Shown here piece by piece: positions 1-64,000 of a stretch of 64,000 bases of DNA. The DNA is taken from the NCBI GenBank assembly GCA_000004985.1, contig GG738936.1. One strand, 5' to 3'. The notes below the pieces were generated by a model. That model ran no database searches. It had not been told where the DNA came from and saw nothing but the letters and a program-made list of their open reading frames with translations. Numbering within the stretch: the stretch's first letter is position 1; every line of letters begins with the position of its first letter. The DNA comes from Naegleria gruberi (Eukaryota). Both the position numbers and the translations under genes were made by a program.

Positions 1-211
1 TTCAACAAACCTATTATTTAATTGATATTGAATTTTACTAGTCAAACTATTAAATGTCATTCGTCTAAATTTAGAAGGTAGATAAATTGAACACTTTAGT
101 AAAAAGAGTAACAACAAATAATCCATCATCAAACAACAACTACTGCCCCTTCACCACTTCTTTTAATTCATCATCAACAACATCTAATTCCCTTCTTCCA
201 ACAGAAAAAAA

Positions 212-847
212 ATGTTTCAAAAGCACTCACTCAAATCATTCTCAAATCTTACAACCAAGAAGAATTCCAAATCAGTCGCCACGATTCTATGTGGTACCAA
301 TTCAGTACCAACTGCTAGCGAAGGATCCTTCCAAATGAAGTTGCATTCCAAGAGACAATCATCTCTGCCCTACTTTTGTAAATATTACAATACAAATCAT
401 ACCAATACTGCATCACCAGCAGTTGCACTCTCCACTACTCATGGAGCTGCATCTAATGCGTTCCATCATGTTGATTCATTTACTTCATACAATACTCATC
501 AACACAAGCAACAGCATCAACAACACGATCAGAATGTAGCTGATTATCATCAGGCAATGAATATTCTCAGAGAATTGAATCAAATCCGACATCAGAATTA
601 TGTGCTCAATAAGCAAATAAGTCACTTGCAGGAATATGTGCATGTGAAGGAGTCCAATACAAATAATTCAGCCAATCTAAGCTCTTGGATGGATACAAAT
701 CCATTCAAATTTGGATTGTTGTGTGGAAGTGTTGTGTTTGTCTTAATTGCCTTGAGAATGGACTTGGAAAAGAATAGAAAGAAAGTGAAGGAACTCAAGG
801 AGGAGCTTTCTAAACTCTCCATCAAGAGAAGATATGGTAACTATTGA
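212..847 (+). CDS. Hypothetical protein with a coiled-coil stretch and a C-terminal TM helix (tail-anchored-like). The 5' end is uncertain; an upstream exon or the overlapping 87..338 frame is possible.
   Basis: A 211-aa ORF with Q/H-rich low complexity, then a heptad-like stretch and the hydrophobic segment FGLLCGSVVFVLIAL followed by basic residues. No family was recognised. Confidence 0.3.
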   Translation: MFQKHSLKSFSNLTTKKNSKSVATILCGTNSVPTASEGSFQMKLHSKRQSSLPYFCKYYNTNHTNTASPAVALSTTHGAASNAFHHVDSFTSYNTHQHKQQHQQHDQNVADYHQAMNILRELNQIRHQNYVLNKQISHLQEYVHVKESNTNNSANLSSWMDTNPFKFGLLCGSVVFVLIALRMDLEKNRKKVKELKEELSKLSIKRRYGNY

Positions 848-1226
848 GTGAAAATTTAATTTTCAATCCTTCAAAGCATTTTTGTAAATATACAGAAATA
901 TTGTAAAGTAAAATTTCAATTATTGAAAATTAGTTCAATCTAAAAACATTTTTTAGCTATGGTTCAATGAAGGATTTCTTCTATCCAAAATCCTTGAGCT
1001 TTCTGGACTTGTTGCTTGTTATTCGAAAAACAAGTTTTTAAGTTAATAATGTGAGTGGTTGATGGAAAGTCTTGATGAATAATGTGCTAGAAAATAATGT
1101 ACTTGAATTTAGTTTGAAAACAATTCAATGAATACAGGATTTTAAAATTAAATCATTGAAAGTTGACAATCAATATGCGACCTTGTGAAGACTAGCAAAG
1201 TGGCATGATGTTGGAATTGTTGTATA

Positions 1227-1460
1227 TTATTTTTCATTTTCTTCTTTCTTTTCTTCTGTTTCTTCTGTTTCTTGGTTTGGATTTTTACCTACAGTTGCAG
1301 TTCTTTCTTTCTTTGCTTCTTCTGTTGCTCCAATACCTGCAGTATCTGTTTTGACTGGTACTTTTACATGTTCCGTAAAACCATCCTTTCCCAAACCATC
1401 ACCTTCCTTCCAACCCATCTTTTCTAAAAATTTGAATCCGAGTCTTGATTTATCTTCCAT
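1227..1460 (-). CDS. Small G-patch domain protein.
   Basis: The translation MEDKSRLGFKFLEKMGWKEGDGLGKDGFTEHVKVPVK matches the G-patch consensus (G..LL.KMGW..G.GLG....G...P). The ORF-track start is a GTG, so the first ATG at 1458-1460 is taken as the start. The acidic C-terminus is part of the same ORF. Confidence 0.55.
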   Translation of the reverse strand: MEDKSRLGFKFLEKMGWKEGDGLGKDGFTEHVKVPVKTDTAGIGATEEAKKERTATVGKNPNQETEETEEKKEENEK

Positions 1461-1675
1461 TTTTTTCACATCAGCTAAATATGATAACTAAGAATGAGTA
1501 AATGAACAAAGTTAAAGAATGGTAGCATTTACAAACCAAATAAATATATTGTACACAAGATTAGTTATTTCAGGAATACCCCTAAAGATGAGCCACAATT
1601 GAACAAAATCAAGTGGCTAGCATCATAACAAGTTGCCTTGTCGGTCATTAAGGGAGTTCAAGCATTTCTAATGTA

Positions 1676-1748
1676 GCCCGTCTAGCTCAGTCGGTAGAGC
1701 GCAAGGCTCTTAACCTTGTGGTCGTGGGTTCGACCCCCACGGTGGGCG
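1676..1748 (+). tRNA. tRNA-Lys (anticodon CTT).
   Basis: A 73-nt cloverleaf is readable directly. The acceptor GCCCGTC pairs with GGTGGGC (including G-U pairs). The D-arm is AGCTCAGTCGGTAGAGC, the anticodon loop is CTCTTAA, and the T-arm is GTGGGTTCGACCCCAC. It closely resembles eukaryotic tRNA-Lys-CTT, and a T-run follows at about 1754. Confidence 0.9.
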
Positions 1749-2112
1749 ATTCATGTTTTTGTTTATTCACAAAAGGACAGATTCAACATGAAAATTAGGT
1801 TTTTATTACTTGCAATGATTTATGATGGATCTTTGTGTCAAATCAACAAAATGAAAACAATTTTAATGATAGAGAATCAGTTTTTCGTGATAGATCATTA
1901 TCCAAACTCCACATTAGTTATTATTCGTGTATCTCTCAACCTTTCATCCTTTATTTCATTCAACATTATGAGAACCTACTTTTCCTTTTTGACAACACAT
2001 GATTTGTGCAATTTCTGTTAAATTGCCGGCACTTTATTGGACTAGTAAACAATATCAAAAAAAAAACAAATACTGTTGTTATTCAAATCAAACCATTGAA
2101 TATCATTCACAA

Positions 2113-3591
2113 ATGCTCAACATGATCGTTTCCAACTCACTCAAGACAAGTATTTGTCTTGCCATTATTCTTGTACATTATATCAGAATTGTAAAAGGTG
2201 CTAATCCTGATTGTGCTCTTATTGTTCCTCCAAATCCACTCACTCCTCAAGGATTGGCAACCCCTTATATTTTGAGAGCTGTCAATCCTGCTAATGGTCC
2301 TTGTGTCATGACAGCTGCTGATCAACAATCATTTGTTGAGGGTGTTATTTTCGTTCCAGAGACAAGATCCTTCATGATTTATAATCCTTTGGTAATTACT
2401 CAAAATACTCAACCAGCAATCAAACCAACTGTTCCTACCTTTCCAAAAACAGCAATTGTTGGTTTGTGGTTTGGTACAAATGCTGGTTCTCTTACTTTAA
2501 TTGATTCCAGTAATTCACTTGTTCAAGGTAACTGTGTAAATGGTATTGATGGAGCAAATGATATCTTTGGCCAATTCGCCTCATGCAATGGAAAACAATT
2601 TTTTGAAGCTGTCCAAACGTCAATCAGTCAAATTATTAAGGAAAATGCAACCAATAATCCTGGTTCCTTCTTTAATCCACCAGTTCCAGCACTTGGCACT
2701 GCTCTTGATGGAAAATCATGTATGACTGTCAGAGATTTTGGTATTGTTGACATGGATCAATCAGATAACGTTGTTACATCCTATATCATTAGTACAAACA
2801 AGACATTGGCAGGTAGAACTTGTCAAAATACTGCAGCTAATTTGAAAGCCCTTGGAGGAACTGCTCAAACTCAAACTTTGGTAAATGGTTCTGATAATAG
2901 ATTGTTAGCTGTTGCAATGGCACGTGCTTTAAATTGCACTCCATACATGGCCCCTGATTTGGCAAATAATGGCCAATTGACTCAGTCATTGGCATTGGAT
3001 GAGATTCATGCTAAATTGAAACAAAAAGCACCGATTGCTCTTCTTCCAAAAGGAAATCCAATGGTAAGAAGCAATGATCAAGCAAACCTTGAAAAACTCA
3101 ACTTGTATAGAGCTGCTGTTTTTCAACCACAAGTTTCCAGTGTTGCATTTGCTTCCACTCGTCTCTATTGTAAACATTACGCAGTTGTGGCACCTGCCAG
3201 AATATTCCTCGACAAGTCTATCACTTTGAAATATGCAAGTCCTGATACTGGAGTTGCCAATAATTTATTCACATTCCTAGCTCAGAGATTTGTGAATAGT
3301 TGGGAAGGATTGAAATGTGGTTGTATTCTCGATATGCCTTGTCCAATTACTATTGTTGTAGATAAGAATGGAGTAACAACAGATGCTAGTTTATCCACAA
3401 TGATGGCTAGATCTGTAAATGTTGATTCTTTGATGGATCAAATGGTTTTGGAATTTGATGGCTACATGGATGAAAACAACACATTGGATGTTAGAGCTCT
3501 TGTTAGTGAGTCAAATGGTGTTTTTACAAACAATGGTCCTGTGTATATTCTTCTTACCATTGTTGTGTCTATCATGTTCAATCTGTTGTAA
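2113..3591 (+). CDS. Secreted or GPI-anchored glycoprotein of unknown family.
   Basis: A long ORF whose likely start, MLNM at 2113, is followed by a signal-peptide-like hydrophobic stretch (SLKTSICLAIILVHYIRIVKG). There are many N-x-S/T sites, several Cys, and a C-terminal hydrophobic tail (ILLTIVVSIMFNLL) consistent with a GPI signal or TM anchor. The gene is flanked by two identical tRNA-Lys genes. Confidence 0.5.
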   Translation: MLNMIVSNSLKTSICLAIILVHYIRIVKGANPDCALIVPPNPLTPQGLATPYILRAVNPANGPCVMTAADQQSFVEGVIFVPETRSFMIYNPLVITQNTQPAIKPTVPTFPKTAIVGLWFGTNAGSLTLIDSSNSLVQGNCVNGIDGANDIFGQFASCNGKQFFEAVQTSISQIIKENATNNPGSFFNPPVPALGTALDGKSCMTVRDFGIVDMDQSDNVVTSYIISTNKTLAGRTCQNTAANLKALGGTAQTQTLVNGSDNRLLAVAMARALNCTPYMAPDLANNGQLTQSLALDEIHAKLKQKAPIALLPKGNPMVRSNDQANLEKLNLYRAAVFQPQVSSVAFASTRLYCKHYAVVAPARIFLDKSITLKYASPDTGVANNLFTFLAQRFVNSWEGLKCGCILDMPCPITIVVDKNGVTTDASLSTMMARSVNVDSLMDQMVLEFDGYMDENNTLDVRALVSESNGVFTNNGPVYILLTIVVSIMFNLL

Positions 3592-3676
3592 ATAAAATTC
3601 TTTGAATATATTAATTAGTAAGAAATGGTTGTAAGGCCGAAATAATGATTAGTGGGACAAATATTCCTTAATATCT

Positions 3677-3749
3677 GCCCGTCTAGCTCAGTCGGTAGAG
3701 CGCAAGGCTCTTAACCTTGTGGTCGTGGGTTCGACCCCCACGGTGGGCG
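3677..3749 (+). tRNA. tRNA-Lys (anticodon CTT), second copy.
   Basis: A 73-nt sequence identical to 1676..1748, including the 3' flank GATTCAT and a downstream T-run. It is a direct repeat flanking the 2113..3591 gene. Confidence 0.9.
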
Positions 3750-3792
3750 ATTCATATTTTTTCTCTTAATCCTTGTGAATGAATACCTTTAT

Positions 3793-6357
3793 TTACAACT
3801 TTAGCTTTTCTGTAACTCTTCGCCAATGTAATGTCAACCTACATGATCTCCTTGAAAACACTTCACCATAAATGTAATCATCAATTCTACTCAACAAATC
3901 CCCATAGCTTTGTCTCATATCTAGTTTCATATGATCAATAGAATATTCCAATAATTGCAAAAAGCCAAACTCAATAATACTCGAATCAAATCTATCTGGG
4001 ACATCATCAAAGAGGAAAAAATCATCCACATGATCTACAAAAATTTGTGCAACATCATCAATGTTTAAATAGCTCAACAAAATAAGTGACCTCACTGATT
4101 CCACTCTAAGATTGATTTTTGCATCAGTAATTCTTGAAGCATCATCCAATGAGAATAGGGTAACATGGGTCAATAATTCTTTCATAGTTTGAATAGACTC
4201 CTTAGCCAAATTATCAAGCCATTGTTCATCGGTTGGTCTCACAATAACAAAATATTCCACCATTCTTCCAAAAGAGACTATACACGGTACGCATGCATCA
4301 AACGAAGTGGTATTATTCCTATTCACAACTTGAACCTTCTCGAATAAATAATTAGATAAGAAAGGCTGTACAAAATCTTTCACAATATTTGTCTCCTCTT
4401 TCAAACAATTTAAATTCTTGAAAATATTTGCCATAAACATGCCATCAATTAATTTGAAGAAAGATTCGTGATATTCTTTCTTACTGGCAAATAGATGGAG
4501 TAAATCATTCAAATCCTTTAAAATTCCCAATTCTTCAATCACATAAATGGTACTTGGCTGAGCCGTTTTCAAGAATGATCCAAGTATTGGTAGGAAATAA
4601 TGTATCAATTTAGATCTTTTTTGTTGTAAAAATTTTCTAATATGTTCCTTAATGAAATCTAAAAAATCTTTCAGAATACTGATTGATATATTATGTCCCA
4701 AATAGTAGACACAAGTAGTCAAAACTTTCCACTCCTTGAATTGGTCTAAATTAGCCCTCTCTAAATATTCACATAGATTCGAAAGGAAAGTGTTGGCAAT
4801 TAATAAAGTGTGGGCATCTCTCAAATTATCTCTATGTAAAAATTTCAAAATTACTGTAATCAAATTAGAATAGGTTCTAAAGTTATCTAAATTATATTTA
4901 AAATACTCGACAATTTGTGAAAAAACCGATGGTCTAATTTCTCTAGAAGAAAGGAAGTTTGACAGAGAAATACACGTAGTCTTTCTCACATTCAAGTTTT
5001 CATCCTTCAAGTTATTCACCATAATGTCAATAATTTCATCATTGAAATTTTTGAGAAATTGAATATGTTCCAAATATTCACCAAATTGATTATTTAAATT
5101 AAGAGAAACCTGGTAAAGTAGTTTACCAAAAATAGCACTATAATATCCTGCTGATTTACATGCCGTTTCTTTGATTAATACATCCTCTTCAGATTTTGCA
5201 TCTTTCTGCAGTTCAAGTAGTAATATCTTTAAATAAGGATCTACAAAACTCCTCAGTACAGTCTCTACTATCTGTCTCGTATTAAAGAATGGATCTAACA
5301 AGTTGGAGAAAAACATGGATTGGATGACTGATCCTGAAATATTGATAATTTTCTGTTTTATCATACCGACTGTCTTTCCGTGACAAAACATATCCGAATT
5401 AATCTTATTACCAATTTTTGCAAAATCATTTCCCAAACATTGAAGAATTGTTTGAACTGACTCAAAATAGGAGGAGCATAATGTAGAAATTAATTTGGTT
5501 CCTATGTTGGACAGATATTTTGCAATATCTCCAATATTAGTTTCGAATCGGAAATCAAATACTTCTGACAATTCGTATGTTATACTAATCAGTTTTTCTA
5601 TAATCATTTTTATCATTCGGAGTTGTTCTATTTTCAATACTGATATAAACTCATCAGATTCTTCATCAATAGAATCCATCCAATATACGTATTGATTGAA
5701 AAATTCCAATGTTTGTCCCACAATTACGAATTCTTCATAGCTAATCCAATAGTGGTCAGAATATTTTGATAAATGATTAGCCTTCTTTCGTCTAAAATAT
5801 TCAAGCAACACCAACTGAAATAATGGTACATTTTGAAGTACATTTCCTGATTCTGTTGAATATTCCAAAAATTCATTATAAAATCCTCGATGACAAATCC
5901 TTGAAAATAATAAAAATGTAAATAGCTTCCACTCGGGTATTTCATTTTGAAAACTCATTCTCTTAAACGCAGTATCAACAGTTTCATTTGTTGAGCGACT
6001 CGTTTCTTGATTTGGATAAACAACTTGTCTAAGTATTAACAAATTATTATACATTTCCTGATCCAATTCAATAATATATTCAAAAAATGGGAAAAACTCT
6101 ACTAATTTCGAGGAAGGATATGTTTTCACAACTTCCATTATTATGTACATTATCTTGATGGTGATTGTAGTTTCATCATCATTTTGCAAAATTTCCGATA
6201 ATTTTGAAGGCTTTAATCGTTCATCTTTTTCCAAGTGATACAAGGCTGTTGTTTGTTTGGGAGGAAAACCTGCAATTCTTTTAGGTTCGGGCAAATATTG
6301 AATAGCTTCAAAAAATTGTTGAATTAAATAAATCTTTCCATTTCGAAATGATTGCAT
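3793..6357 (-). CDS. Large hypothetical protein, probably built from alpha-helical (HEAT/ARM-like) repeats.
   Basis: An 854-aa uninterrupted ORF with coding-like composition, Leu-rich helical repeats throughout, and no TM segments or catalytic motifs that I recognise. Confidence 0.45.
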   Translation of the reverse strand: MQSFRNGKIYLIQQFFEAIQYLPEPKRIAGFPPKQTTALYHLEKDERLKPSKLSEILQNDDETTITIKIMYIIMEVVKTYPSSKLVEFFPFFEYIIELDQEMYNNLLILRQVVYPNQETSRSTNETVDTAFKRMSFQNEIPEWKLFTFLLFSRICHRGFYNEFLEYSTESGNVLQNVPLFQLVLLEYFRRKKANHLSKYSDHYWISYEEFVIVGQTLEFFNQYVYWMDSIDEESDEFISVLKIEQLRMIKMIIEKLISITYELSEVFDFRFETNIGDIAKYLSNIGTKLISTLCSSYFESVQTILQCLGNDFAKIGNKINSDMFCHGKTVGMIKQKIINISGSVIQSMFFSNLLDPFFNTRQIVETVLRSFVDPYLKILLLELQKDAKSEEDVLIKETACKSAGYYSAIFGKLLYQVSLNLNNQFGEYLEHIQFLKNFNDEIIDIMVNNLKDENLNVRKTTCISLSNFLSSREIRPSVFSQIVEYFKYNLDNFRTYSNLITVILKFLHRDNLRDAHTLLIANTFLSNLCEYLERANLDQFKEWKVLTTCVYYLGHNISISILKDFLDFIKEHIRKFLQQKRSKLIHYFLPILGSFLKTAQPSTIYVIEELGILKDLNDLLHLFASKKEYHESFFKLIDGMFMANIFKNLNCLKEETNIVKDFVQPFLSNYLFEKVQVVNRNNTTSFDACVPCIVSFGRMVEYFVIVRPTDEQWLDNLAKESIQTMKELLTHVTLFSLDDASRITDAKINLRVESVRSLILLSYLNIDDVAQIFVDHVDDFFLFDDVPDRFDSSIIEFGFLQLLEYSIDHMKLDMRQSYGDLLSRIDDYIYGEVFSRRSCRLTLHWRRVTEKLKL

Positions 6358-6464
6358 TTTTTATGACTAAATTATTAATAGAATTGAAACCTTGAATAAA
6401 ACTATTATTTTCTTAATTTAATTATAATAATTATTATTTATTTTATTAATATTTACCATTACTA

Positions 6465-7077
6465 CTAGTAATAACGCCTTACTACAACATTATTCAATAC
6501 TACAATTAAAATTACAACAGCAATGTCCAACACCACGAAACATGCAAATAATCCTCCACCAATATTTCCAAACTATTAATATTAGCAAACACAAAGCCTA
6601 ACAATTACTTACTCTTCTTCCTCTATCACTGTAATTCATACGATTTCTAGTCATTGCAAAGAGAATAAGCCAAATAATTGGAAAGCAAAATCCGATCAGG
6701 AAGATTACAAAGGCCATATCATCATTCTTTTTCTTCAAATCAAAATTATCACCCAGTACAGGGTTAGAAACAAAGGTTGTTGTTCTAATAATTGATCATC
6801 TACATCAGAAAAAGTGTAACACTTACTGTTGAGTGGTTGTTTGTCCAGGATATTGTTGAACAACATAACCTCCATTTTGAGGTGGATAATAATTTTCACT
6901 TGATATTGGCATTGCAGTATTAGTCATTGGCATTTGAGGAGGTATTGGATATTGAGGTGTTGTTGTTGTATAATAAGGTGGAGGTTGATCATAATAATAA
7001 TTATACTTCTCCTCTCCAGCATATTTAGCTTGTTCTTGCAATGGTTGATGAAGAGGTACTTGCATTGAAGGATCCAT
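6465..7077 (-). CDS. Small membrane protein with a Pro/Tyr/Gln-rich N-terminus and two predicted TM helices (paralog A, 3 exons).
   Basis: Hand-spliced exons are 6827..7077, 6613..6784 and 6465..6572. The introns are 6785..6826 (42 nt) and 6573..6612 (40 nt), both starting GTAAGT. The spliced protein is about 176 aa: a PQY-rich N-terminus, then KKKNDDMAFVIFLIGFCFPIIWLILFAMTRNR (TM1), then FGNIGGGLFACFVVLDIAVVILIVVL (TM2). Confidence 0.5.
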
Positions 7078-7414
7078 TCTCTATATTATTCAATGTATAT
7101 TCTATATTGTTACGATCGTAAGATTAAATTTAAAAAACTTTTTTTCTTCTAAGGGAGATATAATCGATCGACACACCTTTAAGCCTTAAAAGCCTCCTCC
7201 TTTACACTGCTTACTAGAGACTGCAGGCGCTTGGGAGTTGAAGCGGTCAAAAAAAAAGTAAGAGTGTTTCATGCATAAACGGCTCGTAATTTTTTCAGAG
7301 TTAGCCTGACTGCTCTTCCAATTGTATTCCATTAGGAATCGAAATAATTTCACAATTCAGCCAACAATTTTTATACAACAATGTGCAGTTCAATAATTTG
7401 AATTTGATGCTGAT

Positions 7415-8046
7415 TTATTTGGCACGGACAGCAATATTGACAGCAACAATGATAACAATAAAGACAGCATAACAAATGATTGAAGCAACAATCAAACCAC
7501 ATCCAACATTACCAAGCTATATTTTTTTTTGTAAAATATTATTGTAAGATATTAGATTGATTAATATCAATAAAAACTTACTGTTCTAGCTCTATTGCTG
7601 TACTTGGTTTTATCTCTTGTAATAAAGAACAAAACAATCCAAACAAGAGGAATAAAAAGTCCAACAATGAATAATAATAAAGTCATGTCATCATTCTTCT
7701 TTTTGTGATATTGATCATCATAATGTCTATATTGTTATCATATATTGTTATCATTATATTATCATGATTTATCGTTAAAAATCATCACCCGAATATTAAA
7801 AAATGTTAAATATTTGTTGATTATTGGTGAATCCACTTACGGTTGAACATAACCTCCAGAATAATATTGTGAAGTTTGAGTGGTAGAAGTGGCAGCTACT
7901 GGTGGTTGATCAGCGTATGGATCATATTGTGGAGTGGCAGTAGTGGTAGTATTATATTGTGGATACTGTTGTGGAGTGTAGTATTGTTGTGGTTGAGCGT
8001 GTTGGACGTTGTCGAATTGAGCGTATGGAGTATTGTCTTGTTGCAT
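7415..8046 (-). CDS. Small membrane protein with a Pro/Tyr/Gln-rich N-terminus and two predicted TM helices (paralog B, 3 exons).
   Basis: Exons are 7841..8046, 7582..7726 and 7415..7516. The introns are 7727..7834 (108 nt) and 7517..7575 (59 nt) with GTAAGT donors. The architecture and exon phases match paralog A: KKKNDDMTLLLFIVGLFIPLVWIVLFFITRDK, then LGNVGCGLIVASIICYAVFIVIIVAV. Confidence 0.5.
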
Positions 8047-8603
8047 GGTGATGATAATTTATTCCAATAATTATGTGTTAATTTTTTTTGATATTTTCAT
8101 CATAAATGATGTTGATGGAAAGGTTTCGAGTAGTGTTCCAAGATGAATTGCATGTGACCGTCGTTTGTTTCCTTGATGAAAGAAAGGTTGCCAACATTCA
8201 TCTTTCTAAAATATGGTATTGACCCTCCATTTATTTGGAAAATAGTAAAATCAAAGTTTCAACTCTGATTACAATTTATAGAGATTGAATCGACTGTATT
8301 TCAATAAAATAAGGCACTTCTATTAGTCCAGTTTCCAATGTCAGAAGATTGGTCAGAATTCACAATTTCTATAGCATCATCAACAGATGAAATGCGAAAT
8401 GAAAGGACAAGAACACATTAAGATTCATCGAATAAATAATGTACAATTTTCAAACAGATTGAAATATTAATTGTTTTTTACTTTAACTTCCAAGTTCCAA
8501 CATTAAAAACAACAAAAAATTATCATCACACCAATATGTTCCACTTTTCAAAAGTTCATCAGAGTAGGAAGCAACAACACAACAAGGCTTTGTAAATTTT
8601 CTA

Positions 8604-9818
8604 ATGATGATGATGACAATAACCATTGCAATGCTGATAATGATGAGTTGTAGTATATACGGAAGGGAGAATGCGATAGTAAATTTACAAGTACGGGATA
8701 CAACCTATTCACTACAAACGGATCAAATGTATACTATCAGAGAGTTGGAGATGATGTATAATTCATCATCGAATAGATATAATTTATTGTATGGAATTCC
8801 TATTTATTATGAGAGAAGGGATGGAGGTCCTATCACTGCTCTCAAGTCAGTGATTGCCTTGTTTAATAATACTCTAGGTTTTAAAGCTTTTCTTGTTGTG
8901 GATCCATACAATGTACCATATTCTACAGATATTCCTAATGTTGGTACTACATTACCACCTCTATTTAATGAAACAATATATGGATCTGATTTTTACATTA
9001 GAAAATTGTTGGATTGGCAAGGAACTGATCCGAATGTTACACCACAATGTTCCTACTTGGTAAATTATAATTTGGATAAGTCAAAAGCAGAATATTACAA
9101 TGATCTATTTTATTGTGATAGTAGTGCTTTGAATGGTACCAGTCACGTTTTCACACTTTCATCAAGTTCAAAGAAAATTATTTCTAAATATGATGGAAAC
9201 TGTTTACAATTTGTGTACAAGACAGATTCTACCACCAAAACAACAGTAGTATTCCAATTTCAAACATGTGCCAATACCAAATTACAAGAGTTTGGATTTA
9301 ATGGACAATATTTTAGTATTTACGGAGATTCGAAAGTTATGTATGTTGCTGACAAGATAACATCCTCTTCAGGTTCAGTCTATTCGGCACCTGGAGCTAT
9401 GGATATTGGAGCATTTAGTGAATTAACATTTTATGGTAGAAATCCAAATTATCCTTACAGAGCTTATCAATTCTATTTGGAACCTATTAATGGTTATCCA
9501 GAAACAATGACAATTTCTAATAAGGGTCCATATGTTTATCCTCCACTCTCATTCACTAATCAAACTTATATTGATTTACTCAATAGTGATCTGAATACTA
9601 CTTTATCAACCTATCTCAGAACCTCTGTTGTAAATAGACTCTACACTGAATATCAAAAACAAAAGAGACTTCCATTCCCAGTTCCTCCTGATGAATTACT
9701 CTATACTTATATTTTCCTTCCAATAGCAATCTTTTTTGGTGGATTCTTATTCATGTTTATTAGTGTTGCTTGTTGTTGGACCGGTGTCTACATTAAAAAG
9801 ACATACTGTAAACCTTAA
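8604..9818 (+). CDS. Type I membrane glycoprotein of unknown family.
   Basis: A 404-aa ORF with an N-terminal hydrophobic signal (MMMMTITIAMLIMMSCSIYG), many N-glycosylation sequons, conserved Cys, and a C-terminal TM (LPIAIFFGGFLFMFISVACCW) followed by a short basic tail. Confidence 0.45.
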   Translation: MMMMTITIAMLIMMSCSIYGRENAIVNLQVRDTTYSLQTDQMYTIRELEMMYNSSSNRYNLLYGIPIYYERRDGGPITALKSVIALFNNTLGFKAFLVVDPYNVPYSTDIPNVGTTLPPLFNETIYGSDFYIRKLLDWQGTDPNVTPQCSYLVNYNLDKSKAEYYNDLFYCDSSALNGTSHVFTLSSSSKKIISKYDGNCLQFVYKTDSTTKTTVVFQFQTCANTKLQEFGFNGQYFSIYGDSKVMYVADKITSSSGSVYSAPGAMDIGAFSELTFYGRNPNYPYRAYQFYLEPINGYPETMTISNKGPYVYPPLSFTNQTYIDLLNSDLNTTLSTYLRTSVVNRLYTEYQKQKRLPFPVPPDELLYTYIFLPIAIFFGGFLFMFISVACCWTGVYIKKTYCKP

Positions 9819-9924
9819 TTCTCATAATTAATGATGAATGTTAATAATAATTTATTCTGGAAAGAATTCCAAATCATATAGTATATATACTATTCTCGAG
9901 TAAAGATAAATAATTTATCTAATT

Positions 9925-10284
9925 TTAATGTGTTTGTGCTCTCATAAAGATTAATAAATCCTCTACACTTTCCGTCATCCGTATCACCTTTTCCAATTGT
10001 TGTTGAATATTTACAAGTTGTGTTTTCATTGTTTTTACATTATTCGGATCAAGCTCCTTTTGAAGTTTAAATAAAGAATTATTAATTTGATTAAATAAAT
10101 TGGCATTGTCTTGCAATTTTGCTTCCGTTTCCAGACTTTTAGAAACAAGAGCAGTTGTATTTGTCATGATTGTTGTCCACTGATTTTGTTGATATTCTAC
10201 ATATGATGTTCCCGGAGTAAGATCAGCTGGGAGTTGTAAAGGAGTGAAAACCACTTGATGGGAAGTTGGTTCTTGTTGCTGCAT
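9925..10284 (-). CDS. Small coiled-coil protein of unknown function.
   Basis: A 119-aa ORF with heptad-like Q/L/N-rich helices (LFNQINNSLFKLQKELD...QLVNIQQQLEKVIRM). No specific family was assigned. Confidence 0.3.
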   Translation of the reverse strand: MQQQEPTSHQVVFTPLQLPADLTPGTSYVEYQQNQWTTIMTNTTALVSKSLETEAKLQDNANLFNQINNSLFKLQKELDPNNVKTMKTQLVNIQQQLEKVIRMTESVEDLLIFMRAQTH

Positions 10285-10412
10285 TTTTTATATTAAAAAT
10301 TAATTAAAACAAAATATGAGGAAATATATTTGAATTTACTAATCATAATGCAATTATTTCTTTTACAGCGAATGATAATAAATTAATTTTAATGATACAA
10401 TTTGGTTGTTAA

Positions 10413-11372
10413 TTACAAAGTGAGACCTCCAACATGTTTAACACTCATTTCCCACAAATCGTCCTGATACTTTTCATTGAAACTGTCTGCAATACTCTTC
10501 TTCTCCTTCCATTGTTCATAATATTTGAAACCAGTAACGCCATTCTGATCAGGATGAACTGCATGGAAAACTACTGAGAGACTAGCATGTTCTGGAGTAT
10601 CAAAGAATAGACCACCTATAATTGAAGAAAAACTTCCCAATAACCCTGCAAAAATTTGTGTGTTCACAACACCAGGATGCATGGCAATTACACTAACTCC
10701 TGATTGAGGTATTGAACTGCCTTCATTCAAATTTCTAACCAATTTGTAAGCAAAAAGAAGATTAGCTAATTTGCTATTTGCATAAGTTTGCTTTCCACTA
10801 TATGATGATGGTTTTTCATAATTTGGATCGCTCAATAATTCTTTAGCATCCCCACTTGAATGAATTTTAGAGCTCAGTATAATGATTCTCGATGGAGCAC
10901 TTTCTTTCAATTTATCCAACAATAAATTAACCAGTAAGAAATGGCCCAAGTGGTTAATACCATATGTATTTTCAAACTGTTGTTTAGTTTTCTTTCTTTC
11001 CACTTCCCAAACTCCAGCATTACACACCAGAGCATGAATTGGTAAATTCTTCTCCAAAAACTTTCTTGCAAAATTACGAACTGATTCCAAATCAGACAAA
11101 TCCAACGGAATAAATTGCATCATGGCATCCTTATTGGCTGTCTTGTTTCTAATTTCTTCCATAACTTTCATGGCCTTGTCCTCCGATCTACAAGCTAAAA
11201 TAACATGAGCACCCATTTCAACAAGATGAGTAACAGCAGCCTTTCCAATACCATCACTGGCTCCTGTAATGATCACAACCTTGTCTCCTTTGAATCGGAG
11301 AGGAACTGTGAGAGGTGAATTTGCTTGTTGCGACATTTTTTTTGATTCTTTTTTTAAATTTGTAATACCCAT
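10413..11372 (-). CDS. Short-chain dehydrogenase/reductase, retinol dehydrogenase/WWOX-like.
   Basis: The Rossmann motif VVIITGASDGIGKA is present, with NAGV downstream and the catalytic YxxxK (YANSKLANLLF). At 319 aa this is typical of RDH11/12-like SDRs. The ATG at 11370-11372 was verified. Confidence 0.7.
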   Translation of the reverse strand: MGITNLKKESKKMSQQANSPLTVPLRFKGDKVVIITGASDGIGKAAVTHLVEMGAHVILACRSEDKAMKVMEEIRNKTANKDAMMQFIPLDLSDLESVRNFARKFLEKNLPIHALVCNAGVWEVERKKTKQQFENTYGINHLGHFLLVNLLLDKLKESAPSRIIILSSKIHSSGDAKELLSDPNYEKPSSYSGKQTYANSKLANLLFAYKLVRNLNEGSSIPQSGVSVIAMHPGVVNTQIFAGLLGSFSSIIGGLFFDTPEHASLSVVFHAVHPDQNGVTGFKYYEQWKEKKSIADSFNEKYQDDLWEMSVKHVGGLTL

Positions 11373-11938
11373 GCGCCTTTTTAATTGGCTGGAATATATT
11401 ATGCGTCCACTTCTAAAACGGCCTTTTTTAATTATTAATAATTATTAAGAAATTGAATTTTACCGGAATCAAAATCAAATTTTCTTAATGAATTTCTTCA
11501 TAGATCAGTGAGAGAACTCTTCTCAAATTCAATTGAACAATCACTTCCTGACAATTACATGCACTTAACCATCATTTCTAATGTTGCAATATTCAAGTAT
11601 TGGAGTTAATTTGCTTCAAATTCACAACTTCTATCGGAAGAATTCCATGATGATTATTATTTAATTCTAACTTGTTGGTTTCTGTGGTAGCTTGCCAATA
11701 AATCAAGCTTTGCCATCAATTTAATTTTAATGGTGATGTTATCTATTTGACGAATTGTCTTGTGAGTTGCTAACAAATTTAAATAAATTTTTAATTTAAA
11801 AGTGTGTTCAATAAGGTTTGCTTCGTGTTCAAGGAATTTTTTTTAAAGCCTTAAAAAATAAAATCCCACAACAATGCGCTAATCAAACAGCACACCAAGC
11901 GCAATGAATACATGACAGATTTTGCTCTTTTTCGAAAC

Positions 11939-12088
11939 ATCTTTCTCGGCCTTTTGGCTTTGATCGAGTGTAGTATCTGTTCTTTTCAGTTTAATAGCTG
12001 AAAGCGTCCTACGGGGCGCGTTTACTATTAACTCAATTTTTTGTCGGGTCCAGAGGTGTGCCTCCTTGGAAACAAGTTGAGTGCACCC
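11939..12088 (+). ncRNA. U2: U2 spliceosomal snRNA.
   Basis: The 5' end ATCTTTCTCGGCCTTTTGGCTTTGATCGAGTGTAGTATCTGTTCTTTTCAGTTTAATAGCTGA nearly matches the universal U2 5' region, which carries the branch-point-binding GUAGUA. An Sm site (AATTTTTTG) and a 3' end GTGCACCC like the human UGCACCC are also present. Confidence 0.85.
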
Positions 12089-12264
12089 TTTGGTAGGTTT
12101 CAAGCAGACATTGCACTATCCGTCAGTTTTGGAGCCACCCTTTCTCTCTATTATCAATTGAATTTAAAGTAATATGTTTAAAAGTTCTCAAAGAGATAAA
12201 GTATTTTCAAAATATTAAGATGAACTTTAAAAAATTAAGAATACATTGAATAGTGGAGGAATTG

Positions 12265-12498
12265 ATGCAAATATTCGTGACTACATTGAGTGGACGTTCA
12301 ACGGTTGTAGAGGTGGAACCAGATGATTTAGTGGAGGAGCTGAAGGCAAAATTATATGAGAAGGAAGCTTTGCCAGTGCATCAACAACGTCTTGTTTATG
12401 CTGGTAAACAATTGGAAGATAGTAGAACCCTTGCTTATTATAATGTGCAAAAGGACTCAACAATTACACTTCTTGCTAGATTAAGAGGAGGACAATAA
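12265..12498 (+). CDS. Ubiquitin-like protein (ubiquitin/NEDD8 family), ending LRGG followed by Q.
   Basis: [77 protein letters not shown] aligns along the whole length with ubiquitin (MQIFVKTLTGK...QQRLIFAGKQLEDGRTL..YNIQKEST..LVLRLRGG). The listed ORF starts at an upstream GTG, so the true ATG is taken as 12265. Confidence 0.7.
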
Positions 12499-13054
12499 CT
12501 TGTTATTCCGGAGCATCAACAGAACCCAACACTGTAATTTCCAATACTAATATTAAAAATCCAGTATTGATGATTTCATCAAAAAGAGATCTTCCTCCTC
12601 AACATGAACCTGAATAAATTCTAGTTACTAAATCAGACACCACCCAACAATTTAATCTTCATCATGCTCTTTCATTGTCCGAATGCTTGATTTCAACAAA
12701 TGGCATACAATCACGTTATGTGTTCCTTGCACCAAGTACAATATCGACAACTTGTTTCTCTTTTGTGTGGATTTGGTTCCTCACAATAAGAATCTCCTTG
12801 CAAAACATGAAAACCTGAACCTTTCAACCTCTTCCATCAACATTAGTTTCCAATAGCAAGCGCTCGCATAAAAGTGTAGACAACATTATTGTATTCCAAA
12901 CTCTGGACTATTAATAAACCATGTCCCTACACTTAATGCTCCTTATTAGTTCTTAATATTCCTTATTTTTTGCTTGCCGCTGTCAGCAATCACAACCCGC
13001 GAAAAAAATCCTCAACGTTTCGTTCGTCCACAACACAAATTTATTTTTCTTAAA

Positions 13055-14523
13055 ATGAGTGATACAAATTCCAACGCCAATGAGCCTACGCAAACAATCA
13101 TCAAGCAAGAGGAAATGCCAGATGTCAACACATTAAGTTCGGCATCAAGTCATGATTTACCAGTGATTAATAAGCAAGAAACCGAAGCATCCGATGCCTT
13201 ATCGTCCTTCAATAATATTTTACTTGATCAAGAAGCACATGATGTCTTGCTTGGCTTGACACAACGTAAGTACTAAACTATTCGAAAATTATACGAAACT
13301 AATTTGATAATATTATTTCCGTCATCGTCACGGATATGATGATGTATTCCCACACCTTAAATGTGCAAAACCGTCATTCAATCTTTTGACGAAACTCTTT
13401 CGGAATAATAGTAACTAATCATGATGATGAGTCGAATCAAGACGAATCAAAGGAAAGTGCAACAAGAACAACTTCAACATCAACAACAAGTATTTCTAAT
13501 GGAAAAAATTTAACTTACTGCTCAGTTTGTAGGAGAAGTAGCGAGCAAGTCAACTTCCACAAAAATTACACAATCAACACTAATAATTACAAAAATTATT
13601 GTGGAACTTTCCCTCACTTTGCCGATCAAATTCCAAAACCTAAAGAAGGTGAATCTCATGTTGTGTGTTCTACATGTTATAATAAGCAGTGGAGATTTGC
13701 TAATGGAAAGTACGATCCACATAAGGAGTAAGTAGTATATAGTTTTATAGTTTTTTTAAGAATCATTTTGTGTGTGAATTATTTAATTTGCTTTAATTGA
13801 ACTAATTTATTCATGTTGAAATGTAGTCGTGCTTTCAATAAGAGAGAAGGGCTTCAGAGGACACCAAAAGCACCTAAAGGATCAAAGCAAAAGGCAGCTG
13901 CTTCCACTAGTTCAGAAAATTCAGATCTCCTCAACACTAGTACTAACACCACTGATTCCAATACTGAGGGAAATAAGAGAAAGATCGATGAAGAGGAAGG
14001 AGGTGAAAATCTCTTCGTCCCAATTGAATCTCCAAATAAGAGAGTGAAGAGGGCTTCCAAAGCTAAGAAAGGTCAATCACCAACTCAACAATACGAATCT
14101 AAATTTGTCATTGAATCAACAACACCACCTGTAGTTGTTGCTTCTACATCATCAAATAATGCAGTTCCAATTAGATGTTCATTTGGAATTGCTTCAGCAT
14201 CTCCAGCAGCAAGTTTTGCCAAGAAGGAGGAAATTACTTTCCTCATTAGTTATATGAAACGTTTTAATGGAATATTGGAGGATATTTACACAACTAAGAT
14301 TGCTACACATCATTGTCCAGAAACTGTTGAACAACTCAGAGATTTAGTCATGGAAAGATTATCTCAAAAGAAGGGAGATGTATTCATTTTCGATCGTGCT
14401 TGTTGTAACTCTGTCGATCGTTTCAACAATCCAATCAAGATTGAAATTGATGAATTCTTCTTTAAAGATGTAAAGCTAGCTAATAATGATTCATTATGGA
14501 TCTATGTAAATGATAAGCAATAA
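13055..14523 (+). CDS. Nuclear-type protein with a C2C2 zinc-finger-like motif (3 exons); family unknown.
   Basis: Exons are 13055..13265, 13412..13727 and 13827..14523. The donors are GTAAGT at 13266 and 13728, the acceptors are AATAG and ATGTAG, and the phases were checked. Exon 2 encodes CSVCRR...(37 aa)...CSTCYNKQW. Exon 3 is basic and Ser-rich and ends in a Cys-containing domain. Confidence 0.5.
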
Positions 14524-14694
14524 ATTATTTTAAACTAACTAATTGGGAATTTAAGGATAATATCAAAAAGGAAGGACATTGTTATCTGTCATTAATTAAA
14601 ATTTCGGTCTTGATGGCACCAAACCATGGCCTAGAACGATGACAGAACTTCTTACATTAAGGCACATTAAGGAAACATTTCATTATGAATGTAA

Positions 14695-14765
14695 TCGGGC
14701 GTGGTATAGTGGTAGCATTCCAGACTGTCACTCTGGCGACCCGGGTTCAATTCCCGGCGTTCGAG
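14695..14765 (+). tRNA. tRNA-Asp (anticodon GTC).
   Basis: The acceptor TCGGGCG pairs with CGTTCGA (with G-U pairs). The D-arm is GTATAGTGGTAGCAT, the anticodon stem-loop is CCAGA-CTGTCAC-TCTGG, and the T-arm is CCGGGTTCAATTCCCGG. It is very similar to the eukaryotic tRNA-Asp-GTC consensus. Confidence 0.85.
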
Positions 14766-15009
14766 ATATAATTTTACACAATTTCTTTAATTTTATATTT
14801 TGTATGTTCAACTTTCTTATTACTATAATAGACATAGTATTGTTGGGCCAATTTATATGCAAATTATTCAAAGTGAAAGATTGTTTTAATCTAAATAAAT
14901 ACCAGAGTGTAAGTGTGAGTGTAATACCGAATTAAGGTCGATCGAAACACATTATTTATTGTGCCTAATGCTGCTTCTTATTCAAAATTAAGATTTTGAT
15001 ATTAAGAAT

Positions 15010-15129
15010 GGGTACGGCCATATCACGATTCATGCACCTCATCCCGTCCGATTTGAGAAGTTAAGCATCGTCGAGCCACATCAGTACTGAGGTTGGAGAC
15101 AACTTGGGAACCTGTGGTGCTGTAGTCTT
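15010..15129 (+). rRNA. 5S ribosomal RNA gene.
   Basis: The sequence GGTACGGCCATATCACG...CATCCCGTCCGATTTGAGAAGTTAAGC...AGTACTGAGGTTGGAGACAACTTGGGAACCTGTGGTGCTGTAG shows the conserved 5S blocks and box C region, and is similar to dictyostelid 5S. A T-run terminator follows. Confidence 0.85.
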
Positions 15130-15132
15130 TTT
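15128..15132 (+). terminator. Pol III T-run terminator of the 5S gene.
   Basis: TTTTT lies immediately at the 3' end of the 5S sequence. Confidence 0.6.
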
Positions 15133-15262
15133 CCCTTACTTGAAAATAATATTAGTGAAGTCTTGTTTTCTTCTTATTATCTCTTTTTTGAATTGTATGG
15201 TTGTGTTATAGTCAAGTGAATTAAACAAATAAGATAAACTTAAATATTGAACATCAACAACT

Positions 15263-15808
15263 TTATAAAAAAGTGGACTCATCATCAGAAAAGAGTAATA
15301 ATGCTTCAAAATTGTAACTCGATTCTTGTGATGGTTGTTGTGGATTAGTTTCATTTGCGAAACCAAATAATGATTTAAGAGTTGGCACATCCAATTGGTC
15401 AATTGAGTTTAGTGGAAGACTGGATAGAAAACTTGCAATATTGAGAAATTCTGAACTGTTATTGGATGGAGAAATGGGTTGTTTGGTGGGAATGGAAGGA
15501 GAATGACCATGTTCATTGATTGATCTTTTGGATTCAATCTTTTCAGTAAAAATTACTGTATCTTGGTTTCTAATAGTTTCGTCATCAGTTTCTTCTTGGA
15601 TTACCTTGTAAATGAACACATCTGCATTGGGATCTTCATTATGGAATACAAAGTAATTCTTCAGCAATTTGTTATTTTGCATATCTTTTCTCAATCGTTT
15701 TAGTTTCGGTTCTTGCTTTCTGCACTTTCCTTCAAGTTTAGTTTTCACTCTCTTCGTTTCGTCAATGAAAGAAACCTTTGCACTTCTCGAATTACACCAC
15801 GTATGCAT
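15263..15808 (-). CDS. Hypothetical protein lying between the two 5S genes, with a basic N-terminal region and an acidic C-terminus.
   Basis: A 181-aa ORF with the basic stretch KRVKTKLEGKCRKQEPKLKRLRKD and the acidic tail FEALLLFSDDES. No family was recognised, and it could be non-coding. Confidence 0.3.
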   Translation of the reverse strand: MHTWCNSRSAKVSFIDETKRVKTKLEGKCRKQEPKLKRLRKDMQNNKLLKNYFVFHNEDPNADVFIYKVIQEETDDETIRNQDTVIFTEKIESKRSINEHGHSPSIPTKQPISPSNNSSEFLNIASFLSSLPLNSIDQLDVPTLKSLFGFANETNPQQPSQESSYNFEALLLFSDDESTFL

Positions 15809-16806
15809 TTCGTATTGTTTTTTAAGATTTGTATTTCTCTGTATTCAGATAATCGAAACTAAAGCTCTTTGTTTCTTGAAAGGATAAATGATGAAAATTC
15901 GCGTAATCCTAATAGAGCTCTTCCATAGATCTCAACATGCCAGAGAACTATTAGAAATACCATGAAATGCATCTCGAGTATCGAGATTAGTTCAGTTTAG
16001 TGTTTTGTGAATAAAATAGAAGCACAAGTCCAAAATAAGCATTACTATGCATTGGCAATGTTAAGAGGTGAAATACTCAAAATGGAAACATAGAAGAATA
16101 AGTACTGTGTTTCAAATAATGAAAGGATTTCCTTACTGCTGACAAGTCCTGATTCATGACAAGCACATGACTTGTTAAACTGTTGATAAATTTGGCCTTT
16201 CCTAATCCGTGTATTATTTAATTTCGAGAATGTTGTGTTGAAAATTATCGGTGCTTCTTTTTGAGATTTGAGAATGCCAACCTATTCCATTCATTCATTC
16301 AACTCGGTATGCAAATAAATTAATTGTAGAAAACTAAAATTTTTATGAAATGTTAATGGAAAGAAAATTAATTTGGATAATCAATGTTTATATTATTGAT
16401 ATAATTATACTTGGTTTCAATTATTTATTTGGACCGGAAGCCTGCCAGGAATATGGCGACGATCCCGCTACAGTCTTTGACTGTATGAACAGTGAAGGCA
16501 ACTAATCTATTGATTGTTGGTTCAGTAAGTTATTGTTTAGAAAAGCTTGCCACCTGACCATCTATTTATCACCTTTGAATTTGATCTATTTAGAAAGAGA
16601 AACTTTTGGTTGATCAATTTTCGATAAAATTTCCCTTTCGAATTTGAGTCTTCAAATATTGAAATAGTGAAGATGCTGTGCAATTGTTCATAGAAAATGT
16701 TTCTAAACCAAGTTGACCCAGGCTATCATGTAAATTGTAAATAATCAAAATAAAGTATCCTTCTCAATAAGTTCTTACCGAGCAATATCTTATTTGCTAA
16801 AAAAAA

Positions 16807-16924
16807 GACTACAGCACCACAGGTTCCCAAGTTGTCTCCAACCTCAGTACTGATGTGGCTCGACGATGCTTAACTTCTCAAATCGGACGGGATGAGGTGC
16901 ATTCATCGTGATATGGCCGTAGCC
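16807..16924 (-). rRNA. 5S ribosomal RNA gene, second copy, inverted relative to the first.
   Basis: The reverse complement GGCTACGGCCATATCACGATGAATGCACC...GGTGCTGTAGTC differs from the first copy (15010..15129) only near the 5' end (GGGTAC versus GGCTAC, and ATTCATG versus ATGAATG). A run of 8 A on the plus strand at 16799..16806 gives a T-run terminator on the minus strand. Confidence 0.85.
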
Positions 16925-17043
16925 ATTCTCAATATTAAAATCTTAATATTAAATAAGAAAACGGACAATATTCATTAATTTTTGCAAGGAATATAAAACG
17001 AATACATATCTTAAATATTTAATACATTTAAATTGGATATGAT

Positions 17044-18222
17044 TTACTGATTTGGTGTCGATTCACAAGTTGTAATACTTATTGTAATCTCACAACATGC
17101 AGGAGTTTTCTCAACATTATTTTTCTCATCCTCACTTTCTCTTCTGATGAAATAACTCATTAATATTCTATTTCTCAAATACGAAACTAAACACAACAAG
17201 AGAAACATAATTCCAATGACCAAATAAACAACTACAAGAAACAATAGAAATGTCCACCAAGGATTTCTATAATAATTAATAATACTATATGGAAATTTTG
17301 ATACCCATCTCGATTTCATACTAATTAAAAACCAAATATAGTATAAACTAGGAAAGCACATTAATGTGACAATGTGCCACTTTCTTATTTGAAAATTAGA
17401 CAAGAGAAAGTCAATTAAGCTTAATAATCCTGTAATACCATGATAAGAAACAGTACTTTCCCAAATTTGATGTCGAATAACTTATTAGAAACTAAATACT
17501 TACACACAATCTAAAACATCCTCCTGAACACTTGCTCTTCCAACCCAATATCCAATCGAAACAACCAATGAAGCAACCAAATTTAATTCGCCTACAAACC
17601 ACAACAATATTGAAATTCCTCTCCAGCCAATTTTGATCCACTTGTCAAATTTAGAATAATTCTTTAAAAGGAAATTTGTTTCATACGAAAACCTAATCGA
17701 GAAATTTCTAAAGAATACTAAGTAGACGAAACCTAAAAATGTCTGCAGTGAGAAATAAGTGGTGAAAACCATAATCATGTGGTGTGTGAAAAAAGTTGAG
17801 TTTTTCAGATAGATATTTTCGAATAGATCTGGTCTAAGAGATGGATAGATGGAAAGGGTGGTAACAATCCATGTAAAAGTCATTATTCGAAAGATGTATA
17901 AAGCTATGGTTAGATACTTGTTGTATCCGAAAGATTCGAATACAAATTGCGAAGGGTTTCGTAAACTAATTAATTAGCTTACCATTGTAATATCTACGTA
18001 CCCATCAAGAATTAAATCTGCTCTTTTAATTTCCTCCGTTTCTTGTTGATATTTAGCAACTCTGTTTTGTCTTTGTGTGAAAACTATTCCTTTCACAATG
18101 AAGAAACCTAACGAAAGTATGAAAATAAAGGAGAATGTCATGATACTTTGGATCAACAGCACAGAACTAATCAGATCAGCACCTTGTGTTTCAGAAAGTG
18201 AAGGTAAACTTCTTGCATCCAT
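17044..18222 (-). CDS. Predicted 7-TM membrane protein (3 exons); family unknown.
   Basis: Three minus-strand ORFs (17974..18222, 17500..17883, 17044..17403) are separated by gaps of about 90 and 96 nt with splice-like ends. Together they give about 7 hydrophobic helices. Exact splice sites were not resolved. Confidence 0.5.
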
Positions 18223-18467
18223 TGAATGTTGTATTCGAAAGGTTTCGTTTTTTTAATGTTGAAATTATGAAAAGACATTAATTTCTTGACATGGCAACAA
18301 GATTGGTCTTTCCACTCAATTTATTCCAAAACTCGGTTCATTCCAAACTTGGTATTTAGTTATTTTTGTAAAGAATAATTGAAAATGGAAATATAAATGG
18401 TTTTGAAGAGCTCATTCTCATTAAAATCCATTAATTATTGATTCGAATGTAACAATGTTTATTTTAA

Positions 18468-21026
18468 TTACATCCAATACATATTACCATCCTGTGCAGA
18501 ACCTGATTTCACTGACTGTTCATCATCAGTTGATGAGCTTGTTCCTGGTTGAGCAATTTCAAATCCAAGAGAAAAAGAACTGGAAGTTGAGCTCATTGTG
18601 GATTCTCTGCTTGATGGTTTCTCTGAAAGAATAGTTTTGATATTTTCCATGAATGATGTGTAGGCCAAATTGATGAGAATTAACTTGACAATGACTTCAA
18701 TCTTTTCAAATACATCAAAGTGAGCGAGGGAGGAAATTGCCTTCTTGGCCTCAGTGTTAAATGTTTGAATGGAGGAGCGAGGGAAATCAGAAAGATTGGA
18801 AATATTGTTTTGGTCAATTAGGTAGCTCTCTACAATCTTTTTGTGAAGTTTGGCTCTTTGTTGAGGTTTGTTTGTGAGCTTGTAAGTTTCCAATTTTTCA
18901 ATCATTGCCATGTATTTAGAGGCATTAGGAATTGGGCACAATTGTAAGAATCTTGATTTGAGATAGTCATCACTGATAATTCTATTAAAATCGAGAATTT
19001 TCTTCATTTCTTCTAATTTGGTTTCTTGATCTTGGAGTGATTGTTGAAGTTCATTTTCTTCACTCAAATTGATGGCAACAATTACAAAGGCATCACTAAC
19101 TTGGCCTTCTTTAATTAGCAATCTGACATTGTAAACTTTCAATTGGACTGGTAATTGTTTGGATGTTATGGAGAAGATGTTTGTTTTCCATATACCATTA
19201 TCGCTAATTTCAGCAAATTTCTGTAGCAACTCATCGAGAGGTGTTTCCTTAAAGAATTTGTCAATGGTATCATGGAGATAGTTGACTTGTTGCTGATTTT
19301 CATTACTGTCCACAAGCTTATTATCAAAATAACTATTAGTATTGACAATCAATCCAGTACTCTTTTCAACAATGGCAATAAACTCATTAATACTATTCAT
19401 GATGCAACGATTGGATTGTTCTTGAATTGAAGTTCTTTCAAGCATTTCTTGCATTGTATCCATGTCACTAACTAGCTTTTCTTGATTCTTTTTCAAACTG
19501 GCCAACATTTGATTAATCTTTGATGAGAGAGTACCAATTTCGTCGTGACCCAATTGAGGAATTGTCTTGTTAAAATCATTTCCACTCTCATAGAAATCTC
19601 TAACAGATTTGGATAATTTTAAAATTCTTCTCAATACTGATGATTCAATAAAGATGACAACGCCAGCTGACAATACCAATACGAAGAATGTCATGACAAA
19701 CCACACGACAAGGAAGGAAGCCATACCAACTTGGAATGAACTTCTTTGAATATCAGTTCTAAACACTACTGTCTTTCCACCTGTAATGTCATTGTACATT
19801 TGATAGGCAGCCATTCTTTCATTTTGAGAACCAGCTGAGAAGGAAGAGAACTTGTTAGTAATGGTCTTGGAGCATTGTCTTCCATGGAGAATATAATCCG
19901 AGTTACTGGAAGATTTTCCAATATCAATAACCTTCACAAGAGATGCAGCATCATTTGTCCAATCAGAGTAAACATTTGTACTCGAAATATTGGTTGGTAT
20001 CCATTCACTAGTGATAGCATCAAGAGAATCTGAGATTGCATTAGATGTTGACAACTTGAAAGCACTTGTCTCATATTCACTTTTCAGGTCATAGGTCGTA
20101 ACACAAAATTGAGTCCTCTCTGAGATGTCGAGCAGATAATCATAGGTATTATACTTGGCAAAGGTGAGCATACCAAATGATTCCAGTGAGTCATATCCTT
20201 GAATTGGCATTGCATTCACAAGAAGTACGTTTGATAAAATTGAGGAATAGTTGGAAACTGCTTGTTGTGATGTTTCACTTGTTGCCAATTCTGAAAGTTT
20301 CTTACTTGGTATCATTAATCCAATGTGTCTAGTCGATGGATTTTCCAAATTATTGATAAAGAATTTCCTATATTCATTCGATTGACCATCAACAGTTTCT
20401 TGATCTAGATTAGTCAACTCAGATGGTAATCCTTCAATTGATACACCTTTAAAACAATGAATTCCTCTTAGCATTGTTCCATTTAAATAGTAAAATAAGG
20501 CCATATTTACGTTAACTCTATTCAAATAATCACAATTCATATAATCTGACATGTATTGGTCAATTGTCTCTTGTGAAGCTCCATTTACCAACTCAGTTGT
20601 CGAATCAAACGATCCATATTCAAACGTACGATCTGACAATAGCTTTAAATCATCAAACAATGCTCTTGAAACTCTCCTAGAAGATTGAGTCGATTCCACA
20701 CGTTCAACATTATGAAATATCAAAAAGAATGAGGTCAATAAAATTGCCAAACAAAAGCACACCAACAATATGAACATGACAACCAACACTGAAATTGTCT
20801 TTAAACGTAATGATGAATGTTTCTTGAATATATTCTCTTGTTGCTGCGTCGTATCTGGTGCATTGTATTTAAAAGTTAAATTTGCAATTTCTTTCAACTC
20901 TATTTTCATTTCTTTTAATTCTTCCGAATTGCTATTATTATTATTAATGGATGGAGAATGCTGAAGAGATGTTGCGGAAGATGATGGAATTGATTCAACA
21001 ACTGAAAGGTTGAGTTGTTGCGTCAT
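18468..21026 (-). CDS. Receptor-like protein: TM1, an extracellular sensor domain of about 300 aa, TM2, a HAMP domain, a PAS-like region and a C-terminal RGS-like domain.
   Basis: An 852-aa uninterrupted ORF with a verified ATG. TM1 is ISVLVVMFILLVCFCLAILLTSFF. The extracellular region is Cys- and N-glycosylation-rich. TM2 is MASFLVVWFVMTFFVLVLSAGVVIFI. A HAMP signature follows immediately (RRILKLSKSVRDF...LGHDEIGTLSSKINQMLASL). The C-terminus resembles an RGS domain (FNRIISDDYLKSRFLQLCPIPNASKYMAMIEKLETYK...FDVFEKIEVIVKLILINLAYTSFMEN). Confidence 0.6.
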   Translation of the reverse strand: MTQQLNLSVVESIPSSSATSLQHSPSINNNNSNSEELKEMKIELKEIANLTFKYNAPDTTQQQENIFKKHSSLRLKTISVLVVMFILLVCFCLAILLTSFFLIFHNVERVESTQSSRRVSRALFDDLKLLSDRTFEYGSFDSTTELVNGASQETIDQYMSDYMNCDYLNRVNVNMALFYYLNGTMLRGIHCFKGVSIEGLPSELTNLDQETVDGQSNEYRKFFINNLENPSTRHIGLMIPSKKLSELATSETSQQAVSNYSSILSNVLLVNAMPIQGYDSLESFGMLTFAKYNTYDYLLDISERTQFCVTTYDLKSEYETSAFKLSTSNAISDSLDAITSEWIPTNISSTNVYSDWTNDAASLVKVIDIGKSSSNSDYILHGRQCSKTITNKFSSFSAGSQNERMAAYQMYNDITGGKTVVFRTDIQRSSFQVGMASFLVVWFVMTFFVLVLSAGVVIFIESSVLRRILKLSKSVRDFYESGNDFNKTIPQLGHDEIGTLSSKINQMLASLKKNQEKLVSDMDTMQEMLERTSIQEQSNRCIMNSINEFIAIVEKSTGLIVNTNSYFDNKLVDSNENQQQVNYLHDTIDKFFKETPLDELLQKFAEISDNGIWKTNIFSITSKQLPVQLKVYNVRLLIKEGQVSDAFVIVAINLSEENELQQSLQDQETKLEEMKKILDFNRIISDDYLKSRFLQLCPIPNASKYMAMIEKLETYKLTNKPQQRAKLHKKIVESYLIDQNNISNLSDFPRSSIQTFNTEAKKAISSLAHFDVFEKIEVIVKLILINLAYTSFMENIKTILSEKPSSRESTMSSTSSSFSLGFEIAQPGTSSSTDDEQSVKSGSAQDGNMYWM

Positions 21027-21359
21027 TTTTTTAAAACTTTCTCAAAATGGATTTGGCGGGGTGAAGTTTGTTTGCAGAAATGGATGTTAAAAAAGTAACT
21101 TTGGTTTTGGTGATGTGAGAGATTGTAAATTGATATGGATGTTGTGTTGGGGATTATTTTGTGTTTTGAAAACAATAGTTTCGAATAGAGGTTCTTGTAA
21201 TCAATATCTCAATTAGATTGAACAAATATTTTTGGTATGTCTTGGTTTGTGGAGGTAACACCTCAGAAACGTTCATCATGTGATGGTTGATTAATTGTAC
21301 TTTCTTAGAGTGCACTTGGTTGGTGTCACTTTACAATAAAGAACAGATTGAGTGGTTGT

Positions 21360-22784
21360 TTATTTACGTTTGAAAATGTTAAATAGAGTGTTAGGTCTTT
21401 TTCTAACTTCTTTGGATTGTGGTGGTTCAGATGATGATGGAGGGAATGATTTAGAATTATTGTTAACTGTTTGTTGTTTCTTTTGAGATCCGTTATCTAA
21501 ATCTGAATTGAGTGATGAGATTTTGTAACCAGTGTTTTGTTCATGTTGTGAGATGATTAAACCAATAGATTGAGATCTTCTCTTTTCATTAATGACTGGA
21601 GAGCTAGTGGAAATGGAATTTGATCTATTTCTTATTTTGTTTCCAATATTTTTGAAAGAGTCAACCAATCTAAGACTAGCTCTTCTATTTTCCAAATTTG
21701 GAGTACTGGATGAGGCAGAGTTATTCGTTCTTGAAGATGAAATCACCAAACTGGACCTTCTCTGTTTTGTTTCAATATTTGCTGTAACGCTCTTTGGCCT
21801 TATTATTGATTTTGCAAGTTCTTTCACATCCTCAAAGAAGGTTAGCACATTCTCCCCAGTAACACTCGAACATTCATAAAACTTGATATCACTTCCAATA
21901 ACATTCCTATGTGAGAGAATATGTGACTCTGAAACTGTTCTATCATCCTCGAGGTCTGTCTTGACTCCTACTGCCATTATCTTTCGTTGCTGACCTCCTC
22001 TAGGAGTTCTTGGAGAGGTCATTAATAGAGCTGGACTCTGAGGGGATCCAAATTTGAAACTAGCAAGTGGATCAGCATGGGTTTCGTCTGAAGGCAGATT
22101 TGAGGTTATCTTTGATAATTGTTCATGGTAAAGGACAAGAGATTCGAATGAAGGCAGCTCTGTTACATCGTAAACCATAATCACTAAATGGGCTCTAGCC
22201 ACAGTTTTTACAAACTCCAAATCACTATCCATCATGTTTCTATTTCTTATATCTGAAAAGGAATGAGAAAGTAAGAAAAAGTTTAGTTTTACATTTCTTT
22301 CTCCATTTTCCACCTCAATCACCTTTGAATAGTCTGCTCTCAATTCATCATTCTCCTTCCTGAACGAATGTAATGATGAGAAGGATGAACTCCTCTCCGA
22401 TAGAACCGATTGATCATCATTGGCTGTCCAAGTAGAAGCCTCATCATCTAATTCTTCTTCATCTCCCACCTGACGAATTGAATTCATAAATGTAGAAGGA
22501 TTGTAGTAACCATTAATCATGTAAGAAACCAGTGATTTCTTACCAACTCCTCTTGTACCTAACACACAAATATTGTAGGCTTGAGGATTTTGATTTGATA
22601 CATTGTTGGCTGAATTATTATTGGTTGTATTCGAAGTCGTTACGGCACTCGAAGAGAGCAGATCTGATGAAGAACCACCTCCCAATAACATTGAGGGTAT
22701 AATATTCAATAGACTACTCCTTCTCCTCCTGATGAGTGTAGCAGAAGAGGTTGTGTCATGGTTATTATTATTGTTCATCATCAT
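21360..22784 (-). CDS. Divergent Ras-superfamily small GTPase-domain protein with long low-complexity N- and C-terminal extensions.
   Basis: The motifs found are a P-loop GTRGVGKKS, a G4-like VKTD and a G5-like ECSSV. No DxxGQ (G3) motif was found, which suggests a pseudo-GTPase or a highly divergent one. The start is taken at the ATG run MMMNNNNN, because the ORF-track start is a TTG. Confidence 0.5.
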   Translation of the reverse strand: MMMNNNNNHDTTSSATLIRRRRSSLLNIIPSMLLGGGSSSDLLSSSAVTTSNTTNNNSANNVSNQNPQAYNICVLGTRGVGKKSLVSYMINGYYNPSTFMNSIRQVGDEEELDDEASTWTANDDQSVLSERSSSFSSLHSFRKENDELRADYSKVIEVENGERNVKLNFFLLSHSFSDIRNRNMMDSDLEFVKTVARAHLVIMVYDVTELPSFESLVLYHEQLSKITSNLPSDETHADPLASFKFGSPQSPALLMTSPRTPRGGQQRKIMAVGVKTDLEDDRTVSESHILSHRNVIGSDIKFYECSSVTGENVLTFFEDVKELAKSIIRPKSVTANIETKQRRSSLVISSSRTNNSASSSTPNLENRRASLRLVDSFKNIGNKIRNRSNSISTSSPVINEKRRSQSIGLIISQHEQNTGYKISSLNSDLDNGSQKKQQTVNNNSKSFPPSSSEPPQSKEVRKRPNTLFNIFKRK

Positions 22785-22944
22785 TTCGTTTTTTTTAAAA
22801 TGAAATTGTGTGTGCTTGGTTGAGTAAGGAAAAAGGGCGGGCTGTAGATATGTGATGAAAGACAATGTGTGGCTATTGGAATAGAGGAAGATTAAATGAC
22901 TACAATCTACGATGACTATTGAGAATTGAGAGATTGAAATGTTT

Positions 22945-24703
22945 TTAATACTTTTTCAATTTCTTGGCGGCTGTTGTTGGAGTGTAAGTAAAATCTGACC
23001 TAATAGCAATAAATCTGTTTTGATAGGAAATTACTGGGTTGACCAAGGTAAGACCTTGAAGAGATGGAAGTGGGAATCCTCTCTTTGCAAGAGTATTACC
23101 AATTGGAACAACTCCATATTCGAAAATTAAATCAACAATAGTAGAAACCAATTGAACGTCCAATGGGCCAATATTTGAATAAGCAAGTGTGACATTAGAA
23201 CTCTTATAAGTAAGGGTTCCAGTGATATTGGAGGCAACAATAGAAGCTTCCAAATCCATAACAGCATTGAAATTCAAAGCAAAGGCATTGACTGGTCCAG
23301 TTGGTTGAACAACTTGGAAAATGGCTTGAGCAATGAGGTTAACCTCAGCACCATTAGCTGGAGAAATGGAAATAGTTGGTGGACTAGCAGTGGTAAAGTC
23401 AATTTGCATTTCAAGACCTGGATATTTTGCGTATAATTGAGGAAGGAAATATTGCAAATTAGTAGTGTTGAAAAGCCATTGGAAAGAAGATGGGAAAATG
23501 TGTTGAGTGAGTAAATAATTGAACAATCCAGCTTCGTTAAAAGCAAATCCAGCAGTATTGAGGGTATAATCACTGACAAAGATTTCAGCCATCTTATCAG
23601 CTCCAAGAGAGTTTGGCATTGAAGGAGTTGGTCCTGCATAACCTGGTTGATTCTTAACAAATAATCTACCAGCAGTTCCAACAATGAGAGAATTTGAAGT
23701 ATTGTAGACAACACTTTGCAAAGTACTATCAAATAAAACACCCATTGATAAGATTGGAATTTGGAGATTGAGAGTTGCCAATTCCTTACTCAAGACAGTA
23801 TTAATAGCTCCAGCAACTTGAGTATTGATGGCGTTTTGTGCACTTTGTTCAATAGAGTCTCTGAAATTGTTGAGGAAAACATTGTACAACCAACTTGCTC
23901 CACCATGTAATTTCAAATTAAAGCTAGTGAATTTGGCATTGAAATTTCCAAGAACGACATTGAAGTGAGATTCATCAATAATCACAATTTGAGCTGTAAG
24001 AGTGATATCAACTATGTGGTGTTAGAAACTATTCTAAACTAATTACATACTTGCAACAGAAGCATCAGCACTACCTGAATCACTAATATGTGGCCATGAA
24101 TCCTCTAATATTGTTTGTAAAATTAATATTCATCCAAACTAATAATACTAACCTCTGTAATGCCAATTCTGATCAAAATATTATTAATTAATTAATGTCA
24201 ATAAAAACTTACACAATGAAGACTAGCTTGAGCATTGCTAATAGTAATTTGGAGAGCAGTTGGACCAACAACAATTGATGGAATAGAGATATCAAAATTA
24301 CTCAAAGTAATTTGAGAAATGGTGGCAGTTAAATGTCCGATTGGTGTATCTGTAATAATAAATTTCAACATTAAATAACACTTCCTCACAACATACCAAC
24401 TCTAGTTGTAACATCAGGAATAGCAATAGTTGATGTGATTTGTTTTTGAATAAATGGCGTTAATTGATTAGACATGTAATTCAAAGCACGTTGTTGTGTA
24501 TTAACAGAAATTCCAGATGGCAAAACCATAGGTTGTTTAACAGAAGAATTCTTTTTTAATTTATGAATAGAGATTGGCTTTAATGATTCCGAGCCACCAA
24601 TCATCATCATCAAGACAACAATGATCAAAGTTGTTCCAACCAAGAACAAGCTAGTGTTGTTATTCATATTTCTCTTCATTTTTTTCTTCGCTGATTTTTT
24701 CAT
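22945..24703 (-). CDS. Secreted BPI/LBP/CETP-like lipid-binding protein (tentative), with about 6 exons.
   Basis: The first exon has a signal peptide (NTSLFLVGTTLIIVVLMMMIGG). Short exons at about 24386..24700, 24198..24345 and about 24030..24130 are joined by GTATGT/GTAAGT donors to the large exon 22945..23985. The protein is beta-rich with alternating hydrophobic residues (ISQITLSNFDISIPSIVVGPTALQITISNAQASLH). The BPI-fold assignment rests on composition and pattern and is not certain. Confidence 0.4.
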
Positions 24704-24907
24704 TGTTGGAATTTTCAGTAAAGCCTTACCAGGTTTTTTGAAGATGCACACAACGCAGCCTTCACAACTTGAAAAAAAAAGCCTTTATATTGTTGCTGAT
24801 AATTTTTGTTTCCATTGGCAGTGGCACAATGTAAGGCTGAAAAATATATTGAGGGGCGATTAAGTTTCTTTTTCGGAACACTTGATTACCTAGAAATTAA
24901 CAAAAAA

Positions 24908-27100
24908 ATGAGCAAAATTAAACCTGCAGACATGTTGGAGGCATCACTACAACAAATTAAAAATGTTGTTGGTGTTGGTTCATCATCGGAGAGTGTTGGA
25001 AAGATTGTGGTGAATGTTAGCAAGATTTTGGAGGAAAATTCTGCCTATTTGGGGATTACTACATTTTACGAGAGTAACAAGTTGACATCTTCGCAGTTTG
25101 GATCAAGTTGTAGGAATTTTCAGAAATGTTTGGATAGAGTGGAACATTTGGAATTGAGTGGAAATCAGTTGGAGTATTTTATTGTTAATGAAAAGTTGAC
25201 AAGTGACTCAAAGTATTTTGTTAGCCAATTTGCAAAGAGTTTGACATTCTTGGATTTATCTAATAACATGATCAAGAATTTTCCTATTGAATGTTTGAGT
25301 ATTCCATTAAAAATATTAAATTTGGAAAATAATTTAATTACGAGTTTGGAAAATCTAGTGAAAGAGTTGAATGAGAACAAATCGGAAATGAAATTGTTGA
25401 ATTGTCTTGAGAGTTTAAATATTTCCAAAAATTTAATTCAACATTTTCCATTCTACATAATTGTTAAAAAGTTCAAAAAGGTTGATAGTATTGACCTAGG
25501 TGAAAATCCATTACAATCTCTTTCTATTAACATGTTGAAGGAACAGAAAAAGGGAATATTTGGAAGTAACGCATCATCTTCTGATAAAAACGAAGACATC
25601 AAGATATTGACTGACTATTCAGATGCTTCTATTACAAGTGTAAAGATGAACTCTATTGACCTTGAAACTATTAGAAAGAGGCTCGAGTTGAAAACTCCAT
25701 TATTATCCAACAAAACCAATTCAATTTTTAATTTATTTAAAAAGAAAATATCAGATGATATTTCATTCGATAACAGCAAGGATTTCTTCCCTGTGGAGTT
25801 ATTTGATCTTCCAAATATACAACATCTAGACCTTTCCAAAAACAAACATTTAAATTATTCCAAGATGAAACAACTTGTACTCAGTCCATCCATAACATCA
25901 CTTAATCTGTCCAATTGTCAATTAGATGAATCTGTTTCTAGAATATTCAAATCAATTTTAAACAATTCTATCAGGAAGTTGATATTACACAACAATAATA
26001 TCAAGGAAATTTTAATAGAAGATTTTCCAAATATCATTTCAATTAATTTATCCAATAATATTGAATACTACAAAAAGGATGAGAATATTTATAACATACT
26101 ATCGAATGTTAATCCAAAAATTGAAGAATTAACATTGAAACGAGTTTTTAAGAACGAAGAAGGATACAAAGACCTATTAAATCTGAGTCTTATAAGAAAT
26201 AATCTAGAAGTGCCCAAAATTGGAATTTCCTTATCCAAGTTTTCCAGTATCAGATCTTTGACACTCAGTGGATTATTTCTTTCATCAATTCCTTTAGATA
26301 TTAACCAATCAAATATGCCTAACATTGAATTTTTGGATCTTTCAGAAAATGAAATTGGAGATTTTTCTAGTAATTTGTTAATGCTCACAGAATTGAAGTC
26401 GATAGACCTCTCATTCAATAATATTTCAACAATAGATGTAGATGATGAAATGTGCAACTTGACCAAGCTTACATCATTGGACCTTTCGCATAATAATCTC
26501 ACAGAATTTCCAATTGATCTAGTTCTATTATTACCCTCTATAGATATTCTTTCTCTTGAGTACAATACTAGTAATTTGAAAACAGCAAGAGAAGACAAGA
26601 ATGATATATTCAACCAATGGATGAAGGATCATAGTTCTGTGAAAATTAAACGAATGCTCATTGAACCAAGTTTAATTCTTGAGAGATTATATCTGGGAGG
26701 AAATGGTTCTGCCCAAAGTAAACACAATATGAAATTACTGGGCATTACTCACGTATTGAATGTTGCTGAGGGTTTAATAGCTCCATATCCTTTCGATTTC
26801 AAATATAAGAAAGTTGAACTTTCTGATACGTTAGGCGAGGATTTACTTCCGCACATAGATGCTTGTGTAAAATTTATAGAAGAGGCCATTGATTCACAAG
26901 GAACCATTCTTGTGCATTGCAAGGCAGGAGTAAGTCGTTCTGCCTCAATGGTAATTGCTTATGTAATGAAGAAATTCAAACTCTCTTTAGATGAAGCAAC
27001 TCAAATGGTAAAGGAGAAGCGTTCACAGATTTGTCCTAATGGAGCATTTGTAAAACAATTGGAAGATTATGGACGTTTATTGAATCGTGAATCACATTAG
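24908..27100 (+). CDS. mpl1: Leucine-rich-repeat protein with a C-terminal dual-specificity phosphatase domain (MPL1-like MAP kinase phosphatase with LRRs).
   Basis: There are many LxxLxLxxNxL repeats (LDLSNNMIKNFP, LNLENNLITSLE, LDLSHNNLTEFP and others). The C-terminal DUSP domain carries the active site VHCKAGVSRSASMVIAYVM (HCxxGxxRS). This architecture is known from Dictyostelium MPL1. The ATG at 24908 follows an upstream region without a good start. Confidence 0.75.
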   Translation: MSKIKPADMLEASLQQIKNVVGVGSSSESVGKIVVNVSKILEENSAYLGITTFYESNKLTSSQFGSSCRNFQKCLDRVEHLELSGNQLEYFIVNEKLTSDSKYFVSQFAKSLTFLDLSNNMIKNFPIECLSIPLKILNLENNLITSLENLVKELNENKSEMKLLNCLESLNISKNLIQHFPFYIIVKKFKKVDSIDLGENPLQSLSINMLKEQKKGIFGSNASSSDKNEDIKILTDYSDASITSVKMNSIDLETIRKRLELKTPLLSNKTNSIFNLFKKKISDDISFDNSKDFFPVELFDLPNIQHLDLSKNKHLNYSKMKQLVLSPSITSLNLSNCQLDESVSRIFKSILNNSIRKLILHNNNIKEILIEDFPNIISINLSNNIEYYKKDENIYNILSNVNPKIEELTLKRVFKNEEGYKDLLNLSLIRNNLEVPKIGISLSKFSSIRSLTLSGLFLSSIPLDINQSNMPNIEFLDLSENEIGDFSSNLLMLTELKSIDLSFNNISTIDVDDEMCNLTKLTSLDLSHNNLTEFPIDLVLLLPSIDILSLEYNTSNLKTAREDKNDIFNQWMKDHSSVKIKRMLIEPSLILERLYLGGNGSAQSKHNMKLLGITHVLNVAEGLIAPYPFDFKYKKVELSDTLGEDLLPHIDACVKFIEEAIDSQGTILVHCKAGVSRSASMVIAYVMKKFKLSLDEATQMVKEKRSQICPNGAFVKQLEDYGRLLNRESH

Positions 27101-27724
27101 TTGACATTTCTTTTTCTTTGAGAATAATTCCCTTTGGTGATGATAATACACAAGAGTTTTGGCAAAAACCTCGCTCAAGTCCTTTGTATTACCCTTCTCA
27201 ACATCAGCAATTACTGAGCTTTCCACATAGGTACAACAACCTGTAGAACGAGCCATCAATTCACCCTCACTGAAACTAATTGGTGCTGTAAATTGTTGAA
27301 ATTTCAATTCTTTGAGAATTTTTGTATTCTTTCTCAAATCAATCTTACATCCCATTAATATGATTGGAGTATCTGGTTTGTGAAATCTAATTTCTTTAAT
27401 CCACTTGTACTGAATATTTTCAAAACTACTTGTAGAAACTATACTAAAGCAAAGACAAAATAGATCAGTTTCTGGATAGCTCAGCGGTCTTAATTTATCA
27501 TAACTTGAATTGGAATAAGATATCAGATTGTGAATTCAATAAGTACTTACTCTTCCTGACCTGCAGTATCCCATAAATCAAACTTTGAAATCTCTTCCGA
27601 ATCACCATAGTATGAAATACAAGCAACATCACATGGACCATGTAAATATTCGGGTACATATCCCCAACCCAAATAATAAATTAATGAAGTTTTTCCAACA
27701 GCTCCATCACCATTAATTATCTTA
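27092..27724 (-). CDS. Rho-family small GTPase, with at least 2 exons visible and a C-terminal CAAX box (CQLM).
   Basis: The exon 27551..27724 (5' limit 27720 or 27724) encodes KIINGDGAVGKTSLIYYLGWGYVPEYL...DLWDTAGQE. A 47-nt GTAAGT intron (27504..27550) follows, and exon 27092..27503 encodes DYDKLRPLSYPETDLFCLCFSIVSTSSFENIQYKWIKEIRFHKPDTPIILMGCKIDL...KKKKCQLM. This exon has no in-frame ATG, so the start must be supplied from upstream (see finding). Confidence 0.7.
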
Positions 27725-27744
27725 CTGAAATCAGTAAATTCAAT

Positions 27745-28254
27745 TCATCGACTTACCACTTTTTTATTAATTGACTTTCCTTTTTTTTCCACATCAAATC
27801 CTCTTAAAGGTTGCAAATGTTGCTCCTTAATAGTCAATTTAATTTCTTTGAAATTCTGATAAAGTTCTTTCTCATCTTTTCCATAAGAACGAATATTGGC
27901 TATTTTAATTCTTTCCTTTTTACTTTGCTCAATTTCCTTCTGAAATTTTTCTTTTAATTCCAAAAATGATTTTCGATAATCCTTTTCCAGAGATAGATAC
28001 GGACCATACAATTGATCCATTCTATGTCTATTATGCGGACCATATATAACATAATATCGATATCTGGAAATTTCCGATTTCATACTCTGAATTTTACTTT
28101 TAACAAATTCCTTTTGAAATTCATCATGACTAATAATTAGCGAATTAAATGATGTGGAAATTAAACGAATGGTATCTTGCAGGAAATGACAATCTAAAAA
28201 ACTGAAAACCACTCCAAGCTCATCAGTATTTAAACGTTCCAACATTTTTTTCAA
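27745..28254 (-). CDS. F-box-like domain protein, either a stand-alone ORF or the N-terminal part of a fusion with the downstream Rho GTPase.
   Basis: A 169-aa ORF whose N-terminus LNTDELGVVFSFLDCHFLQDTIRLISTSFNSLI fits the F-box pattern (L..E.L..IFS.LD...L...RLVSK.F..LI). The rest is Lys/Glu-rich and helical. The stop overlaps a GTAAGT immediately 5' of the Rho exon. Confidence 0.45.
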   Translation of the reverse strand: MKKMLERLNTDELGVVFSFLDCHFLQDTIRLISTSFNSLIISHDEFQKEFVKSKIQSMKSEISRYRYYVIYGPHNRHRMDQLYGPYLSLEKDYRKSFLELKEKFQKEIEQSKKERIKIANIRSYGKDEKELYQNFKEIKLTIKEQHLQPLRGFDVEKKGKSINKKVVSR

Positions 28255-28296
28255 AGTTCACAGAGCAGATTACCTTTACAATTTAATTGTTGGTAT

Positions 28297-29154
28297 TTAT
28301 TCGAAATGAATGGTGGTACGTACTCCATAATGATCTGAAACTTCAATTCCATCCTCATTCTTCCATCTGATTATGTCGAATGAATGTTTGCAATTATTCG
28401 AAATAAAAACATGATCTAAACACCAATTATTAAATGTTGGAATTGGATAGGTCACTGGGTGTCTACTTGTATCATCGCCAAAAACATTTTTCAGCCCCAA
28501 TGAACTCATACTATTTTTCAAGTAGGCATAACTATCATTCGAATGCAATGAATCAATATTGTAATCTCCACAAATTACAACTCTAACATTTTCAAAATCA
28601 ATCTGGTAATGATTTCTGAAATTGTCAATCTTGTCATTCACAAATTGAACCAATTCCTTAATTTGTTCTCTCCTTGACCTATCCTTATGAGCATCCATAT
28701 GAACTGAAAATATCATCAAATAATCAGCATCACCTTCTTCATTCTTCTTCTTCTTAATAAGTGCATAGAGAATTCCCTTTGCAACAATATACTCTGTATA
28801 ACTTGCATATTGGAAAATGTAATTTTCACTCTCTAGAATTTCATGTCTCGTTAATAGAAGTAATCCAGAATCTTGCATAAATAATTTGGGAGGTTGAGAT
28901 TGAATGCACTGGTAGCCTAAATTATTTGCCTCACTGATCAAGAGTGTTTTAAGTTCGGAATTGAATGAAAATCCATTGAATAAACCAAATCCACCAAATT
29001 CAAACATTTCCTGAAGTGCAATCACATCTAAATCTTTTCCTTCATTTTGTAAATTTTCAATAAAACCAACAATTCGTTCCTTCTTGTGGGGTGGAACTCG
29101 TAGGGAGAGGGAAGTGAGCCACAGATTGTAACTGAGAAGATTCATATTTTTCAA
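28297..29154 (-). CDS. Endonuclease/exonuclease/phosphatase (EEP) family hydrolase, neutral sphingomyelinase- or nocturnin-like.
   Basis: EEP signatures are present: LSYNLW near the N-terminus, VVICGDYN in the middle, and the C-terminal SDHYGV motif (SDHxPV-type catalytic His). The ORF is 285 aa. Confidence 0.65.
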   Translation of the reverse strand: MKNMNLLSYNLWLTSLSLRVPPHKKERIVGFIENLQNEGKDLDVIALQEMFEFGGFGLFNGFSFNSELKTLLISEANNLGYQCIQSQPPKLFMQDSGLLLLTRHEILESENYIFQYASYTEYIVAKGILYALIKKKKNEEGDADYLMIFSVHMDAHKDRSRREQIKELVQFVNDKIDNFRNHYQIDFENVRVVICGDYNIDSLHSNDSYAYLKNSMSSLGLKNVFGDDTSRHPVTYPIPTFNNWCLDHVFISNNCKHSFDIIRWKNEDGIEVSDHYGVRTTIHFE

Positions 29155-29247
29155 TTTAATTGGATTTTTAAATTCTTGAAACTAAACTGGATTTGATATT
29201 TCAAATCTAGATTAAAATTGTAAAGTGTTGAAAATAGAAAAAAAACT

Positions 29248-30359
29248 TTAATCGAACAATGGAAGACTCCAGAAATTGATTGGATCACAAGTTCTAGTGA
29301 GATTGTTCTTTTCCAAACCTTCAAGAGATTCCATATCTTCACTTGACAATTCAAAATCAAAGATCTTGCTATTTTCAATAATTCTTTCTTCCTTAGTTGA
29401 CTTTGGAATAACAATACATCCTCTTTGAGTAGACCACTTCAACAAGATTTGAGCAGGAGTCTTTCCTAACTTTTCAGCCAAAGACTTGACAGTTTGATTG
29501 TTAACAGGTGAACTTTCATTAAAGTGACCAAGTGGAGAATAAGCAACCAAAGCAATATCACCAAGAGCTTGCTTCAATTTACGTTGATTAAGGTATGGGT
29601 GACATTCAACTTGATTAGCAGCTGGCTTAATTCTGGCATAAGTCAACAAATCATAAACAAGAGCAATTGGGAAATTTGAAATACCAATTGACTTGACCAA
29701 ACCATCATCAACAAGTTTTTCCATTTCTTCCCATGTTTCTCTGAGTGGAACAGCTTCCATAGCAATCTTTCCATTTTCATCCTTTGGGAAAACATTTTCA
29801 TCCTTCTTAATATCATCACCAACATATTTGAAATTGAAAGGCCAGTGAATCAAGTACATGTCCAAATAATCTAACTTTAAATCACTCAAGGTTTGAAGAC
29901 AAGCCTTTCTAACATGTTCCTTCTTGTGGAAAGTATTCCAAAGCTTGGAAACAACATAAACATCGGAACGATTAAACTTCTTTTCAGTATTAAAGAGTCT
30001 ATCAAAGGTTTCACCAATTTCCTGTTCGTTTCTATAGATGGCTGCACAATCAATATGACGATAGCCTTGTTCGAGAGCAAATTCAACAGCACGTGAAACT
30101 TCTCCTGGAGCAGATAACCAAGTACCTTTTTATCAATATATTATTTATGTAAATATGTATATATGTATTGTTGAATAGAATATTATATTAATAATTGATC
30201 ATTATCATCACAATAATATTAATCATCATCACACAATATATATTCATATTAAAATAATGAATTTAATAAATTAAAATCAAGCTTACCTAAACCAAAGATT
30301 GGCATCTTGGTACCATTATTCAAAGTGATGGATTGATCGAGTGGAGTAACTTGAGACAT
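29248..30359 (-). CDS. Aldo-keto reductase (aldose reductase-like, AKR1 type), 2 exons.
   Basis: Exon 1 is 30287..30359 (MSQVTPLDQSITLNNGTKMPIFGLG). A 160-nt intron (30127..30286, GTAAGC...AAAAG) follows. Exon 2 is 29248..30126 (TWLSAPGEV...IDCAAIYRNEQEIGE...LDYLDMYLIHWP...). The classic AKR N-terminus and active-site region are present. Confidence 0.8.
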
Positions 30360-30734
30360 TTTTGTTCTTTTTTCTATTTGTTTAATTCCTATATATTGTT
30401 TGCATTGCACCTTCTCAAGTTTAAGAAGAAGAAAACTTTGAATTACTCCACTCTGGTAATCCTACGTTCATATGCATTGTAAAGTTACAAATAAACTTCG
30501 ATGGTACGTCCTTTAATCGGAGTTGGGCTGTATTAGTGCATACTCGGTGAGAATAATTTTGAGTAGAAATGATTACATGAATAATTAACCTGTGCTGGTA
30601 ACGCTTACCATATTGCATTTCCTTTATAGTAACAGTTCAGTGTACAACAGAAATTTATTGGAAGGTTTGATTTTTGAAGAGCTACAAAAGGAAGCATTAA
30701 GAAGATATTGCAAAATTGAAAATCACACAAAAAA

Positions 30735-31721
30735 ATGTTAGAAAGACAACCACTTGTTTATCAAGCATCATTTGATGTTGTTACAAACCAATCAGTGTTT
30801 ACTCCTTCTCTACTGTTGAGGGAGTACAAGCATGTGAAGGGAATAAGTACATTCACATCTTCAAGAGTTGATTATCATTCTAACTCAGTTAGTTGGCAAT
30901 TACCACAACAATTCGAAACTGAAACTCTTCCATTGTTGGACAATTTATTGAACAGACACAGTGCATGGTTTCTTCCATTCTACATGTTCTCAATGTTGGC
31001 TGCATCGTTATTCAGTTTGATTGGTTCTGCATTGCCAACTTTTATTGGTTGCATTTTCATGTTGTTTTTCAATTATGAGAGAAATAGAAAATTGAAGAAG
31101 AATATGGAAAATATTATTGAACAAGAAAATGAACTCAATTTCAAACCAAAAGGTTTATTGTTGGTTTTGAATCCAAATGGAGGAATTGGAAAGTTTGATT
31201 TGGGTGGAAGTTGGACTTTGAATATTGTGTCAAATGCTTCATTCATTGATAATGGAACTCCAAATATGAAAATTCATGAAATTGTTGCTACTAATGATAC
31301 AGTCACTCGTTTATTTAATCAAGAACTTCCACAATGTATTTCAGAAAGATTTGGTCTTTCACAAATTGACTGGGGTGAAACAATTGAAGAAATGAATAGA
31401 ATTTATTTGAGTGAAATTGAAATGGAAGAAAGGTTAATTATCAAACCATTGTATTGTTATTTGTTTGCATGTTCCTTCCTTTTTAACATTCCAATTCTTG
31501 TTACATTTCCAATTCCAATCATTTATTATTTAATTGTCAAGTATTTGAAAATTAACAAATTTAAACAATCCAATCAAGTATTGATGGAATCTTTCATCAG
31601 TGAGAGAAATGAGAAAGTATTTGTACCTAAAGGATTATATTTGAATTTAATTCAAGAGAAAGCAATCGCTTCAGTTTCCACATATCAAAATATTCTTCAA
31701 CTCTGTCAATTACAACATTAA
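30735..31721 (+). CDS. Hypothetical multi-pass membrane protein.
   Basis: A 328-aa ORF with a verified ATG. It has a hydrophobic pair near residues 75-105 (FLPFYMFSMLAASLFSLIGSALPTFIGCIFMLFF) and another near the C-terminus (LYCYLFACSFLFNIPILVTFPIPIIYYLIV). Confidence 0.4.
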   Translation: MLERQPLVYQASFDVVTNQSVFTPSLLLREYKHVKGISTFTSSRVDYHSNSVSWQLPQQFETETLPLLDNLLNRHSAWFLPFYMFSMLAASLFSLIGSALPTFIGCIFMLFFNYERNRKLKKNMENIIEQENELNFKPKGLLLVLNPNGGIGKFDLGGSWTLNIVSNASFIDNGTPNMKIHEIVATNDTVTRLFNQELPQCISERFGLSQIDWGETIEEMNRIYLSEIEMEERLIIKPLYCYLFACSFLFNIPILVTFPIPIIYYLIVKYLKINKFKQSNQVLMESFISERNEKVFVPKGLYLNLIQEKAIASVSTYQNILQLCQLQH

Positions 31722-31759
31722 CTTTAAATAAAATCAATAAGATATTTAGTAGTATTAAA

Positions 31760-34700
31760 TTAATTTAGAATGAGATTATCATTGGAAGGGGTTGAATTTT
31801 TACAATTCGTTTCAATCTTGATTGGATCATCAACAGATTTGTGTGCTGATATTTTGTTCTTTGAAATGGTCAATCTATCACATTCGTCACCATAAATAGC
31901 AAAACTACCATTGGCAGATATTTCATTATCAATAATATCAGCTTCAAATTGTCTAACTTTGACTCCCATATTAGAATTGTTAATAATCTTATTTTCCTTG
32001 ATGGTTGCATATGCTTTTTGAACAATAATACCATCACTATTCTCGGTTATTTCATTCTTTTCAATGATTGGATTTGATTGTTCAACAACAATTATGCCCT
32101 GTTTAGCACATCCAAATATTCTATTGCCTACAATTGAAGGTGTTGCACCTTGTCTTATTTCAATACCAGAATAGACATTGGAAAGAATTTCATTTCCTTG
32201 GAAAATGAGAGTATTATCAATATCCTTTCCCTTAATTGAAACACCACTCTGACGATTGGAGTATATTTGATTGTTTCTAATGGTTGGATTAGAGTTTCTG
32301 AGTTCAAGACCAGCATAGGCGTTTTCATAAATTCTATTCTTTTCAACAGTTCCTCTACTCTTGGTAGCAATCAAAATACCACAAATACCTCCCTTGTAAA
32401 TTTCATTCTCAATGATATCTATATTACATTCATTTGATACTTCGATACCAGCCATGGTATTATCAAATATTTGATTATGCATGAGAGTGGCTTTACATTG
32501 GGCATTCACAACAATACCTGCTGCTTTTTGGCCCATAATAACATTCTTGGTTATTTTCACATCTTTACATTCCTTGAAGAGTTGAATACCTGAACTTTCA
32601 TTTCTGATAATTTCATTTTCTTGAACTGTTCCTGTAGATTGAATCATTAGCAGAGATTTCTTCTTTGAACCAGTGATGAGATTGTTAGTAATCTTGAGTT
32701 GAGATTTTTCAGCAACAATAGCATTTTCGTTCATAACAAATTTGCTGTTATGAATAAAAGCTTGAGAAGATCTAATTTCACAAGCAATACCTTCAGATTC
32801 TCTGAATTCAGAATTGACAATTTTGAGACTGGAATTTCTGGTTGCTATTGTGGAAAATCGGCTGAATTTACAATTCCTAATTTCACATTCAGCTCCATCA
32901 TCAAGTCTGATATGTAAGCCTTGTGATTTTGGATTTCCTCCATTTTGTTGAGGTGTAACAACAACATCAGCACTTTTTGCTTCCTTTGTTGCCTTGAAGA
33001 AAATATTCTCGAATATAATGTTAGAGCCAGCCTCTAACATGATACTACCAGCTTCTCCAAGTGTAATGATTGGATAAAGTATGTGAGCTTGTTTTTCCGA
33101 TTCTTCTCCAATGATATGTATCAGCTTATGGTTCATTTTGGTATTAATTCTAATTTTTTCATTACTATAAAGACCCATTCGCACTTGAATGGTAATCTTT
33201 TGTTTGAATGAATTGGAATTGTCAGAGTTTGATATTGGAACTGGTGTTTGTTTCATATTGACAATATGGTTGAGGGCTTCTGTAATGGAGCTGAAATCTC
33301 CCTTTCCTGTATAGTCAACTACAAATATATTGTCCATAGAGGTCTTTTGTTCAACAACAATTTCTTGTTCACTCTCATTCGATTCAATCATTGGAGTTGA
33401 TTCATCACTTGGTGGTTTTGAGGCAGTATTTGAGGCAACAGTTACATATCTTGGATGCTTACGAATAGACTTCAAAGGGCCATAAGGAGTTTCATCTCCA
33501 TTCAAGAAAACTTCAGCGAATGATTTCAAACATTTCCAATATTGGGCATGTTGAATAATTACTTGTCTGATAGCAACATTGGTGGCCTTTGATGGTGGTT
33601 TGATAGAAATTGGAGATGGAGGCAAGTTCAATAAACTTCTCAGAGAAGCAGTTGCACATGATGCTGTTACATCTGTCTTATATCCACCTTCGAGAGCTAA
33701 AACAATTTTACCACCTGCCAATTGTTTTAACATACCAATAATATGTTCATATCCACTTGGTGTTAAGGACATTCTTCTTCCCAAAATATCACCCTTGGCA
33801 GCATCAAAACCAGCTGACACAATGACCAAGTCAGGTGCAAACTCTGTACAAACAGGAATAATCAATTGTCTGAAAATGGCAATATAATCAGAATCACCAA
33901 AGGTAGCAGTGGATGGTATCTTATAGTCTTTTGGAGGGAGAGGTATGTTCAATGTGTAACCTTCACCCTTTCCGATACCAACTTCTTCTAATGAACCAGT
34001 TCCAGGGAAATAATTTTGCTCGAATCTGTGAATGGAAACATAGAGAATAGATGGATCATCCTCAAAAATTTCCTGTGTACCATTACCGTGGTGAATGTCA
34101 AAGTCAATGATGGCTACTCTACCAACAGATTTGAATTGTTGAGCTACACGAGCTGCTACAGCAGCATTGTTAAAGAAACAGAATCCCATTGGATCTTCTG
34201 TTTGAGCATGGTGACCAGGTGGACGTACAATAGCCATTCCGTTTTCCAATTCTCCATTCAATACCTTCTCAGTTAGTTTAATTACACCACCTGCTGCTAA
34301 TCTTGCTGCTTTAAGACTGAATTGATTAATTTGGATATCATGCTCGTTATCTTGCACGATACCTCTCAATAAATTATGGTTTGAAGTTGTAGGATTGAAT
34401 TGTCCTTTAAATTCAAAGAAATCATCAATATATTTTTCTGTATGGACCAGAGCAAGTTCTTGTTGTGTCACTTCTCTTGACTTCATAATTTCACATTCAT
34501 CCAACAAGTTGTGTTCTTGAATCATATTCCAAATATGACTAATACGAACTGGTGTTTCTGGTATTGGACCATCATGAAGACACATTCTAGCATCATATAA
34601 TAATCCTGTTTTCTTTGGTTGATATTTTTCATTGAGGGATTGATTTTGAGTTGATAATTCAATAGGCCCCAACACTATGGAAGATTTTTCAGTGGTTAAA

Positions 34701-35866
34701 TTATTCAATTTGTCAGAGTCAATGATTGTTATCAAGTGCTTGTTCTTTTCCACAAATTCTAAAGTATTTTGTCTTCCGTTCAAGAATGAGTCCATGTCTA
34801 CAATCTTTTCATCTTCGTTTTGTGCAGTTGGATTATTTTCAACCAGTAAAACTTTTGAATTATTTTTTCCAATTACAACTCTATCACAATATGTTTTCAA
34901 TTGATCAGATGAATCCAAATTCACAAAAATATTCTTTTTGGTGTTGGATGCAATTATAGACTCTAGAGATCCATCATTATCCTCTAATTTTCTCTTTTTC
35001 GATGAAGAATCTAATGAGTTCGAGCCTTCTGGATCTGAAGATTTCTTTGAATTATTTTCCTCAACGAATGGGTATGGAGCTAATTTCCAATCTCTGGCAC
35101 AATCATATAACCAATTCTTATCTACACGCTTAATTCCCCATTTGATCGATGTATCATATTTGGCACCAGCTGCAACTTTGTAAAGTAAATGAGTATTTTC
35201 CTGTGTCATATTACTGGAATATTTGCTTCCCATTGCTGCTATTAAATATTGCAATCTTGTTTTTTCTTTCTTTGGAAAACCAGATAAGGTAAAGTTCTGA
35301 AAAAGGAATGTAAAAAATATTAGTGCTATTGAATTATACTTACAAATCCTTCCATATCTGTAATTGGATAATCTTTCACGGGATAGTGGAGTGGATTTTG
35401 AATTTTCCTTCCAAATTTCTCAGTAATTACTAGAGGTTGAACACCATGAACAAGCATACAATCATCGAGCCAAAAACTAGTTACAATCGTTTTCTTTTCT
35501 TCGAGTGCCTTTGAAAATAAGCCACTAAACGTGTCACAATCTCAACTACTTACTCTATAGAAATTTTCTCCTCTCTGAACACTTGCCATCAAGTGTGTAA
35601 TATTACTCTTATACATGGTCACAACTTGTCCACCAAGTTTTTTGATAATTTCCCTGTAGAGTTCGGCCTCAGCTTCCTCATGTGTAAGTGGATCCACAAA
35701 GAATGTGCACCCTTCGAGAAATTCTGGCACATCTTCCATGTTTAGACCTGCAGCTGCGATTGGATTGGTAGTTCTGGTTTGTGGACGTTGTCTTCCTATC
35801 ATAATAATTAATGATCCAAGAAATAAGACCAACTTGCCAATGACATTAAAACAACTTACTTGACAT
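31760..35866 (-). CDS. Multidomain protein of about 1316 aa in 5 exons: two BRCT domains, a class II histone deacetylase domain and C-terminal parallel beta-helix (PbH1/CASH-like) repeats.
   Basis: Hand-spliced exons are 35860..35866 (ATGTCAA), 35554..35795, 35344..35508 and 31760..35296. The introns are 64, 45 and 47 nt, all with GTAAGT donors, and the phases are consistent. BRCT 1 reads FLEGCTFFVDP...ITHLMASVQRGENFYR...ALEEKKTIVTSFWLDDCM. BRCT 2 reads LSGFPKKEKTRLQYLIAAMGSKYS...WLYDCARDWKL. The HDAC domain carries RPPGHHAQ, IIDFDIHHGNGTQEIF and YVSIHRFE. The C-terminal third consists of repeated N.I..N...GI.. beta-helix units. Confidence 0.75.
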
Positions 35867-36252
35867 TTTCGGGGAAGAATAAATTAAAGTTGTTTGTTTA
35901 GGGAGATTTAAATAGATATATAAAATCTATTGAAAAGATAATTAATAGACGATATTAAATGTTTTGGTGTTCAGCAAGGCTTTTTAAAGTCTTGCACAAT
36001 TTACCAACAAAATTTGATTCGGAAGATTGAACGATTTTAATATTAAAAACACACTAATAAGCGATAAGATTTAATTCTCAACAATCTGCTTCACAACGAC
36101 TAATGTAAAGGCAAAATAATATTGAGAGTAAAAATCAACCAAGGGAATCGATAAATATGAACTCCTTGATGTTCGGTGTATTTTTTTTCTAACTTGCAAC
36201 ACATGTCGGATTTGAACAGCAGGCATATGTTGATTTATTATGACACAATTCA

Positions 36253-37335
36253 TTACAGCTCATCACAAAACCATGAATCATCTAACATGATTGGTTCTTG
36301 TTTTCTTGGTTTTACCAGTTGTGATGCCTTGTCATCTAGAATATTTTGAAGGAATTTTTGTGAGGTTGATTTGGTTTTGGATGGTTTTTCAATTTTTGGA
36401 ATTTTAACATGTGGCCGTATCTCTAATTTTTCAATTAATTCTGGCTCATATACTTGTTTTCTCTCTAAAGTATCTAAGTGAAGCTTAATTTCATCAATTT
36501 TATGCTCGCAATCTTGTACACATTTTGTTATGGATTGAGATGATTCAAAGCTAGCTTTCTTGACATCTGCAAAATTCGAAGAAATGTCATGAGTCATCTC
36601 CACAACTATTGATGATAATATTGAAAATGATATTATTCTAATGTACTTACTCTTATCACTTAACATTGAATATTGTTCCTCTATCATGAATTGATGTTTT
36701 TCCAATACGGATTCTATACTGTCCATCTTTTTCATCAAATTTATCATCACACTAGAAAGCTCTTCTTGCATTTCGTTCTGCTTTTGTTGGACTGATGCCA
36801 CTTTTTCTTCTAAGTTTTGAAATTTGAGTGTAAACCATTCCTTGTCAATTGTTGACGAAAGAGAAAGGCTTGATTTGGACTTTATCAAGAAGTTATCAAG
36901 ATTATTTTGATGAGGAACACCAGTGGCATTTTGTGATGATTGTTTGTTTGAGTCAGTGGAAGGAGGTATCGGAGCGAAGGGAATGTTATTAGAAGAACCT
37001 GAAGGATTCGTCATTGAGATGAAGAATGATGATGGAGAAAGTACATCTTTTTGTGATCCGGATTGGGATGATTGCTTTTGTTTCCCTCCACTGAAAATAT
37101 CCATTAATTGAGCAACATTCCTCTTACTATCAGATTAATGTATCAAATAGATGAATAATATTATTCTAATGTAAACTAACCTTCCGTTACTAGGTGATGA
37201 AGATAATAGCCTATTACTGTACAATGTATTATTACTTTGAGAGGGTCTTAATGCTAACAAATTTGTAGCCTGAGAATTGAATGATCCTTGAGTTTGAGAA
37301 GAAAAATATTGTTCTAGTGGTGATTGTTGAGACAT
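36253..37335 (-). CDS. Coiled-coil protein of unknown function (2-3 exons).
   Basis: Exon 1 is about 37170..37335 (MSQQSPLEQYFSS...SPSNG). A GTTAGT donor and a GATAG acceptor (phase 2) join it to the 36253..37104 ORF. That ORF has Q/S-rich low complexity followed by long heptad helices. A 45-nt in-frame GTAAGT...AATAG element at about 36607..36651 may be an additional intron. Confidence 0.45.
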
Positions 37336-37653
37336 TTTTTAAATAACTTAGCCTTAGTTGACTTGGTAAATTTTTCCCGCCTTAATTTTACATTTTTTCT
37401 TTTTTGCTCACAAAACACGATCATTACCTCTTCATCTTTAAGATTAGTAGATTCATCATAAGAAGATAATCATCAAAATCTACAAAAGGAGTGACAAGTA
37501 ATTATAAATTAATGGAGATGACATTGTAAAGTCTTTGTGTTCATATCGAAATTGAAATGAATAAACAACTTTCCCACATAAAAATAGTCCCAACCAACAT
37601 CACAGCCTAATACACACCATATCATCGTCATTGAGAACAAGAGGAGTGTTTTT

Positions 37654-40566
37654 ATGTCATCATTACCAACATCCATTGTTGCCTCTTCTCATCATGGAAT
37701 AATTACTAATAGTAATCATTTGCAAGGCAAAAAAGCAACCACAAATTTATCTTGTTTAACTACAAGTCTATTGTTGGATAGAACCCACAATCATCACCAA
37801 CATGAAGAACAACAAATAATAATCGGAAGTAGTAGTACAGACAATGGTAGTGATGATAGGATATTAGAGAGTAATTGTAGTAATAATTATATAGTAGGAA
37901 AAGAAGAGGATGAAATTAAAGTGGAAACATCAACTTTAGATAATCATTGTTCTACAACAAAGGGAGAAAAAACACCAGTATCTCCTGCTAATGAAACAGA
38001 AGAACAGAATGTTGACAATACTCTCGAATCACTTTGTATTGAATACTTGATGAAGAATATCGAAAACTTTTCAAAGCCTCCTTCGAGTGTGGTCGATAAT
38101 AATTATTATGAATTTCTTGAAAAGGTTGAAGCTAAACTTGGCAATCAACAAGCACCACCACAAACTAATGGTTCTTCTGCAGCTTCCTATAAGCATTTAT
38201 TAAAACAAAGAGCAAGAAGTTCTTCAATTGGAAAAGTTGGTGGTGGAGGTGGAAATATTACAAATTATTTGCCAGCAACATTTGTGATGAGTCAACAAGC
38301 ATCGGAAGAGGTTTATCCATTTCCACAAGCTGTTTCTCAATTAATTGTGAATGGATTGTGTACCTCTAAACAAATTAGTCTTCCACTTTTAATCAAGTTG
38401 AGATATTCTGGGTTATCGAATTTGAATTTATCTTTGAATGGACGTGTTCATGATGATTGGATGATGTTATTGAGAGAAATACCTTTGGAAACTTTAAATT
38501 TATCACATTGTTTAATCACTAATCAAAGTTTATATTATGTGAAAGGAAAGAAACATATTATACCATGCCCAGAAAATGAGACGAATAATGAAAGGGGTTC
38601 TCCTACACTTCCTGAAGAGTCTGAATCTGAATCTGAAAGTGATTCTGAAGAAACACAAAAGAAGAGTGTTACTTTTTCTTTTGATTCAAATCCAAACAGA
38701 AAACCTCCTAAAAAGAAAAAGAAAAAGATAGTAGGGACTAGTTCTGTCTCCACGCCTCACAAGAGAGTACCTTCTGCTGATAGTAATGGTTCAGATAAGG
38801 ATAACGATAAGAAAAAGAAGAGTGGACCAAAGAGTACAACTTCTAGTGGTTCTGGTGGAAGTGGCTCATCTTCTAAAAAGAGAAAAGATGGTTCCATTCA
38901 AGTCACCACACCTTATACTCTTTCCCGAACACTCAAGTCATTGAATATGTCAAATATTCATGAAATTACGCATGATTCATTCAAGTTGATTCCTCAACTA
39001 TTCCCAAATCTTACAGCTTTGTCATTTGAGGGATGTAGTAACTTTACTAACAAATGCTTGGAACATATTTGCGGAAAAGTTCACAAATCTGAGGGAACCG
39101 TTCAAGAAAGTTCCAGTGTCAAACAATTGAGAAGAAACCTTAAAAAACTCAATTTGAAAAAGACGAAAATATCTGATGCTGGTGTCAGAAATTTACAAAG
39201 TCTAATCAACTTGGAATATTTAAATTTATCCGAGAATAAGCAATTGACGAACCATTGCCTAAAATTCTTGAAAGATTTAAAGTTTCTTTCATTCATAGCC
39301 ATTGATGGCAATGAAAGAATGACAGAGGATGGGTTGAGCTATTATCTCGGAGATGGAATAACCGGAATTTCAATTTCTGGAACATATATGGGTGATAACC
39401 CAGAACATTTTGCAAATTTTCCAAAGCTTAACTATTGGAATGCTTCAAATACCAATATTCACTCTCTGCAGAACAATGTTAAAAATTCATTTGCCTTCAA
39501 TAATCTCAGTGTGCTTAATCTATCTCACTGCAAGCTACTGGATGATAATTCTATGAAGAAATTTTTTGAAAGTTTGAATTGCCTATGCGAGGTGAATATT
39601 TCGAGCACTTTCCTTGATGATGAAGCTGTTAGTGGTCTATTGTCTTCAAAGAGTACTCTTAAAATTTTACATATCAACAACTGTGTACATATAACTGATC
39701 TTACCTTCGAGCATATTCTTCCATCCTTCAATATCATTACCGAGCTAGGTTTAAGGCAGATGAAGCACATCACTTATGCCAATGGATGGTGTCATTTATT
39801 CTCTGCTGACTTGCCAAAGGTAGAAAAACTATATTTGACTGCTAGTTTTATTAACCAAAGGTCTGATCAAGTGGAGCAAGAAGGATTTAAGGAAGCATTT
39901 GCAAATATTTGCAAAAATTTGAAAATATTGGATTTAAGTTGTAATTTGAAAGGAATAGATGATGAAAATATTTCAGAGGCTATCTCTGCAATGACCAATT
40001 TGGAGTGGATAGATTTTTCGCATTGTGATAGAATTTCCTCAAAAACTGTTGAAAATATTGCCAAACACTGTTTTAGACACTTGACTCACTTTGCTATTAG
40101 TTATTGCAAGAAGGTAGATGGAGCAAGTATTCCACTATTAAGGTCCTGCAAAAGCCTTGAAGTATTGTACCTATCAGGTATCAATATTCTTCCACAACAG
40201 TTTGCCAAACTTGCTACTTTGGAGAATATTTCTGACTTGAGTGTGATGGATTGTAAAAAGTTGGAGCAAAGGGATGGTTGTACCGAATTCTTGTACATAC
40301 TAAGCAACCAATGTAAATTCAAAAACAAATTACTCATGCTAAATTTGTATGGCCTTTACATTTATGAAGATTCTTTGGGATTTTTAGTTAGTTTGGATAA
40401 TTTAGTCACACTAAGATTGTCAACTCATGAAGAGCTTGAGGACCTGGGAGCTTTGTACGATCTACACAATCTGGTCTATTTGAAAACCAATGTTCTACAA
40501 TCCAAATCTCTTCAACAAGATTACAAAGCCTCCAAAGGATTCAACAGAGAAGTTTTCTCAATTTAA
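37654..40566 (+). CDS. Leucine-rich-repeat protein with cysteine-containing (RNI/AMN1-like) LRRs and an acidic/Ser-rich N-terminal half.
   Basis: A 970-aa ORF with a verified ATG. The middle is low-complexity (SESESESDSEE, poly-K, GSGGSGS). The C-terminal 500 aa are LRR_cc-type repeats (LNLSHCKLLDD, INNCVHITDLTFEHI, DFSHCDRISSKTVENIAKHC, ISYCKKVDGASIPLL). Confidence 0.6.
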   Translation: MSSLPTSIVASSHHGIITNSNHLQGKKATTNLSCLTTSLLLDRTHNHHQHEEQQIIIGSSSTDNGSDDRILESNCSNNYIVGKEEDEIKVETSTLDNHCSTTKGEKTPVSPANETEEQNVDNTLESLCIEYLMKNIENFSKPPSSVVDNNYYEFLEKVEAKLGNQQAPPQTNGSSAASYKHLLKQRARSSSIGKVGGGGGNITNYLPATFVMSQQASEEVYPFPQAVSQLIVNGLCTSKQISLPLLIKLRYSGLSNLNLSLNGRVHDDWMMLLREIPLETLNLSHCLITNQSLYYVKGKKHIIPCPENETNNERGSPTLPEESESESESDSEETQKKSVTFSFDSNPNRKPPKKKKKKIVGTSSVSTPHKRVPSADSNGSDKDNDKKKKSGPKSTTSSGSGGSGSSSKKRKDGSIQVTTPYTLSRTLKSLNMSNIHEITHDSFKLIPQLFPNLTALSFEGCSNFTNKCLEHICGKVHKSEGTVQESSSVKQLRRNLKKLNLKKTKISDAGVRNLQSLINLEYLNLSENKQLTNHCLKFLKDLKFLSFIAIDGNERMTEDGLSYYLGDGITGISISGTYMGDNPEHFANFPKLNYWNASNTNIHSLQNNVKNSFAFNNLSVLNLSHCKLLDDNSMKKFFESLNCLCEVNISSTFLDDEAVSGLLSSKSTLKILHINNCVHITDLTFEHILPSFNIITELGLRQMKHITYANGWCHLFSADLPKVEKLYLTASFINQRSDQVEQEGFKEAFANICKNLKILDLSCNLKGIDDENISEAISAMTNLEWIDFSHCDRISSKTVENIAKHCFRHLTHFAISYCKKVDGASIPLLRSCKSLEVLYLSGINILPQQFAKLATLENISDLSVMDCKKLEQRDGCTEFLYILSNQCKFKNKLLMLNLYGLYIYEDSLGFLVSLDNLVTLRLSTHEELEDLGALYDLHNLVYLKTNVLQSKSLQQDYKASKGFNREVFSI

Positions 40567-40630
40567 TTATTGAGAAGTTTCTACATTAATTAAAAATGTT
40601 TATTCGGTACAGCTAATAATCTTTGTCACT

Positions 40631-41599
40631 TTAATTGATGAACATCATAAAGACAATAAGAAGCAAGCTCCAAAACACATTCTCAACCCTCCACGTGGAT
40701 ACTGAACTAGATTGGAACTGATTAGTGATAAATGTTCCAAACCTCAACTCATCACCGAATAGAATTACTTTACATGTTGCACATGAAGATTTGTGATATC
40801 TAACCCAAACATAGAGGTCCAAAGCATCAGCAACAAATGCATGAGCTGTCTTATTAAGAATCATATTCCATGCGTCATCATAACCTGGAATGGATTTGAT
40901 TGTTGCCTTTGGTAGTTGTTGTTGAGCATAGCTTTGAAAGACTGAACCATCCGAAACTACAACTATTATATTTTCATTATTCAGATCAGTTACACTTTTG
41001 ATTGAGACGGTATCATTTTGAAGTTCGCTTCTTAAAACTCCGGAATAACTAACACCATTAGGACCTTAGAAACATTAGAATAGTTTGCAAAATATTCTAA
41101 ACTTACATTGAAAATGAACTTGGGAAGGTCTATCTCCACTGATGGCCGTAGCACTTAAAGAAACATCACAAATTCCAGTATCAACTGCATTCTTCATAAC
41201 ACTGAAATATCCTGCAGTAGTGTCAAGTGTCTTGAATACAGCAGTCAAGTTATCCAATTTATATTGCTGTTTAATTTCATTAACCAATAACTCCCCACTC
41301 TTTCGATAAATAGCTGGCCAAATATCAAATGCTTCATTATCATAACAAAGTGTTAAATAATTTCTTGACAATTCAAATTTTGATGGATACTGAGGGAGAC
41401 TTGTACAACCTGGAGTTTGTAAGTAAATTCCAAAAGAATCCAAAGTTTGTCTCCATTCTTTTGAGGCAATATATCTCGATGATGCTGCATCAATAACATC
41501 AACTAGATTTTTTGAGATTGTGAGAGAGTCCATAACTCTGACTAGAAAGATGATAATTGTTATCGTGATGATGAAGAGTGAGATTTCAAGTTGTTTCAT
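40631..41599 (-). CDS. Secreted protein with a bacterial-type extracellular solute-binding family-3 (PBPb/SBP_bac_3) domain (2 exons) and a C-terminal hydrophobic anchor.
   Basis: Exon 1 is about 41099..41599 and exon 2 is 40631..about 41056, with a 42-nt GTAAGT...CTAAG intron. The signal peptide is MKQLEISLFIITITIIIFLV. The domain aligns in pattern with HisJ/LAO-binding proteins (GICDVSLSATAISGDRPSQVHFQ against IDAIMSSLSITEKRQQEIAFT; AHAFVADALDLY against IDAAFQDEVAAS). The C-terminal VENVFWSLLLIVFMMFIN suggests a GPI anchor or TM. Confidence 0.55.
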
Positions 41600-42020
41600 T
41601 TTTTATGTGTTTGGAATGCTATCAAGAAAGGCCGAAGATTTAATAGAGATGAACGACTTTCCTTAATTGGTATTTCGTATATAATACTGGTTAATTGTGA
41701 GACGAGTGCCGAAATGCAGAATCACTCTATAGGGAGTGAGTAGACTTTAATGTATCGTTTCATTCATTCATTAGGAGAAGAAGGAAACAACATGCCCTCT
41801 TCCCACATCTAACCAACCATATTCGTATCTTTTGGTTTCGTACTGAGCTTGAATATGTATTTAAAAGTTAACAATCAATTTTTGCAATCATAAACAATGC
41901 TACAGTATATATTTGATTTAGAAACTTGAATTTTTGTTAACATTGTTGTAATAGCATGGTTTCTTTTGGCGCCAAAATGCCACAAAATCTTTTGCCAAAT
42001 AGGCTAAATAATTCAAAAAA

Positions 42021-43724
42021 ATGTCCAACAATGTTATTAGTGATGATGAGGGCAATTTCATCAGAGAGTGTACTCAGCTTGGACTCTCATCGTCTTTGAA
42101 ATTACAACAAGAAAAATCCAAGCAAAGACAAGAGGAATTAAAGTTACAAATTGAACTTTGCAAATTAAATTCATTCATGGATGAAGCCAACATTAAGAAA
42201 CGTAAGCTAGAAGAATCTTGTCTTCAGATTGTTTCCGATAGTAAAGTGCAGAAAACAATTAGAAAGACAGAAATTTGTGATGATGTTATTGGTAAAATAT
42301 TAGAATATCTTCACAGAGACCTTGAACTTTTCAAATATTTGGGTGTTTCTAAACAATTCCAAAGAATTATTCTTGAAAAATCAAAACATTTGATAATAGA
42401 GTTTGAGAGAAAGATATTCCCTCCATATCAATTGCCAAATGTTGAGTCTCTGACTTTTTTTAGTGACTTTGAGCACAAAGAACAAAATCAATTTATAACT
42501 AAATGTGTAAACATTAAGCATCTTTTTATTGAGAGAATGGATTTTAAAAATGATGGACCAGGTGATAACACTGTTGATTTCAAGTTCAAGAAACCATCTA
42601 TAGAATCAATAGTTATTAACGTGTCTCACAATCATTTTGTTTTGAGAGATCGAAATCTATTTAATTTAAAAAAACTTGAAATGTGGGAGCCATACGCAAT
42701 TGATATGGATAATGTTATCAATAATTATACATACACTTTACAAATACTGTCGTTGAAAGAGTTGAGGAAAGTCGATATTACTCCAATCTTAAACTTACCA
42801 CTTCTATGCAGTCTAGAATTGGAAGGACTGAATGAAAATCAAGTAATTTCTATTTTAAACACATCGAAGAAATTGGAAATACTTAAAGTCGATATTGATG
42901 AAGCACCTTCTGTTATTGGTTTAATTGAACCTGACACTAAATCTATTTTAAATTTGAAATATCTCAACGTAAGCAATGGATATTCAAATTTTACTGGTAA
43001 ATTATGGAAATATAATTTTTCAAATTTGAAAGCTCTGAAGATTGATGTATTCAATGATGATTGGAAATTTTTCTCCACCAATAATACTTTCAGTAATTTA
43101 GAAATTTTTAAATATGAGAGTTATTCAAATGAGTCTGTAACAGCAAATCTGGGAAAATGCAAAAACTTGAAAAATTTGAAACATTTATCTCTACATTTTT
43201 TTGAAACTGCTTGTTTAGATTATGGTATTTTTCAAAAACAGAAGTTCAAGCATTTGAAATCATTATTGATTTGTGGATGTAGAAGCTCATTTATTTGTAA
43301 CTTGGCTCAAATTGAAGATTTGAATAATTTAAAGATATTACGTGTAATCATAGACAATGAAACTGATCTGATTAATTTGACCAAATCAAATGTGTTTGCA
43401 ATGTTGAAATATTTGGGAATTAGATATGATCATGCATATCCACAAGAATTTTTCGAGAATCTGAGCTCCAACTTTAAACAACTGGTTGAATTGGATTGTG
43501 GATTCAAAAACTACGAAGAGATTGAGTTATTAAGAAAATATCATCCAATCAATTTACGTATCATTACAATTAACAAGAATGAAATGCAAAGTTTGGGTTA
43601 CAAAATATTATCAAATTGGAAAGAAATTGCATGGAAAGACAAACCGATTAAGTCATATATTGACCACAAATTAGAAAAAATTGAAAGCACAATAGCCTCA
43701 CAAATTTTGAGTAGAGATTTTTAA
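42021..43724 (+). CDS. F-box-like plus leucine-rich-repeat protein.
   Basis: A 567-aa ORF with a verified ATG. An F-box-like segment (ICDDVIGKILEYLHRDLELFKYLGVSKQFQRII) lies at residues 85-120. Irregular LRR-like repeats follow (LKKLEM, LKVDIDE, LKALKID, LKHLSLHF). Confidence 0.5.
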   Translation: MSNNVISDDEGNFIRECTQLGLSSSLKLQQEKSKQRQEELKLQIELCKLNSFMDEANIKKRKLEESCLQIVSDSKVQKTIRKTEICDDVIGKILEYLHRDLELFKYLGVSKQFQRIILEKSKHLIIEFERKIFPPYQLPNVESLTFFSDFEHKEQNQFITKCVNIKHLFIERMDFKNDGPGDNTVDFKFKKPSIESIVINVSHNHFVLRDRNLFNLKKLEMWEPYAIDMDNVINNYTYTLQILSLKELRKVDITPILNLPLLCSLELEGLNENQVISILNTSKKLEILKVDIDEAPSVIGLIEPDTKSILNLKYLNVSNGYSNFTGKLWKYNFSNLKALKIDVFNDDWKFFSTNNTFSNLEIFKYESYSNESVTANLGKCKNLKNLKHLSLHFFETACLDYGIFQKQKFKHLKSLLICGCRSSFICNLAQIEDLNNLKILRVIIDNETDLINLTKSNVFAMLKYLGIRYDHAYPQEFFENLSSNFKQLVELDCGFKNYEEIELLRKYHPINLRIITINKNEMQSLGYKILSNWKEIAWKDKPIKSYIDHKLEKIESTIASQILSRDF

Positions 43725-44070
43725 CATACTCATATTTATCACATATTCAGGTATCAATCCACAATGATTAAGGCTTAAAGATTGCTTCTGTTTTGATGAG
43801 AATCCCAATTCTTTATATCTTCAAAACGACTTTATTTGACATTGTTTTGTTAGGTCCTCTTACAACAATGCTACATCAAAACCTCCATGAACTAAGCTGA
43901 GATGTTAGAAATGTGATAAAGTTGAGAAAGTGGTACGGTATTCGTATTTATTGGTTTTTAGATTTGAAAAATCTTGAAAGTCTCTCTGTTCATGAGGAGA
44001 TTTTCAAATCTAAAAACATAGCTAAAACTAATTATGAATTTATAATTTAAAATTATAAATTTAAAAAAAA

Positions 44071-44778
44071 ATGTCTGCTATGAATGAAATTCCAATCACT
44101 CCTCTCTTCACCAAGTCATTGGCAATGATAGATGATTTGGCCAATAAATTGCAAAATAATCAACCAATTACATCATCAAAATCTTCCGAAAAGAAGGTTC
44201 AACAAAAGAAGGAACAAAAGCCTAAACAACAACAACCACCAAAGAAGGCTGCTGCTAAACCAACTCATCCATTCCATCAAACTTTCCTTGTTGTTGCTCA
44301 AGTAGAATCCATCGAAAAACATCCAGAATCTGAAAAACTCTACAAGATTACTTTAAATATTGGAGGTGATGAAAAGAAGGGACTCGTTGCAGGTCTTCGT
44401 AAATTCTACACTGAAACGGAATTGTTAAATAGAAAATTAATTTCCATCGTTAATTTAAAGCCTAAGAAACTTGCTGGTGTTTTGAGTGAAGCAATGATTC
44501 TTGCTGGAACAGCAGTTGGTGATGAAAATAATGTTAAAATTTTGGATCCATCACCAAATGCTCAAGTTGGTGACAGAGTTGTTTTGTCAACAGATGTTAA
44601 TATTATTGAACCATATGTACAAAGTATTGAAGATAGATGTTCTCCAAATCAATGGGAAAAGATTGTTAAGGAATTGAAAGTTATTAATGGTCAACCAAGT
44701 GTTTCAGGAACTACTCTTACTCTTTTGGATGGCTCAATAATTAAATGTGAATTACCTGATGGAAGTGAAATCCATTAA
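44071..44778 (+). CDS. tRNA-binding protein of the AIMP1/EMAP-II/Arc1p (Myf domain) family.
   Basis: A Lys-rich linker precedes an OB-fold tRNA-binding domain: LVVAQVESIEKHPESEKLYKITLNIGGDEKKGLVAGLRKFYTETELLNRKLISIVNLKPKKLAGVLSEAMILAG. This is the conserved pattern shared with EMAP-II, Arc1p and the MetRS C-terminus. The ATG was verified. Confidence 0.7.
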   Translation: MSAMNEIPITPLFTKSLAMIDDLANKLQNNQPITSSKSSEKKVQQKKEQKPKQQQPPKKAAAKPTHPFHQTFLVVAQVESIEKHPESEKLYKITLNIGGDEKKGLVAGLRKFYTETELLNRKLISIVNLKPKKLAGVLSEAMILAGTAVGDENNVKILDPSPNAQVGDRVVLSTDVNIIEPYVQSIEDRCSPNQWEKIVKELKVINGQPSVSGTTLTLLDGSIIKCELPDGSEIH

Positions 44779-44937
44779 ACACAATCAATTTAGACTTGTC
44801 ATTCTTTTATTTAGAGGTCATCATTTCATTACTCAATGTTGTCATAGGGTTGTTCATACTAAATACAAATGCTTTTATTGATACTACTATTTATGGTGCC
44901 TAAAAGCCTTGGACTAAAATAATTGACCATCGTACAT

Positions 44938-47121
44938 TTATAAAAATTCTTGGGCAAACTTTAAAAAAAACAATGGCAAAAGTTTTGGAGGTAATTTTAA
45001 AATTGTCTCACAATCAGGAAAGAGTTGTCTTCTGTGCTTAATTCCAAATGTAATCAATTCATTATAAAAACCCTCAAAACATTGCAAACCAATATAATTT
45101 TCACAAGCTGAAACAATATCTATATAATTATCAATGGAAATTGATAATTCATTCTTACAATATTTAACTAAATATTCCATTTCATGTTTCATGGCCATAT
45201 CAAGAAGACGAAGCAACTTTTCGTATTTAACATCTTGAACTGGAGTTTCATAACATGTCTTGATGATAATTTCCAAAAATTCAAAATCATCTGAAGAATC
45301 TGGAATAAAAATATCATTACTGAGATCGGTAAATGTTGATCCACTGTCAAACATGGCATTAAATAATGTACTTGAAGAGCTTAAAATTGTTTTGTGGCAA
45401 TACAAGTAATTATCTTCATCAATTTGAATTTTCAAATCACTCGTTTTCTTATCGTTATATAATTTACCAATATCCATCAATTCTATTTCTACTGCTTCAT
45501 CAATAATTATATAATTTGGTTGGGACAGTGAGTGTTTTGACAAGATGTTAGCAGCATTTTTCACAATGATTGGAAGATTTGGCAAACTATTGACTCCTCC
45601 TGGAGTTTTCATTTGAATGGCAGCAAATTCAACACAATAATTATTCAAATATTCAAGAATATAATTTTCTAAATGAAAATCACTACATTGAGAAAGATAA
45701 ATTTCAATTTGTTCCCATTTAAATGAAAGATTTTGAATAGTAAGTGATTGAATAAATTGAGTTGTGCATAATTTTTTCAATTGAATAAATTCATTATTCT
45801 TGAAAAATCCTAAAATGAATAAAACATCCAATATTTCATCATTGTTAAATTTCAATTGAATTTCATTATTATAAATTAAAGAGTCAATTAATTTTTGAAT
45901 AATTTCTTGTTGAATTGAATTCATTGATGAAATTAGTGATTCATTCTTTAAAATATATTTACAAAATAGTGGTGATACCATTTCAACGAGAGGAATGAAT
46001 GCATAAATTGATGAATTAAACAATAAATCTCTTGAATGTTTTTTCAACTTGGCTTTGCCATACGTGGAAGAATATATAGGGCCAATGTGTGGATATTTTG
46101 AAAAATCAAATACTGAATCACCATCATATCCTAATTCTCCATTTCCAGCTATTGTTATAATATTTCCATTTTCCAATATTTTTCTAATTCTGTTATTTTG
46201 ATAATCAGCAATATAAACTTCATTATCTTGGGAAACAAAAACACCTACTGGACTATACAATTTTGCATTTACTGCAAGACCATTATCACCACCATATCCT
46301 AATTTTCCATTTCCTGCTATCGTTATAATGTTTCCATTTTCCAATATTTTTCTAATTCTGGTATTTTGGTAATCAGCAATATAAACTTCATTCTTTGATG
46401 AAACAAAAACATCTACTGGACTAGACAACTTTGCATTTACTGCAGGACCATTATCACCACTATATCCTTGTTGTCCATTTCCAGCTATTGTTATAATATT
46501 TCCGTTTCTTAATATTTTTCTAATTCTGTGATTACCAGTATCAGCAATATAAACTTCATCATTTGGCGTAACAAAAACGCTTGATGGATCAAAGAGTGGT
46601 GCATTTACTGCAGGACCATTATCACCATTATATCCTTGTTGTCCATTTCCTGCTATTGTTACAATATTTCCATTTTCCAATATTTTTCTAATTGAGTGAT
46701 TACCAGAATCAGCAATATAAACTTCATTCTTTAGTGAAACACAAACACTCGATGGACTAGCCAGTTGTGCATTTACTGCAAGACCATTATCACCATTATA
46801 TCCTTGTTGTCCATTTCCTGCTATTGTTATAATGTTTCCATTTTCCAATATTTTTCTAATTCTGTTATTTTGATAATCAGCAATATAAACTTCATTCTTT
46901 GATGAAACAAAAACATATGATGGACTAACAAGTTGTGCATTTACTGCAAGACCATTATCACCACTATATCCTTGTTGTCCATTTCCTGCTATTGTTACAA
47001 TATTTCCATTTTCCAATATCTTTCTAACTGTGTGATTACCAGTATCAGCAATATAAACTTCATCATTACTTGATGAAACAAAAATACTCCTAGGATTAAA
47101 CAATTGTGCATTTGTTGCCAT
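44938..47121 (-). CDS. NHL-repeat beta-propeller protein with a C-terminal BTB/POZ domain.
   Basis: The N-terminal 330 aa are seven or more near-identical NHL units (YIADTGNHTVRKILENGNIVTIAGNGQQGYSGDNGLAVNAQL). The C-terminal BTB-like segment reads KIQIDEDNYLYCHKTILSSSSTLFNAMFDSG...FEFLEIIIKTCYE. Confidence 0.65.
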   Translation of the reverse strand: MATNAQLFNPRSIFVSSSNDEVYIADTGNHTVRKILENGNIVTIAGNGQQGYSGDNGLAVNAQLVSPSYVFVSSKNEVYIADYQNNRIRKILENGNIITIAGNGQQGYNGDNGLAVNAQLASPSSVCVSLKNEVYIADSGNHSIRKILENGNIVTIAGNGQQGYNGDNGPAVNAPLFDPSSVFVTPNDEVYIADTGNHRIRKILRNGNIITIAGNGQQGYSGDNGPAVNAKLSSPVDVFVSSKNEVYIADYQNTRIRKILENGNIITIAGNGKLGYGGDNGLAVNAKLYSPVGVFVSQDNEVYIADYQNNRIRKILENGNIITIAGNGELGYDGDSVFDFSKYPHIGPIYSSTYGKAKLKKHSRDLLFNSSIYAFIPLVEMVSPLFCKYILKNESLISSMNSIQQEIIQKLIDSLIYNNEIQLKFNNDEILDVLFILGFFKNNEFIQLKKLCTTQFIQSLTIQNLSFKWEQIEIYLSQCSDFHLENYILEYLNNYCVEFAAIQMKTPGGVNSLPNLPIIVKNAANILSKHSLSQPNYIIIDEAVEIELMDIGKLYNDKKTSDLKIQIDEDNYLYCHKTILSSSSTLFNAMFDSGSTFTDLSNDIFIPDSSDDFEFLEIIIKTCYETPVQDVKYEKLLRLLDMAMKHEMEYLVKYCKNELSISIDNYIDIVSACENYIGLQCFEGFYNELITFGIKHRRQLFPDCETILKLPPKLLPLFFLKFAQEFL
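46130..47100 (-). repeat. Tandem repeats of about 141 bp encoding the NHL units, highly similar at the DNA level.
   Basis: Blocks such as CCATTTTCCAATATTTTTCTAATTCTG... and ...ATTATCACCA(C/T)TATATCCTTGTTGTCCATTTCC(T/A)GCTATTGTTA(T/C)AAT recur about 7 times with few substitutions. Confidence 0.7.
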
Positions 47122-48353
47122 TATTAATATTCACACACTACTTTTGCCAATTGAATTTTCGGATTGTAAAGCAAAACTTAGCACAAGTCAAGAATGAATT
47201 TTTCTTCTCTGAAAGATACTATTGGAAGGTAGTGAATTATCTATTTTTTTTAGTTTTGCAATTAATTACTAGAAAAGATTCGAATTTGACCAAGATGTCA
47301 TACACAGAGAAACTCCAAGTCTATCCCACCTTATTGCAATAACAGCTATTATCTTTTAGTATATTAACTTTCTCATATTAAAATACTACTATGTCAACAT
47401 TAACAAATCTTACAATAAAGAATTTAAAGATGAAAAGAGTATCATCTAATTGTAGATCATGTAATAATATATTGGGACGTCTTTGTAAATGATTTCCTTT
47501 TCTTTAGTGGAAAGGGTATCAAAGGAGTTCATTTCAGTTCAGATCTGATTCACCACCAATCATTAGGTATTATACAATTTCATAAATCATCATCATGATG
47601 AACTCAACATTCCCAAAACGTGTATGATGATACTGAATTTTTCGATGATCATCTCCCATTATTCGTAATGGCGCCATTTACAACTGCTCTGTTGTGCAGC
47701 CTTGAAATTTCTTTGCTGTTAGAATCCAATAACCAAAATTGCCAAGTCATCATCTCTTCACTCCATGTTCAGTGGTGTTTTTTTTTACGCCCAACAATGA
47801 ACCAAGGAAGCTCCTTAGAGGAATGAATCTTGAGTATTTTCGCAAGTTATTCCCTTCCATCTGAAAAAGCATTTTGTGTGGTGTATTTTTAAATTAGACT
47901 CTAAGAAAAAAATTGCAGCTGCTTTAACTCCTCTCACCAGTTTTTTGTTAACCGCTGTTTTTTGAACACACACAACTGCTTTCCAATTCGACAACTTCCT
48001 TTCAATATGATCCGTAATTCCCAAAATAATGAAAATAATAATAACAACAACAATCAACAACATGAACAAAATTTTATATCAGATGATGATGATAATAGCA
48101 TTGATTTAGAAGAGTCTAATAATATAGATAATTCAACATCTACTAACAACATGATGGTAGTGTCAAGTTTGGATGAAAATAGTCTTCATGATGCAATGAA
48201 TGATGATTCAAATAATGGCACTAATCCTCTTGTGGAACATTCGACGTTAATTAATAATAACAACTCACCAACTACCATGATGACAATTAATACAACAACA
48301 ACACCAAATAATTTAACTAAACCCTTCCGTTCTCTCCCTTTTACCCTACTAAT

Positions 48354-50492
48354 ATGCCAACTAACAATTCTAGTCCTTCTTCGTTGATGACAAATCAAGA
48401 TAGTCCAACTAGCGTTTCTACAGAATTAATGGAAGACGCAAATGGATCATCTTCTGTATCACCTCAAAATGTTGATCCAATGAATTCAAGGGATAGTTTT
48501 TTCCCTTTCCTCCCTTCAACATATCCCTCAAGATTACCAACAACCGTGACAGACATTTCTTCGCTTTACCTGAGAACTTTGGCATCGCATCCTCCATCGG
48601 TCATTGGTATGCTTGCAGCCATTAATAGTAATAATGCTCCTTTTTCCATTAATAATAATAATAACAACAATTCGCACGAATCAATTAATGTTGCTAATTT
48701 AGATGAACAACCGTTACAACAACTAGTTTCACCAAAACCAGAAGAAAAGGAGCTCTTTGATCTTTCTAAGCATGACATTATTCCTCCAACTATTACAACA
48801 GAAAATTGTGAAATTCCTCACAATTTTATTTGTCCAATCACTAAATTAATTATGTTTTCTCCTGTAAGAAATATGTATGGTAAGGTATATGAAAGAGAGA
48901 GCATTGATCAATGGTGGAAAACATTAAGTTCAAAACAACAACAATTAACAGATCCTTTAACGAATCAAGTAGTTTCTGACAAGGCACTTGTTGAAGATGT
49001 TGAACTTAAAAATCAAATTCAAGAATTTTTGAACCAAAATGCACATTTAAGATTTTCCATTAATGATTTATATTTCCCTAAACAAATTATTAGAGAAATG
49101 AAGGTTGCTATTGACAGTGAGAATTATGCAAAGATTTCACATTTACTTTCTCAATTCCCTGCTAATTTCTTTGTGCAAACTAAATTCCCTGTTCCTCCAC
49201 AATCTGCTCAAGGAAAAACCAAGAATGAAAAGGAAACATCAGTCTCTGTTTTTGATTGTCTTTATAGACGTTTTAAGACTGTTTTTGACTCTGTTAAAGA
49301 TGCTTCTCCATCTGATGTTCATTTTATGAATGATCCAATTATTGGATATGTTGTTAGACAATATTTAATTGTAAGAAACTATTTTATTGAAAGACAAAAG
49401 AAAAGTATTTCTAAAATAGAAGTTACTGAATTCAAGTCTGCAGAAAGTTCTATTTCAGAAGGTTTGAAAAATATTTTTGTTAACAGTGTAAGACTTTTCC
49501 CTAATGTATCCATTTTGGATTGGTTAGTTTCTATTGGTGCCTCAATTTCATCCACAAATCAATTTAAACAAAATGCATTCCATATGGCTTGTATGACAGA
49601 TCAAGTAGAAATTGCCAAGCACTTGTGTCACTTAAATAATTTGGTAATGACAAACAATGCTTCAAGTGTTAATATTGTTGAAGAAAGGTTATCAGATGAG
49701 GTTAAGAGAAAATGGAATGCTTTCTATTTAGCTATTTGGCATAACAGTCAAAAGATTATTGACTGGGTTGTAGATGATGCTCATTTGTCACAAAGATTCC
49801 TTTTAAGAAAACACAAATGCATGGTTAAGGATAAATCAAGTATCTATCATCCAATGAATGCTCTTAGTTTGGCAGCCTATAAGAAAAATATTCCATTGAT
49901 GGAAGTACTTATTAAGAAATTCTCATTTGAAGTCCCTGATGAAAAGTACCATCCAATTTATTGGTCATGCATTGCCAATGATTTGAATGGCTTCAAGTGG
50001 ATTTGTAATTATATTGAAACTAATATTCCTAATGGAGCTGAGGTTTTGAAATCACAGTTGAGAGCCATTAATGAAAGAGCATTCAAAAGATCCTTGATTC
50101 ATGCTATTGCTATGGAAGCTTCTGATGACATGATGGAATATTATCTCCAAAAATGCAAGGATTTAAATATTTTGGATAGTATTATTAATACTCAAGATAC
50201 CTTTGGAAACACAGCACTTCACTATGCTTGCGAAAAATCAAAGACAAAAACTCTTGCTATTCTTATCCAAGAAGGTATTGCTCACGAGTATGTGAACAGA
50301 CAAGGAAAGACTGCTAGTCAATGTTGTAAAACTGATGAAGACAGAGAAGCTATTCAAAAGGCTATTAAGGAAGAACGTGAATTATTGAGGACTGTTGCTT
50401 CTAGAGTTAAGGAACTTGAAAATGATGTATCTTTCCTTAAGAGAAAGATTTTAGAAATGGAAGAATTCCAAAAGAGAAGAAAGTTTGAATAA
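48354..50492 (+). CDS. U-box E3 ubiquitin ligase-like protein with C-terminal ankyrin repeats and a coiled coil. An Asn-rich N-terminal extension (47962..48387, in a different frame) may belong to the same gene.
   Basis: A U-box is present (PHNFICPITKLIMFSPVRNMYGKVYERESIDQWW...TDPLTNQVVSDKALVEDVELKNQIQEFL). Ankyrin repeats include FGNTALHYACEKSKTKTLAILIQEG. The C-terminus is a heptad coiled coil. The upstream ORF overlaps by 34 nt in another frame, which indicates an unresolved intron or a frameshift. Confidence 0.65.
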   Translation: MPTNNSSPSSLMTNQDSPTSVSTELMEDANGSSSVSPQNVDPMNSRDSFFPFLPSTYPSRLPTTVTDISSLYLRTLASHPPSVIGMLAAINSNNAPFSINNNNNNNSHESINVANLDEQPLQQLVSPKPEEKELFDLSKHDIIPPTITTENCEIPHNFICPITKLIMFSPVRNMYGKVYERESIDQWWKTLSSKQQQLTDPLTNQVVSDKALVEDVELKNQIQEFLNQNAHLRFSINDLYFPKQIIREMKVAIDSENYAKISHLLSQFPANFFVQTKFPVPPQSAQGKTKNEKETSVSVFDCLYRRFKTVFDSVKDASPSDVHFMNDPIIGYVVRQYLIVRNYFIERQKKSISKIEVTEFKSAESSISEGLKNIFVNSVRLFPNVSILDWLVSIGASISSTNQFKQNAFHMACMTDQVEIAKHLCHLNNLVMTNNASSVNIVEERLSDEVKRKWNAFYLAIWHNSQKIIDWVVDDAHLSQRFLLRKHKCMVKDKSSIYHPMNALSLAAYKKNIPLMEVLIKKFSFEVPDEKYHPIYWSCIANDLNGFKWICNYIETNIPNGAEVLKSQLRAINERAFKRSLIHAIAMEASDDMMEYYLQKCKDLNILDSIINTQDTFGNTALHYACEKSKTKTLAILIQEGIAHEYVNRQGKTASQCCKTDEDREAIQKAIKEERELLRTVASRVKELENDVSFLKRKILEMEEFQKRRKFE

Positions 50493-50511
50493 ATAATTTA
50501 TTTATTGAATT

Positions 50512-53273
50512 CTATACAATTTGGAATCTTCCTGTAACTCGTTTGTCTCCTAATGCCGAAGCACTTTCTCCTAGAACACTCAATATCTGAGTTCTGGCTT
50601 GATGAACTGATCCTTCATCAGCACCTTCTACAATCAAATATTGCTTTCTTTCTCCTTTCTGTGGTTTTGTTTCAGGTGGAATGTAAGTGCCTTTAATTTG
50701 AATCTTTGTGTTGGTGAAATGTTGGATACTATGAAGGCTATCCTTTTTGAGAACTTCAGAACGAGGTCCTCTTGGCCAATCATTAATTTCAACTTCAGTT
50801 CGGAAAAGACCATTGATATTTACAACTCCAGCCAAAATCATTTGAGAAAGCTCTTTTTCTTTTTGTTTTTCAGATATTGATGTATGTACAGTGAGGGCAG
50901 CAGCAAAGAGTTGAGCTCTTTGAATTGCCTTCTCTTCTTCTGTAATAGTATCATCCTTTTCAATATCCTTATAAACAGCATCAGCAGCCTTAGTTGCTCT
51001 ATCAACAACAGTTTCTTCTTTCTTTGATTTTTTCTTTTGAGATTTATCCTTCTTTTTGGTCTCATCAACTTCTTGAATATCAATTTGATCCAGTATAGTA
51101 TCATCGTTATTAGTAAGAGCATAAGAGAATGCCATCTGTTTCTTTTCTTCCATCTTTTGTTTTTCCTCCTTTTCATCAAATTTGTAACCTGTACCTACAA
51201 AACCAGGAAGTGCATTCTTCTTTTGACCTTGTACTAGACCTAAATTCCTCTTTGTAAGATAATTATCACAAAGTTTTTGTAAATCTTCAGGTACAGGATT
51301 ATTAGATTGTTTGAGAGCTTTAACCAAATCAGGAGCATATTTCTCTTCATCAGTAGAAATAAAGGTATAGGCAACTCCTTTCTTTCCAGCTCTGCCTGTT
51401 CTACCTACTTTGTGAATATAATCTTCGTAGTGATCTGGACAATTATAGTTAACAACAAGTCTAATACTTGGAACATCTAAACCTCTTGAACAAACACTGG
51501 TACCAACCATAATATTAAACTTTTGTGATTTAAAATCAGAAATAGTGCAATCTCTTTCTATTTGTTCCATACTACCATCCAGAGTACAAACATTTTCTCT
51601 GTAACCTGCTGATACTAAATCCTTATACAAGTCTCCAACGCCATTTTGTGTATCAACAAAAATAAGAATGCTAGATCCAAACTGACTCGAGTTAAATTTG
51701 TTACTCTACCTCTATTGGCGCACAACAAGTCAATGAGTCTTCCTGGAGTGCACACAATAATGTGAGCACCATTCTTCAATAATGCAATTTGTTCAGCAAT
51801 ACCAGCTCCTCCATAAACACAAGCTGTTTTAAGCATGAGTGGTGCTGAGAATTTTTCAATATCTGAATGAATTTGCATAGCCAATTCTCTTGTTGGAGCC
51901 ATCACAATTCCTATTGGACCATCTACAGTTTTGAGTGGAGGTTGATCTAAAACATGTCTCAACATTGGTAAAACAAATGCTAATGTTTTTCCACTACCTG
52001 TTTTAGCGATACCAATAATATTTCTTCCACTCATAATACATGGCAATGCCTGTGATTGAATAGCAAATGGTTTAGTATAACCATGTGTTTCCAATACTCC
52101 CAATATAGTATCATTCAAACCGCATTGAGTCCATGTTTTAACTGGAGGAGGAATATCATGACCGTGTACTTTGATATTACCCATTTCCTTACGAAGTTCT
52201 GCAATATCATTTTCACTCATATTAGCATATTCACGAGGAACTATGAAGAAATTCTTTCTAAATGGTAGATATTCCATTTTTGAATGATCAACTTGTTTTA
52301 AATCTTTCTTTGATTGCTTTTGGAATTCAGATAATCCCTCCAAATTTCTATTGGTAATATCATCTTTTGCAATAAAGTAACTATCTAAATCGACATCATC
52401 AGTGTCATCAGAGAATAAAACTTGTCCTTTTTGATTTCTAATTTCAGAAGAATTCAGGTCGGTATTTTCATTACTTAACGTACCGTTATCAATTTCTTTT
52501 GGTTTCTCTGATTGTTTTAATTCACTGTGAATACTTGACATGTATTTTTCAAGATCATCATCTTCATCATCAGACATGTTAGTATTTACATTCTCTTCTT
52601 CTTCCAAAAAACTCAACGAATTAGTTTGTTTTGTTGTTGTTTCTTCTTCATCATCGTCCATATTAAGAACACTTATTTTGATGTTATTATTTACAGTTTT
52701 TTTAGTTCCAAAAGAGAGAGGTTTCTTCACTGGCTTTGGTGGTGGAACAGGAACTTTTTGTTTCTTTTCTTCCTCCAATTTTTGAAGAGCTCCCATTTCT
52801 TTCTTCTTTTTCCAAGCTTCGAGTCTAGCCTTTTTCTTTTCATTTTCATCACTTGTTGTTGTTGTTGTATTGGTAGTATCGGATGTTGTTGTTGTTGTTG
52901 TAGTTGGTTTTGTATTATTAGATGAAGTGGTGGTGGTAGTAGCTGTTGTATTTAGTTGAGGGTTTGTATTGTTTGATGACTCTGAAGTCTTGTTTGTTTC
53001 TTGTTTATAATCATCATATGATCTTTTTAAATTATTACTTCTATCATCTGATCTATTGTACTGCCTGTTGTTATCGTTATAGCGGTATTGATGATCATCA
53101 TTTCGGGATGAACGATATGATGAAGAAGGTGGGCCGAAATTGTTATTATTAAAGGATGATGGATGTCTACTTCCCTCACTAGAATAATTTGAAGATCCCT
53201 CTCGTCTATAGCCTCTATGATCGTTGTGGTGATGTGATGAGTGATAACTATCTCGTTGTTGGTGGTTGGACAT
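50512..53273 (-). CDS. DEAD-box RNA helicase of the DDX46/Prp5 type, carried as two abutting ORFs with helicase motifs II and III absent. It may be disrupted (a pseudogene or an assembly artefact).
   Basis: ORF 51615..53273 has an RS/RD-like and acidic N-terminus, a Q-motif region, motif I AKTGSGKT, motif Ia PTRELA and motif TPGRL, and ends at RGRVTNLTRV. ORF 50512..51630 begins in another frame at SQFGSSILIFVDTQ (motif IV) and carries motif V TSVCSRGLDV and motif VI HRVGRTGRAG. About 95 aa expected between the two (VLDEADRMFD...SAT...) have no coding space in this sequence. Confidence 0.6.
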
Positions 53274-53601
53274 TTTTTTTAAAATAATTAATTTATTTTT
53301 AGTTCGTGTTCAACATTCAATGCTTTATTTTGATAATTTTCGAATCCAAATCTTAAACAAATTTACAAATAATGATGTTGAATGGTCCATCATAAATGTC
53401 AAATATGTAACTTAATGATTAGTGGTGATTTCCTGCAACTTCTCGATGAATTATTTCCCGCCATTTCAAGACCTTATTGAATCATTCTCAATCAAGACTA
53501 CACTGACCGTTAACGCAATTTCCCGCCTTCAAGTCTACGTTAAAATGGACCTTGAAAAAAATCAAAAATAACATTTTAAAAAAAATAGAACACACAACAC
53601 A

Positions 53602-54144
53602 ATGTCATCTTCATGGACAAAGCTTAGAAGATATCTCGCAGGAAAGCCCTCAAAGACGGGATTGCAAACTGATTCACTCCCGAATAGAAAAACGCCAATA
53701 GAATGTACTCTGGGGAAGATGATGATAAAGGTTAATCCAGATACTGGATCGTTAGAATATATGGGAGAAATAGGACAAGGAGAATATATAAAACTGGATC
53801 ACACAGATCTTCAAAATATTAAGGAGAGAATGGAAGAGTTAGAAGACGAGAATAGATTACTTAAATTAAAGAATGAAATTCTGTTAGATTTGCTGTCCTC
53901 AACGACATTGGACGCAAAATATATGGAACAAACTTTGTTAAAAATTAAGAATGAAGGATTCCATTCTATAAATAATCAGGAAGAAGAAGAGAAGGAAAAG
54001 AGGGAAAAGAAGGAGAGGAAGGAGAAGGAAAAGAAGGAAAAGAAGGAAAAGAAAAGAATGCAATCAACAAATGAACAAGTTGTAAAGAGGGATGTACCAA
54101 AGAGGCAAATATCATCAAGTCATGGTAATACAGTGCGAGCTTAA
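53602..54144 (+). CDS. Chibby-family-like coiled-coil protein.
   Basis: LEYMGEIGQGEYIKLD, then ELEDENRLLKLKNEILLDLLSSTTLDAKYMEQ, parallels human Chibby (ENGQWIAETG...LEEENNLLRLKVDILLDMLSESTAESHLMEK). The C-terminus is a KE-repeat (KEKKEKKEKK). The ATG was verified. Confidence 0.5.
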   Translation: MSSSWTKLRRYLAGKPSKTGLQTDSLPNRKTPIECTLGKMMIKVNPDTGSLEYMGEIGQGEYIKLDHTDLQNIKERMEELEDENRLLKLKNEILLDLLSSTTLDAKYMEQTLLKIKNEGFHSINNQEEEEKEKREKKERKEKEKKEKKEKKRMQSTNEQVVKRDVPKRQISSSHGNTVRA

Positions 54145-54255
54145 ATTTGTAAATAATAACTTTCCATTTTTGATTTTAAAATACTACTGTTCTTTCAATA
54201 CCTTTGAATCTTAATAAAATTAAGAAAAAACAAGCGATATATTATAAAAATTAAT

Positions 54256-57200
54256 TTATCTTGAATTAACAATTTGGTTTCTCTTAACAACTTTAATTTC
54301 AGTTGCTCCATGAGTATGAGATGTTATTCCAGTAATCATTCCAATTAAATTTGATGATGTTAATGGATAACCTTCAATTAACTTTTCAATACCTCTAATT
54401 GCTAAAATGGAAACCCAACATGCAACAGAATTCAAAAGAACAATTAAATAATTGGTTGGATCCATCATCATTTGATTAAAAACACCATAGGTATATTTAC
54501 CACCAGGAACAGCACTAAGAATTGGTGATGTAATACCCAAGAATGCTCCCGCATTTCCATAAACAGCCAAATAACAATAGTAACCAATCAAAGTTACAAT
54601 AATAACACCCATATTAATAATATTAAATGAATTTGAATACGTTAGGAATGATAAAACTGAAGTCCATAAAACACTAGAATAGAGAACATGTCCCATATAA
54701 TCCTTATCTATTGATTGTCTGATAAATGAATTATTATCATTGAATGCTAACCAAGTGAATGATAAAATAATACCAGCATGTAAAAAGCCAATACCAATCC
54801 AAGTTAAAAATGTTCTTGGGTTTAGACTTTTAGACTTTTGACAAGACTTATATAAAGCTGGATTTGTAATTAAATCATCCATTCTTGAATTAAAATCAAA
54901 AACATATGTAAATATAAATATACCAGTAAATACAAAGTTATAAAGAGCAAGAGACAACTCATTGTAAATAGAAATACCACTAAAACCAGTAAAAATGTTA
55001 AATAAAACTTGAATCAAAGCCAATAAAACATTCTTATAAAAAGAGAATTGTGAAATCATTGAAGTTCTGTGATATGATAAATGACCATGTTTAAATAACA
55101 ATGGTATAATATGTCTAAATTTACCAACAGCAAAATCAGCAGATCTTGCAGCTTGTAAACCTTCATTACCAGCAATACCAACACCAACATGAGCTTTTTG
55201 AATCATTGGAATATCATTTTGACCATCACCAATAGCTAATGCAATTACACTTCTCTTAAATAAATATAAATTTAACATGTGAAGAAATCTCTTAAACATA
55301 TTTTCCTCTCTCTTAATAGCTCTCTTATCATGATTAATAACAAGTGAAACAATATCTGCTTTTTGACCTGGTGTAACTCTACAACAAATTACACTTTTTG
55401 CATTCATTAAAATCTTTTCAAAAAGTGCCATATCAATTTGTTCAACTTCCTTCTTATCATGTTGAGGATGCATTATTAATGAAAGTGTAAAACCATTAAC
55501 AATTACAGAGTAATTATCTTGAATTTTAACTAATTTTAAAATGTTAACTAAACATTCATTCAAATTAGCTGTTGATTGACCACTAATTTCATGAAGTGAA
55601 TTCAATCCATCAATTAATTGACATGAAAGTGCAATTTGTTGAGCAGTTTCTTGTTTATCACCAGTTAACATCCACATGTTAATTCCTGCTTGCCTTAATT
55701 TCTTAATTGTTTGTGGAACTTGTTCTTGTAATTCATCTTCAATAGCTGTTATTCCTAAATAAGTTAAATTTGATTCAATATTTGAATAAAGTTTTGATAA
55801 TTCAGCTTCTCTTCCTTCTGATAAAGTGCTAACAACTCTCAATTTATCTTCAAAAATTTTATATTCTTGTGGTTCAATATATTTAAAACCAACAAGTAAA
55901 GTTCTTAAACCAGTTTTTGAAAATTCATTAATTTGATTCTTTGAAGTTTGATTCAAATCACTTGAACAAAAATCATTTTTCATCAAAGATAACATCATAT
56001 CATCTGCACCTTTACAATAAAGTATAACCTTATCAGTATGAACATCTCTTACAATAACACTCATTCTCTTTCTATCAGATGTAAATTTAAATACATGTAA
56101 TAAATCATACTTTTCAGTATTATTTTCAGAATCAATTGCACTATCAATCAAAGGTATAATTTGACTCACTGAAACATTTCCAGAATTTGTATGATTATAT
56201 GAATAACTACGTGCACTCTTATTACCACTTCTAGCACTGTTCATTTCATTTATAAGAGTATTATATTGAATATTAGAATTTGTAACTGATCCATTAGTTG
56301 AACCACCATTTGGATCCATTAAATTATATTTCAATGAATAAAAATCATGTTGAGTTTCATAAACTTCAATACCAACTGTTTGACATGCTTTTACCAAACA
56401 TTCTTCATCTGGACTAATACTCTTATATTCATTACCTTCTCTTTTACATGTATGACAAAGTGAAAGTGCTGTAAAGAATTGAGTAACTAAAAATGGTCGT
56501 AATTCACTTCTATCATCTAAATAATATCTTTCATAAAAATCATTATTTTGTTGATATGAATGAAGTGTTTTAACAGATCTTATAAAACTTCTAACTGCAT
56601 CATTTCCACTATCATCAAAGTCATAAACTTGACCATAAACAGAACATTTCTTAAATATCATTCTATTTTCTGTTAATGTACCAGTTTTATCTGATAGAAT
56701 ATAATTAACTTGACCCAAGTCTTCACAAATATCACTATTTGATACAATACATGGCCAATCCTTCTTTGGATCGTATAAAGTTAAATCCCATTCAATAAAT
56801 AATGAGAAAATAATCTTCATAAAGTCAATTGTAATTTTGAGGGAAATTGGAATCATATAAGTTGTTAAGAGGAAGAATCTAATTGGCATAACAACAAATG
56901 GATCTAAAATTGAACCTTCCTTAATAGCCAAATACCAACTTCTTCCTTTCAATAACTTTTCATTTGATAAAATACCTAAAACACCACCAATTATAGCAAT
57001 AGCAATTTGAATGAAAAATATAGCAATTGACATCTTATCAATCTTGTAATCAGATTGAGCCTTCTTATTAGGTGCCTTAGTCTTATTCATACCTGATTTT
57101 GTTTCATTTCCTGTATAAACAACTAAACCATAACTGAATGAAACATTCTTTAAATGACATGATTGACAAAGAAGTTGTTCAGCACTCAATGAAACAATCT

Positions 57201-58988
57201 TTAAATGATTGGATGAATTCTTAGCTGCTTCTGATATTGACAAACTATGATTGCTCATTTTCTCTTCACAAGTATCAGCATTATTGCTACGACTATTATT
57301 TGGGAATGTGCTATAGTCATATAAAAACATGGTACTATCAAATGTATACATATCTCTATTAGGTTGAGCACATTTAACAAACATTGGACATGTGAGAAGG
57401 AACTTATCATGCGAATATGGTATTAAATCTCTTGGTGCTTGTTTTAACTTTAAATCAACTTCACCATCCATGTTTGCTGTAGTAACATAGGATATGCCAT
57501 TTTCATTCGCTGATTGAATGAGTACACAATCTGCTGGTATTTCATCATTCTCTTCAAGTTTAATAATATCACCAACCTTAATATCCTTAGATTTAATCTT
57601 TATAAGGAAATCATCTTGTCTTGAATTATTAATAGATGATGTATTAAGATACTTTCTATTAACAACAGTAAATGTTTTAAAATTAGACTTGTAATCATTG
57701 TAGAATCTCTTCAAATCATCATATAATGCCTTAACAGCTGTAATGAGAAGAGCAACAATGAGTGGAGCCCAAGTAGTAATAGGATTAACAGGTGATACTT
57801 CACTCCATAATTGTAAACAAGCAATAGCTAAAAAGTACCTATTCATGTTAGAAGTAAGGAATTGTGTAGTGATATTATGTGGTATGAAGGTAAATAGTGT
57901 ATACTTAGAGTTGGAGATTTCATTGTTAGGGTAATAATATTTATACTTGGTTTTGAGCTCCTTATAAGGATGTGTTGTGGCATTGAGAGAGGCGCTATGT
58001 TTTGGATTGTTGGTTATTAATCTTTGATGATTATTCTGTTCAACATTTGAATGTGTTCTTACTATTCTTTCTCTATCAAAATAGACTGGATTGAACCATG
58101 ATCTTGGACTGTTGAAATGTTACACACATAATTGTTATTAGTAGTAATAAATAAATGATTATAAAGTTATTAAGGAATATTATCAACAATAAAACTTACA
58201 TGATATGGAAAATAATAAGGTATCTTAAAAAGTAGTTGTAGACATAGTAATAGATCAAATATAAAATAAACTTCATCTTCTTTGTGGTATACTTTGTATC
58301 CATTTCAATGGACTTGAAAACATCAACACATTCAGAGTTCTCTGATCTCATACTTGAATTATTATTAGGAGTAACATTATTAGATGAAGCATGTGTAACT
58401 AATAATCGAGGTGGTGAATTAGCCGTAGATGTTAAAGCAGCTGAGGTAATAGCAGCAGTAGCAGTTGAGGATGAAGCGCCTTGTACTGAAGAAGATGAGT
58501 GTTCATAATGTTGTCGGTAGGTTCTTCTTGTNGTTGTCTTGTAGGTAGTAGTGGTTGTAGTCTTTGAACTCTTTTCATAAGAACCTTGCTGTTGTGAGGA
58601 GGATGCAATTATAGCTGTGGACGGTGAAGATGATGANNNNNNNNNNNNNNNNNNNNNNNNNNNNNNNNNNNNNNNNNNNNNNNNNNATGGATATTCTACT
58701 TTGAGCTGCCATTGTAGAAGTTGTAGTGTTATTGTTTGGATTTCCACTATAACTATTACTAACACTAACATTCCGATATGTAGCTATTTGACCATTCTTA
58801 TTATTATAATTGTTATATTTTGTGTAATGTTGAGTAGTTGTATGGGGAGAATTAAGGCTGTTTGTTGGAACCATTTGATTATTGTTAGAATTATTGTTGT
58901 TGTTGTTTGAAGCCTTGCCAGTGTAATTATTATACGACTCTTCCATCATCTCTGTCGATGTGGGAAGAGCGTCGTTGGGCCTATTCAT
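54256..58988 (-). CDS. P4-type ATPase (phospholipid flippase), with at least 2 exons and an assembly gap in the N-terminal low-complexity exon.
   Basis: The downstream exon 54256..58108 carries the P4 N-terminal motif SNSKYTLFTFIPHNITTQFL, TM1 NRYFLAIACLQLW, the phosphorylation site DKTGTLTEN, the hinge GDGQNDIPMIQKAHVGVGIAG, and ten TM segments. It joins in phase 2 to the upstream exon 58200..58988 (start MNRPNDALP, Asn/Ser/Thr-rich) through a 91-nt GTAAGT...CAACAG intron (58109..58199). An alternative GTATAC donor near 58283 is also in frame. Confidence 0.8.
58617..58686. other. Assembly gap (a run of N), with an additional single N at 58531.
   Basis: 70 consecutive n characters lie inside the Ser/Asn-rich 5' exon of the P4-ATPase. 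The reading frames on either side differ, so the gap length is unknown. Confidence 0.95.
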
Positions 58989-59406
58989 AGAGTTTGTGCG
59001 TTTTTTATTCCTTTATAATTTTTTATTGAGGATGTTTATTTTACATCCTTAACCGCAAACAAGGCTTTTTTAAAAAGTAACGTTTCTGGTGGGAAACCTC
59101 AATCCGTTTCAAATTTAGAAGTCATCTTAATATAGACGAAGAATCAAGTTCATTTTGTTGGTCTTCAATTTGGGTTTGTAACTTTCCACATACATACATT
59201 AAGGATTTCATGACCCCATTGCAACCAGCTGGATGAAATTTTCGTGTATTCTTTCTTCTTTGATAATCTTTATGATGAGACATTATTTGGTGTCATTTAA
59301 ACGTTGGAATTTAGAACTTCAACGTTCTTTTTCTATTTTTATTACAGCTTTAAAATAATTTATTGGTAACAACAACAAGAAGCCATCACTAAACAAAATC
59401 ATCATC

Positions 59407-59664
59407 ATGAACAGTGATATTTCTCAACAACACAGAGCAAGACTCGAAAATAGTACAAACATTCTTCAACAAAGTCAAAATACTCTCGACGAATGTGATC
59501 GAATCCTGAATGAAATTGAAGAACAAGCCATTGCTACCTCAGCCGAAGTAAAATCACAATCACAAAGAATTAAAGATATTAATGCAAAGTGTTATGATAT
59601 TGATGAAGAATTATCAATTGGTAATAAGATTTTAAAGAGAATGTCTAGTTGGTGGAGAGGATAA
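59407..59664 (+). CDS. Small coiled-coil protein with a SNARE-motif-like heptad region and no TM.
   Basis: An 85-aa ORF with a verified ATG. Its heptad pattern has a central Gln (EVKSQSQRIKDINAKCYDIDEEL) reminiscent of Qc/Bet1-type SNARE motifs, but no membrane anchor. The assignment is tentative. Confidence 0.3.
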   Translation: MNSDISQQHRARLENSTNILQQSQNTLDECDRILNEIEEQAIATSAEVKSQSQRIKDINAKCYDIDEELSIGNKILKRMSSWWRG

Positions 59665-60474
59665 TGATGTGTACATATTGAGAGGTCTTGAATCCTTATT
59701 AATACATGATTCAATTACTCCTTTTTAATCATACCTTATCACCTTATTAAATCTATCCGATTTTACTGAACACTTTGAATAAGAAATTTTAAATCTATTG
59801 ATACGGAGACACATTCCACCAACTGATGATCATCATTTAAATAAAAATTAAGTTTATTCAATTAGTTAGCTAATCACTATTGGATTTTTTGGGGTCCAAA
59901 GATTTTAAAACAATGCATGCTTGCTGCATGTTAATTTGAAACCTATTTTAAAATTCTAAAGAAAAATTCAAAAAAACAAGAACCCAACAGTCATGGATGA
60001 TAACACCAACTTGACTCAACGAACAATAACGTACAAAATATTGAATGTGGAAGAATTTTTACAACACGCGTGGAAGGAAAAACAGAACAGAGAAGGACAG
60101 AAATGAATCCAAGAAATACTTTGAAATAATAAAAAATGCACAGAAAAACAATAAAGCGATAGAGTTTTAAGGAAAGCAAGATACAAGGGACATTAATAAA
60201 CATTACAATTTATGTTAAGCCAGCAAGATACTGATTACATCTTTAATTTTGCTCTACTGCAATAAAATGCAATTTTGTCTGCATTTCAGTTAAAGGTTAT
60301 TGGATTCTTCTTAATATTTTAACCTACCTTATCACCATATTGAAACTACAATTTCTTCTGAACATTCCACTGATGATCACGCTTCCAGCCTTTTGATCAT
60401 CATTTTCAATTTTTGTAAAGAGATATTTGACGAGTTGGAGATGATCAATTGAACTTGAGGATCATCAGTTCACA

Positions 60475-61875
60475 ATGAAAATTGATGAGTTAACCAACAA
60501 AATCAGTAGAAAAAAAATGTCATCTCCTTCACAACAACAACAATTACATACAGTTTTAATAACAGGTGGATGTGGTTGTATTGCCCAACACTTAACAAAG
60601 GAATTATTATTAAATCATGAAGAATTAAATATTGATAAAATTATTTTACTTGATGTTCAACGTGAATGGACTCCTTTCTGGCATGTTTACAATAATTCTA
60701 ATACTATTAATAATACTACTACTATTGAATCTAATAATGATGATAATTCTAATAATAATTCTAATTCTAATAATAATATATGGAAATATCCAAGTTTAGA
60801 AATTGAAAAGGAAAAGATAAAATTCTATCAAATTGACATGTGTAATGAAAATAAATTAAATGAATTATTTTCGCAATTAATATCAGAATATAAAAATTTA
60901 ACAACAATATTTCATGTCATGTCAGCAATATTATTATGGTCACCACAAATGACAGATTTGGAAATATTAAATGTACAAATTACAAATCAATTATTAACAT
61001 TATCATTTAAATATTCTGATTATATTAAAAATTTTATATATACTAGTTCAGGTAATGTTTATTATAAAACATTTTCAGAAAATAAAAATTTTACAAGTGA
61101 AGATGAATTTCAAATCATTGAAAAAAATGAAAAATTTGAAATTTTAAATTCAAAAATTAATTTTCCAAATAATACACCATTAAATGTTGAATATAATTAT
61201 ATCATTACAAAAAGAAAAGCACATAAATTAGTAATAGAAAGACCATTTAAAGAAAATCAAAAATTAAATTCACTCGTATTAACACTTTGTATGACTATAT
61301 ATGGTGAAGGTGATCAAAATACTTTAAATTTAATTCAATCAAATAGAACTAATTTAGATATATCTGCAAAAGGTCATTCTTTATATGCAGGTAATGCTGC
61401 ACATGCTCATATTTTAGCATTTAAACAACTTTTAAATAATCCAAATATGGTAAGAGGAATGACATTTTCAGTACATGAAAATAATTTTGGACAATTATAT
61501 TTTAAAGCCTTGAGAGGTATTATGAAAAGTTTAACTAAAAATGATGAAAAATATTCAGAAAATAATACTCAAAAAATTCCAATTATATTCATGTATTTAA
61601 TTTGTTATTTTTTTATTATTTATAATTATATAATTTATTTATTAAATTTAATTTTACCATTTAAATTTATTAAAAAATTATATTTATATCCATTAGTTAC
61701 TAAATTTGTAATTGATGTTACTTATTTAAATAGATATGATGATTTTGATTTGAAAAATATTGAAAAATATTTAAATTATAAACCAAAATATAAAAGTGAA
61801 CAAGCCTATGATAGAATTGCACATTATTTAAAATCATTAGAAAAATTAGGTAAAATTAAATTACCAAAAATGTAA
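60475..61875 (+). CDS. NAD(P)-dependent 3-beta-hydroxysteroid dehydrogenase/NSDHL-like epimerase-dehydratase family protein with a C-terminal TM.
   Basis: A Rossmann motif VLITGGCGCIAQHL is present. The catalytic YxxxK-type region is SLYAGNAAHAHILAF. There are Asn-rich inserts, and the C-terminal hydrophobic segment IPIIFMYLICYFFIIYNYIIYLLNLILPF is typical of ER-anchored sterol dehydrogenases. The ATG at 60475 was verified. Confidence 0.7.
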   Translation: MKIDELTNKISRKKMSSPSQQQQLHTVLITGGCGCIAQHLTKELLLNHEELNIDKIILLDVQREWTPFWHVYNNSNTINNTTTIESNNDDNSNNNSNSNNNIWKYPSLEIEKEKIKFYQIDMCNENKLNELFSQLISEYKNLTTIFHVMSAILLWSPQMTDLEILNVQITNQLLTLSFKYSDYIKNFIYTSSGNVYYKTFSENKNFTSEDEFQIIEKNEKFEILNSKINFPNNTPLNVEYNYIITKRKAHKLVIERPFKENQKLNSLVLTLCMTIYGEGDQNTLNLIQSNRTNLDISAKGHSLYAGNAAHAHILAFKQLLNNPNMVRGMTFSVHENNFGQLYFKALRGIMKSLTKNDEKYSENNTQKIPIIFMYLICYFFIIYNYIIYLLNLILPFKFIKKLYLYPLVTKFVIDVTYLNRYDDFDLKNIEKYLNYKPKYKSEQAYDRIAHYLKSLEKLGKIKLPKM

Positions 61876-62692
61876 ATATTTTAAATAATTTAAAAATATT
61901 ATACTCTATTTAAATTCATTGTACAATATATCCATCATCAAAATAAACAAATAAATTATTATTATTATTATAATCAAATCATACTGCAATAATTTACTAT
62001 TATTATCATCAAACCGTTCATTAATGAATTTCAAACTTTCCCAATAAAGTTATTGAAACTTTAAATAGTCCGTTATAATCATCATACTCATTAATAATAC
62101 TACATGTCACTAATCAAAAGAAGAAGAATAAAAAAACAAATAAAAACATCATCATCATCAATTAATAACAAATCAAATGGGTAATGCTTTTGTTGTTAGA
62201 TCAAGAACACTCTCATCAGAAAGAGAAAATTACTACGGAGACGAAGTATATGAACCTAACAATAATAACAATAATAATTCAACAAATAATAATAATAACA
62301 ATTCAACGAAGAATAAGAATAGACAACGTATAGCAAATAATCAACCAACATCATCAACTCCATCATCTCCAACAACTAAACAATCATCAAATAATAATAA
62401 TACAAAATACTAATACTAACAATAATGAAGTAAATAATAGTAAAAATGTTAATAATAATAATCAACAATCATCCCTAGATTCTAATAATGTTTCTAATAA
62501 TAATAATAATAATAATAACAATACAATAACATCATCAACAATCACAACATCAATACCAATACAAACACAAAATTCCATAGAAAGATCATCCTCTACAATA
62601 ACCACTACTAGTACAACAACAACAACAACAACAACTCTGTTATTACATCATCAACACAACAACATTTACAATTATTACAACAAGTAGATGAA

Positions 62693-64000
62693 ATGTATAA
62701 AGAAATTGAAGCCTTTTCACAAGTTTCACCAGAATATAAAATTGGAATTTATAATTTATATAAAAAGATTAAAAAAAGATATCAATCTAATAATAGTATT
62801 GCAACACCCAATGAAATATCTTTGAAAAAACATTCCATTAGAATTGGTTCACCTTTACATTTTTATAAATATTTTAATGTACAATTAAAATTTGTAAAGG
62901 AAATGATTTATCAAGAATATTTAAATGATTTGGAAAATAATTTAACAAATATGGAAAATAATGAAGAAGAAGAAATTCCAAGTATGGAAGAATATTTTTC
63001 ACAAATTCCATCTAATGAAATTAAATTTAAAAAACCTTTAAAAGTAAAATTAATAATTTCAGATTTAAATCAACCTAAATTAGCAAGTAAAATGGCAAGT
63101 ACAGTAAATTCATTTGTAAATGTATTTTCCCAATTTGGATGGGTACATACTGCATTTAGTATTTCTAATTTAAAATTTGATTGGGTTAAAAGTGAATATT
63201 GTGAAACAGGTGATGTTAAAGGTACTTCATGTTTATTAGCAATTACTGTTAAGGAAATTGAATATTTAAATGAATTAGAAAATTGTTTAAAAATAGTATG
63301 TTTTTTTTTAATTTAATTTTTAATTTTTAATATATTTTAATTAATTTATTTTTTATAATTTCATAACTTTAATTAATTATTTATTAAAATATAATTAAAA
63401 TATAATTAAATAATTAAATAATTAATTAAATAATAATTAATTAATTAAATAATAATTAAATATAGTTAAGTGAAGAAGTATCAAAATGGAATAGAGAATA
63501 TTCATATGGAAGTGTAACTAATGATAAAAAATTACATTCTAAAAAAGTAGCAAATTGTCAAGACTTTACAATTTACATGTTACAACAAATTGGAGTTAAA
63601 GATTTAAAATTTGAAAATACAAGTATTGGAGATTATTTAGAATCAGTATTTAATAAAGGATTAATAGATATAGTATTTACTACAAATAAGGAATTTAGAG
63701 ATAAATATAATTTACTATTTAAAGAAAATAATATAAATAGAATAATTGATAAAAAACATACATTTCCTACACATAAAGATTTAGATTTATTTGTACATGA
63801 TTTTTTTAAAGTAGATTCAACATTTGAATCAACAGAAGAATGTCAATTATTAAAAGCCTTTGATAGAGGTTTTTGGTTAAAATATAGAAAATCATGTCAA
63901 ACGTCATCTTCATTTGATGATACTATTAGAAATGAACCTTTACATTTAGAAAATGAACATACTCATCATTTGGAAATTAATTGTCCATTTGGTGATCCAC
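62693..64000 (+). CDS. PPPDE/DeSI-like peptidase domain protein. Two exons are visible and the gene continues beyond the window.
   Basis: Exon 1 is 62693..63295 and ends at a GTATGT donor. A 170-nt AT-rich intron (63296..63465) follows, and exon 2 starts at 63466 in phase 0. His-containing motif 1 is FGWVHTAFSISNLKFDWVKSEYCETG. The Cys motif ANCQDFTIYMLQQIGV parallels the PPPDE NCNHFS...L motif. An upstream low-complexity ORF, 62177..62413, may belong to the same gene. Confidence 0.5.

Follow-up and report, generated by a model that had tools for sequence, protein, structure and literature searches.

PEN-2 (PF10251; PDB 5A63 chain D) is a small protein. Its charged N-terminal helix continues as a hydrophobic helix-break-helix of the pattern G-F-x-F-(x)-P-x-x-W-(I/L)-V-(N), after which come a loop, one long transmembrane (TM) helix and a C-terminal region with the motif DYLSF. 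Its N-terminus was reportedly placed in the cytosol in the 2015 cryo-EM structure of γ-secretase (PDB 5A63). The CD225/dispanin proteins (IFITM1-3/5 and PRRT1/2; PF04505) have a Pro-rich N-terminal tail, with a PPxY motif in IFITM3, a non-spanning first hydrophobic segment, a conserved basic loop and a C-terminal TM helix, and the revised topology of IFITM3 has a cytosolic N-terminus. CYSTM and PLAC8 proteins are short and place a low-complexity Pro/Tyr/Gln-rich N-terminus ahead of a small C-terminal membrane-associated module defined by Cys-rich segments. Proteins of the NDFIP/Bsd2 type (PF10176) carry a cytosolic tail of low complexity ahead of a small bundle of three TM helices, and contain two or three canonical PPxY/LPxY motifs. 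The two Naegleria gruberi genes described here, A and B, encode proteins that resemble each of these systems in part. As to the distribution of the known proteins, a survey across eukaryotes, N. gruberi among them, placed the inferred origin of the C2-WW-HECT NEDD4 ligases in opisthokonts (PMC2770060); presenilin is reported from all eukaryote groups but fungi and alveolates, yet PEN2 was reported only in unikonts and plants (PMC2770060).

The minus strand from 8600 to 6000 of the window, that is the whole stretch of 64,000 nucleotides analysed, was read and exons were joined by hand at GTAAGT...AG boundaries, which produced two complete open reading frames (Table 1). The intron phases are 2 and then 0 in both genes, and all four splice junctions are also used in the deposited RefSeq model of the locus, those of gene A in addition in an independently annotated orthologue from N. 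lovaniensis. Between A and B the membrane module, counted from KKKNDD to the end, is 42% identical (BLASTP E = 6e-21), a similarity of sequence far beyond chance. With two complete spliced reading frames and this degree of identity, the tandem pair of paralogous three-exon genes with identical phases that the sequence-only reading had proposed is real. Its description of the products holds for both genes as well, with a low-complexity Pro/Gln/Tyr/Thr-rich N-terminus before two hydrophobic helices. Exon 2 encodes KKKNDD together with the first hydrophobic segment and a basic loop, and exon 3 the second TM helix. In A and B alike the GTAAGT donor starts 2 nt after the end of exon 1 and overlaps the apparent stop. 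Because the TAA of the donor closes the exon 1 reading frame, the list of open reading frames contains only fragments of 69 and 84 aa, as the same reading had suspected. Of its range of intron sizes (40-108 nt) the lower end was right but the upper end was not, the largest intron measuring 114 nt. A tblastn search found no third paralogue within the window; no Rfam match was obtained in or near the locus, and the spacer between A and B holds no repeat.

Table 1. Coordinates in the window of genes A and B and of their parts.
Feature	Position	Strand	Description
Gene A, ATG to TAA	7415..8046	-	150 aa; hand-built model, orthologue with the same intron positions, synteny, dN/dS about 0.27
Gene A exon 1	7841..8046	-	N-terminus of low complexity, rich in Q/P/Y/T (residues 1-68 and 2 further nt); end CC/GTAAGT
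Gene A intron 1	7727..7840	-	114 nt, phase 2, GTAAGT...ATAG
Gene A exon 2	7582..7726	-	acidic/KKKNDD patch at 7687-7704; basic loop after MTLLLFIVGLFIPLVWIVLFFIT
Gene A helix-break-helix	7618-7686	-	MTLLLFIVGLFIPLVWIVLFFIT, hydrophobic, in exon 2
Gene A intron 2	7517..7581	-	65 nt, phase 0, GTAAGT...ATAG
Gene A exon 3	7415..7516	-	LGNVGCGL motif, long TM helix at 7427-7507, basic tail VRAK, stop codon TAA
A-B intergenic spacer	7078..7414		337 nt
Gene B, ATG to TAG	6465..7077	-	176 aa; older paralogue of A
Gene B exon 1	6827..7077	-	low-complexity N-terminus with QPPPYY; end CA/GTAAGT
Gene B intron 1	6785..6826	-	42 nt, phase 2, GTAAGT...TTAG; junction also in the RefSeq model
Gene B exon 2	6613..6784	-	KKKNDD, helix-break-helix MAFVIFLIGFCFPIIWLILFAMT (6649-6717), basic loop RNRMNYSDRGRR
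Gene B intron 2	6573..6612	-	40 nt, phase 0, GTAAGT...ATAG
Gene B exon 3	6465..6572	-	FGNIGGGL, long TM helix at 6480-6563, tail RRYY, stop codon TAG

The positional orthologue of gene A in N. lovaniensis is C9374_013406, a protein of 152 aa that is 57% identical to A over its full length and 66% in the core. Synteny is conserved with the two genes upstream of A, and the two introns of the orthologue (64 and 75 nt) interrupt exactly the same codon positions. The introns themselves have diverged in sequence and length; intron 1 measures 114 nt in A and 64 nt in the orthologue. C9374_013406 ends with a basic tail and its own stop codon, its downstream neighbour is an unrelated EF-hand gene, and N. 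lovaniensis has no copy of B at this locus. A and its orthologue have a dN/dS ratio of about 0.27 (0.23 for the membrane module), with synonymous sites near saturation; this comparison of coding sequences indicates that A is under purifying selection. The closest relative of B is another N. gruberi gene, NAEGRDRAFT_71542. Since the core identities are 66% between A and its orthologue, 43% between A and B and 54% between B and NAEGRDRAFT_71542, the duplication that gave rise to A and B is older than the separation of N. gruberi from N. lovaniensis.

To place the two proteins we searched 1.84 billion representatives in full with HMMER, using a profile made from A, B and the orthologue, and obtained 46 proteins at E <= 1e-3 (a word-indexed protein search returned nothing with B and only the N. 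lovaniensis orthologue with A and B together). One of the 46 (P0006) is a fusion of A and B with two matched stretches and three (P0014, P0023 and P0050) are off-family; the other matches are 84-205 aa long with a single matched stretch each. About 36 eukaryote-like matches share one architecture. Six weaker ones look bacterial; bacterial-looking matches from the tail of the scan resemble small proteins of the PLDc_N type just below the threshold and were judged to have a different hairpin that is only similar. The members that carry a name belong to N. gruberi, N. lovaniensis (at three loci), Acrasis kona and Entamoeba histolytica/nuttalli, and the remaining ones come from eukaryotic contigs of metagenomes and SRA assemblies. 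These matches thereby delimit a family that has no Pfam model and that, on sequence similarity, ranges over the Heterolobosea (Naegleria, Acrasis), Entamoeba and many uncultured eukaryotes. The N. lovaniensis members (C9374_013406, C9374_004488 and C9374_009614) and the E. histolytica 'two tm domain protein' (GAT95852.1) are true but uncharacterised members, which have in common with A and B the segment with GFFxPxxW, a basic loop and a long TM helix, as well as a tail that varies. A literature search with the locus tags and with the name of the Entamoeba protein found nothing. Neither A, nor B, nor any relative scanned reaches a Pfam cut-off, and the Pfam matches of A and B were confined to TM noise below the threshold.

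The proteins can be divided into five parts. First come about 70-105 intrinsically disordered N-terminal residues, with abundant Q, P, T and Y and almost no K or R; an acidic or mixed-charge patch (KKKNDD) is next, and then the hydrophobic helix-break-helix with the GFFxPxxW signature, a short and strongly basic loop, and a long TM helix with a short tail. In an alignment of 37 relatives the first hydrophobic segment has the consensus LLFIxGFFFPxxWIxxF, with one Gly and one Trp invariant; an Arg directly after this segment is nearly so, a basic loop is conserved as well, and the long hydrophobic helix opens with a sequence like GNISCGLF. The N-terminal regions vary in length and contain 13% Q, 12% P, 10% T, 10% Y and only 3.6% K+R. 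In a second subfamily of these proteins the intron lies directly after the first hydrophobic segment, whereas in the A/B type it follows the loop. Both A and B match the profile significantly over the acidic patch, the helix-break-helix, the basic loop and the long TM helix, and as separate models of 150 and 176 aa they fit the single-module layout of about 85-205 aa with a variable Q/P/T/Y-rich N-terminus. By sequence they are thus members of an uncharacterised family of small membrane proteins marked by GFFxPxxW.

The full HMMER scan also revealed that the locus has already been annotated, as one fused gene (XP_002668924.1 / NAEGRDRAFT_82289 / D2W415, 323 aa, 'hypothetical protein'). The deposited protein consists of residues 1-146 of A, one Arg and all of B, and when rebuilt from the window the model contains the four introns of A and B plus a fifth at 7081-7429. 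Taken literally, this describes a single six-exon gene whose product carries two tandem copies of the module. The fused model is in frame, its extra intron runs from GT to AG and ends with ATATAG three bases ahead of the ATG of B, and the label 'hypothetical protein' rather than 'predicted protein' might point to an EST basis. However, the fifth intron, with a GTCCGT donor and a length of 349 nt, is an outlier in both respects when compared with the nine introns that could be defined in genes of the family, all nine of which have a GTAAGT donor and measure 40-114 nt. The fusion moreover deprives A of its conserved basic tail and its stop codon, while the N. lovaniensis orthologue of A stands alone with a stop of its own. 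A tandem pair of another subfamily in N. lovaniensis, the members of which lie about 140 nt apart, is annotated as two genes, and the 323-aa model would be the only two-module member of the family: the scan of 1.84 billion representatives contained no other two-module family match than the A+B fusion (P0006). A single gene is therefore unlikely; A and B are probably two separate genes, which would be transcribed separately, and XP_002668924.1 is most likely a fusion of the two made during gene prediction. In practical terms this is a probable correction of the N. gruberi reference annotation, with XP_002668924.1 split into two genes.

A different question is what kind of membrane protein the two genes encode. 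The sequence-only reading had compared them to CD225/dispanin- or CYSTM-like proteins, in which WW-domain ligases of the Nedd4 type are recruited by PY motifs of a cytosolic N-terminus. The likeness stands as a broad architectural analogy, since A and B, like IFITM and PRRT2, join a low-complexity tail to a hydrophobic segment that is followed by a basic loop and then a TM helix, and share with them the same ambiguity of topology. As family membership it is not supported. The HMM comparison that had been suggested as a check produced no Pfam match of A or B to CD225, CYSTM or PLAC8 at E <= 10, and none of the three belongs to the 25 Pfam families with the most matches among the 37 relatives. 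A family consensus scores 16.1 bits against CD225 (cut-off 27.1). With hhalign the family gave 41-56% against CD225, but the alignment to a mini-alignment of CD225 sequences (41% over 42 columns) covers only the loop and TM2, and is no better than a block-shuffled control, which reached 38%. Compared with CD225 proteins, A and B also have a much shorter loop and are without the palmitoylated Cys cluster and the loop motif. Membership in CYSTM or PLAC8 finds no support in Pfam matches or in composition: with two cysteines each and no cluster, A and B are not Cys-rich. Weak matches to NDFIP/Bsd2 occur in 4 of the 37 relatives (best E 0.03), but the number of TM helices differs and the canonical PPxY/LPxY motifs of that family have no counterpart in gene A. 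Canonical [PL]PxY is about twofold enriched in the family (12 sites observed, 5.4 expected from shuffles); B has one such site, PPPYY, and the N. lovaniensis orthologue of A has PPQY, so that the motifs claimed for the pair are present in one gene and absent from the other. A conserved canonical motif in the tail, as one would look for in a PY adaptor, was not found, only 10 of 39 members having any and gene A being among the 29 with none. Given the absence of the motif from most members and the inferred opisthokont origin of the NEDD4 family (PMC2770060), a Nedd4-adaptor mechanism is unsupported, and we consider the whole proposal of CD225- or CYSTM-like ligase recruiters very unlikely.

The closest structural match that was found for the module in the models appears to be PEN-2 and not CD225. 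With the gene A orthologue and the 37-sequence alignment, AlphaFold2 predicted about residues 75-152 at pLDDT > 90, as a helix (72-92), a break at the conserved Ile-Pro, a second helix (95-103), a loop and a long helix (112-151); with a shallow alignment the same protein was modelled as a straight, low-confidence helix. Like PEN-2, the family members are small, with a charged stretch leading into a hydrophobic helix-break-helix of the same G-F-x-F-(x)-P-x-x-W pattern, then a loop and one long TM helix. PEN-2 is the only Pfam match of the N. lovaniensis protein P0025 (E = 6e-5; 23.8 bits against a cut-off of 25) and the highest-scoring one of P0032 (21.2 bits), and three more members have weaker matches in the same register, those below P0025 scoring 15-21 bits. 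Subfamily 2 aligned by hhalign to four PEN-2 sequences (only the human one verified as exact) at 89%, compared with <1% for reversed and at most 38% for 30 block-shuffled controls; the whole family gave 54%. At the level of sequence the link is nevertheless weak. A, B and P0005 have no Pfam match to PEN-2 and no family member reaches the gathering score of 25 bits. Foldseek against the PDB returned nothing, and searches of the PDB with family profiles returned only GPCR noise and not PEN-2. The scan of family consensus sequences against Pfam, in which many TM families score 15-24 bits and PEN-2 scores 16, represents generic TM noise and so neither supports nor specifically contradicts the link. 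In contrast to PEN-2, the proteins end directly after the TM helix (...NIAVRAK in A, ...VVVRRYY in B), without the C-terminal DYLSF domain, and have a strongly basic loop with about 8 residues fewer; a long low-complexity extension is present at the N-terminus, and the genes are multi-copy and tandemly duplicated.

These observations leave the chances of a PEN-2-like fold of the module about evenly balanced, make true homology to PEN-2 doubtful and a role in γ-secretase very improbable. The most far-reaching possibility is that the proteins are divergent PEN-2 homologues that bind presenilin, a γ-secretase subunit so far unreported in excavates. The consistent register of the near-threshold matches in five members and the 89% alignment of subfamily 2 would agree with this, as would the wide occurrence of presenilin against the narrow reported range of PEN2 (PMC2770060). 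We nonetheless find it highly improbable, in view of the missing C-terminal region, the shorter loop, the several family paralogues with long and variable tails, and the lack of any PEN-2 signal in A and B, in the PDB profile searches and above noise in the consensus scan. Somewhat less far-fetched, though still rather unlikely, is that the family is an unrecognised and deeply divergent branch of the PEN-2 fold that has been reused in Discoba and Amoebozoa to anchor low-complexity cytosolic tails; in the strongest version of this idea one member would be the PEN-2 that surveys did not find in excavates.

The distribution of charges bears on the orientation in the membrane. In the 39 members together, K+R and D+E number 52 and 131 in the 15 residues before the first hydrophobic segment, 161 and 26 in the loop, and 54 and 21 in the C-terminal tail. 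The bias of the loop argues that it is cytosolic, and it is only the loop that these charges fix; the N-terminal tail would be cytosolic only if the first hydrophobic segment does not cross the membrane. The charge-difference rule taken alone puts the N-terminus on the exoplasmic side. The proteins could accordingly form a two-pass hairpin with both termini outside or in the lumen, only the loop in the cytosol, and the Thr/Ser/Asn/Pro-rich tail as a glycosylated, mucin-like stalk. Such an arrangement would be in line with the mean charges over the 39 members (net about -2 in the N-terminal flank, about +3.5 in the loop), with the near absence of K+R from the tail, with Thr runs and NxT sequons that adjoin the membrane (e.g. 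YNTTTT, kept between A and its orthologue) and with a first hydrophobic segment of about 22 residues, enough to span a membrane. On the other hand, low-complexity regions rich in Gln and Tyr are more typically cytosolic, and the mid-point of the first segment combines a conserved Gly with a conserved Pro/His/Asn/Gly position, at which the AlphaFold model breaks the helix and superposes on the re-entrant hairpin of PEN-2. IFITM and PEN-2 moreover have the same charge pattern, although the N-termini of both are today assigned to the cytosol. A two-pass hairpin with an extracellular, glycosylated Thr-rich tail is the main rival to a cytosolic tail, possible but the less probable of the two.

The explanation that we favour, and hold to be probable rather than certain, is that A and B are separate tandem three-exon genes derived from an old duplication, each encoding a small protein of the uncharacterised family with a cytosolic tail on a re-entrant, PEN-2-like anchor. 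For the topology and the function of the tail, what we infer is the following. The basic loop would lie in the cytosol, and the first hydrophobic segment would form a re-entrant hairpin of two half-helices that dips into the cytosolic leaflet as in PEN-2, so that the low-complexity tail would also be cytosolic and the last helix alone would span the bilayer. The module would in this manner act as a membrane anchor that keeps a disordered tail, rich in Tyr, Pro, Gln and Thr, on the cytosolic side of the membrane, and there, as our best guess, the tail may make multivalent, low-affinity contacts to sorting or scaffolding partners in the cytosol. Should the PEN-2-like fold prove real, this would be a third example of a module of the type 're-entrant hairpin plus one TM helix', after PEN-2 and CD225, and would bear on the presence of PEN-2-type proteins in early eukaryotes. 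If it does not, A and B are an ordinary pair of lineage-restricted genes of unassigned function.

As to the surroundings of the locus, four long ORFs of the window are identical to RefSeq proteins of N. gruberi NEG-M encoded on a 79.9-kb scaffold. The window comes from the nuclear genome of a heterolobosean amoeba whose spliceosomal introns are short. Its G+C content is about 32%, and its RNA genes are one for U2 snRNA, two for 5S rRNA and three for tRNAs.

Comparison of the N. lovaniensis locus L001 (PYSW02000006.1, 10600-12200) with positions 3793-7077 of the window revealed that the synteny between the two species is kept upstream of gene A and lost directly downstream of it. At the place taken in N. 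gruberi by gene B and an 854-aa ORF, N. lovaniensis carries an EF-hand gene.

Besides A and B, the family includes a second pair in tandem, two subfamily 2 genes elsewhere in N. lovaniensis (see table). Each of the two has one phase-0 GTAAGT intron right behind the first hydrophobic segment, an intron position that differs from that in genes A and B. The Acrasis kona member is intronless; its NCBI name, 'di-/tripeptide transporter, partial', is unsupported by its sequence.

In the HMMER scan with the family profile, four matches from outside the window (P0039, P0044, P0046 and P0049) were weak and came from small, bacterial-looking proteins sharing the motif GFxIPLxGLILYxVxRDxxP...AG.GA, all of which also match Pfam PLDc_N just below the cut-off. 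They represent a similar hairpin motif in prokaryotes.

The word-indexed protein search did not return XP_002668924.1, the RefSeq model fusing A and B, even though both query sequences are contained exactly in it; the lack of a match in that search should not be taken to mean that a gene is unannotated.

Family genes outside the window and non-coding RNA genes within it
Feature	Sequence	Position	Strand	Product	Source
Family member, intronless	Acrasis kona JAOPGA020000002.1 (L007)	1501-1942		147 aa	
Subfamily 2, first gene	N. lovaniensis PYSW02000003.1 (L005)	1501-1969		128 aa	
Subfamily 2, second gene	N. lovaniensis PYSW02000003.1 (L005)	2110-2610		134 aa	
tRNA-Lys(CTT), copy 1	window	1676-1748	+		Rfam
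tRNA-Lys(CTT), copy 2	window	3676-3750	+		Rfam
U2 snRNA gene	window	11937-12142	+		
tRNA-Asp	window	14695-14765	+		
5S rRNA gene, first	window	15010-15128	+		
5S rRNA gene, second	window	16806-16924	-		

The U2 snRNA, tRNA-Asp and two dispersed 5S rRNA genes, the latter in opposite orientations, form a small cluster of non-coding RNA genes inside ~5 kb. A 530-aa ORF (1999-3591) sits between the pair of tRNA-Lys(CTT) genes, whose Rfam scores are identical; the arrangement may reflect a local duplication. At the end of the window (60001-64000), the G+C content falls to ~22%, compared to ~32% elsewhere in the window, and the AT skew is positive.

Follow-up and report, generated by a model that had tools for sequence, protein, structure and literature searches.

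The 5S rRNA genes of Naegleria gruberi have already been surveyed across the genome. Feng et al. 2012 (PLoS One 7:e36878, PMC3369914) reported 279 putative nuclear 5S genes in this organism, which lie away from the rDNA unit and carry an internal control region, an upstream TATA box and T-run terminators, and the same authors found no recognisable TFIIIA in N. gruberi. In Table 1 of that study, a 'Y' stands under 'tandem arrangement' for these genes. The 18S, 5.8S and 28S genes are located on an extrachromosomal circle (CERE) of ~14 kb, which is present in 3000-5000 copies and for which 5S is not listed; this circle is the only place where the large rRNA genes of N. gruberi are found (PMC5805870). 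Scattered 5S genes are uncommon but well known, with Neurospora crassa, Schizosaccharomyces pombe and Acanthamoeba castellanii as examples (Haeusler and Engelke 2006, PMC1635290), the last of which has ~100 dispersed copies (PMC9528979). In Dictyostelium discoideum, the 5S gene sits inside the rDNA element (PMC1635290).

The window analysed here, a stretch of 64,000 nt, corresponds to scaffold_92:15900-79899 of N. gruberi, the end part of a 79,899-bp scaffold (offset 15,899). Two of its open reading frames, at 37654-40563 and 42021-43721, match the N. gruberi proteins XP_002668915.1 and XP_002668916.1 exactly and over their full length. The GC content of the window is ~32%, which fits poorly with D. 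discoideum at ~22%. We also observed Asn-rich repeats at the window end.

The sequence-only reading of this DNA had proposed two 5S genes facing each other, and the pair is real: a search with Rfam RF00001 places both genes within 1 nt of the coordinates given earlier (Table 1). Copy A, on the plus strand, and copy B, on the minus strand, are full-length (model positions 1-120) and score well above the RF00001 gathering score of 38 bits. Each gene lies in one arm of an inverted repeat detected by repeat search, with arms of 158 nt that are 96% complementary. The spacer between the arms measures 1669 nt, in agreement with the ~1.7 kb estimated before. Every arm is composed of a 35 bp upstream block, the 119-nt gene and the start of the T-run. 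Outside position -36 and past the T-run, the identity between the copies sinks to background; we found no homology past the 158-nt arms and, by eye, no target-site duplication at the arm ends. With a probability of roughly 85%, we read copies A and B as two ordinary dispersed 5S genes, independent Pol III units that would have arisen by local inverted duplication or conversion.

Table 1. Positions, in window coordinates, of the features at and around the convergent 5S genes.
Feature	Position	Strand	Evidence and remarks
U2	11937-12142		Rfam; 2.9 kb from 5S copy A
tRNA-Asp (GTC)	14695..14765	+	ARAGORN; Rfam tRNA 54.4 bits
Inverted repeat, arm with copy A	14975-15132		158 nt; repeat search
Upstream block of copy A (-35..-1)	14975..15009	+	TTCTTATTCAAAATTAAGATTTTGATATTAAGAAT; AT-rich, TATA-like; putative Pol III upstream promoter
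5S copy A	15010..15128	+	RF00001 95.6 bits, E 1.7e-19; 2 non-canonical pairs; catalogue R33416
T5 run, putative terminator of copy A	15128..15132	+	read from sequence
Predicted protein gene, 181 aa (P0005)	15263..15808	-	100% match, annotated in N. gruberi
GC-richer patch	16440-16500		49% GC, measured on 16430-16510
T8 run, putative terminator of copy B	16799..16806	-	read from sequence
Inverted repeat, arm with copy B	16802-16959		158 nt; repeat search
5S copy B	16806..16924	-	RF00001 105.4 bits, E 4.4e-22; 34/34 model pairs intact; catalogue R33699
Upstream block of copy B (-35..-1)	16925..16959	-	TTCTTATTTAATATTAAGATTTTAATATTGAGAAT

Both genes are in the published catalogue. Table S1 of Feng et al. 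contains two entries on scaffold_92, R33416 at 30911-31028 and R33699 at 32704-32820 (PMC3369914), and the offset of 15,899 puts them at window positions 15012-15129 and 16805-16921, respectively. R33416 and R33699 are copies A and B, to within BLAST end effects. By hand count, the similarity listed for copy B, 0.75, is the commonest value in the table (161 of the 279 entries), while 40 entries have the value of copy A, 0.7417. Mapping the other 5S copies, which the sequence-only reading had suggested, is possible from the same table, where our re-analysis finds the 279 genes spread over 117 scaffolds. Since they are spread over so many scaffolds, the family is dispersed and not tandem. Copies A and B are ordinary, already catalogued members of this dispersed family.

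We next compared the two genes with each other and with related sequences. Copies A and B have exactly three differences: G3 in copy A versus C3 in copy B, and T21 C22 versus G21 A22. Positions 23-119, with the entire internal control region, are identical. The 5'-end difference at position 3 had been noted previously and is confirmed; the second one, described earlier as a local inversion, can be read as a single micro-inversion (TC versus GA), because ATTCAT, read as its reverse complement, gives exactly ATGAAT. A metagenome scan with a 27-nt 5S core yielded 13 contigs, each with one 5S gene in unique flanks; no 5S pairs occur among these contigs, which span 24% of the relevant distance range. 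The same core gave 0 matches in the genome-contig and viral-contig collections. One of the metagenome genes, on contig L006, is 1 nt apart from copy B, and the remaining, more distant relatives differ from copy B at 26-32 positions.

We then projected the Rfam 5S structure onto an alignment of 13 sequences, consisting of copies A and B and 11 related metagenome 5S genes. In this alignment, 98.2% of the cells are paired and 13 pairs show compensatory changes; none of 500 shuffles reached these values (0/500), and slid controls were only 28-42% paired. The compensatory changes thus support the secondary structure of a eukaryotic 5S rRNA (RF00001). In copy B, not one pair is broken (0). In copy A, the helix pairs G3.G116 and U21.C57 are broken, and no other aligned sequence has lost two pairs. 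At 21-57, the other distinct sequences all have G-C (9/9), and G21 and A22 are common to the 12 sequences besides copy A (12/12). Pair 3-116 covaries: copy B and L006 have C-G there and the remaining relatives G-C, and the G.G of copy A thus looks like half a switch. Single mismatches also occur in the dispersed copies of relatives. Since copy B has no broken pair and lies 1 nt from L006, it reads as the canonical 5S gene, and copy A appears to be a mildly damaged variant derived from the canonical form. Copy A is probably still transcribed, and its RNA product is probably slightly sub-optimal or non-functional.

The sequences flanking the genes suggest how each copy could be expressed. The upstream blocks of copies A and B are identical at 31 of 35 positions (89%, P ~1e-13 against base composition), and both contain an (A/T)ATTAAGA core at -24..-17. 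The similar upstream sequence claimed for the two genes is therefore conserved, but over 35 bp and not over ~45 bp, given that the identity falls to background beyond -36. The -35..-1 block is a putative Pol III promoter. Upstream elements have a role in the 5S genes of N. crassa, S. pombe and A. castellanii. By eye, L006 agrees with the block at only about half of the upstream positions in the alignment, whereas in the distant relatives only an AT-rich, TATA-like patch at ~-30..-20 and a YTC immediately preceding the gene are shared. Judging from the relatives, promoter function alone seems to need less than the 89% identity of the two blocks, so this identity may partly reflect the shared descent of a duplicated or converted 158-bp unit. 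The conservation of the block could alternatively reflect recent duplication and not a promoter. Within the genes, AGTTAAGC at +50..+57 agrees with the consensus that PMC3369914 gives for box A; in box C, both copies depart from the common consensus at two positions, at the covarying pair 85-92. At the other end, each copy does have a T-run of its own, as had been proposed, T5 for copy A and T8 for copy B, and each run begins at the final base of its gene.

Beyond the inverted repeat, the nearby RNA genes only partly agree with what had been described as a Pol III-rich neighbourhood. The distance from the 3' end of tRNA-Asp to the start of copy A is 244 bp, compared with the 245 bp stated earlier. 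This tRNA gene carries CATTAAGG at -30..-23 and TTTT at +7..+10. U2 was said to lie 3 kb away, and the measured distance is close to that (Table 1). Upon inspection of its sequence, we saw neither an adjoining T-run nor an upstream ATTAAG motif at U2, which therefore gives no hint of Pol III transcription. Besides the 5S genes, the neighbourhood claim has this one tRNA gene and U2 as its basis. Elsewhere in the window, two tRNA-Lys genes flank one ORF at a distance of 2001 bp, in direct and not inverted orientation. For the flanking CHASE4/HAMP/RGS gene, Willaertia magna has the sole homologue beyond N. gruberi, in 22.7-kb surroundings with other genes and no Rfam match.

Between the two 5S genes lies a protein gene. 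The ORF reported there by the sequence-only reading proved to be an annotated, conserved protein-coding gene on the minus strand. Its 181-aa product has no Pfam domain. A homologue, P0006, which is 56% identical, is encoded on a 4.2-kb metagenome contig (L015), and this contig has 71% nucleotide identity with window positions 15363-15849. L015 contains no 5S gene in its 4.2 kb, which include 3.5 kb downstream of the homologue and 182 bp on the other side. The downstream neighbour of the homologue is an unrelated 1111-aa gene, whereas in N. gruberi the stop codon is followed, 134 bp on, by copy A. Copy A is thus not conserved in position, since the homologue on L015 has no 5S downstream, and this fits a 5S family with evolutionary turnover. 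We considered whether the ORF might be spurious or repeat-associated and rejected this, as it is annotated and has a 56% homologue, whose contig is without 5S. The gene in the spacer is not part of the 5S units.

The spacer also holds the GC-richer patch pointed out before, and its composition does differ from the ~32% GC of the window (Table 1). It matches nothing in Rfam at E<=1. Folding gives only a marginal z-score of -2.4 for the minus strand, with -1.4 for the plus strand. The idea that the patch is a decayed 5S fragment was rejected, with 145 of 300 shuffles aligning to 5S equally well. The patch is probably unrelated to the 5S genes.

Concerning the chromosomal or extrachromosomal nature of the locus, an Rfam scan of the 64-kb window at gathering thresholds returned 5S, tRNA and U2, and no rRNA family besides 5S. 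Ordinary protein genes are distributed throughout the window of the 79.9-kb scaffold. Because the scan gave only these three families and protein genes are many, the window is nuclear DNA and not an rDNA element. The 5S genes are chromosomal, as had been claimed, and the possibility that they belong to an rDNA element was checked, with no 18S, 5.8S or 28S found in the window. The contrast with D. discoideum, which had served as the frame for that claim, did not survive, for the exact protein matches show the window to be N. gruberi. Since 279 such genes have been published for N. gruberi, a chromosomal 5S gene is the expected state and not an anomaly.

Compared with the described systems, the locus agrees best with the catalogue of Feng et al., with which it shares the identical genes R33416 and R33699, a location off the rDNA unit, the internal control region, a putative TATA-like box and the T-run. 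It departs from that account in that the catalogue carries the 'tandem' label while its own table shows dispersed genes, and in that neither inverted pairs nor the excess of 1.1-3 kb gaps described below are mentioned. With N. crassa, S. pombe and A. castellanii, it has in common many single 5S genes in unique flanks, off the large rDNA, each with a short upstream element and a terminator; in contrast, those organisms are fungi and Amoebozoa while Naegleria belongs to Heterolobosea, and the large rDNA of Naegleria is additionally extrachromosomal. The CERE is the other half of the RNA supply of the same ribosome, yet it carries 18S, 5.8S and 28S only, whereas the 5S locus is on a 79.9-kb nuclear scaffold rich in protein genes. 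D. discoideum is likewise an amoeboid protist with extrachromosomal large rRNA genes, but it belongs to another supergroup, and its 5S gene is within the rDNA element (the palindrome), whereas in Naegleria 5S is outside the rDNA.

Close 5S pairs are not restricted to this locus. The genome of N. gruberi has a size of ~41 Mb. Among the catalogued 5S genes, 56 of 279 have a neighbour at less than 4 kb, forming roughly 29 close pairs, 28 of them besides the one described here. Between adjacent genes there are 21 gaps of 1.1-3 kb, where chance placement of 279 genes in ~41 Mb predicts 3.6 (~6x, P = 2.5e-10), a count that takes in pairs of either orientation as Table S1 is without strand information. 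The density of gaps per kb at 1.1-3 kb is 3.9x that at 3-10 kb (P = 2.4e-5), and only one gap below 1.1 kb exists in Table S1. The spacing of copies A and B, 1793-1796 bp, is thus typical of recurring pairs separated by roughly the length of one gene. The simplest reading of the excess would be that 5S genes, in a genome so dense in genes, duplicate locally into the adjacent intergenic region. A broader reading, which we regard as improbable, would have N. gruberi 5S genes placed non-randomly, preferably in such close pairs (21 versus 3.6 expected), through a specific mechanism or for a chromatin role.

Taken together, we propose that each 5S copy most likely represents an independent RNA polymerase III unit. 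The TATA-like block at -35..-1 would act together with the internal control region, and the T-run immediately behind the gene would end transcription. A small unrelated protein gene separates the two units, which occupy consecutive intergenic regions. Most likely, a unit of ~158 bp was duplicated locally in inverted orientation, or gene conversion acted on this tract, after which copy A would have gained three changes, possibly through one substitution and one micro-inversion, breaking two helix pairs. Transcription of either copy is predicted from these sequence features.

The alternative closest to this account is that copy A is a pseudogene and only copy B supplies 5S rRNA. The two broken pairs, the departure from the G21 and A22 of all other aligned sequences, an Rfam score 10 bits below that of copy B and a T-run of 5 T compared with 8 T would all be in keeping with it. 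Yet there are only 3 changes in 119 nt, with positions 23-119 equal to those of copy B; neither the upstream block nor the terminator shows damage, single mismatches are found in the dispersed copies of relatives as well, and 40 catalogue entries share the similarity of copy A. We thus consider this alternative unlikely, though a good deal less so than the two discussed below.

A different possibility is that the convergent pair forms a functional module, in which two Pol III genes on either side of one protein gene would form a pair of chromatin boundaries or would have some other part in regulating or mobilising the gene that they enclose. The ~6x over-representation and the 3.9x higher density of pairs at 1.1-3 kb could be taken in this direction, as could the tRNA-Lys pair of the window, which likewise flanks one ORF. 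That pair is direct and not inverted, however, and the homologue of the enclosed gene (71% nt) has no 5S in the 3.5 kb downstream, where copy A is found at 134 bp here. In addition, no homology extends past the 158-nt arms and no target-site duplication was seen by eye, and the spacing would follow, with no function assumed, from a local duplication that landed in the nearest intergenic region able to tolerate it. Such a module is very improbable in our judgement. Least probable by far, to the point of being nearly negligible, is that the window represents an unusual chromosomal 5S locus of D. discoideum, in which 5S is normally carried by the rDNA palindrome: nothing but its richness in AT and the Asn-rich repeats at the window end would suggest it, while the exact N. 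gruberi protein matches, the GC content of ~32% and the cataloguing of both genes on scaffold_92 contradict it. Two ordinary dispersed 5S genes, most likely the result of a local inverted duplication or conversion, remain our preferred explanation of the locus.

These results bear on how the 5S genes of Naegleria have been described. Statements in the CERE literature that there are no rRNA genes in Naegleria nuclear DNA overlook ~279 chromosomal 5S genes. The published 'tandem' label is contradicted by its own table, which shows dispersed singletons together with an excess of close pairs. What is mildly new is only this surplus of pairs at 1.1-3 kb, whose meaning depends on the strands of the pairs across the assembly. 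If the pairs are mostly inverted and bracket single genes, this would point to a specific inverted-duplication mechanism or to paired, Pol III-bound chromatin boundaries, and a chromatin-boundary role, if true, would be one in a genome whose large rDNA is wholly extrachromosomal.

An identical 8-mer, CATTAAGG, lies at exactly positions -30 to -23 of both tRNA-Asp and the first of two tRNA-Lys(CTT) genes, whereas the flanks of these two genes are otherwise unrelated. The second tRNA-Lys copy carries GATTAGTG at the same offset. The sequence (A/T)ATTAAGA occupies positions -24 to -17 in the upstream blocks of both convergent 5S rRNA genes, copies A and B. Judged from sequence, and from only five genes, the ATTAAG core may be a Pol III upstream element common to tRNA and 5S genes in Naegleria. 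At the full-length U2 snRNA gene, we found neither a T-run directly downstream nor the ATTAAG motif upstream, so nothing here points to transcription of U2 by Pol III.

The two tRNA-Lys genes are 2001 bp apart and enclose a 530-aa ORF, and their repeat unit consists of the tRNA plus 12 nt, with the T-run included. Like the 5S pair, they are small-RNA genes spaced by about one gene length; unlike the 5S pair, they are in direct orientation.

Among the protein-coding genes, the one adjoining copy B encodes a protein whose sole homologue detected outside N. gruberi is from Willaertia magna (35% identity). Elsewhere, a 727-aa ORF contains 168-bp tandem units, which presumably encode a 56-residue protein repeat.

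Features of the window discussed here
Feature	Position	Strand	Detail
tRNA-Lys(CTT) direct repeat	1676-1760 and 3677-3761		85 nt, 99% identity
Upstream 8-mer, tRNA-Lys copy 1	1646-1653		CATTAAGG
Upstream 8-mer, tRNA-Lys copy 2	3647-3654		GATTAGTG
Upstream 8-mer, tRNA-Asp	14665-14672		CATTAAGG
ORF between tRNA-Lys genes	1999-3591		530 aa
U2 snRNA gene	11937-12142		full-length, 121 bits
Gene adjoining copy B	18468-21026	-	CHASE4, HAMP and weak RGS domain
ORF with tandem units	44938-47121	-	727 aa
168-bp tandem units	46117-47118		5-6 copies, 81-88% identity

The literature on CERE, the extrachromosomal rDNA circle, holds that Naegleria nuclear DNA contains no rRNA genes (PMC5805870, PMC10586121, PMC10112140), but this statement misses the ~279 chromosomal 5S genes catalogued in N. 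gruberi (Feng et al. 2012, PMC3369914). In an uncultured relative, represented by VFQM and VFQO metagenome contigs (L002-L013), several 5S sequence variants are present at different loci; compensatory changes within helix 2 of the model structure set them apart (C17-G61 to T17-A61 and G18-C60 to A18-T60). This pattern suggests that one dispersed family keeps multiple functional 5S variants in this relative.

Follow-up and report, generated by a model that had tools for sequence, protein, structure and literature searches.

The locus and its gene

The locus lies in a 64,000-nucleotide stretch of Naegleria gruberi DNA (contig GG738936.1, whole stretch referred to as the window), where one open reading frame on the minus strand encodes a protein of 852 amino acids. 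The coding region is intronless, and the frame is open through all 852 codons. A preliminary description, made from the letters alone, had called an ORF of this length at 18468-21026; exactly these coordinates were found, on the minus strand. It had also taken the host for a dictyostelid, which is wrong, because from M40 onward the translation is 100% identical to an 813-aa NCBI entry, 'predicted protein [Naegleria gruberi]', of the Heterolobosea. The annotated N. gruberi model begins at M40 and the ORF itself at M1. GC content is uniform at approximately 33%, the flanking genes are eukaryotic in type (Ras-like, BPI and LRR-DSP), and a search across the rest of the window found no paralogue of the ORF. 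The features of the gene, in the order in which they are translated, are as follows.

18468..21026, minus strand: whole ORF, 852 aa, ATG to stop, stop codon included
20799..21026, minus strand: cytosolic N-terminal region, residues 1-76; low-complexity, predicted disordered (pLDDT <50 at residues 1-58)
20718..20798, minus strand: TM1, approximately residues 77-103; Kyte-Doolittle maximum 3.31; model helix 73-138
19728..20717, minus strand: extracytoplasmic CHASE4 domain, residues 104-433; carries a lineage-specific insertion
19647..19727, minus strand: TM2, approximately residues 434-460; Kyte-Doolittle maximum 2.67; model helix 429-480
19491..19646, minus strand: HAMP domain, residues 461-512; AS1 helix, connector, and AS2 helix bearing GHDEIGTLSSKINQMLASL
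19392..19490, minus strand: signalling-helix or coiled-coil linker, residues 513-545
19065..19391, minus strand: cytoplasmic PAS domain, residues 546-654; assigned on fold evidence
18993..19064, minus strand: helical PAS-to-output connector, residues 655-678
18621..18992, minus strand: RGS-fold domain, residues 679-802; divergent; downstream of TM2, HAMP and PAS
18471..18620, minus strand: C-terminal tail, residues 803-852; Ser/Thr-rich, disordered (pLDDT <50)

Sensory and transmission modules

The protein has two strongly hydrophobic segments, at residues ~77-103 and ~434-460, with basic cytosolic flanks; the stretch KKHSSLRLK immediately precedes TM1. Hydrophobicity and the structure model each gave two transmembrane helices, and no seven-TM N-terminal domain was found. 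In the model, the TM1 helix extends into the long scaffold helix of the ectodomain.

The region between the two membrane helices has the fold of the solved CHASE4 domain, and its best structural match in the PDB is that domain, from PA2072. The search for Cache or CHASE domains proposed in the preliminary description gave an answer: Pfam CHASE4 (PF05228) matched residues 122-310 at 28.3 bits, a marginal score against the gathering cutoff of 26.2. An ectodomain profile aligned by hhalign with a bacterial protein that itself scores 146 bits for CHASE4 gave a probability of 98.2% (E 5e-14) over 219 columns. Sequence searches of solved structures with the whole protein or with the ectodomain profile returned no match. 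The ectodomain had been described as rich in cysteines and N-glycosylation sites, which overstated its content of 4 Cys and 3 NxS/T sequons in 329 aa. Two of the cysteines, C308 and C385, are invariant across the family described below and presumably form a disulfide.

A HAMP domain directly follows TM2, as had been proposed, and the monomer model resolves it into a helix at 429-480, continuous with TM2, a loop at 481-495 and a second helix at 496-521. Pfam HAMP (PF00672) matched residues 462-512 at 30.6 bits, above the gathering cutoff of 25 and covering model positions 4-52 of 53, and the NCBIfam matches in this region are HAMP-containing bacterial sensors. The AS2 motif G-x-DE-x-G-x-L-xxx-IN-x-ML is kept in the family, with the consensus G.DElG.L..dIN.ML. 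In the linker that follows (residues 513-545), 67% of heptad a/d positions are hydrophobic, compared with a background of 34%.

The segment previously called PAS-like has the PAS fold, an antiparallel sheet of five strands flanked by helices, although Pfam PAS models found no match in the 852-aa translation even at E <=10. No LOV signature and no heme signature were found in residues 546-654; a LOV-type photoreceptor PAS was ruled out because the NCRFLQ motif is missing from these residues. The connector (residues 655-678) starts where the last PAS strand ends, with a conserved N-x-S-E motif, and leads into the RGS-fold domain.

A heterolobosean sensor-RGS family

An exhaustive HMMER search recovered about 40-45 homologues that share this domain order co-linearly. 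The named members are all heterolobosean, from N. gruberi (several paralogues), N. fowleri, N. lovaniensis, Willaertia magna and Acrasis kona. Word-indexed searches returned nothing, not even the protein itself, when queried with the C-terminal 288 aa; the 44-sequence family alignment as query retrieved, apart from the protein itself, just three unrelated PAS/CHASE4 proteins. Low-complexity words had probably saturated the candidate filter of these searches. Pfam RGS matched 40 of the 44 family sequences, CHASE4 31, HAMP 25 and individual PAS models 6-11, and the Willaertia homologue scored 52.9 bits for RGS, 45.2 for CHASE4 and 30.2 for HAMP. The family RGS profile matched RGS18, RGS8, RGS2, RGS16 and RGS4 in the PDB at approximately 1e-14, and all five canonical G-alpha contacts (RGS4 E87, N88, N128, D163 and R167) were kept in 32 of the 41 members scored. 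Neither a metagenome scan nor an exact-sequence contig look-up yielded a close full-length orthologue of the 852-aa protein; the one close relative that turned up, the apparent orthologue P0023 from another sample, is a 170-aa N-terminal fragment with 80% identity.

In plants, Trichomonas and Naegleria, G-alpha loads GTP spontaneously, and G-protein signaling receives its main input from receptor-RGS fusions. Since G-alpha activates itself, regulated deactivation is the signaling step. To our knowledge, the receptor-RGS fusions described so far all use a 7TM receptor. In N. fowleri, G-alpha subunits were shown to self-activate and to be deactivated by 7TM-RGS proteins, of which there are 28; a further 79 RGS proteins were left uncharacterised (PMC9283941). 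The present family resembles the 7TM-RGS proteins (Arabidopsis AtRGS1 and the N. fowleri set) in consisting of integral membrane receptors that carry a cytoplasmic RGS domain at the C-terminus, in a host whose G-alpha is self-activating, and most of its members keep the canonical contacts. It differs in its input, which is a two-TM CHASE4, HAMP and PAS arrangement like that of bacterial sensor kinases instead of a 7TM bundle, so that transmission would pass via dimeric helical bundles. The CHASE4-HAMP-PAS-RGS family is thus plausibly a second receptor-GAP class beside the 7TM-RGS proteins, because the domain order recurs, 40 of 44 members match RGS and 32 of 41 keep all five contacts. We found no description in the searchable literature that connects RGS or Naegleria with HAMP or CHASE4, and an earlier one may nevertheless exist. 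The proteins are already public under automatic domain labels, so what is new is their recognition and interpretation, not the sequence.

The closest parallels to the input half are bacterial. Outside the Heterolobosea, the CHASE4-TM-HAMP part is closest to sensor kinases of bacteria such as Pelotomaculum. The order TM1-CHASE4-TM2-HAMP-PAS is common to the Naegleria protein and to bacterial CHASE4-HAMP-PAS histidine kinases and diguanylate cyclases/phosphodiesterases, such as Pelotomaculum WP_240083557 and P. aeruginosa PA2072/IsmP (PDB 8wct, 8Z5K), with approximately 24-33% identity over the end of CHASE4, TM2 and HAMP; the ligands of PA2072 are ATP and Fe3+. In contrast to these sensors, whose output is DHp/CA, GGDEF/EAL or a cyclase, the Naegleria protein ends in a eukaryote-type RGS fold, has an ectodomain insertion with the invariant Cys pair and resides in a eukaryotic host. 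The best-known eukaryotic HAMP proteins are the fungal group III hybrid histidine kinases (Nik1/Os-1/TcsC), which likewise place HAMP in a eukaryotic signaling protein; however, they are cytosolic, with poly-HAMP arrays and a kinase output, whereas the Naegleria protein has a single membrane-proximal HAMP after TM2 and an RGS-fold output.

In the family as a whole, a complete bacterial-type sensory input takes the place of the 7TM part of known receptor-RGS proteins, in a receptor that is presumably dimeric. Ligand binding at CHASE4 may shift TM2 and the HAMP bundle, and this shift may pass along the coiled coils and PAS to change the access or orientation of the RGS domain. Such a change would tune the acceleration of GTP hydrolysis on a G-alpha that is reported to be self-activating in Naegleria. 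The family shows that a prokaryotic two-TM/HAMP transmission device can attach to a strictly eukaryotic output, and it links the sensor toolkit of bacteria with the control of heterotrimeric G proteins. It is a tractable system in which to study how an output that works by binding, not as an enzyme, is regulated by coiled-coil signals from HAMP and PAS, and its members may account for some of the 79 non-7TM RGS proteins left uncharacterised in the pathogen N. fowleri.

The divergent RGS domain and the status of this copy

The output domain of the 852-aa protein departs from this family pattern. Pfam RGS (PF00615) matched residues 679-795, over model positions 1-111 of 117, at 18.7 bits (E 0.0024), below the cutoff of 23.9, and this is the sole full-length family member that fails Pfam RGS at 1e-3. 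The RGS assignment made in the preliminary description therefore fell short in the Pfam search that it had suggested, but homology to bona fide RGS domains is supported by a family HMM built without this protein, against which the domain scored 63.7 bits (E 3e-21), and by its RGS helical fold. A structure model of the RGS domain alone had a pLDDT of 90, and its top 50 PDB matches were all RGS or RGS-homology domains; Foldseek placed GRK2, Axin and SNX25 among its best matches to this isolated model.

The G-alpha contact surface is largely altered. RGS4 residues S85, E87, N88, N128, D163, S164 and R167 correspond here to A702, K704, Y705, N744, L787, A788 and S791, so that only one of the five canonical contacts is kept (N744, equivalent to N128) and four are lost as E87K, N88Y, D163L and R167S. 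A 6-residue insertion follows N744. The core residues F680, Y715 and R724, which are family-invariant in the RGS fold, are retained. Identity of the RGS domain to the nine closest relatives is 23.5%, as compared to 46.2% among those nine. The corresponding values are 31.7% and 29.2% for the ectodomain, 42.0% and 46.4% for HAMP, and 34.0% and 41.2% for PAS. Thus, the RGS domain has diverged approximately 2-fold more than the other domains of the same protein, and the modules that sense and transmit the signal are as well conserved as among paralogues.

Mutation of E87, N88 or N128 in RGS4 was previously found to remove more than 90% of GAP activity (PMC3434218). Similarly, alanine substitutions of E313 and N357 in Selaginella SmRGS, which belong to the acidic patch through which, in the RGS4 complex, G-alpha is contacted, abolished both GAP activity and binding (PMC11061236). 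Because four of the five contacts are replaced, though the fold is kept, we infer that this copy is not a conventional GAP. Our preferred reading, judged from the residues of the domain, is that the protein, a presumed ligand-sensing two-pass receptor of the heterolobosean sensor-RGS family, probably has an output domain that no longer acts as a conventional GAP. The output is most likely catalytically inactive, in which case this copy could modulate active paralogues through mixed dimers. Alternatively, it may bind G-alpha or another partner by a non-canonical surface, as do the RGS-homology domains of GRK2, Axin and SNX proteins. The mechanism envisaged in the preliminary description, in which an extracellular ligand is coupled directly to the deactivation of G-alpha, is accordingly reasonable for the family, because 32 of 41 members keep all five contacts, but doubtful for this gene, which keeps one.

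The reading of this copy as inactive has to be weighed against the possibility that this very protein is a ligand-regulated GAP, its divergent RGS domain still active on a cognate Naegleria G-alpha that has diverged as much. The domain keeps an intact RGS fold, shows clear homology to those of paralogues with complete motifs, and retains an asparagine, N744, at the position of the catalytic-site Asn128, all of which speaks against inactivity. In addition, the argument from contact residues is carried over from R4 RGS proteins of mammals and a single plant RGS. The G-alpha subunits of N. gruberi have diversified in a lineage-specific manner (PMC3971589), which leaves room for co-evolved pairs, and with a G-alpha as divergent as that of Naegleria, GAP activity could persist through a non-canonical interface that co-evolved with it. 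Nevertheless, we regard an active GAP as rather unlikely, considering that E87K, N88Y, D163L, S164A and R167S together eliminate the majority of contacts with switch I and switch II, that a single change at E87 or N88 is enough for the loss of activity in RGS4 cited above, that the RGS domain has diverged at about double the rate of the remaining protein, and that its Pfam score lies under the gathering threshold. The same accelerated divergence, confined to the RGS domain, would also be seen if this were a decaying paralogue, with its RGS region drifting neutrally toward a pseudogene after duplication. N. gruberi has many paralogues of this family, so redundancy is plausible, and the contact motif has also been lost in a few other members of the family (P0020, P0028, P0034 and P0062). 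However, the 852 codons are without interruption, the ectodomain, HAMP and PAS are conserved as among paralogues, the core residues and a confidently predicted RGS fold remain, and the 80% identical fragment P0023 occurs in another sample; decay therefore appears improbable.

The last reading that we considered was an artefact of the gene model or assembly, in which the sensor-HAMP and RGS parts belong to separate genes or the sensor part is bacterial contamination, as the bacterial affinities of the CHASE4-TM-HAMP part might suggest. In contrast to this expectation, the two parts lie in one ORF without an internal stop, among typically eukaryotic neighbours and at uniform GC. A gene-fusion artefact is excluded because the order recurs co-linearly in approximately 40 homologues from at least five heterolobosean species, in independent assemblies, and we consider this reading effectively refuted. 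The order from sequence and structure evidence is a cytosolic N-terminus, TM1, CHASE4, TM2, HAMP, coiled coil, PAS, helix and RGS fold, and the single-gene TM-ectodomain-TM-HAMP-PAS-RGS architecture first proposed was borne out by HMM, profile and fold evidence.

We tentatively propose, at somewhat short of even confidence, that heterolobosean amoeboflagellates have a second receptor-GAP class in which an extracellular ligand, acting through a bacterial-type input that normally drives histidine kinases or cyclases, would directly set the rate of G-alpha deactivation, and that copies like this one may have become pseudo-RGS receptors that regulate or compete with active paralogues. The 852-aa copy differs from the 7TM-RGS proteins in lacking four of the five contact residues, and in this respect it resembles the non-GAP RGS-homology domains of GRK2, Axin and SNX13/14/25, which have an RGS fold without the full G-alpha contact set. 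It has no specific sequence kinship with those domains, and its family otherwise looks like canonical R4-type RGS. One genome offers a natural comparison between active-looking and degenerate RGS outputs.

Gene structure and receptor architecture

The receptor gene is one unbroken ORF of 852 aa, as claimed in the preliminary description, and lies on the minus strand (18468-21026). From M40 to its end, the ORF matches an NCBI 'predicted protein' of Naegleria gruberi (813 aa) at 100% identity; the window (GC ~33%) is therefore N. gruberi nuclear DNA, and not that of a dictyostelid, the host previously proposed. The public gene model begins at M40. The ORF itself opens 39 codons before that, at an upstream ATG, and a homologue from Willaertia magna likewise has a long, Asn-rich N-terminus.

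20910-21026 (-): codons 1-39, Asn/Ser-rich stretch between the upstream ATG and M40

Hydropathy revealed two strong TM segments (~residues 77-103 and 434-460), and basic residues precede TM1 and follow TM2, which together indicate an N-in, ectodomain-out, C-in topology. In Pfam searches of the translation, which the preliminary description had put forward as a check, CHASE4 (residues 122-310, 28.3 bits vs a cutoff of 26.2) and HAMP (residues 462-512, 30.6 bits vs 25) scored above cutoff, but RGS did not (residues 679-795, model positions 1-111 of 117, 18.7 bits vs 23.9). NCBIfam gave weak matches only, to HAMP-containing bacterial sensors.

An AlphaFold2 model was built on a 44-sequence family alignment (mean pLDDT 78; ectodomain >90).

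Segments of the AlphaFold2 model
Residues 73-138: continuous TM1/scaffold helix
Ectodomain: alpha/beta
Residues 429-480: helix, TM2 into HAMP AS1, then connector
Residues 496-521: HAMP AS2
Residues 546-653: PAS-like alpha/beta unit
Residues 655-685: long helix
Residues 687-802: helical bundle

Foldseek matched the full model to WalK, chemoreceptors, LOV-histidine kinases and FixL; as modelled, this is the bacterial TM-HAMP-PAS layout. Hydrophobic residues occupy 60-67% of the linker a/d heptad positions vs a background of ~32%.

The ectodomain, earlier termed 'Cys/N-glyc-rich', contains 4 Cys and 3 NxS/T sequons in 329 aa, and that description was overstated. All 42 family sequences spanning C308 and C385 have both cysteines, which suggests a disulfide. 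With hhalign, the family ectodomain profile aligned from TM1 to TM2 with a bacterial protein scoring 146 bits against Pfam CHASE4 (98.2% probability, E 5e-14, 219 columns); the heterolobosean CHASE4 carries an additional insertion containing C385. The CHASE4 domain of PA2072, which senses extracellular ATP and Fe3+, is described as having a PAS-like subdomain distal to the membrane and a small one proximal to it, on a scaffold helix (PMC12625894).

A heterolobosean receptor family

A word-indexed search yielded only this protein itself and the W. magna homologue (Pfam: RGS 52.9 bits, CHASE4 45.2, HAMP 30.2). At E up to 1e-3, an exhaustive HMMER search gave 1701 matches; in ~45 of the representatives at 50% identity, ectodomain, TM2/HAMP, PAS and RGS follow one another in co-linear order. 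Because this order recurs across the family, the proposed TM-ectodomain-TM-HAMP-PAS-RGS architecture in one gene is real and recurrent; a fusion artefact is excluded, and a gene-model or assembly artefact essentially so. The named members are all heterolobosean, namely N. gruberi (at least 7 further paralogues, e.g. XP_002669406 and XP_002671054, 'RGS domain-containing protein'), N. fowleri, N. lovaniensis, W. magna and Acrasis kona, the remainder being unnamed metagenomic proteins. Among 44 aligned sequences, Pfam (E up to 1e-3) detected RGS in 40, CHASE4 in 31 and HAMP in 25, with individual PAS models matching 6-11. The family RGS profile matched RGS18, RGS8, RGS2, RGS16 and RGS4 in the PDB over the full domain (~1e-14).

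In bacteria such as Pelotomaculum, the CHASE4-TM-HAMP module also occurs with PAS-HisKA-HATPase, and in three metagenomic proteins (P0044, P0046, P0060) its fusion partners are class III adenylate/guanylate cyclase domains. These kinase and cyclase outputs would fit a possible derivation of the input module from bacterial sensors. P0044 and P0046 are neighbours on one 12.4-kb JGI metagenome contig.

The protein shares its input with bacterial CHASE4-HAMP-PAS sensor kinases but has no kinase; it would work like receptor-RGS proteins, but falls outside their 7TM criterion. We found no report joining HAMP or CHASE4 to RGS or Naegleria in the searchable literature; the most relevant survey (Anantharaman et al. 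2011) lies outside that scope, and an earlier mention is possible. Relatives already bear the automatic labels 'HAMP domain-containing protein' and 'RGS domain-containing protein'.

Divergence and output of the RGS domain

This copy is the sole full-length member failing Pfam RGS at 1e-3. When the family RGS HMM was built with this copy left out, its C-terminal domain nevertheless matched that model (63.7 bits, E 3e-21), which makes RGS homology secure. A model of the RGS region only (pLDDT 90) had RGS or RGS-homology domains as all of its best 50 PDB matches, including GRK2, Axin, SNX25, RGS8, RGS16 and RGS4 (TM-scores ~0.6-0.7). The copy shares the fold of RGS domains, but fails both the Pfam threshold and a test of contact residues. 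For the latter, RGS4 (its numbering reproduces S85, N128 and D163) was added to the family-profile alignment.

RGS4 residues and their counterparts in this copy
S85: A702
E87: K704
N88: Y705
N128: N744 (kept; 6-residue insertion next)
D163: L787
S164: A788
R167: S791

When E87, N88, N128, D163 and R167 were scored, with E also allowed for D163 and K for R167, all five contacts were kept in 32 of 41 family members, and one in this copy. About equally degenerate are P0020, P0034 and P0062 (one contact each) and P0028 (none); judged by their sequences, these four lost most contacts independently, and degenerate outputs recur in the family.

Identity of this copy to its nine closest relatives; mean identity among those nine
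Ectodomain: 31.7%; 29.2%
HAMP: 42.0%; 46.4%
PAS: 34.0%; 41.2%
RGS: 23.5%; 46.2%

It is therefore the RGS domain, specifically, that has diverged.

The domain order, folds, family and residue pattern are observed. A family receptor would be dimeric, and ligand binding to CHASE4 would shift both TM2 and the bundle formed by HAMP; from there a signal would pass via the heptad-patterned linkers and PAS to the RGS domain, altering its access to G-alpha. Such regulation would have a counterpart in the 7TM-RGS proteins of N. fowleri, which deactivate self-activating G-alpha subunits; 79 further RGS proteins were counted there and left undissected (PMC9283941).

For this copy, a conventional GAP output is unlikely from its sequence. 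Mutating E87, N88 or N128 of RGS4 removes >90% of GAP activity (PMC3434218), and changing E313 and N357 of the Selaginella plant RGS protein SmRGS to alanine abolished GAP activity and binding, both residues lying within the acidic patch that, in the RGS4 complex, touches G-alpha (PMC11061236). We consider it rather probable that the domain is a GAP-inactive RGS-fold output, with a modulating role within mixed dimers or with non-canonical binding of a partner. The main rival, GAP activity retained on a co-evolved G-alpha, appears distinctly less probable. Decay towards a pseudogene ranks after it and is improbable: the RGS fold is still kept, the core residues F680, Y715 and R724, invariant or nearly so in the family, are conserved, and the domain model is confident. 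A metagenome scan and exact-sequence contig look-up retrieved no close full-length orthologue.

Neighbouring loci

The window holds no further paralogue, and the flanking ORFs for the Ras-like GTPase, the BPI/LBP-family protein and the LRR dual-specificity phosphatase are ordinary eukaryotic genes.

17044-18222 (-): just downstream, a run of three hydrophobic ORF pieces (119, 127, 82 aa)
21360-22865 (-): Ras-family-like GTPase (Pfam Ras), 501-aa ORF, directly upstream
22945-23985 (-): BPI/LBP/CETP C-terminal domain protein (Pfam, 116.8 bits)
24806-27100 (+): LRR and dual-specificity phosphatase protein (DSPc, 119 bits)
1676-1748, 3676-3750, 14695-14765 (+): three tRNA genes

The hydrophobic pieces probably belong, as exons, to a single gene for a multi-pass membrane protein; Pfam gave no match for the middle one. 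In the Ras-like ORF, Pfam Ras covers model positions 104-158 only (residues 293-349), and a P-loop-like GTRGVGKKS lies ~190 residues before this match, which suggests that the gene has a large insertion or that the ORF finder ran through an unspliced intron. Two of the tRNA genes, 2 kb apart, are tRNA-Lys(CTT); the third is tRNA-Asp(GTC). At 61000-64000, where AAT and TTAA microsatellites and AT-rich minisatellites occur, GC falls to 18-24% vs ~33% elsewhere.

What the first reader, a model, noticed from the sequence alone, without database searches (positions are those of the whole stretch)
27092..28254. An F-box ORF ends inside a GTAAGT directly upstream of a start-less Rho GTPase exon, suggesting an F-box-Rho fusion or a micro-exon start.
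The Rho GTPase exon beginning KIINGDGAVGKT has an in-frame TGA 39 nt upstream and no ATG, so its start codon must be spliced in. The preceding F-box-like ORF (27745..28254) terminates ...SINKKVV with its stop embedded in GTGGTAAGT. Splicing GTG|GTAAGT...TTTCAGTAAG|ATA (36 nt, phase 0) would give an F-box-Rho fusion of about 370 aa. Alternatively, a 38-nt micro-exon (ATGTGGAAAAAAAAGGAAAGTCAATTAATAAAAAAGTG, 27757..27794) inside the F-box ORF 3' end, spliced with a 32-nt intron in phase 2, gives MWKKKESQLIKKCKIINGDGAVGKT. Either way the structure is unusual. A bona fide 47-nt intron in the same gene (27504..27550) shows that very short introns are used here.
Basis: partly seen in the sequence, partly recalled or inferred. 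Interest (0 to 1): 0.6.

Follow-up and report, generated by a model that had tools for sequence, protein, structure and literature searches.

The report
Known Naegleria F-box-like–Rho fusion gene
The two reading frames are one Naegleria gruberi gene, joined by a 36-base intron, that encodes an F-box-like domain fused to a Rho GTPase; exactly this gene model was published in 2021, so the finding is right but not new.

Summary
The window is Naegleria gruberi NEG-M, not a dictyostelid: four window ORFs are exact RefSeq proteins. On the minus strand, a 163-codon N-terminal exon (28245..27757) is joined to the start-less Rho exon by a 36-nt phase-0 GTAAGT...AAG intron (27756..27721). A 47-nt intron follows at 27550..27504. 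The product is 356 aa and ends in the CAAX box CQLM. It is residue-for-residue identical to the "newly created" Rac model ACER01000821.1** in Table S8 of Herman et al. 2021.

Independent support:
- Three paralogues carry a 45- or 47-nt intron at the same codon boundary.
- N. lovaniensis and Willaertia homologues encode both domains in one uninterrupted exon.
- A second strain shows 6 synonymous and 1 conservative difference.

That strain's SNP at 27723 puts a TAG stop into the micro-exon model and makes the 36-nt intron's acceptor TAG, so the micro-exon reading is refuted.

The F-box label holds only at family-profile level (FBXO3 E=1e-4; hhalign 91.6%). Pfam finds none in this protein. The same paper already describes F-box+GTPase fusions in Naegleria. 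Function is untested. Interest is low.

The parts
27757..28245 (-). Coding exon 1 (489 nt, 163 codons): ATG at 28245 and the N-terminal helical domain, ending ...SINKKV.
   Evidence: ORF, model. All five differences from strain L001 are synonymous (P=2e-4 under neutrality). Homologous N-domains occur in paralogues and in the N. lovaniensis and Willaertia proteins.
28102..28236 (-). Divergent F-box-like core (residues 4-48: RLNTDELGVVFSFLDCHFLQDTIRLISTSFNSLIISHDEFQKEFV).
   Evidence: The family profile A3 has one significant PDB match, FBXO3 F-box residues 10-56, E=9.9e-5. hhalign against a three-sequence F-box alignment gives 91.6% probability, E=8e-7, query residues 4-48. Pfam F-box is below threshold in two relatives (16.4 and 17.4 bits against a 20.5 cut-off) and absent for this protein.
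27721..27756 (-). Intron 1: 36 nt, phase 0, GTAAGTCGATGAATTGAATTTACTGATTTCAGTAAG. It contains the in-frame TGA (27747..27745).
   Evidence: It is removed in the published model. Paralogues have an intron at the same codon boundary: 45 nt in L004, 47 nt in L005 and 47 nt in L006. The sequence between the conserved flanks is not conserved.
27730..27734 (-). CTGAT branch-point-like motif. Its A (27731) lies 10 nt from the 36-nt acceptor but only 6 nt from the upstream CAG (27727..27725).
   Evidence: CTGAT or CTAAT lies 10-29 nt upstream of the acceptor in nearly all candidate short introns of the window. Its role as a branch point is inferred, not shown.
27723..27723 (-). Strain polymorphism (A in the window, T in L001) in the last four bases of intron 1: TAAG becomes TTAG.
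   Evidence: It creates an in-frame TAG in the Rho frame and in the micro-exon model. It leaves the 36-nt-intron product unchanged and turns the acceptor into TAG.
27551..27720 (-). Coding exon 2 (170 nt): Rho G-domain N-terminal part, IINGDGAVGKT...DTAGQE + GA of the split Asp codon.
   Evidence: Pfam Ras PF00071, 100.7 bits. Aligned to Rac proteins.
27504..27550 (-). Intron 2: 47 nt, phase 2, GTAAGT...TTCAAG, within the DTAGQE-D|YD motif.
   Evidence: N. lovaniensis (49 nt) and Willaertia (46 nt) have an intron at the same motif. It is identical in strain L001.
27092..27503 (-). Coding exon 3 (409 nt plus the TGA stop at 27092..27094): the rest of the Rho domain, including the Rho insert region, a polybasic KKKK stretch and the CAAX box CQLM (27095..27106).
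   Evidence: The published model ends identically.

Best explanation
Gene structure (well supported). Positions 28245..27092 on the minus strand are a single three-exon Naegleria gruberi gene.
- A 36-nt phase-0 GT-AG intron (27756..27721) removes the TGA that separates the upstream ORF from the start-less Rho exon.
- A 47-nt intron (27550..27504) follows.
- The mRNA encodes a 356-aa protein. It has a divergent F-box-like motif (about residues 4-48), a helical linker of about 110 residues, and a Rac-like Rho GTPase domain. It ends in a polybasic stretch and the CAAX box CQLM.
- The distal AG (AAG, or TAG in another strain) is used rather than the CAG 4 nt upstream. This is probably because the CAG lies only 6 nt from the CTGAT branch-like motif (inferred).

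Function (inferred, not shown). The protein is probably prenylated and membrane-anchored. The F-box-like motif would couple the GTPase domain to Skp1/cullin ubiquitin-ligase machinery. The Rho domain would then act either as a nucleotide-dependent substrate or partner-binding module of an SCF-type ligase, or as a GTPase whose own turnover is SCF-controlled. The authors who catalogued these fusions proposed this general idea as 'GTPase-dependent ubiquitination'. The P-loop (GDGAVGKT) and the DTAGQ glutamine are intact. The switch I threonine is replaced by glycine, so the GTPase cycle is probably atypical.
For: - Organism: four window ORFs are exact N. gruberi RefSeq proteins.
- Frame and splice arithmetic.
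- Published model: the spliced product is identical over 356 aa plus the stop to the manually created model ACER01000821.1** in Table S8 of PMC8296547 (legend).
- Paralogues: a full-length, gap-free junction alignment to XP_002673500 (P0002; KKI|IFNGDG against KKV|IINGDG).
- Paralogue DNA: GTAAGT or GTATGT ...AG introns of 45, 47 and 47 nt lie at the identical codon boundary. The paralogue on L005 has the same tandem acceptor, TTTCAGTCAG|ATA, and there too only the distal AG keeps the frame.
- Other genera: N. lovaniensis and Willaertia homologues encode the N-domain and Rho domain in one continuous exon.
- Second strain (98.7% identical): 5 of 5 synonymous differences in the N-domain, and 1 synonymous plus V185I in the Rho domain. 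P=3e-4 for 6 or more of 7 being synonymous under neutrality.
- SNP at 27723: compatible only with the 36-nt intron.
- Window introns: they cluster at 42-48 nt, with GTAAGT donors, frequent AAG acceptors, and CTRAT 10-29 nt upstream of the acceptor.
- F-box: FBXO3 E=9.9e-5; hhalign 91.6%.
- Rho domain: Pfam Ras 100.7 bits, motifs.
Against: - I could not access any transcript data, so splicing at 27757|27720 is inferred from comparative evidence. The published model is also a manual prediction.
- At 36 nt, the intron is shorter than any other candidate intron in the window (42 nt or more), and a CAG lies 4 nt upstream of the acceptor used.
- Pfam does not detect an F-box in this protein. The canonical Leu-Pro of F-boxes is Leu-Asn here. 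Table S8 lists no additional domain for this entry.
- AlphaFold models of the N-domain are low-confidence (pLDDT below 50), so no structural confirmation was possible.
- Skp1 binding, prenylation and GTP binding are all untested.
Confidence: 0.9

Rival explanations
1. Micro-exon start. The Rho gene is independent and starts at ATG 27794 in another frame, inside the 3' end of the upstream ORF. A 38-nt first exon is spliced through a 32-nt GTAAGT...CAG intron in phase 2, giving a 207-aa Rho that begins MWKKKESQLIKKCKIING.
For: The arithmetic works in the window sequence. CAG is generally a better acceptor than AAG. A real 10-nt micro-exon exists in a paralogue, so tiny exons do occur in this lineage.
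Against: - In the second strain the first full codon after the splice is TAG, giving MWKKKESQLIKKC*, while the rest of the gene is under purifying selection.
- No homologue has this N-terminus.
- The model would leave a conserved, selected 163-codon ORF unexplained and overlapping the Rho gene.
- The CAG lies only 6 nt from the branch-like CTGAT, closer than in any other candidate intron.
- The published curated model does not use it.
Confidence: 0.02
2. Two separate units, or a decaying gene. The upstream ORF is a stand-alone 166-aa protein ending at TGA 27745 with no splicing, and the Rho exons are a start-less pseudogene or use an unidentified distant 5' exon.
For: The official N. gruberi annotation had no model here, since the published one is flagged 'newly created'. 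Prokaryote-style gene callers report the 166-aa ORF alone. There is no transcript evidence.
Against: - The same two-part arrangement, with an intron at the same codon, occurs in four paralogues.
- It is a single exon in N. lovaniensis and Willaertia.
- Both halves show synonymous-biased divergence between strains.
- The Rho part keeps its P-loop, DTAGQ, the Rho insert and the CAAX box.
- Table S8 does not flag the entry as a pseudogene.
Confidence: 0.04
3. The fusion is real, but the N-terminal domain is not a functional F-box. It would be a lineage-specific helical or coiled-coil extension, for example for oligomerisation or localisation, that only resembles an F-box by composition.
For: - There is no Pfam F-box hit for this protein, and only sub-threshold hits in two of seven relatives.
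- The Leu-Pro dipeptide is missing.
- The authors of Table S8, who used SMART, Pfam and CDD, list no F-box for this entry or for its paralogue XP_002673500.
- The whole-domain profile finds only 4 proteins among 1.84 billion.
- The AlphaFold models are low-confidence.
Against: - The only significant PDB match of the family profile is an F-box, aligned exactly to the FBXO3 F-box at E=9.9e-5, and the next hits are at E>1.
- Profile-profile comparison gives 91.6% probability over 42 columns.
- The motif sits at the extreme N-terminus, as in the other Naegleria F-box-GTPases.
Confidence: 0.3

Closest known systems
N. gruberi 'Rac' gene model ACER01000821.1** (Herman et al. 2021, BMC Biol 19:142, PMC8296547, Additional file 10, Table S8)
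   Same: The protein sequence is identical (356 aa plus stop), which implies the same ATG, the same 36-nt intron and the same 47-nt intron.
   Different: Nothing differs in the sequence. The table leaves 'Additional domain(s)' blank, whereas family-profile comparisons here indicate a divergent F-box-like N-terminus.
Naegleria F-box+GTPase fusion proteins (F-box with Rab, Rho, Ran or G-alpha domains; PMC8296547, Supplementary Material 4), e.g. Rac XP_002682912.1* labelled 'F-box'
   Same: An N-terminal F-box-type motif lies upstream of a Ras-superfamily GTPase domain, and some members have a C-terminal CAAX box. The architecture is lineage-specific to Naegleria and relatives.
   Different: In this subfamily the F-box is too divergent for Pfam, SMART or CDD. 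It lacks the Leu-Pro and is followed by a helical linker of about 110 residues. The subfamily (window gene, XP_002673500, P0003, the L006 gene) also shares a conserved intron exactly at the domain junction.
RhoBTB atypical Rho GTPases (metazoa, Dictyostelium, also reported in Naegleria)
   Same: A Rho-type GTPase domain is fused to a cullin-RING-ligase adaptor module, and the GTPase is atypical. The concept is a Rho domain wired to ubiquitination. This rests on established knowledge of RhoBTB as Cul3 adaptors and on the mention.
   Different: The adaptor here is F-box-like (Cul1/Skp1 type), not BTB (Cul3 type). It is N-terminal rather than C-terminal. This protein keeps a CAAX box and is much smaller. 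It is not a member of the RhoBTB family.
Canonical Rac/Rho small GTPases (e.g. Willaertia Rac P0023)
   Same: 40-45% identity over the G domain. Shared features are the GDGAVGKT P-loop, DTAGQEDYD, the Rho insert and the CAAX box.
   Different: There is a 163-residue N-terminal extension. Switch I is degenerate (EYLHGPCDVAC against EYVPTVFDNYC), with the conserved Thr replaced by Gly.

Membership tests
Rho family of Ras-superfamily small GTPases | Ras-type G domain detected above the curated threshold | tested here: met
   Pfam PF00071 Ras, 100.7 bits (cut-off 21.6), E=8e-29.
Rho family of Ras-superfamily small GTPases | P-loop GxxxxGK[ST] and the DxxGQ motif with the catalytic Gln | tested here: met
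   GDGAVGKT and DTAGQED are present after splicing.
Rho family of Ras-superfamily small GTPases | Rho-specific insert between the G4 motif and the following helix; best hits are Rac/Rho proteins | tested here: met
   KIDLRKNTKILKELKFQQFTAPIS aligns with the Rac insert region. All top database hits are Rac/Rho proteins.
Rho family of Ras-superfamily small GTPases | Conserved switch I threonine (Thr35 of Rac1), needed for the canonical GTP-dependent switch | tested here: not met
   It aligns as Gly (EYLHGPCDVAC against EYVPTVFDNYC). The protein is therefore an atypical Rho.
Rho family of Ras-superfamily small GTPases | C-terminal CAAX prenylation motif | tested here: met
   KKKKCQLM-stop. Prenylation itself was not tested.
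F-box proteins (SCF substrate receptors) | F-box domain detected by the curated Pfam model above the gathering score | tested here: not met
   No hit for the window protein at E<=10. Relatives P0002 and P0012 score 16.4 and 17.4 bits against a 20.5 cut-off.
F-box proteins (SCF substrate receptors) | Profile-level homology to an F-box of known structure | tested here: met
   Family profile against PDB: the only significant hit is FBXO3 residues 10-56, E=9.9e-5. hhalign against FBXO3 plus two Naegleria F-boxes: 91.6% probability, E=8e-7.
F-box proteins (SCF substrate receptors) | Conserved Leu-Pro at the start of helix 1 | tested here: not met
   Leu-Asn in the window protein and its paralogues, Leu-Phe in Willaertia.
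F-box proteins (SCF substrate receptors) | Three-helix F-box fold | tested here: inconclusive
   The AlphaFold2 models are helical, but pLDDT is below 50 across the N-domain, so no fold search was attempted.
F-box proteins (SCF substrate receptors) | Binding to Skp1 | not testable with these tools
   Needs a pull-down, two-hybrid or co-structure experiment.
Spliceosomal GT-AG intron (27756..27721) | Consensus donor, terminal AG, frame restored, conserved flanks and non-conserved interior | tested here: met
   GTAAGT...AAG, 36 nt, phase 0. The same position is used in three paralogues with lengths of 45, 47 and 47 nt and unrelated interiors. The intron is absent from the N. lovaniensis and Willaertia homologues.
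Spliceosomal GT-AG intron (27756..27721) | Spliced transcript observed | not testable with these tools
   No N. gruberi transcript data were reachable.

The most novel reading that the evidence does not exclude
The 4-nt-spaced tandem acceptor acts as a splicing switch. It reads CAG|TAAG in the window, CAG|TTAG in the second strain and CAG|TCAG in one paralogue. Use of the proximal CAG (or intron retention) gives an immediate stop and a stand-alone F-box-like protein of about 164-166 aa. Use of the distal AG gives the full F-box-like-Rho protein. The cell could then tune the ratio of an adaptor-only 'decoy' to the membrane-anchored GTPase fusion.
Probability: 0.06. Interest if true: 0.45.

Novelty: already known. 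Interest (0 to 1): 0.2.

Why it matters
The finding itself matters little, because the exact gene model and the general F-box+GTPase architecture in Naegleria are already published (PMC8296547, supplements).

What this analysis adds is modest:
- Independent comparative evidence for a model that was a manual prediction and is missing from RefSeq. This comes from a junction intron shared by four paralogues, intron-less junctions in two other genera, and strain polymorphism.
- An indication that this particular Rac subfamily, listed without any extra domain, has a cryptic, divergent F-box.
- Evidence that the RefSeq models of two paralogues are mis-spliced.

F-box-Rho proteins remain functionally uncharacterised. 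They could be an SCF-linked counterpart of RhoBTB, but that question is not opened by this window.

Tried and rejected
- Pfam on the upstream ORF and on the N-termini of relatives gave no hit or only sub-threshold F-box hits.
- Exact look-up of the fusion and micro-exon proteins: neither is in the 15-billion-protein collection. Only the unspliced 166-aa ORF is, from a metagenome.
- The look-up of encoding contigs for N. gruberi proteins P0002 and P0127 found nothing on record. I could therefore not read the reference paralogue loci or the official annotation around 27-28 kb, and used contigs from a metagenome strain instead (L001, L004, L005, L006).
- Models of the paralogue P0002 and of the unspliced N-domain ORF have pLDDT of about 52 overall and below 50 in the N-domain. 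I did not run fold search, since the matches would be meaningless.
- Three literature searches found no dedicated study of F-box-Rho proteins. The relevant statement sits only in the supplement of PMC8296547.
- I first treated P0002 as the orthologue from a different species. Searches showed that the window is N. gruberi itself and that P0002 and P0003 are paralogues.
- The 32-nt CAG acceptor read from the N-domain frame gives an immediate TAA, so I rejected it as the productive splice.
Full report
**What is in the sequence.** The feature lies on the minus strand.
- An ORF runs from 28254 (TTG; the first ATG is at 28245) to a TGA at 27747..27745.
- A Rho-type exon reading K-I-I-N-G-D-G-A-V-G-K-T follows and has no ATG.
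- The ORF therefore ends ...KKVVSR*, 6 nt past GTAAGT, and not inside GTGGTAAGT.
- The TGA begins 24 nt upstream of the K codon, not 39 nt.
- Removing 27756..27721 (36 nt, GTAAGT...TAAG) is phase 0 and gives ...SINKKV|IINGDGAVGKT.
- Removing 32 nt (to the CAG) from the same frame gives an immediate TAA.
- The 47-nt intron 27550..27504 restores DTAGQE-D|YDKLRPLSYP.
- The protein ends KKKKCQLM, a CAAX box.
- Pfam assigns the C-terminal part to Ras (100.7 bits) and finds no F-box in the upstream ORF.

**Organism.** Four long ORFs of the window are exact matches to Naegleria gruberi RefSeq proteins on one 79.9-kb scaffold (XP_002668915.1, XP_002668938.1, XP_002668923.1 and XP_002668916.1).

**Is the fusion real? 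Homologues.**
- With the 356-aa fusion model as query, the best hit is N. gruberi 'rho family GTPase' P0002 (354 aa, 62% identity, 100% coverage).
- N. lovaniensis P0012 (358 aa) and Willaertia magna P0069 (321 aa) also align over the full length.
- The alignment is gap-free across the junction: HKKI-IFNGDGSVGKT against NKKV-IINGDGAVGKT.
- These proteins are themselves predictions, so I examined genomic DNA.
- In N. lovaniensis (L002) and Willaertia (L003), the N-terminal domain and the Rho domain lie in one uninterrupted exon. The only intron (49 and 46 nt) sits in the DTAGQx|DY motif, the same site as the window's 47-nt intron. The two-domain architecture therefore does not depend on any splice prediction.

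**Is the fusion real? Paralogues and the intron position.** Three contigs from one metagenome (ERZ929261) carry an N. gruberi-like strain's copies of the paralogues.
- L004 is the P0002 type. It reads aaaaagatt|GTAAGTTGTG...TCACGCAG|atatttaatggtgatgga. This is a 45-nt phase-0 intron at the same codon boundary, and it happens to be open in frame, so a prokaryotic gene caller read through it (P0122).
- L005 is the P0003 type. It has a 47-nt intron ending TTTCAGTCAG|ATA, and only the distal AG keeps the frame, giving KKI|IFTGDGSIGKT.
- L006 is a fourth, more divergent member (P0131). It has a 47-nt GTATGT...AAAAAG intron giving LKL|IINGDGGAGKT.
- Taken together, four paralogues have an intron at the identical position. 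The lengths are 36, 45, 47 and 47 nt, the flanks are conserved and the interiors are unrelated. This is the signature of a real intron.

**Strain evidence.** Contig L001 is 98.7% identical to window 25878..30115.
- Across the spliced CDS there are seven differences. Five are in the N-domain and all are synonymous. Two are in the Rho domain: one synonymous and one V185I.
- With 19% synonymous sites, six or more of seven being synonymous has P=3e-4 under neutrality. Both halves are therefore under purifying selection.
- The eighth difference is at 27723 and changes TTTCAGTAAG|ATA to TTTCAGTTAG|ATA.
- It creates an in-frame TAG directly before the ATA codon of the Rho frame, and a stop in the micro-exon model (MWKKKESQLIKKC*).
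- It leaves the 36-nt-intron product unchanged and improves the acceptor from AAG to TAG.
- This refutes the micro-exon reading and fixes the exon start at 27720.

**Is a 36-nt intron plausible here?** I ran a mechanical survey for GTAAGT-type donors that connect long open frames.
- It finds candidate introns of 42, 42, 45, 47, 47 and 48 nt, plus a few of 91-146 nt, often with AAG acceptors.
- Nearly all carry CTGAT or CTAAT 10-29 nt before the acceptor.
- In intron 1 the CTGAT A is 10 nt from the AAG, equal to the intron at 41106..41065. It is only 6 nt from the CAG. This suggests a steric reason for skipping the CAG, but that is an inference.
- These candidates were not individually verified.
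- The N. fowleri genomics paper used a 30-bp minimum intron length for read mapping.

**Comparison with the literature.** Herman et al. 2021 (PMC8296547) re-annotated all Ras-superfamily genes of N. gruberi.
- Table S8 contains a 'Rac' entry, ACER01000821.1**. The double asterisk means a newly created gene model (legend).
- Its sequence is identical to my 36-nt-intron model over all 356 residues and the stop.
- Its pseudogene and additional-domain columns are blank.
[quoted passage not shown] It proposes GTPase-dependent ubiquitination.
- Both the gene model and the architecture class are therefore already known.

**Is the N-terminus an F-box?**
- Pfam finds nothing for the window protein. It gives sub-threshold hits for two relatives: 16.4 and 17.4 bits against a 20.5 cut-off.
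- A seven-member family profile of the first ~66 positions has exactly one significant match among 177,635 PDB sequences. It is the F-box of FBXO3 (residues 10-56, E=9.9e-5), and the next hits are at E>1.
- hhalign against a small alignment of FBXO3 plus two N. gruberi GTPase F-boxes quoted from Table S8 gives 91.6% probability, E=8e-7, over 42 columns.
- The canonical Leu-Pro is Leu-Asn here.
- AlphaFold2 models of the N-domain are helical but low-confidence, so no fold search was justified.
- The whole N-domain profile finds only four proteins among 1.84 billion representatives. The domain as a whole is lineage-restricted.
- My reading is a divergent F-box-like motif followed by a novel helical linker. 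I put the probability that it is a functional Skp1-binding F-box at about 0.7.

**Mechanism.**
- Shown: the gene structure, the domain order, and the presence of the motifs.
- Inferred: farnesylation or geranylgeranylation at CQLM, supported by the polybasic stretch, leading to membrane anchoring.
- Inferred: the F-box-like motif recruits Skp1 and cullin, so that the Rho domain acts as the substrate or partner-binding module of an SCF-type ligase, or is itself regulated by it.
- The P-loop and the catalytic Gln are intact, but the switch I Thr is replaced by Gly. Nucleotide binding is therefore likely, while the canonical switch is doubtful.
- The nearest functional analogy is RhoBTB (Rho plus a Cul3 adaptor). 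This protein is not a member of that family.

**Verdict.** The gene model was published in 2021. Interest is low.

Noticed in passing
window 27092..27100: The Rho gene's CDS (minus strand, stop TGA 27092..27094) and the convergent LRR + dual-specificity-phosphatase gene's CDS (plus strand, ORF 24806..27100, stop TAG 27098..27100) overlap tail-to-tail by 9 nt. Their 3' UTRs must therefore be fully antisense to each other.
   Followed up: partly
window 28246..28296: Only 51 nt separate the stop of the upstream same-strand Exo_endo_phos ORF (28297..29154) from the ATG at 28245. Any promoter and 5' UTR must be tiny or must overlap the neighbouring gene.
   Followed up: no
window ~28743 (L001 insertion): The second strain (L001) carries an in-frame 18-nt insertion in the Lys/Glu-rich stretch of the Exo_endo_phos ORF. 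It is the only indel in 4.2 kb.
   Followed up: no
L006 1258..1267: The fourth paralogue appears to have a real 10-nt micro-exon (GGCAGGAAGA) between 42-nt and 48-nt GTAAGT introns inside the DTAGQED motif. The spliced model is a complete 362-aa protein ending CELM.
   Followed up: partly
P0002 (XP_002673500.1) and P0003, N. gruberi RefSeq models; L004, L005: The RefSeq paralogue models are flawed. P0002 lacks 'DYD' after DTAGQE because intron 2 is mis-spliced, which is corrected in Table S8. P0003 lacks the N-terminal 80 residues and the whole P-loop exon, whereas the strain contig L005 shows an intact gene.
   Followed up: partly
window introns 6826..6785, 17503..17456, 27550..27504, 35343..35297, 41106..41065 and others: The candidate short introns share GTAAGT donors and a CTGAT or CTAAT motif 10-29 nt upstream of the acceptor, and AAG acceptors are frequent. 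This looks like a tight branch-point consensus for N. gruberi. The candidates were not verified individually.
   Followed up: partly
L001, L004, L005, L006 (ENA ERZ929261 / ERR1078381, PRJEB11402): All four metagenome contigs carrying family members come from one sample. That sample evidently contains an N. gruberi-like strain about 98.7% identical to NEG-M, which makes it a ready source of polymorphism data for checking gene models.
   Followed up: no
window 37654..40566: An unrelated annotated 'leucine rich repeat protein with F-box domain' (XP_002668915.1) lies 10 kb away on the plus strand.
   Followed up: no

Follow-up and report, generated by a model that had tools for sequence, protein, structure and literature searches.

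The closest described relatives of the gene analyzed here are the Prp5/DDX46 orthologues of two other Naegleria species, N. lovaniensis C9374_013380 (P0002, 972 aa) and the N. fowleri FDP41_013554/Logan SRR29240419 protein (P0003 cluster). The N. lovaniensis orthologue matches human DDX46 (PDB 6Y50, 6Y5Q, and 7EVO; 17S U2 snRNP) at E=1e-192 and yeast Prp5 (PDB 4LJY and 7OQB) at 2e-111, and it matches DDX46 better than DDX42, DDX5/17, or DDX23 (PDB scores of 646 bits for DDX46, 391 for DDX42, and 377 for Prp5). Both congeneric genes are single-exon, like the gene described below; unlike it, both carry the full ASFVVLDEADRMFD...LVMFSATFPR...LLELLGKYNKPN segment in one frame. What is established in yeast and human leads one to expect that intron-containing eukaryotes cannot do without Prp5/DDX46; yeast Prp5 also plays a part that needs no ATP, and its requirement for ATP is bypassed when Cus2 is missing.

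The window, a 64-kb stretch of DNA from Naegleria gruberi NEG-M, contains a Prp5/DDX46 locus on its minus strand. DDX46 and PRP5 are the top database matches of the window gene, which on sequence grounds is a member of the DDX46/Prp5 orthologous group and nearer to DDX46/Prp5 than to other DEAD-box subfamilies; an earlier reading of the same DNA from its letters alone (the sequence-only reading) had made this identification, which is borne out by the top matches and by the PDB scores of the orthologue. Amino acid identity to the orthologues from N. lovaniensis and from N. fowleri is 66 to 72% on both sides of the junction described below, and because the same divergent Chibby neighbour is found in N. 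gruberi, N. lovaniensis, and N. fowleri, the locus is anchored as the orthologous one. A C-terminal KH-like domain is common to the window gene and the human DDX46/yeast Prp5 family. The features of the locus are as follows.

53602..54144, plus strand: Chibby-family gene, divergent upstream neighbour of the DDX46 locus
51615..53273, minus strand: upstream reading frame, 552 aa, with an N-terminal region of low complexity, plus motifs Q, I, Ia, GG, and Ib of RecA1
51673..51686, minus strand: deletion junction, 14 nt (GTCAGTTTGGATCT), from alignment to the orthologues
51622..51686, minus strand: annotated 65-nt "intron" (GTCAGT...TATAAG) of the XP_002668937.1 model
50512..51693, minus strand: open frame downstream, out of register with the upstream ORF, 393 codons and a stop, with motifs IV, V, and VI and a basic tail
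about 50614-50799, minus strand: KH_12 domain in the basic tail, downstream frame

The upstream ORF reads ...TPGRLIDLLCANRGRVTNLTRVS and then continues, from 51680 running down, through 21 out-of-frame codons (LDLAFLFLLIHKMALETCIRI) to a TAG (51615-51617), a stop 21 codons past the junction that keeps RecA1 and RecA2 from lying in one continuous frame. The downstream frame, open from 51693, reads NSSQFGSSILIFVDTQNGVGDLYKDLVSAGY... to its stop at 50512. In the first ORF the Pfam DEAD profile is matched at positions 2-119 of 167 and no further; in the second frame Helicase_C is matched at positions 13-110 of 110, and there is also a match to KH_12 (PF23469, E=1.9e-8). The helicase motifs present are these.

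52041-52082, minus strand: motif Q, RecA1, in ORF 51615..53273
51984-52007, minus strand: motif I (AKTGSGKT), RecA1
51879-51896, minus strand: motif Ia (PTRELA), RecA1
51807-51818, minus strand: motif GG, RecA1
51729-51749, minus strand: motif Ib (TPGR), RecA1
51652-51669, minus strand: motif IV (ILIFVD), RecA2, downstream frame
51550-51585, minus strand: LDGSMEQIERD, RecA2, downstream frame; motif IVa LHG reads LDG
51472-51501, minus strand: motif V (TSVCSRGLDV), RecA2, downstream frame
51385-51414, minus strand: motif VI (HKVGRTGRAG), RecA2, with K in place of a near-invariant R (99% conserved)

Motif II (D-E-A-D, Walker B) is absent, the Pfam DEAD match ending before it and the segment being deleted relative to the orthologues, and motif III (S-A-T) is missing inside the same 286-nt deletion. 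The sequence-only reading had described motifs Q, I, Ia, and Ib as intact in ORF 51615..53273, motifs IV, V, and VI with the C-terminal tail as lying in a shifted frame, and motifs II and III as lost; all of this was confirmed, the first part with motif GG in addition, the second by a frame open from 51693 to 50512, and the third by the limits of the Pfam match and the orthologue alignment. Measured against human DDX46, the window copy has no equivalent of residues about 526-620, the region that holds motifs II and III and in which RecA1 ends and RecA2 starts. Since motifs II and III are absent and the frame is shifted, the window copy cannot be an active DEAD-box ATPase, and the ATPase activity by which the U2 snRNP is remodelled and the branch site proofread is predicted to be lost.

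The deletion was delimited by DNA alignment to two intact, intronless congener genes, those of N. lovaniensis (L001:3001-5919) and of an N. fowleri type (L002:2660-5689), against which the window shows gaps of 36+250 = 286 nt (95 codons + 1 nt). The last unambiguous codon on the left is CGA (Arg, 51687-51689) and the first on the right is AGC (Ser, 51670-51672); between these conserved flanking codons lie 300 nt in the orthologues from N. lovaniensis and from N. fowleri and 14 nt in the window. By tblastn, the left block ends at N. lovaniensis residue 489 and the right block starts at residue 586. Gone with the 286 nt are motifs II and III, along with the final third of RecA1, the linker between the two domains, and RecA2's first strand-helix. 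These alignments establish both deletion and frameshift, and they put exact figures on an earlier estimate of about 95 missing amino acids and a change of frame; that no room is left for a hidden exon also stands, with 14 nt alone between the homology blocks. The junction itself exists as had been proposed, but not near 51690, its real span being 51673-51686.

The junction of the 286-bp deletion runs ...ACTCGAGTCAGTTTGGATCTAGCATT.... Its 14-nt string can be read either as the left-hand V-S-F(TT-) or as the right-hand (S)-Q-F-G-S, and because the string fits both readings, there may be microhomology of as much as about 8-9 nt at this point. The junction contains no N run, ambiguity symbol, or other gap marker, so the consensus was built across it; the draft scaffold does have a 50-N gap (58637-58686) and a single N (58532), 5-7 kb away. 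XhoI and GGATCT hybrid-like sites at the junction were considered as a possible cloning scar and are attributed to chance, as by our own estimate ~0.4 such sites are expected per 30 nt.

The same locus and DNA are represented in public databases by XP_002668937.1/EFC36193.1 (NAEGRDRAFT_82293, UniProt D2W436), an N. gruberi "predicted protein/RNA helicase" of 898 aa that is identical to both window frames on either side of the junction. This model cuts out 51622-51686 as an intron and joins ...NLTR to DLVSAGY..., which hides the frameshift and drops motif IV. The excised stretch has GT...AG ends and its removal restores the frame; read in the other frame it is SSILIFVDTQNGVGDLYK, a sequence conserved both in N. 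lovaniensis and in N. fowleri that includes motif IV. Because the stretch is conserved coding sequence with a helicase motif, the annotated intron is evidently a gene-model patch and not an ancestral intron. Its donor (GTCAGT) and GC content (35%) are unlike those of local introns: the real introns at 30126-30286 and 58109-58199 have 15% GC with a GTAAGC donor and 20% GC with a GTAAGT donor, respectively, and GTAAGT is the commonest donor among the ORF-joining candidates in the window. XP_002668937.1 is labelled an ordinary RNA helicase though it has neither a DEAD nor a SAT motif, because the frameshifting deletion was bridged by a fictitious intron. The presence of this intron in the public annotation was not part of the sequence-only reading.

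Apart from the deletion, both halves of the gene look like those of an intact one. The 393 downstream codons, which offer 185 one-step nonsense targets, contain no further stop or frameshift (P[no nonsense] = 0.046 at 5% neutral divergence). pN/pS is 0.19/0.71 in the left half and 0.17/0.76 in the right half, dN/dS against N. lovaniensis is about 0.1, and there are 16 gruberi-specific changes versus 21 on the sister lineage, with no overall acceleration. At RecA2 columns at least 90% conserved, gruberi-specific changes number 5 versus 0 on the sister lineage, a difference that is not significant (p=0.06); in the LHG to LDG and HRxGR to HKxGR replacements of RecA2, gruberi alone departs from residues at least 95% conserved. 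With the halves otherwise intact and no excess of gruberi-specific changes, the lesion is either very recent or artefactual, and the earlier description of the deletion as recent is upheld by the open frames, the low dN/dS, and the 16 versus 21 changes. Pseudogene decay or relaxed selection was rejected, as there are no added lesions and no acceleration, and an excess limited to RecA2 conflicts with an intact ORF under neutral decay.

Contrary to the expectation of a functional paralogue elsewhere, no second intact DDX46 copy or paralogue turned up in the collections of proteins and contigs searched. The annotated N. gruberi proteome likewise yielded no second copy, the window gene being the only Prp5/DDX46 found in it, and no intact N. 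gruberi DDX46 allele or fragment was present in the collections searched, which hold almost no N. gruberi besides the reference. Exact-protein look-ups with the 552-aa ORF, the downstream products of 372 and 352 aa, the public model, and the neighbours of 712 and 727 aa returned no independent contig; the Chibby neighbour did have an exact match, on an ENA metagenome contig that ends 717 nt before the junction. An exhaustive HMMER search with the downstream frame gave the public model itself as the sole near-identical match. Chimeric queries made of gruberi flanks and an N. lovaniensis middle, a weak search in which the matches listed were of 292-590 and 114-266 aa, found identities of at most 69% and none Naegleria-like, and a JGI metagenome scan for close relatives had a best identity of 64%, again with none Naegleria-like. 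A literature search found no paper mentioning Naegleria with Prp5 or DDX46.

Most likely overall, the locus represents either a dead allele of recent origin or an error of the draft assembly, hidden by an invented intron, and not new biology. Our best reading, held with slightly better than even confidence, is that it is a real null allele, produced by the 286-bp deletion, in a heterozygous lab strain. The internal deletion would have hit the single-exon Prp5/DDX46 locus very recently; a short direct repeat around GTCAGTTT, where microhomology is proposed, may have given rise to it through slippage or end-joining. The resulting frame shift would stop translation after 21 aberrant codons, and the product would be a 552-aa protein consisting of the N-terminal region and a partial RecA1, incapable of ATP hydrolysis, or, more likely, the mRNA would be degraded. 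In a clonally propagated, heterozygous lab strain the null allele would presumably be heterozygous; the work would fall to a putative intact allele carried by the homologous chromosome, and the haploid consensus assembly would have happened to show the dead one. N. gruberi has been reported to be heterozygous, and Naegleria to be mainly heterozygous diploid with ploidy variation (PMC9928731). Indel polymorphism exists at the locus: an ENA metagenome, ERR1078381 of PRJEB11402, contains an N. gruberi genotype that is near-identical to the window and differs from it by 3-nt and 2-nt indels and 1 SNP in 1.75 kb.

A less probable but substantial alternative is that the NEG-M gene is intact and the 286 bp were lost during cloning in a plasmid or fosmid, or when the consensus of the 2010 Sanger draft was built, after which the gene predictor covered the loss with the 65-nt intron. 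An otherwise flawless gene, constrained like its intact orthologues, is exactly what such an artefact predicts, and the expected indispensability of Prp5/DDX46 in a genome whose window contains real introns, the draft quality of the scaffold, with its 50-N gap and isolated N, and the lack of a second copy in the annotated proteome all point the same way. Against this, neither a gap nor an ambiguity symbol marks the junction, the coding sequence here is unique and offers no repeat that could collapse, and a collinear, same-orientation deletion requires a consensus built from deleted clones alone, which is uncommon at the coverage of the NEG-M draft, presumably about 8x Sanger. The sequence-only reading had offered a pseudogene or an assembly collapse; a repeat-driven collapse has nothing to support it in unique coding sequence, and a deletion artefact at the level of clone or consensus is possible.

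It is very unlikely that the lesion is real, homozygous, and tolerated, leaving N. gruberi with an ATPase-dead protein as its only Prp5/DDX46. The product would then be the 552-aa fragment or, if the 65 nt are spliced, an 898-aa protein lacking motifs II, III, and IV. Such a product could serve only as a scaffold, needing no ATP, for the recruitment of the U2 snRNP, or a substitute helicase, e.g., a DDX42-like one, could take over. The ATP-independent role of yeast Prp5 fits this idea, as do the frame-restoring GT..AG ends and the absence of another DDX46-type N. gruberi protein from the collections searched, but the splice interpretation is countered by the atypical donor and GC content, and RecA2 would lose a core strand along with motif IV. 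Similarly, although LDG, HKxGR, and the 5 versus 0 changes at conserved RecA2 columns are specific to gruberi, that excess reaches only p=0.06, rates are not raised overall, and one would expect decay of motifs Q, I, Ia, Ib, V, and VI in a protein that neither binds nor hydrolyzes ATP; N. lovaniensis and N. fowleri, moreover, have kept the full enzyme. It is exceedingly improbable that the 95 lost codons lie at another site and are brought in at the RNA level, by trans-splicing or from a distant exon, since this idea has only the absence of the segment in its favour, whereas 14 nt between the homology blocks leave no space for intron halves, the two halves are in different frames, the orthologues are single-exon, and tblastn of the missing N. 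lovaniensis segment against the whole 64-kb window found nothing (best E=0.75), which rules out a relocated exon, an inversion, or trans-splicing within it.

The N. gruberi reference proteome is widely used as the "free-living excavate" in comparative work on the spliceosome and the last eukaryotic common ancestor; motif-based surveys could mis-score Naegleria as having a degenerate Prp5, and surveys that trust the annotation could overlook the non-functional state of the locus as assembled. If the null allele is real, a heterozygous null of an essential gene, in a clonal strain that has long been cultured and is probably polyploid, would be of modest interest to Naegleria genetics; were it homozygous, which is unlikely, it would bear on the dispensability of the Prp5 ATPase for splicing. 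Should the window gene be the sole copy, a case to which we give very little credence, an intron-containing eukaryote would splice without an ATPase-competent Prp5/DDX46, and LDG and HKxGR would be early signs of that shift.

Synteny differs on the downstream side of the gene, where a DNA_pol_A gene is the neighbour in N. lovaniensis as well as in N. fowleri, and an ankyrin/U-box gene in N. gruberi.

The gene under study is a minus-strand DEAD-box helicase of Naegleria gruberi NEG-M whose conserved motifs are divided between two reading frames, as follows:

51615..53273, minus strand: upstream open reading frame (ORF), with a low-complexity N-terminus and then motifs Q (GYTKPFAIQSQALP), I (AKTGSGKT), Ia (PTRELA), GG, and Ib (TPGRLID)
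51693 to 50512, minus strand: downstream frame, open from 51693 and ending at 50512, reading NSSQFGSSILIFVDTQNGVGDLYKDLVSAGY..., with motif IV, motif V (TSVCSRGLDV), motif VI (HKVGRTGRAG), and a basic tail

The upstream ORF ends in ...RGRVTNLTRVS followed by 21 aberrant codons and TAG, and matches the Pfam DEAD profile only at positions 2 to 119 of 167; the downstream frame matches Helicase_C (13-110/110) and a KH_12 domain. A sequence-only reading had described a helicase lying in two frames without its DEAD and SAT motifs, and the ORFs, the Pfam matches, and alignment to congeners all agree with it; the feature is real in the assembled sequence and was sensibly interpreted.

A protein search with the fused halves returned as its top match the public N. 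gruberi gene model P0001, a 898-aa "predicted protein" (XP_002668937.1 / EFC36193.1 / NAEGRDRAFT_82293 / UniProt D2W436; 96% identity, 100% coverage), followed by the N. lovaniensis orthologue (972 aa), a Logan-assembled N. fowleri-type protein (1009 aa) that shares a cluster at ≥90% identity with N. fowleri FDP41_013554, and several thousand DDX46/PRP5 proteins from across the eukaryotes. Against known structures, the intact N. lovaniensis orthologue matched DDX46 (6Y50/7EVO, 1e-192) ahead of DDX42 (1e-115) and yeast Prp5 (2e-111), and a divergently transcribed Chibby gene lies directly upstream of the helicase in 3/3 Naegleria species. Given this family assignment, the KH_12 tail, and the shared Chibby neighbor, the locus is the orthologous Prp5/DDX46 and not a stray paralogue. 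The gene downstream of DDX46 is an ankyrin/U-box gene in N. gruberi (48354-50492, plus strand) and a DNA polymerase A-family gene in N. lovaniensis and N. fowleri; gene order is thus conserved on the 5′ Chibby side but breaks off directly 3′ of the helicase.

The genes of N. lovaniensis (L001:3001-5919) and of the N. fowleri type (L002:2660-5689) each consist of one uninterrupted ORF and carry RASFVVLDEADRMFDLGFGPQVM...RQLVMFSATFPRQLEALAKK...GGRSVACENIKQYVEIYNDDSTKFLRLLELLGKYNKPNTSILIFVDSQ. In a three-way DNA alignment with these, the window is short by 36+250 = 286 nt; in the tblastn matches, homology on the left extends to N. lovaniensis residue 489 and resumes on the right at residue 586. 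In the window, 14 nt (GTCAGTTTGGATCT) separate the Arg codon CGA (51687-51689) from the Ser codon AGC (51670-51672), versus 300 in the orthologues, so the loss is 95 codons plus one base, in agreement with the earlier estimate of about 95 amino acids. The lost span aligns with about residues 526-620 of human DDX46; in DEAD-box structures generally, this stretch comprises the DEAD and SAT strands, the last part of RecA1, the linker, and the opening strand-helix of RecA2. Neither trans-splicing nor a displaced exon is tenable within this window, since 14 nt cannot contain an intron or exon, as the sequence-only reading had also held, and tblastn of the missing segment found no match across the 64 kb (best E=0.75).

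P0001 connects ...VTNLTR to DLVSAGY... and regains the frame by removing the 65 nt of 51686..51622 (GTCAGT...TATAAG). Two verifiable introns nearby were used for comparison:

30126-30286: aldo-keto reductase intron, whose removal restores GLG|TW
58109-58199: intron upstream of the P4-ATPase ORF

The 65-nt "intron" is an annotation patch concealing the lesion, because in the alternate frame it encodes conserved motif IV (SSILIFVDTQNGVGDLYK, matching SILIFVDSQNSAGDLFK in congeners), its GC of 35% is coding-like (15% and 20% in the nearby introns), and the local introns have the donors GTAAGC and GTAAGT, the latter being the most frequent donor when every GT..AG candidate in the window that joins ORFs is counted. 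If the segment were ever spliced out, motifs II, III, and IV would all be missing from the product. The main value of these results is that they correct the N. gruberi Prp5/DDX46 entry, where the reference annotation masks the lesion.

Compared with N. lovaniensis, pN/pS is 0.19/0.71 in the left half and 0.17/0.76 in the right half, with synonymous sites saturated; both halves are under strong purifying selection. With 117 DDX46 orthologues as the outgroup, 16 replacements were specific to N. gruberi versus 21 on the lovaniensis+fowleri lineage (p=0.5). None of the 185 single-base routes to a stop in the 393-codon downstream frame has been taken, for which the chance without selection is 0.29 if neutral divergence is 2% and 0.046 if it is 5%. 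Because of this purifying selection, the lack of excess replacements, and the open downstream frame, the deletion is either very young relative to the species split or not biological; if it is real, the same evidence upholds the earlier view that it is recent. At columns ≥95% conserved, N. gruberi alone has LDG for LHG, HKVGR for HRVGR, I for V, and V for I; the His of LHG and the first Arg of motif VI (HRxGRxGR), replaced by Asp and Lys, are both about 99% conserved. Of about 120 DDX46 orthologues, two of them from congeners, only that of N. gruberi has LDG (51576-51578) and HK (51409-51411), and at RecA2 columns ≥90% conserved the N. gruberi-specific changes stand at 5 versus 0 (p=0.06). Neutral decay would take about 10% divergence, at odds with the intact ORF; we read these oddities as lineage-specific change older than the lesion, or as chance.

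Read as a continuation of the left-hand side, the junction is CGA GTC AGT TT- (R-V-S-F), where N. lovaniensis has R-A-S-F and human R-V-T-Y; read as right-hand sequence, it is AGT CAG TTT GGA TCT AGC (S-Q-F-G-S-S), the human counterpart being Y-Q-E-S-G-S ahead of V-I-I-F-V-D. Should both hold, the lost segment would have been flanked by a direct repeat of 8-9 nt (about AGTCAGTTT). Repeats of this kind are a textbook mark of slippage or of microhomology-mediated joining, either of which may have occurred here, in the amoeba itself or during cloning in E. coli.

The locus is a broken copy of a well-known gene, most likely a recent null allele or else an error of the draft. We lean modestly toward a heterozygous null allele. 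The junction consensus is clean with no gap symbol, and the region is unique sequence, leaving nothing for the previously suggested assembly collapse to act on. N. gruberi is reported to be heterozygous, and Naegleria to be for the most part heterozygous diploid, with varying ploidy (PMC9928731), which also favors a real allele. An ENA metagenome contig (ERZ929261 / ERR1078381, PRJEB11402; no papers mentioning this project were found) matches 52403-54156 at 99.7% and stops 717 nt short of the junction. Its DDX46 N-terminus has one more Ser codon than the window, near 53238; there is also an intergenic indel of 2 nt at 53318 and one SNP at 53464, and its Chibby protein is identical to that of the window. 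The contig represents an independent N. gruberi genotype, nearly identical to the window, from a public read set, and small indels segregate at the helicase locus, which we likewise count for a real allele.

Set against that allele, an assembly or cloning artefact is a lesser but substantial possibility: the gene is otherwise perfect and is expected to be essential, and this part of the scaffold is of draft quality, with defects 5-7 kb off:

58196..58771, minus strand: ORF, an apparent exon upstream of the P4-ATPase (flippase) gene, containing a single N at 58532 and a 50-N scaffold gap at 58637-58686

An artefact is also favored by the absence of a second copy; the functional paralogue that had been expected elsewhere was not found in the annotated proteome or the collections searched, where protein matches were confined to bands tied to query length (661-1049, 292-590, and 114-266 aa). 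Shorter queries missed the known N. lovaniensis orthologue, so these negatives do not cover all lengths. Explanations of other kinds appear improbable, and a lesion both homozygous and tolerated more improbable still.

The remaining window holds ordinary AT-rich eukaryotic genes (GC 0.22-0.37), among them the P4-ATPase, an HDAC fusion, LRR phosphatases, and the ankyrin/U-box protein. The fusion, a minus-strand ORF of 1164 aa (31760-35254), joins a BRCT fragment and a complete histone-deacetylase domain (E=3e-94) to an extended right-handed beta-helix / NosD-like stretch (E=6e-55), an unusual set of domains for an HDAC. Another minus-strand ORF (18468-21026, 852 aa) has the bacterial-type sensor modules CHASE4 and HAMP; Pfam found no output domain within it, and it may continue into another exon. 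Toward the window end (60000-64000) GC falls to 0.22, and a candidate GTATGT...AG intron of 170 nt at 63296-63465 has a GC of just 3%.
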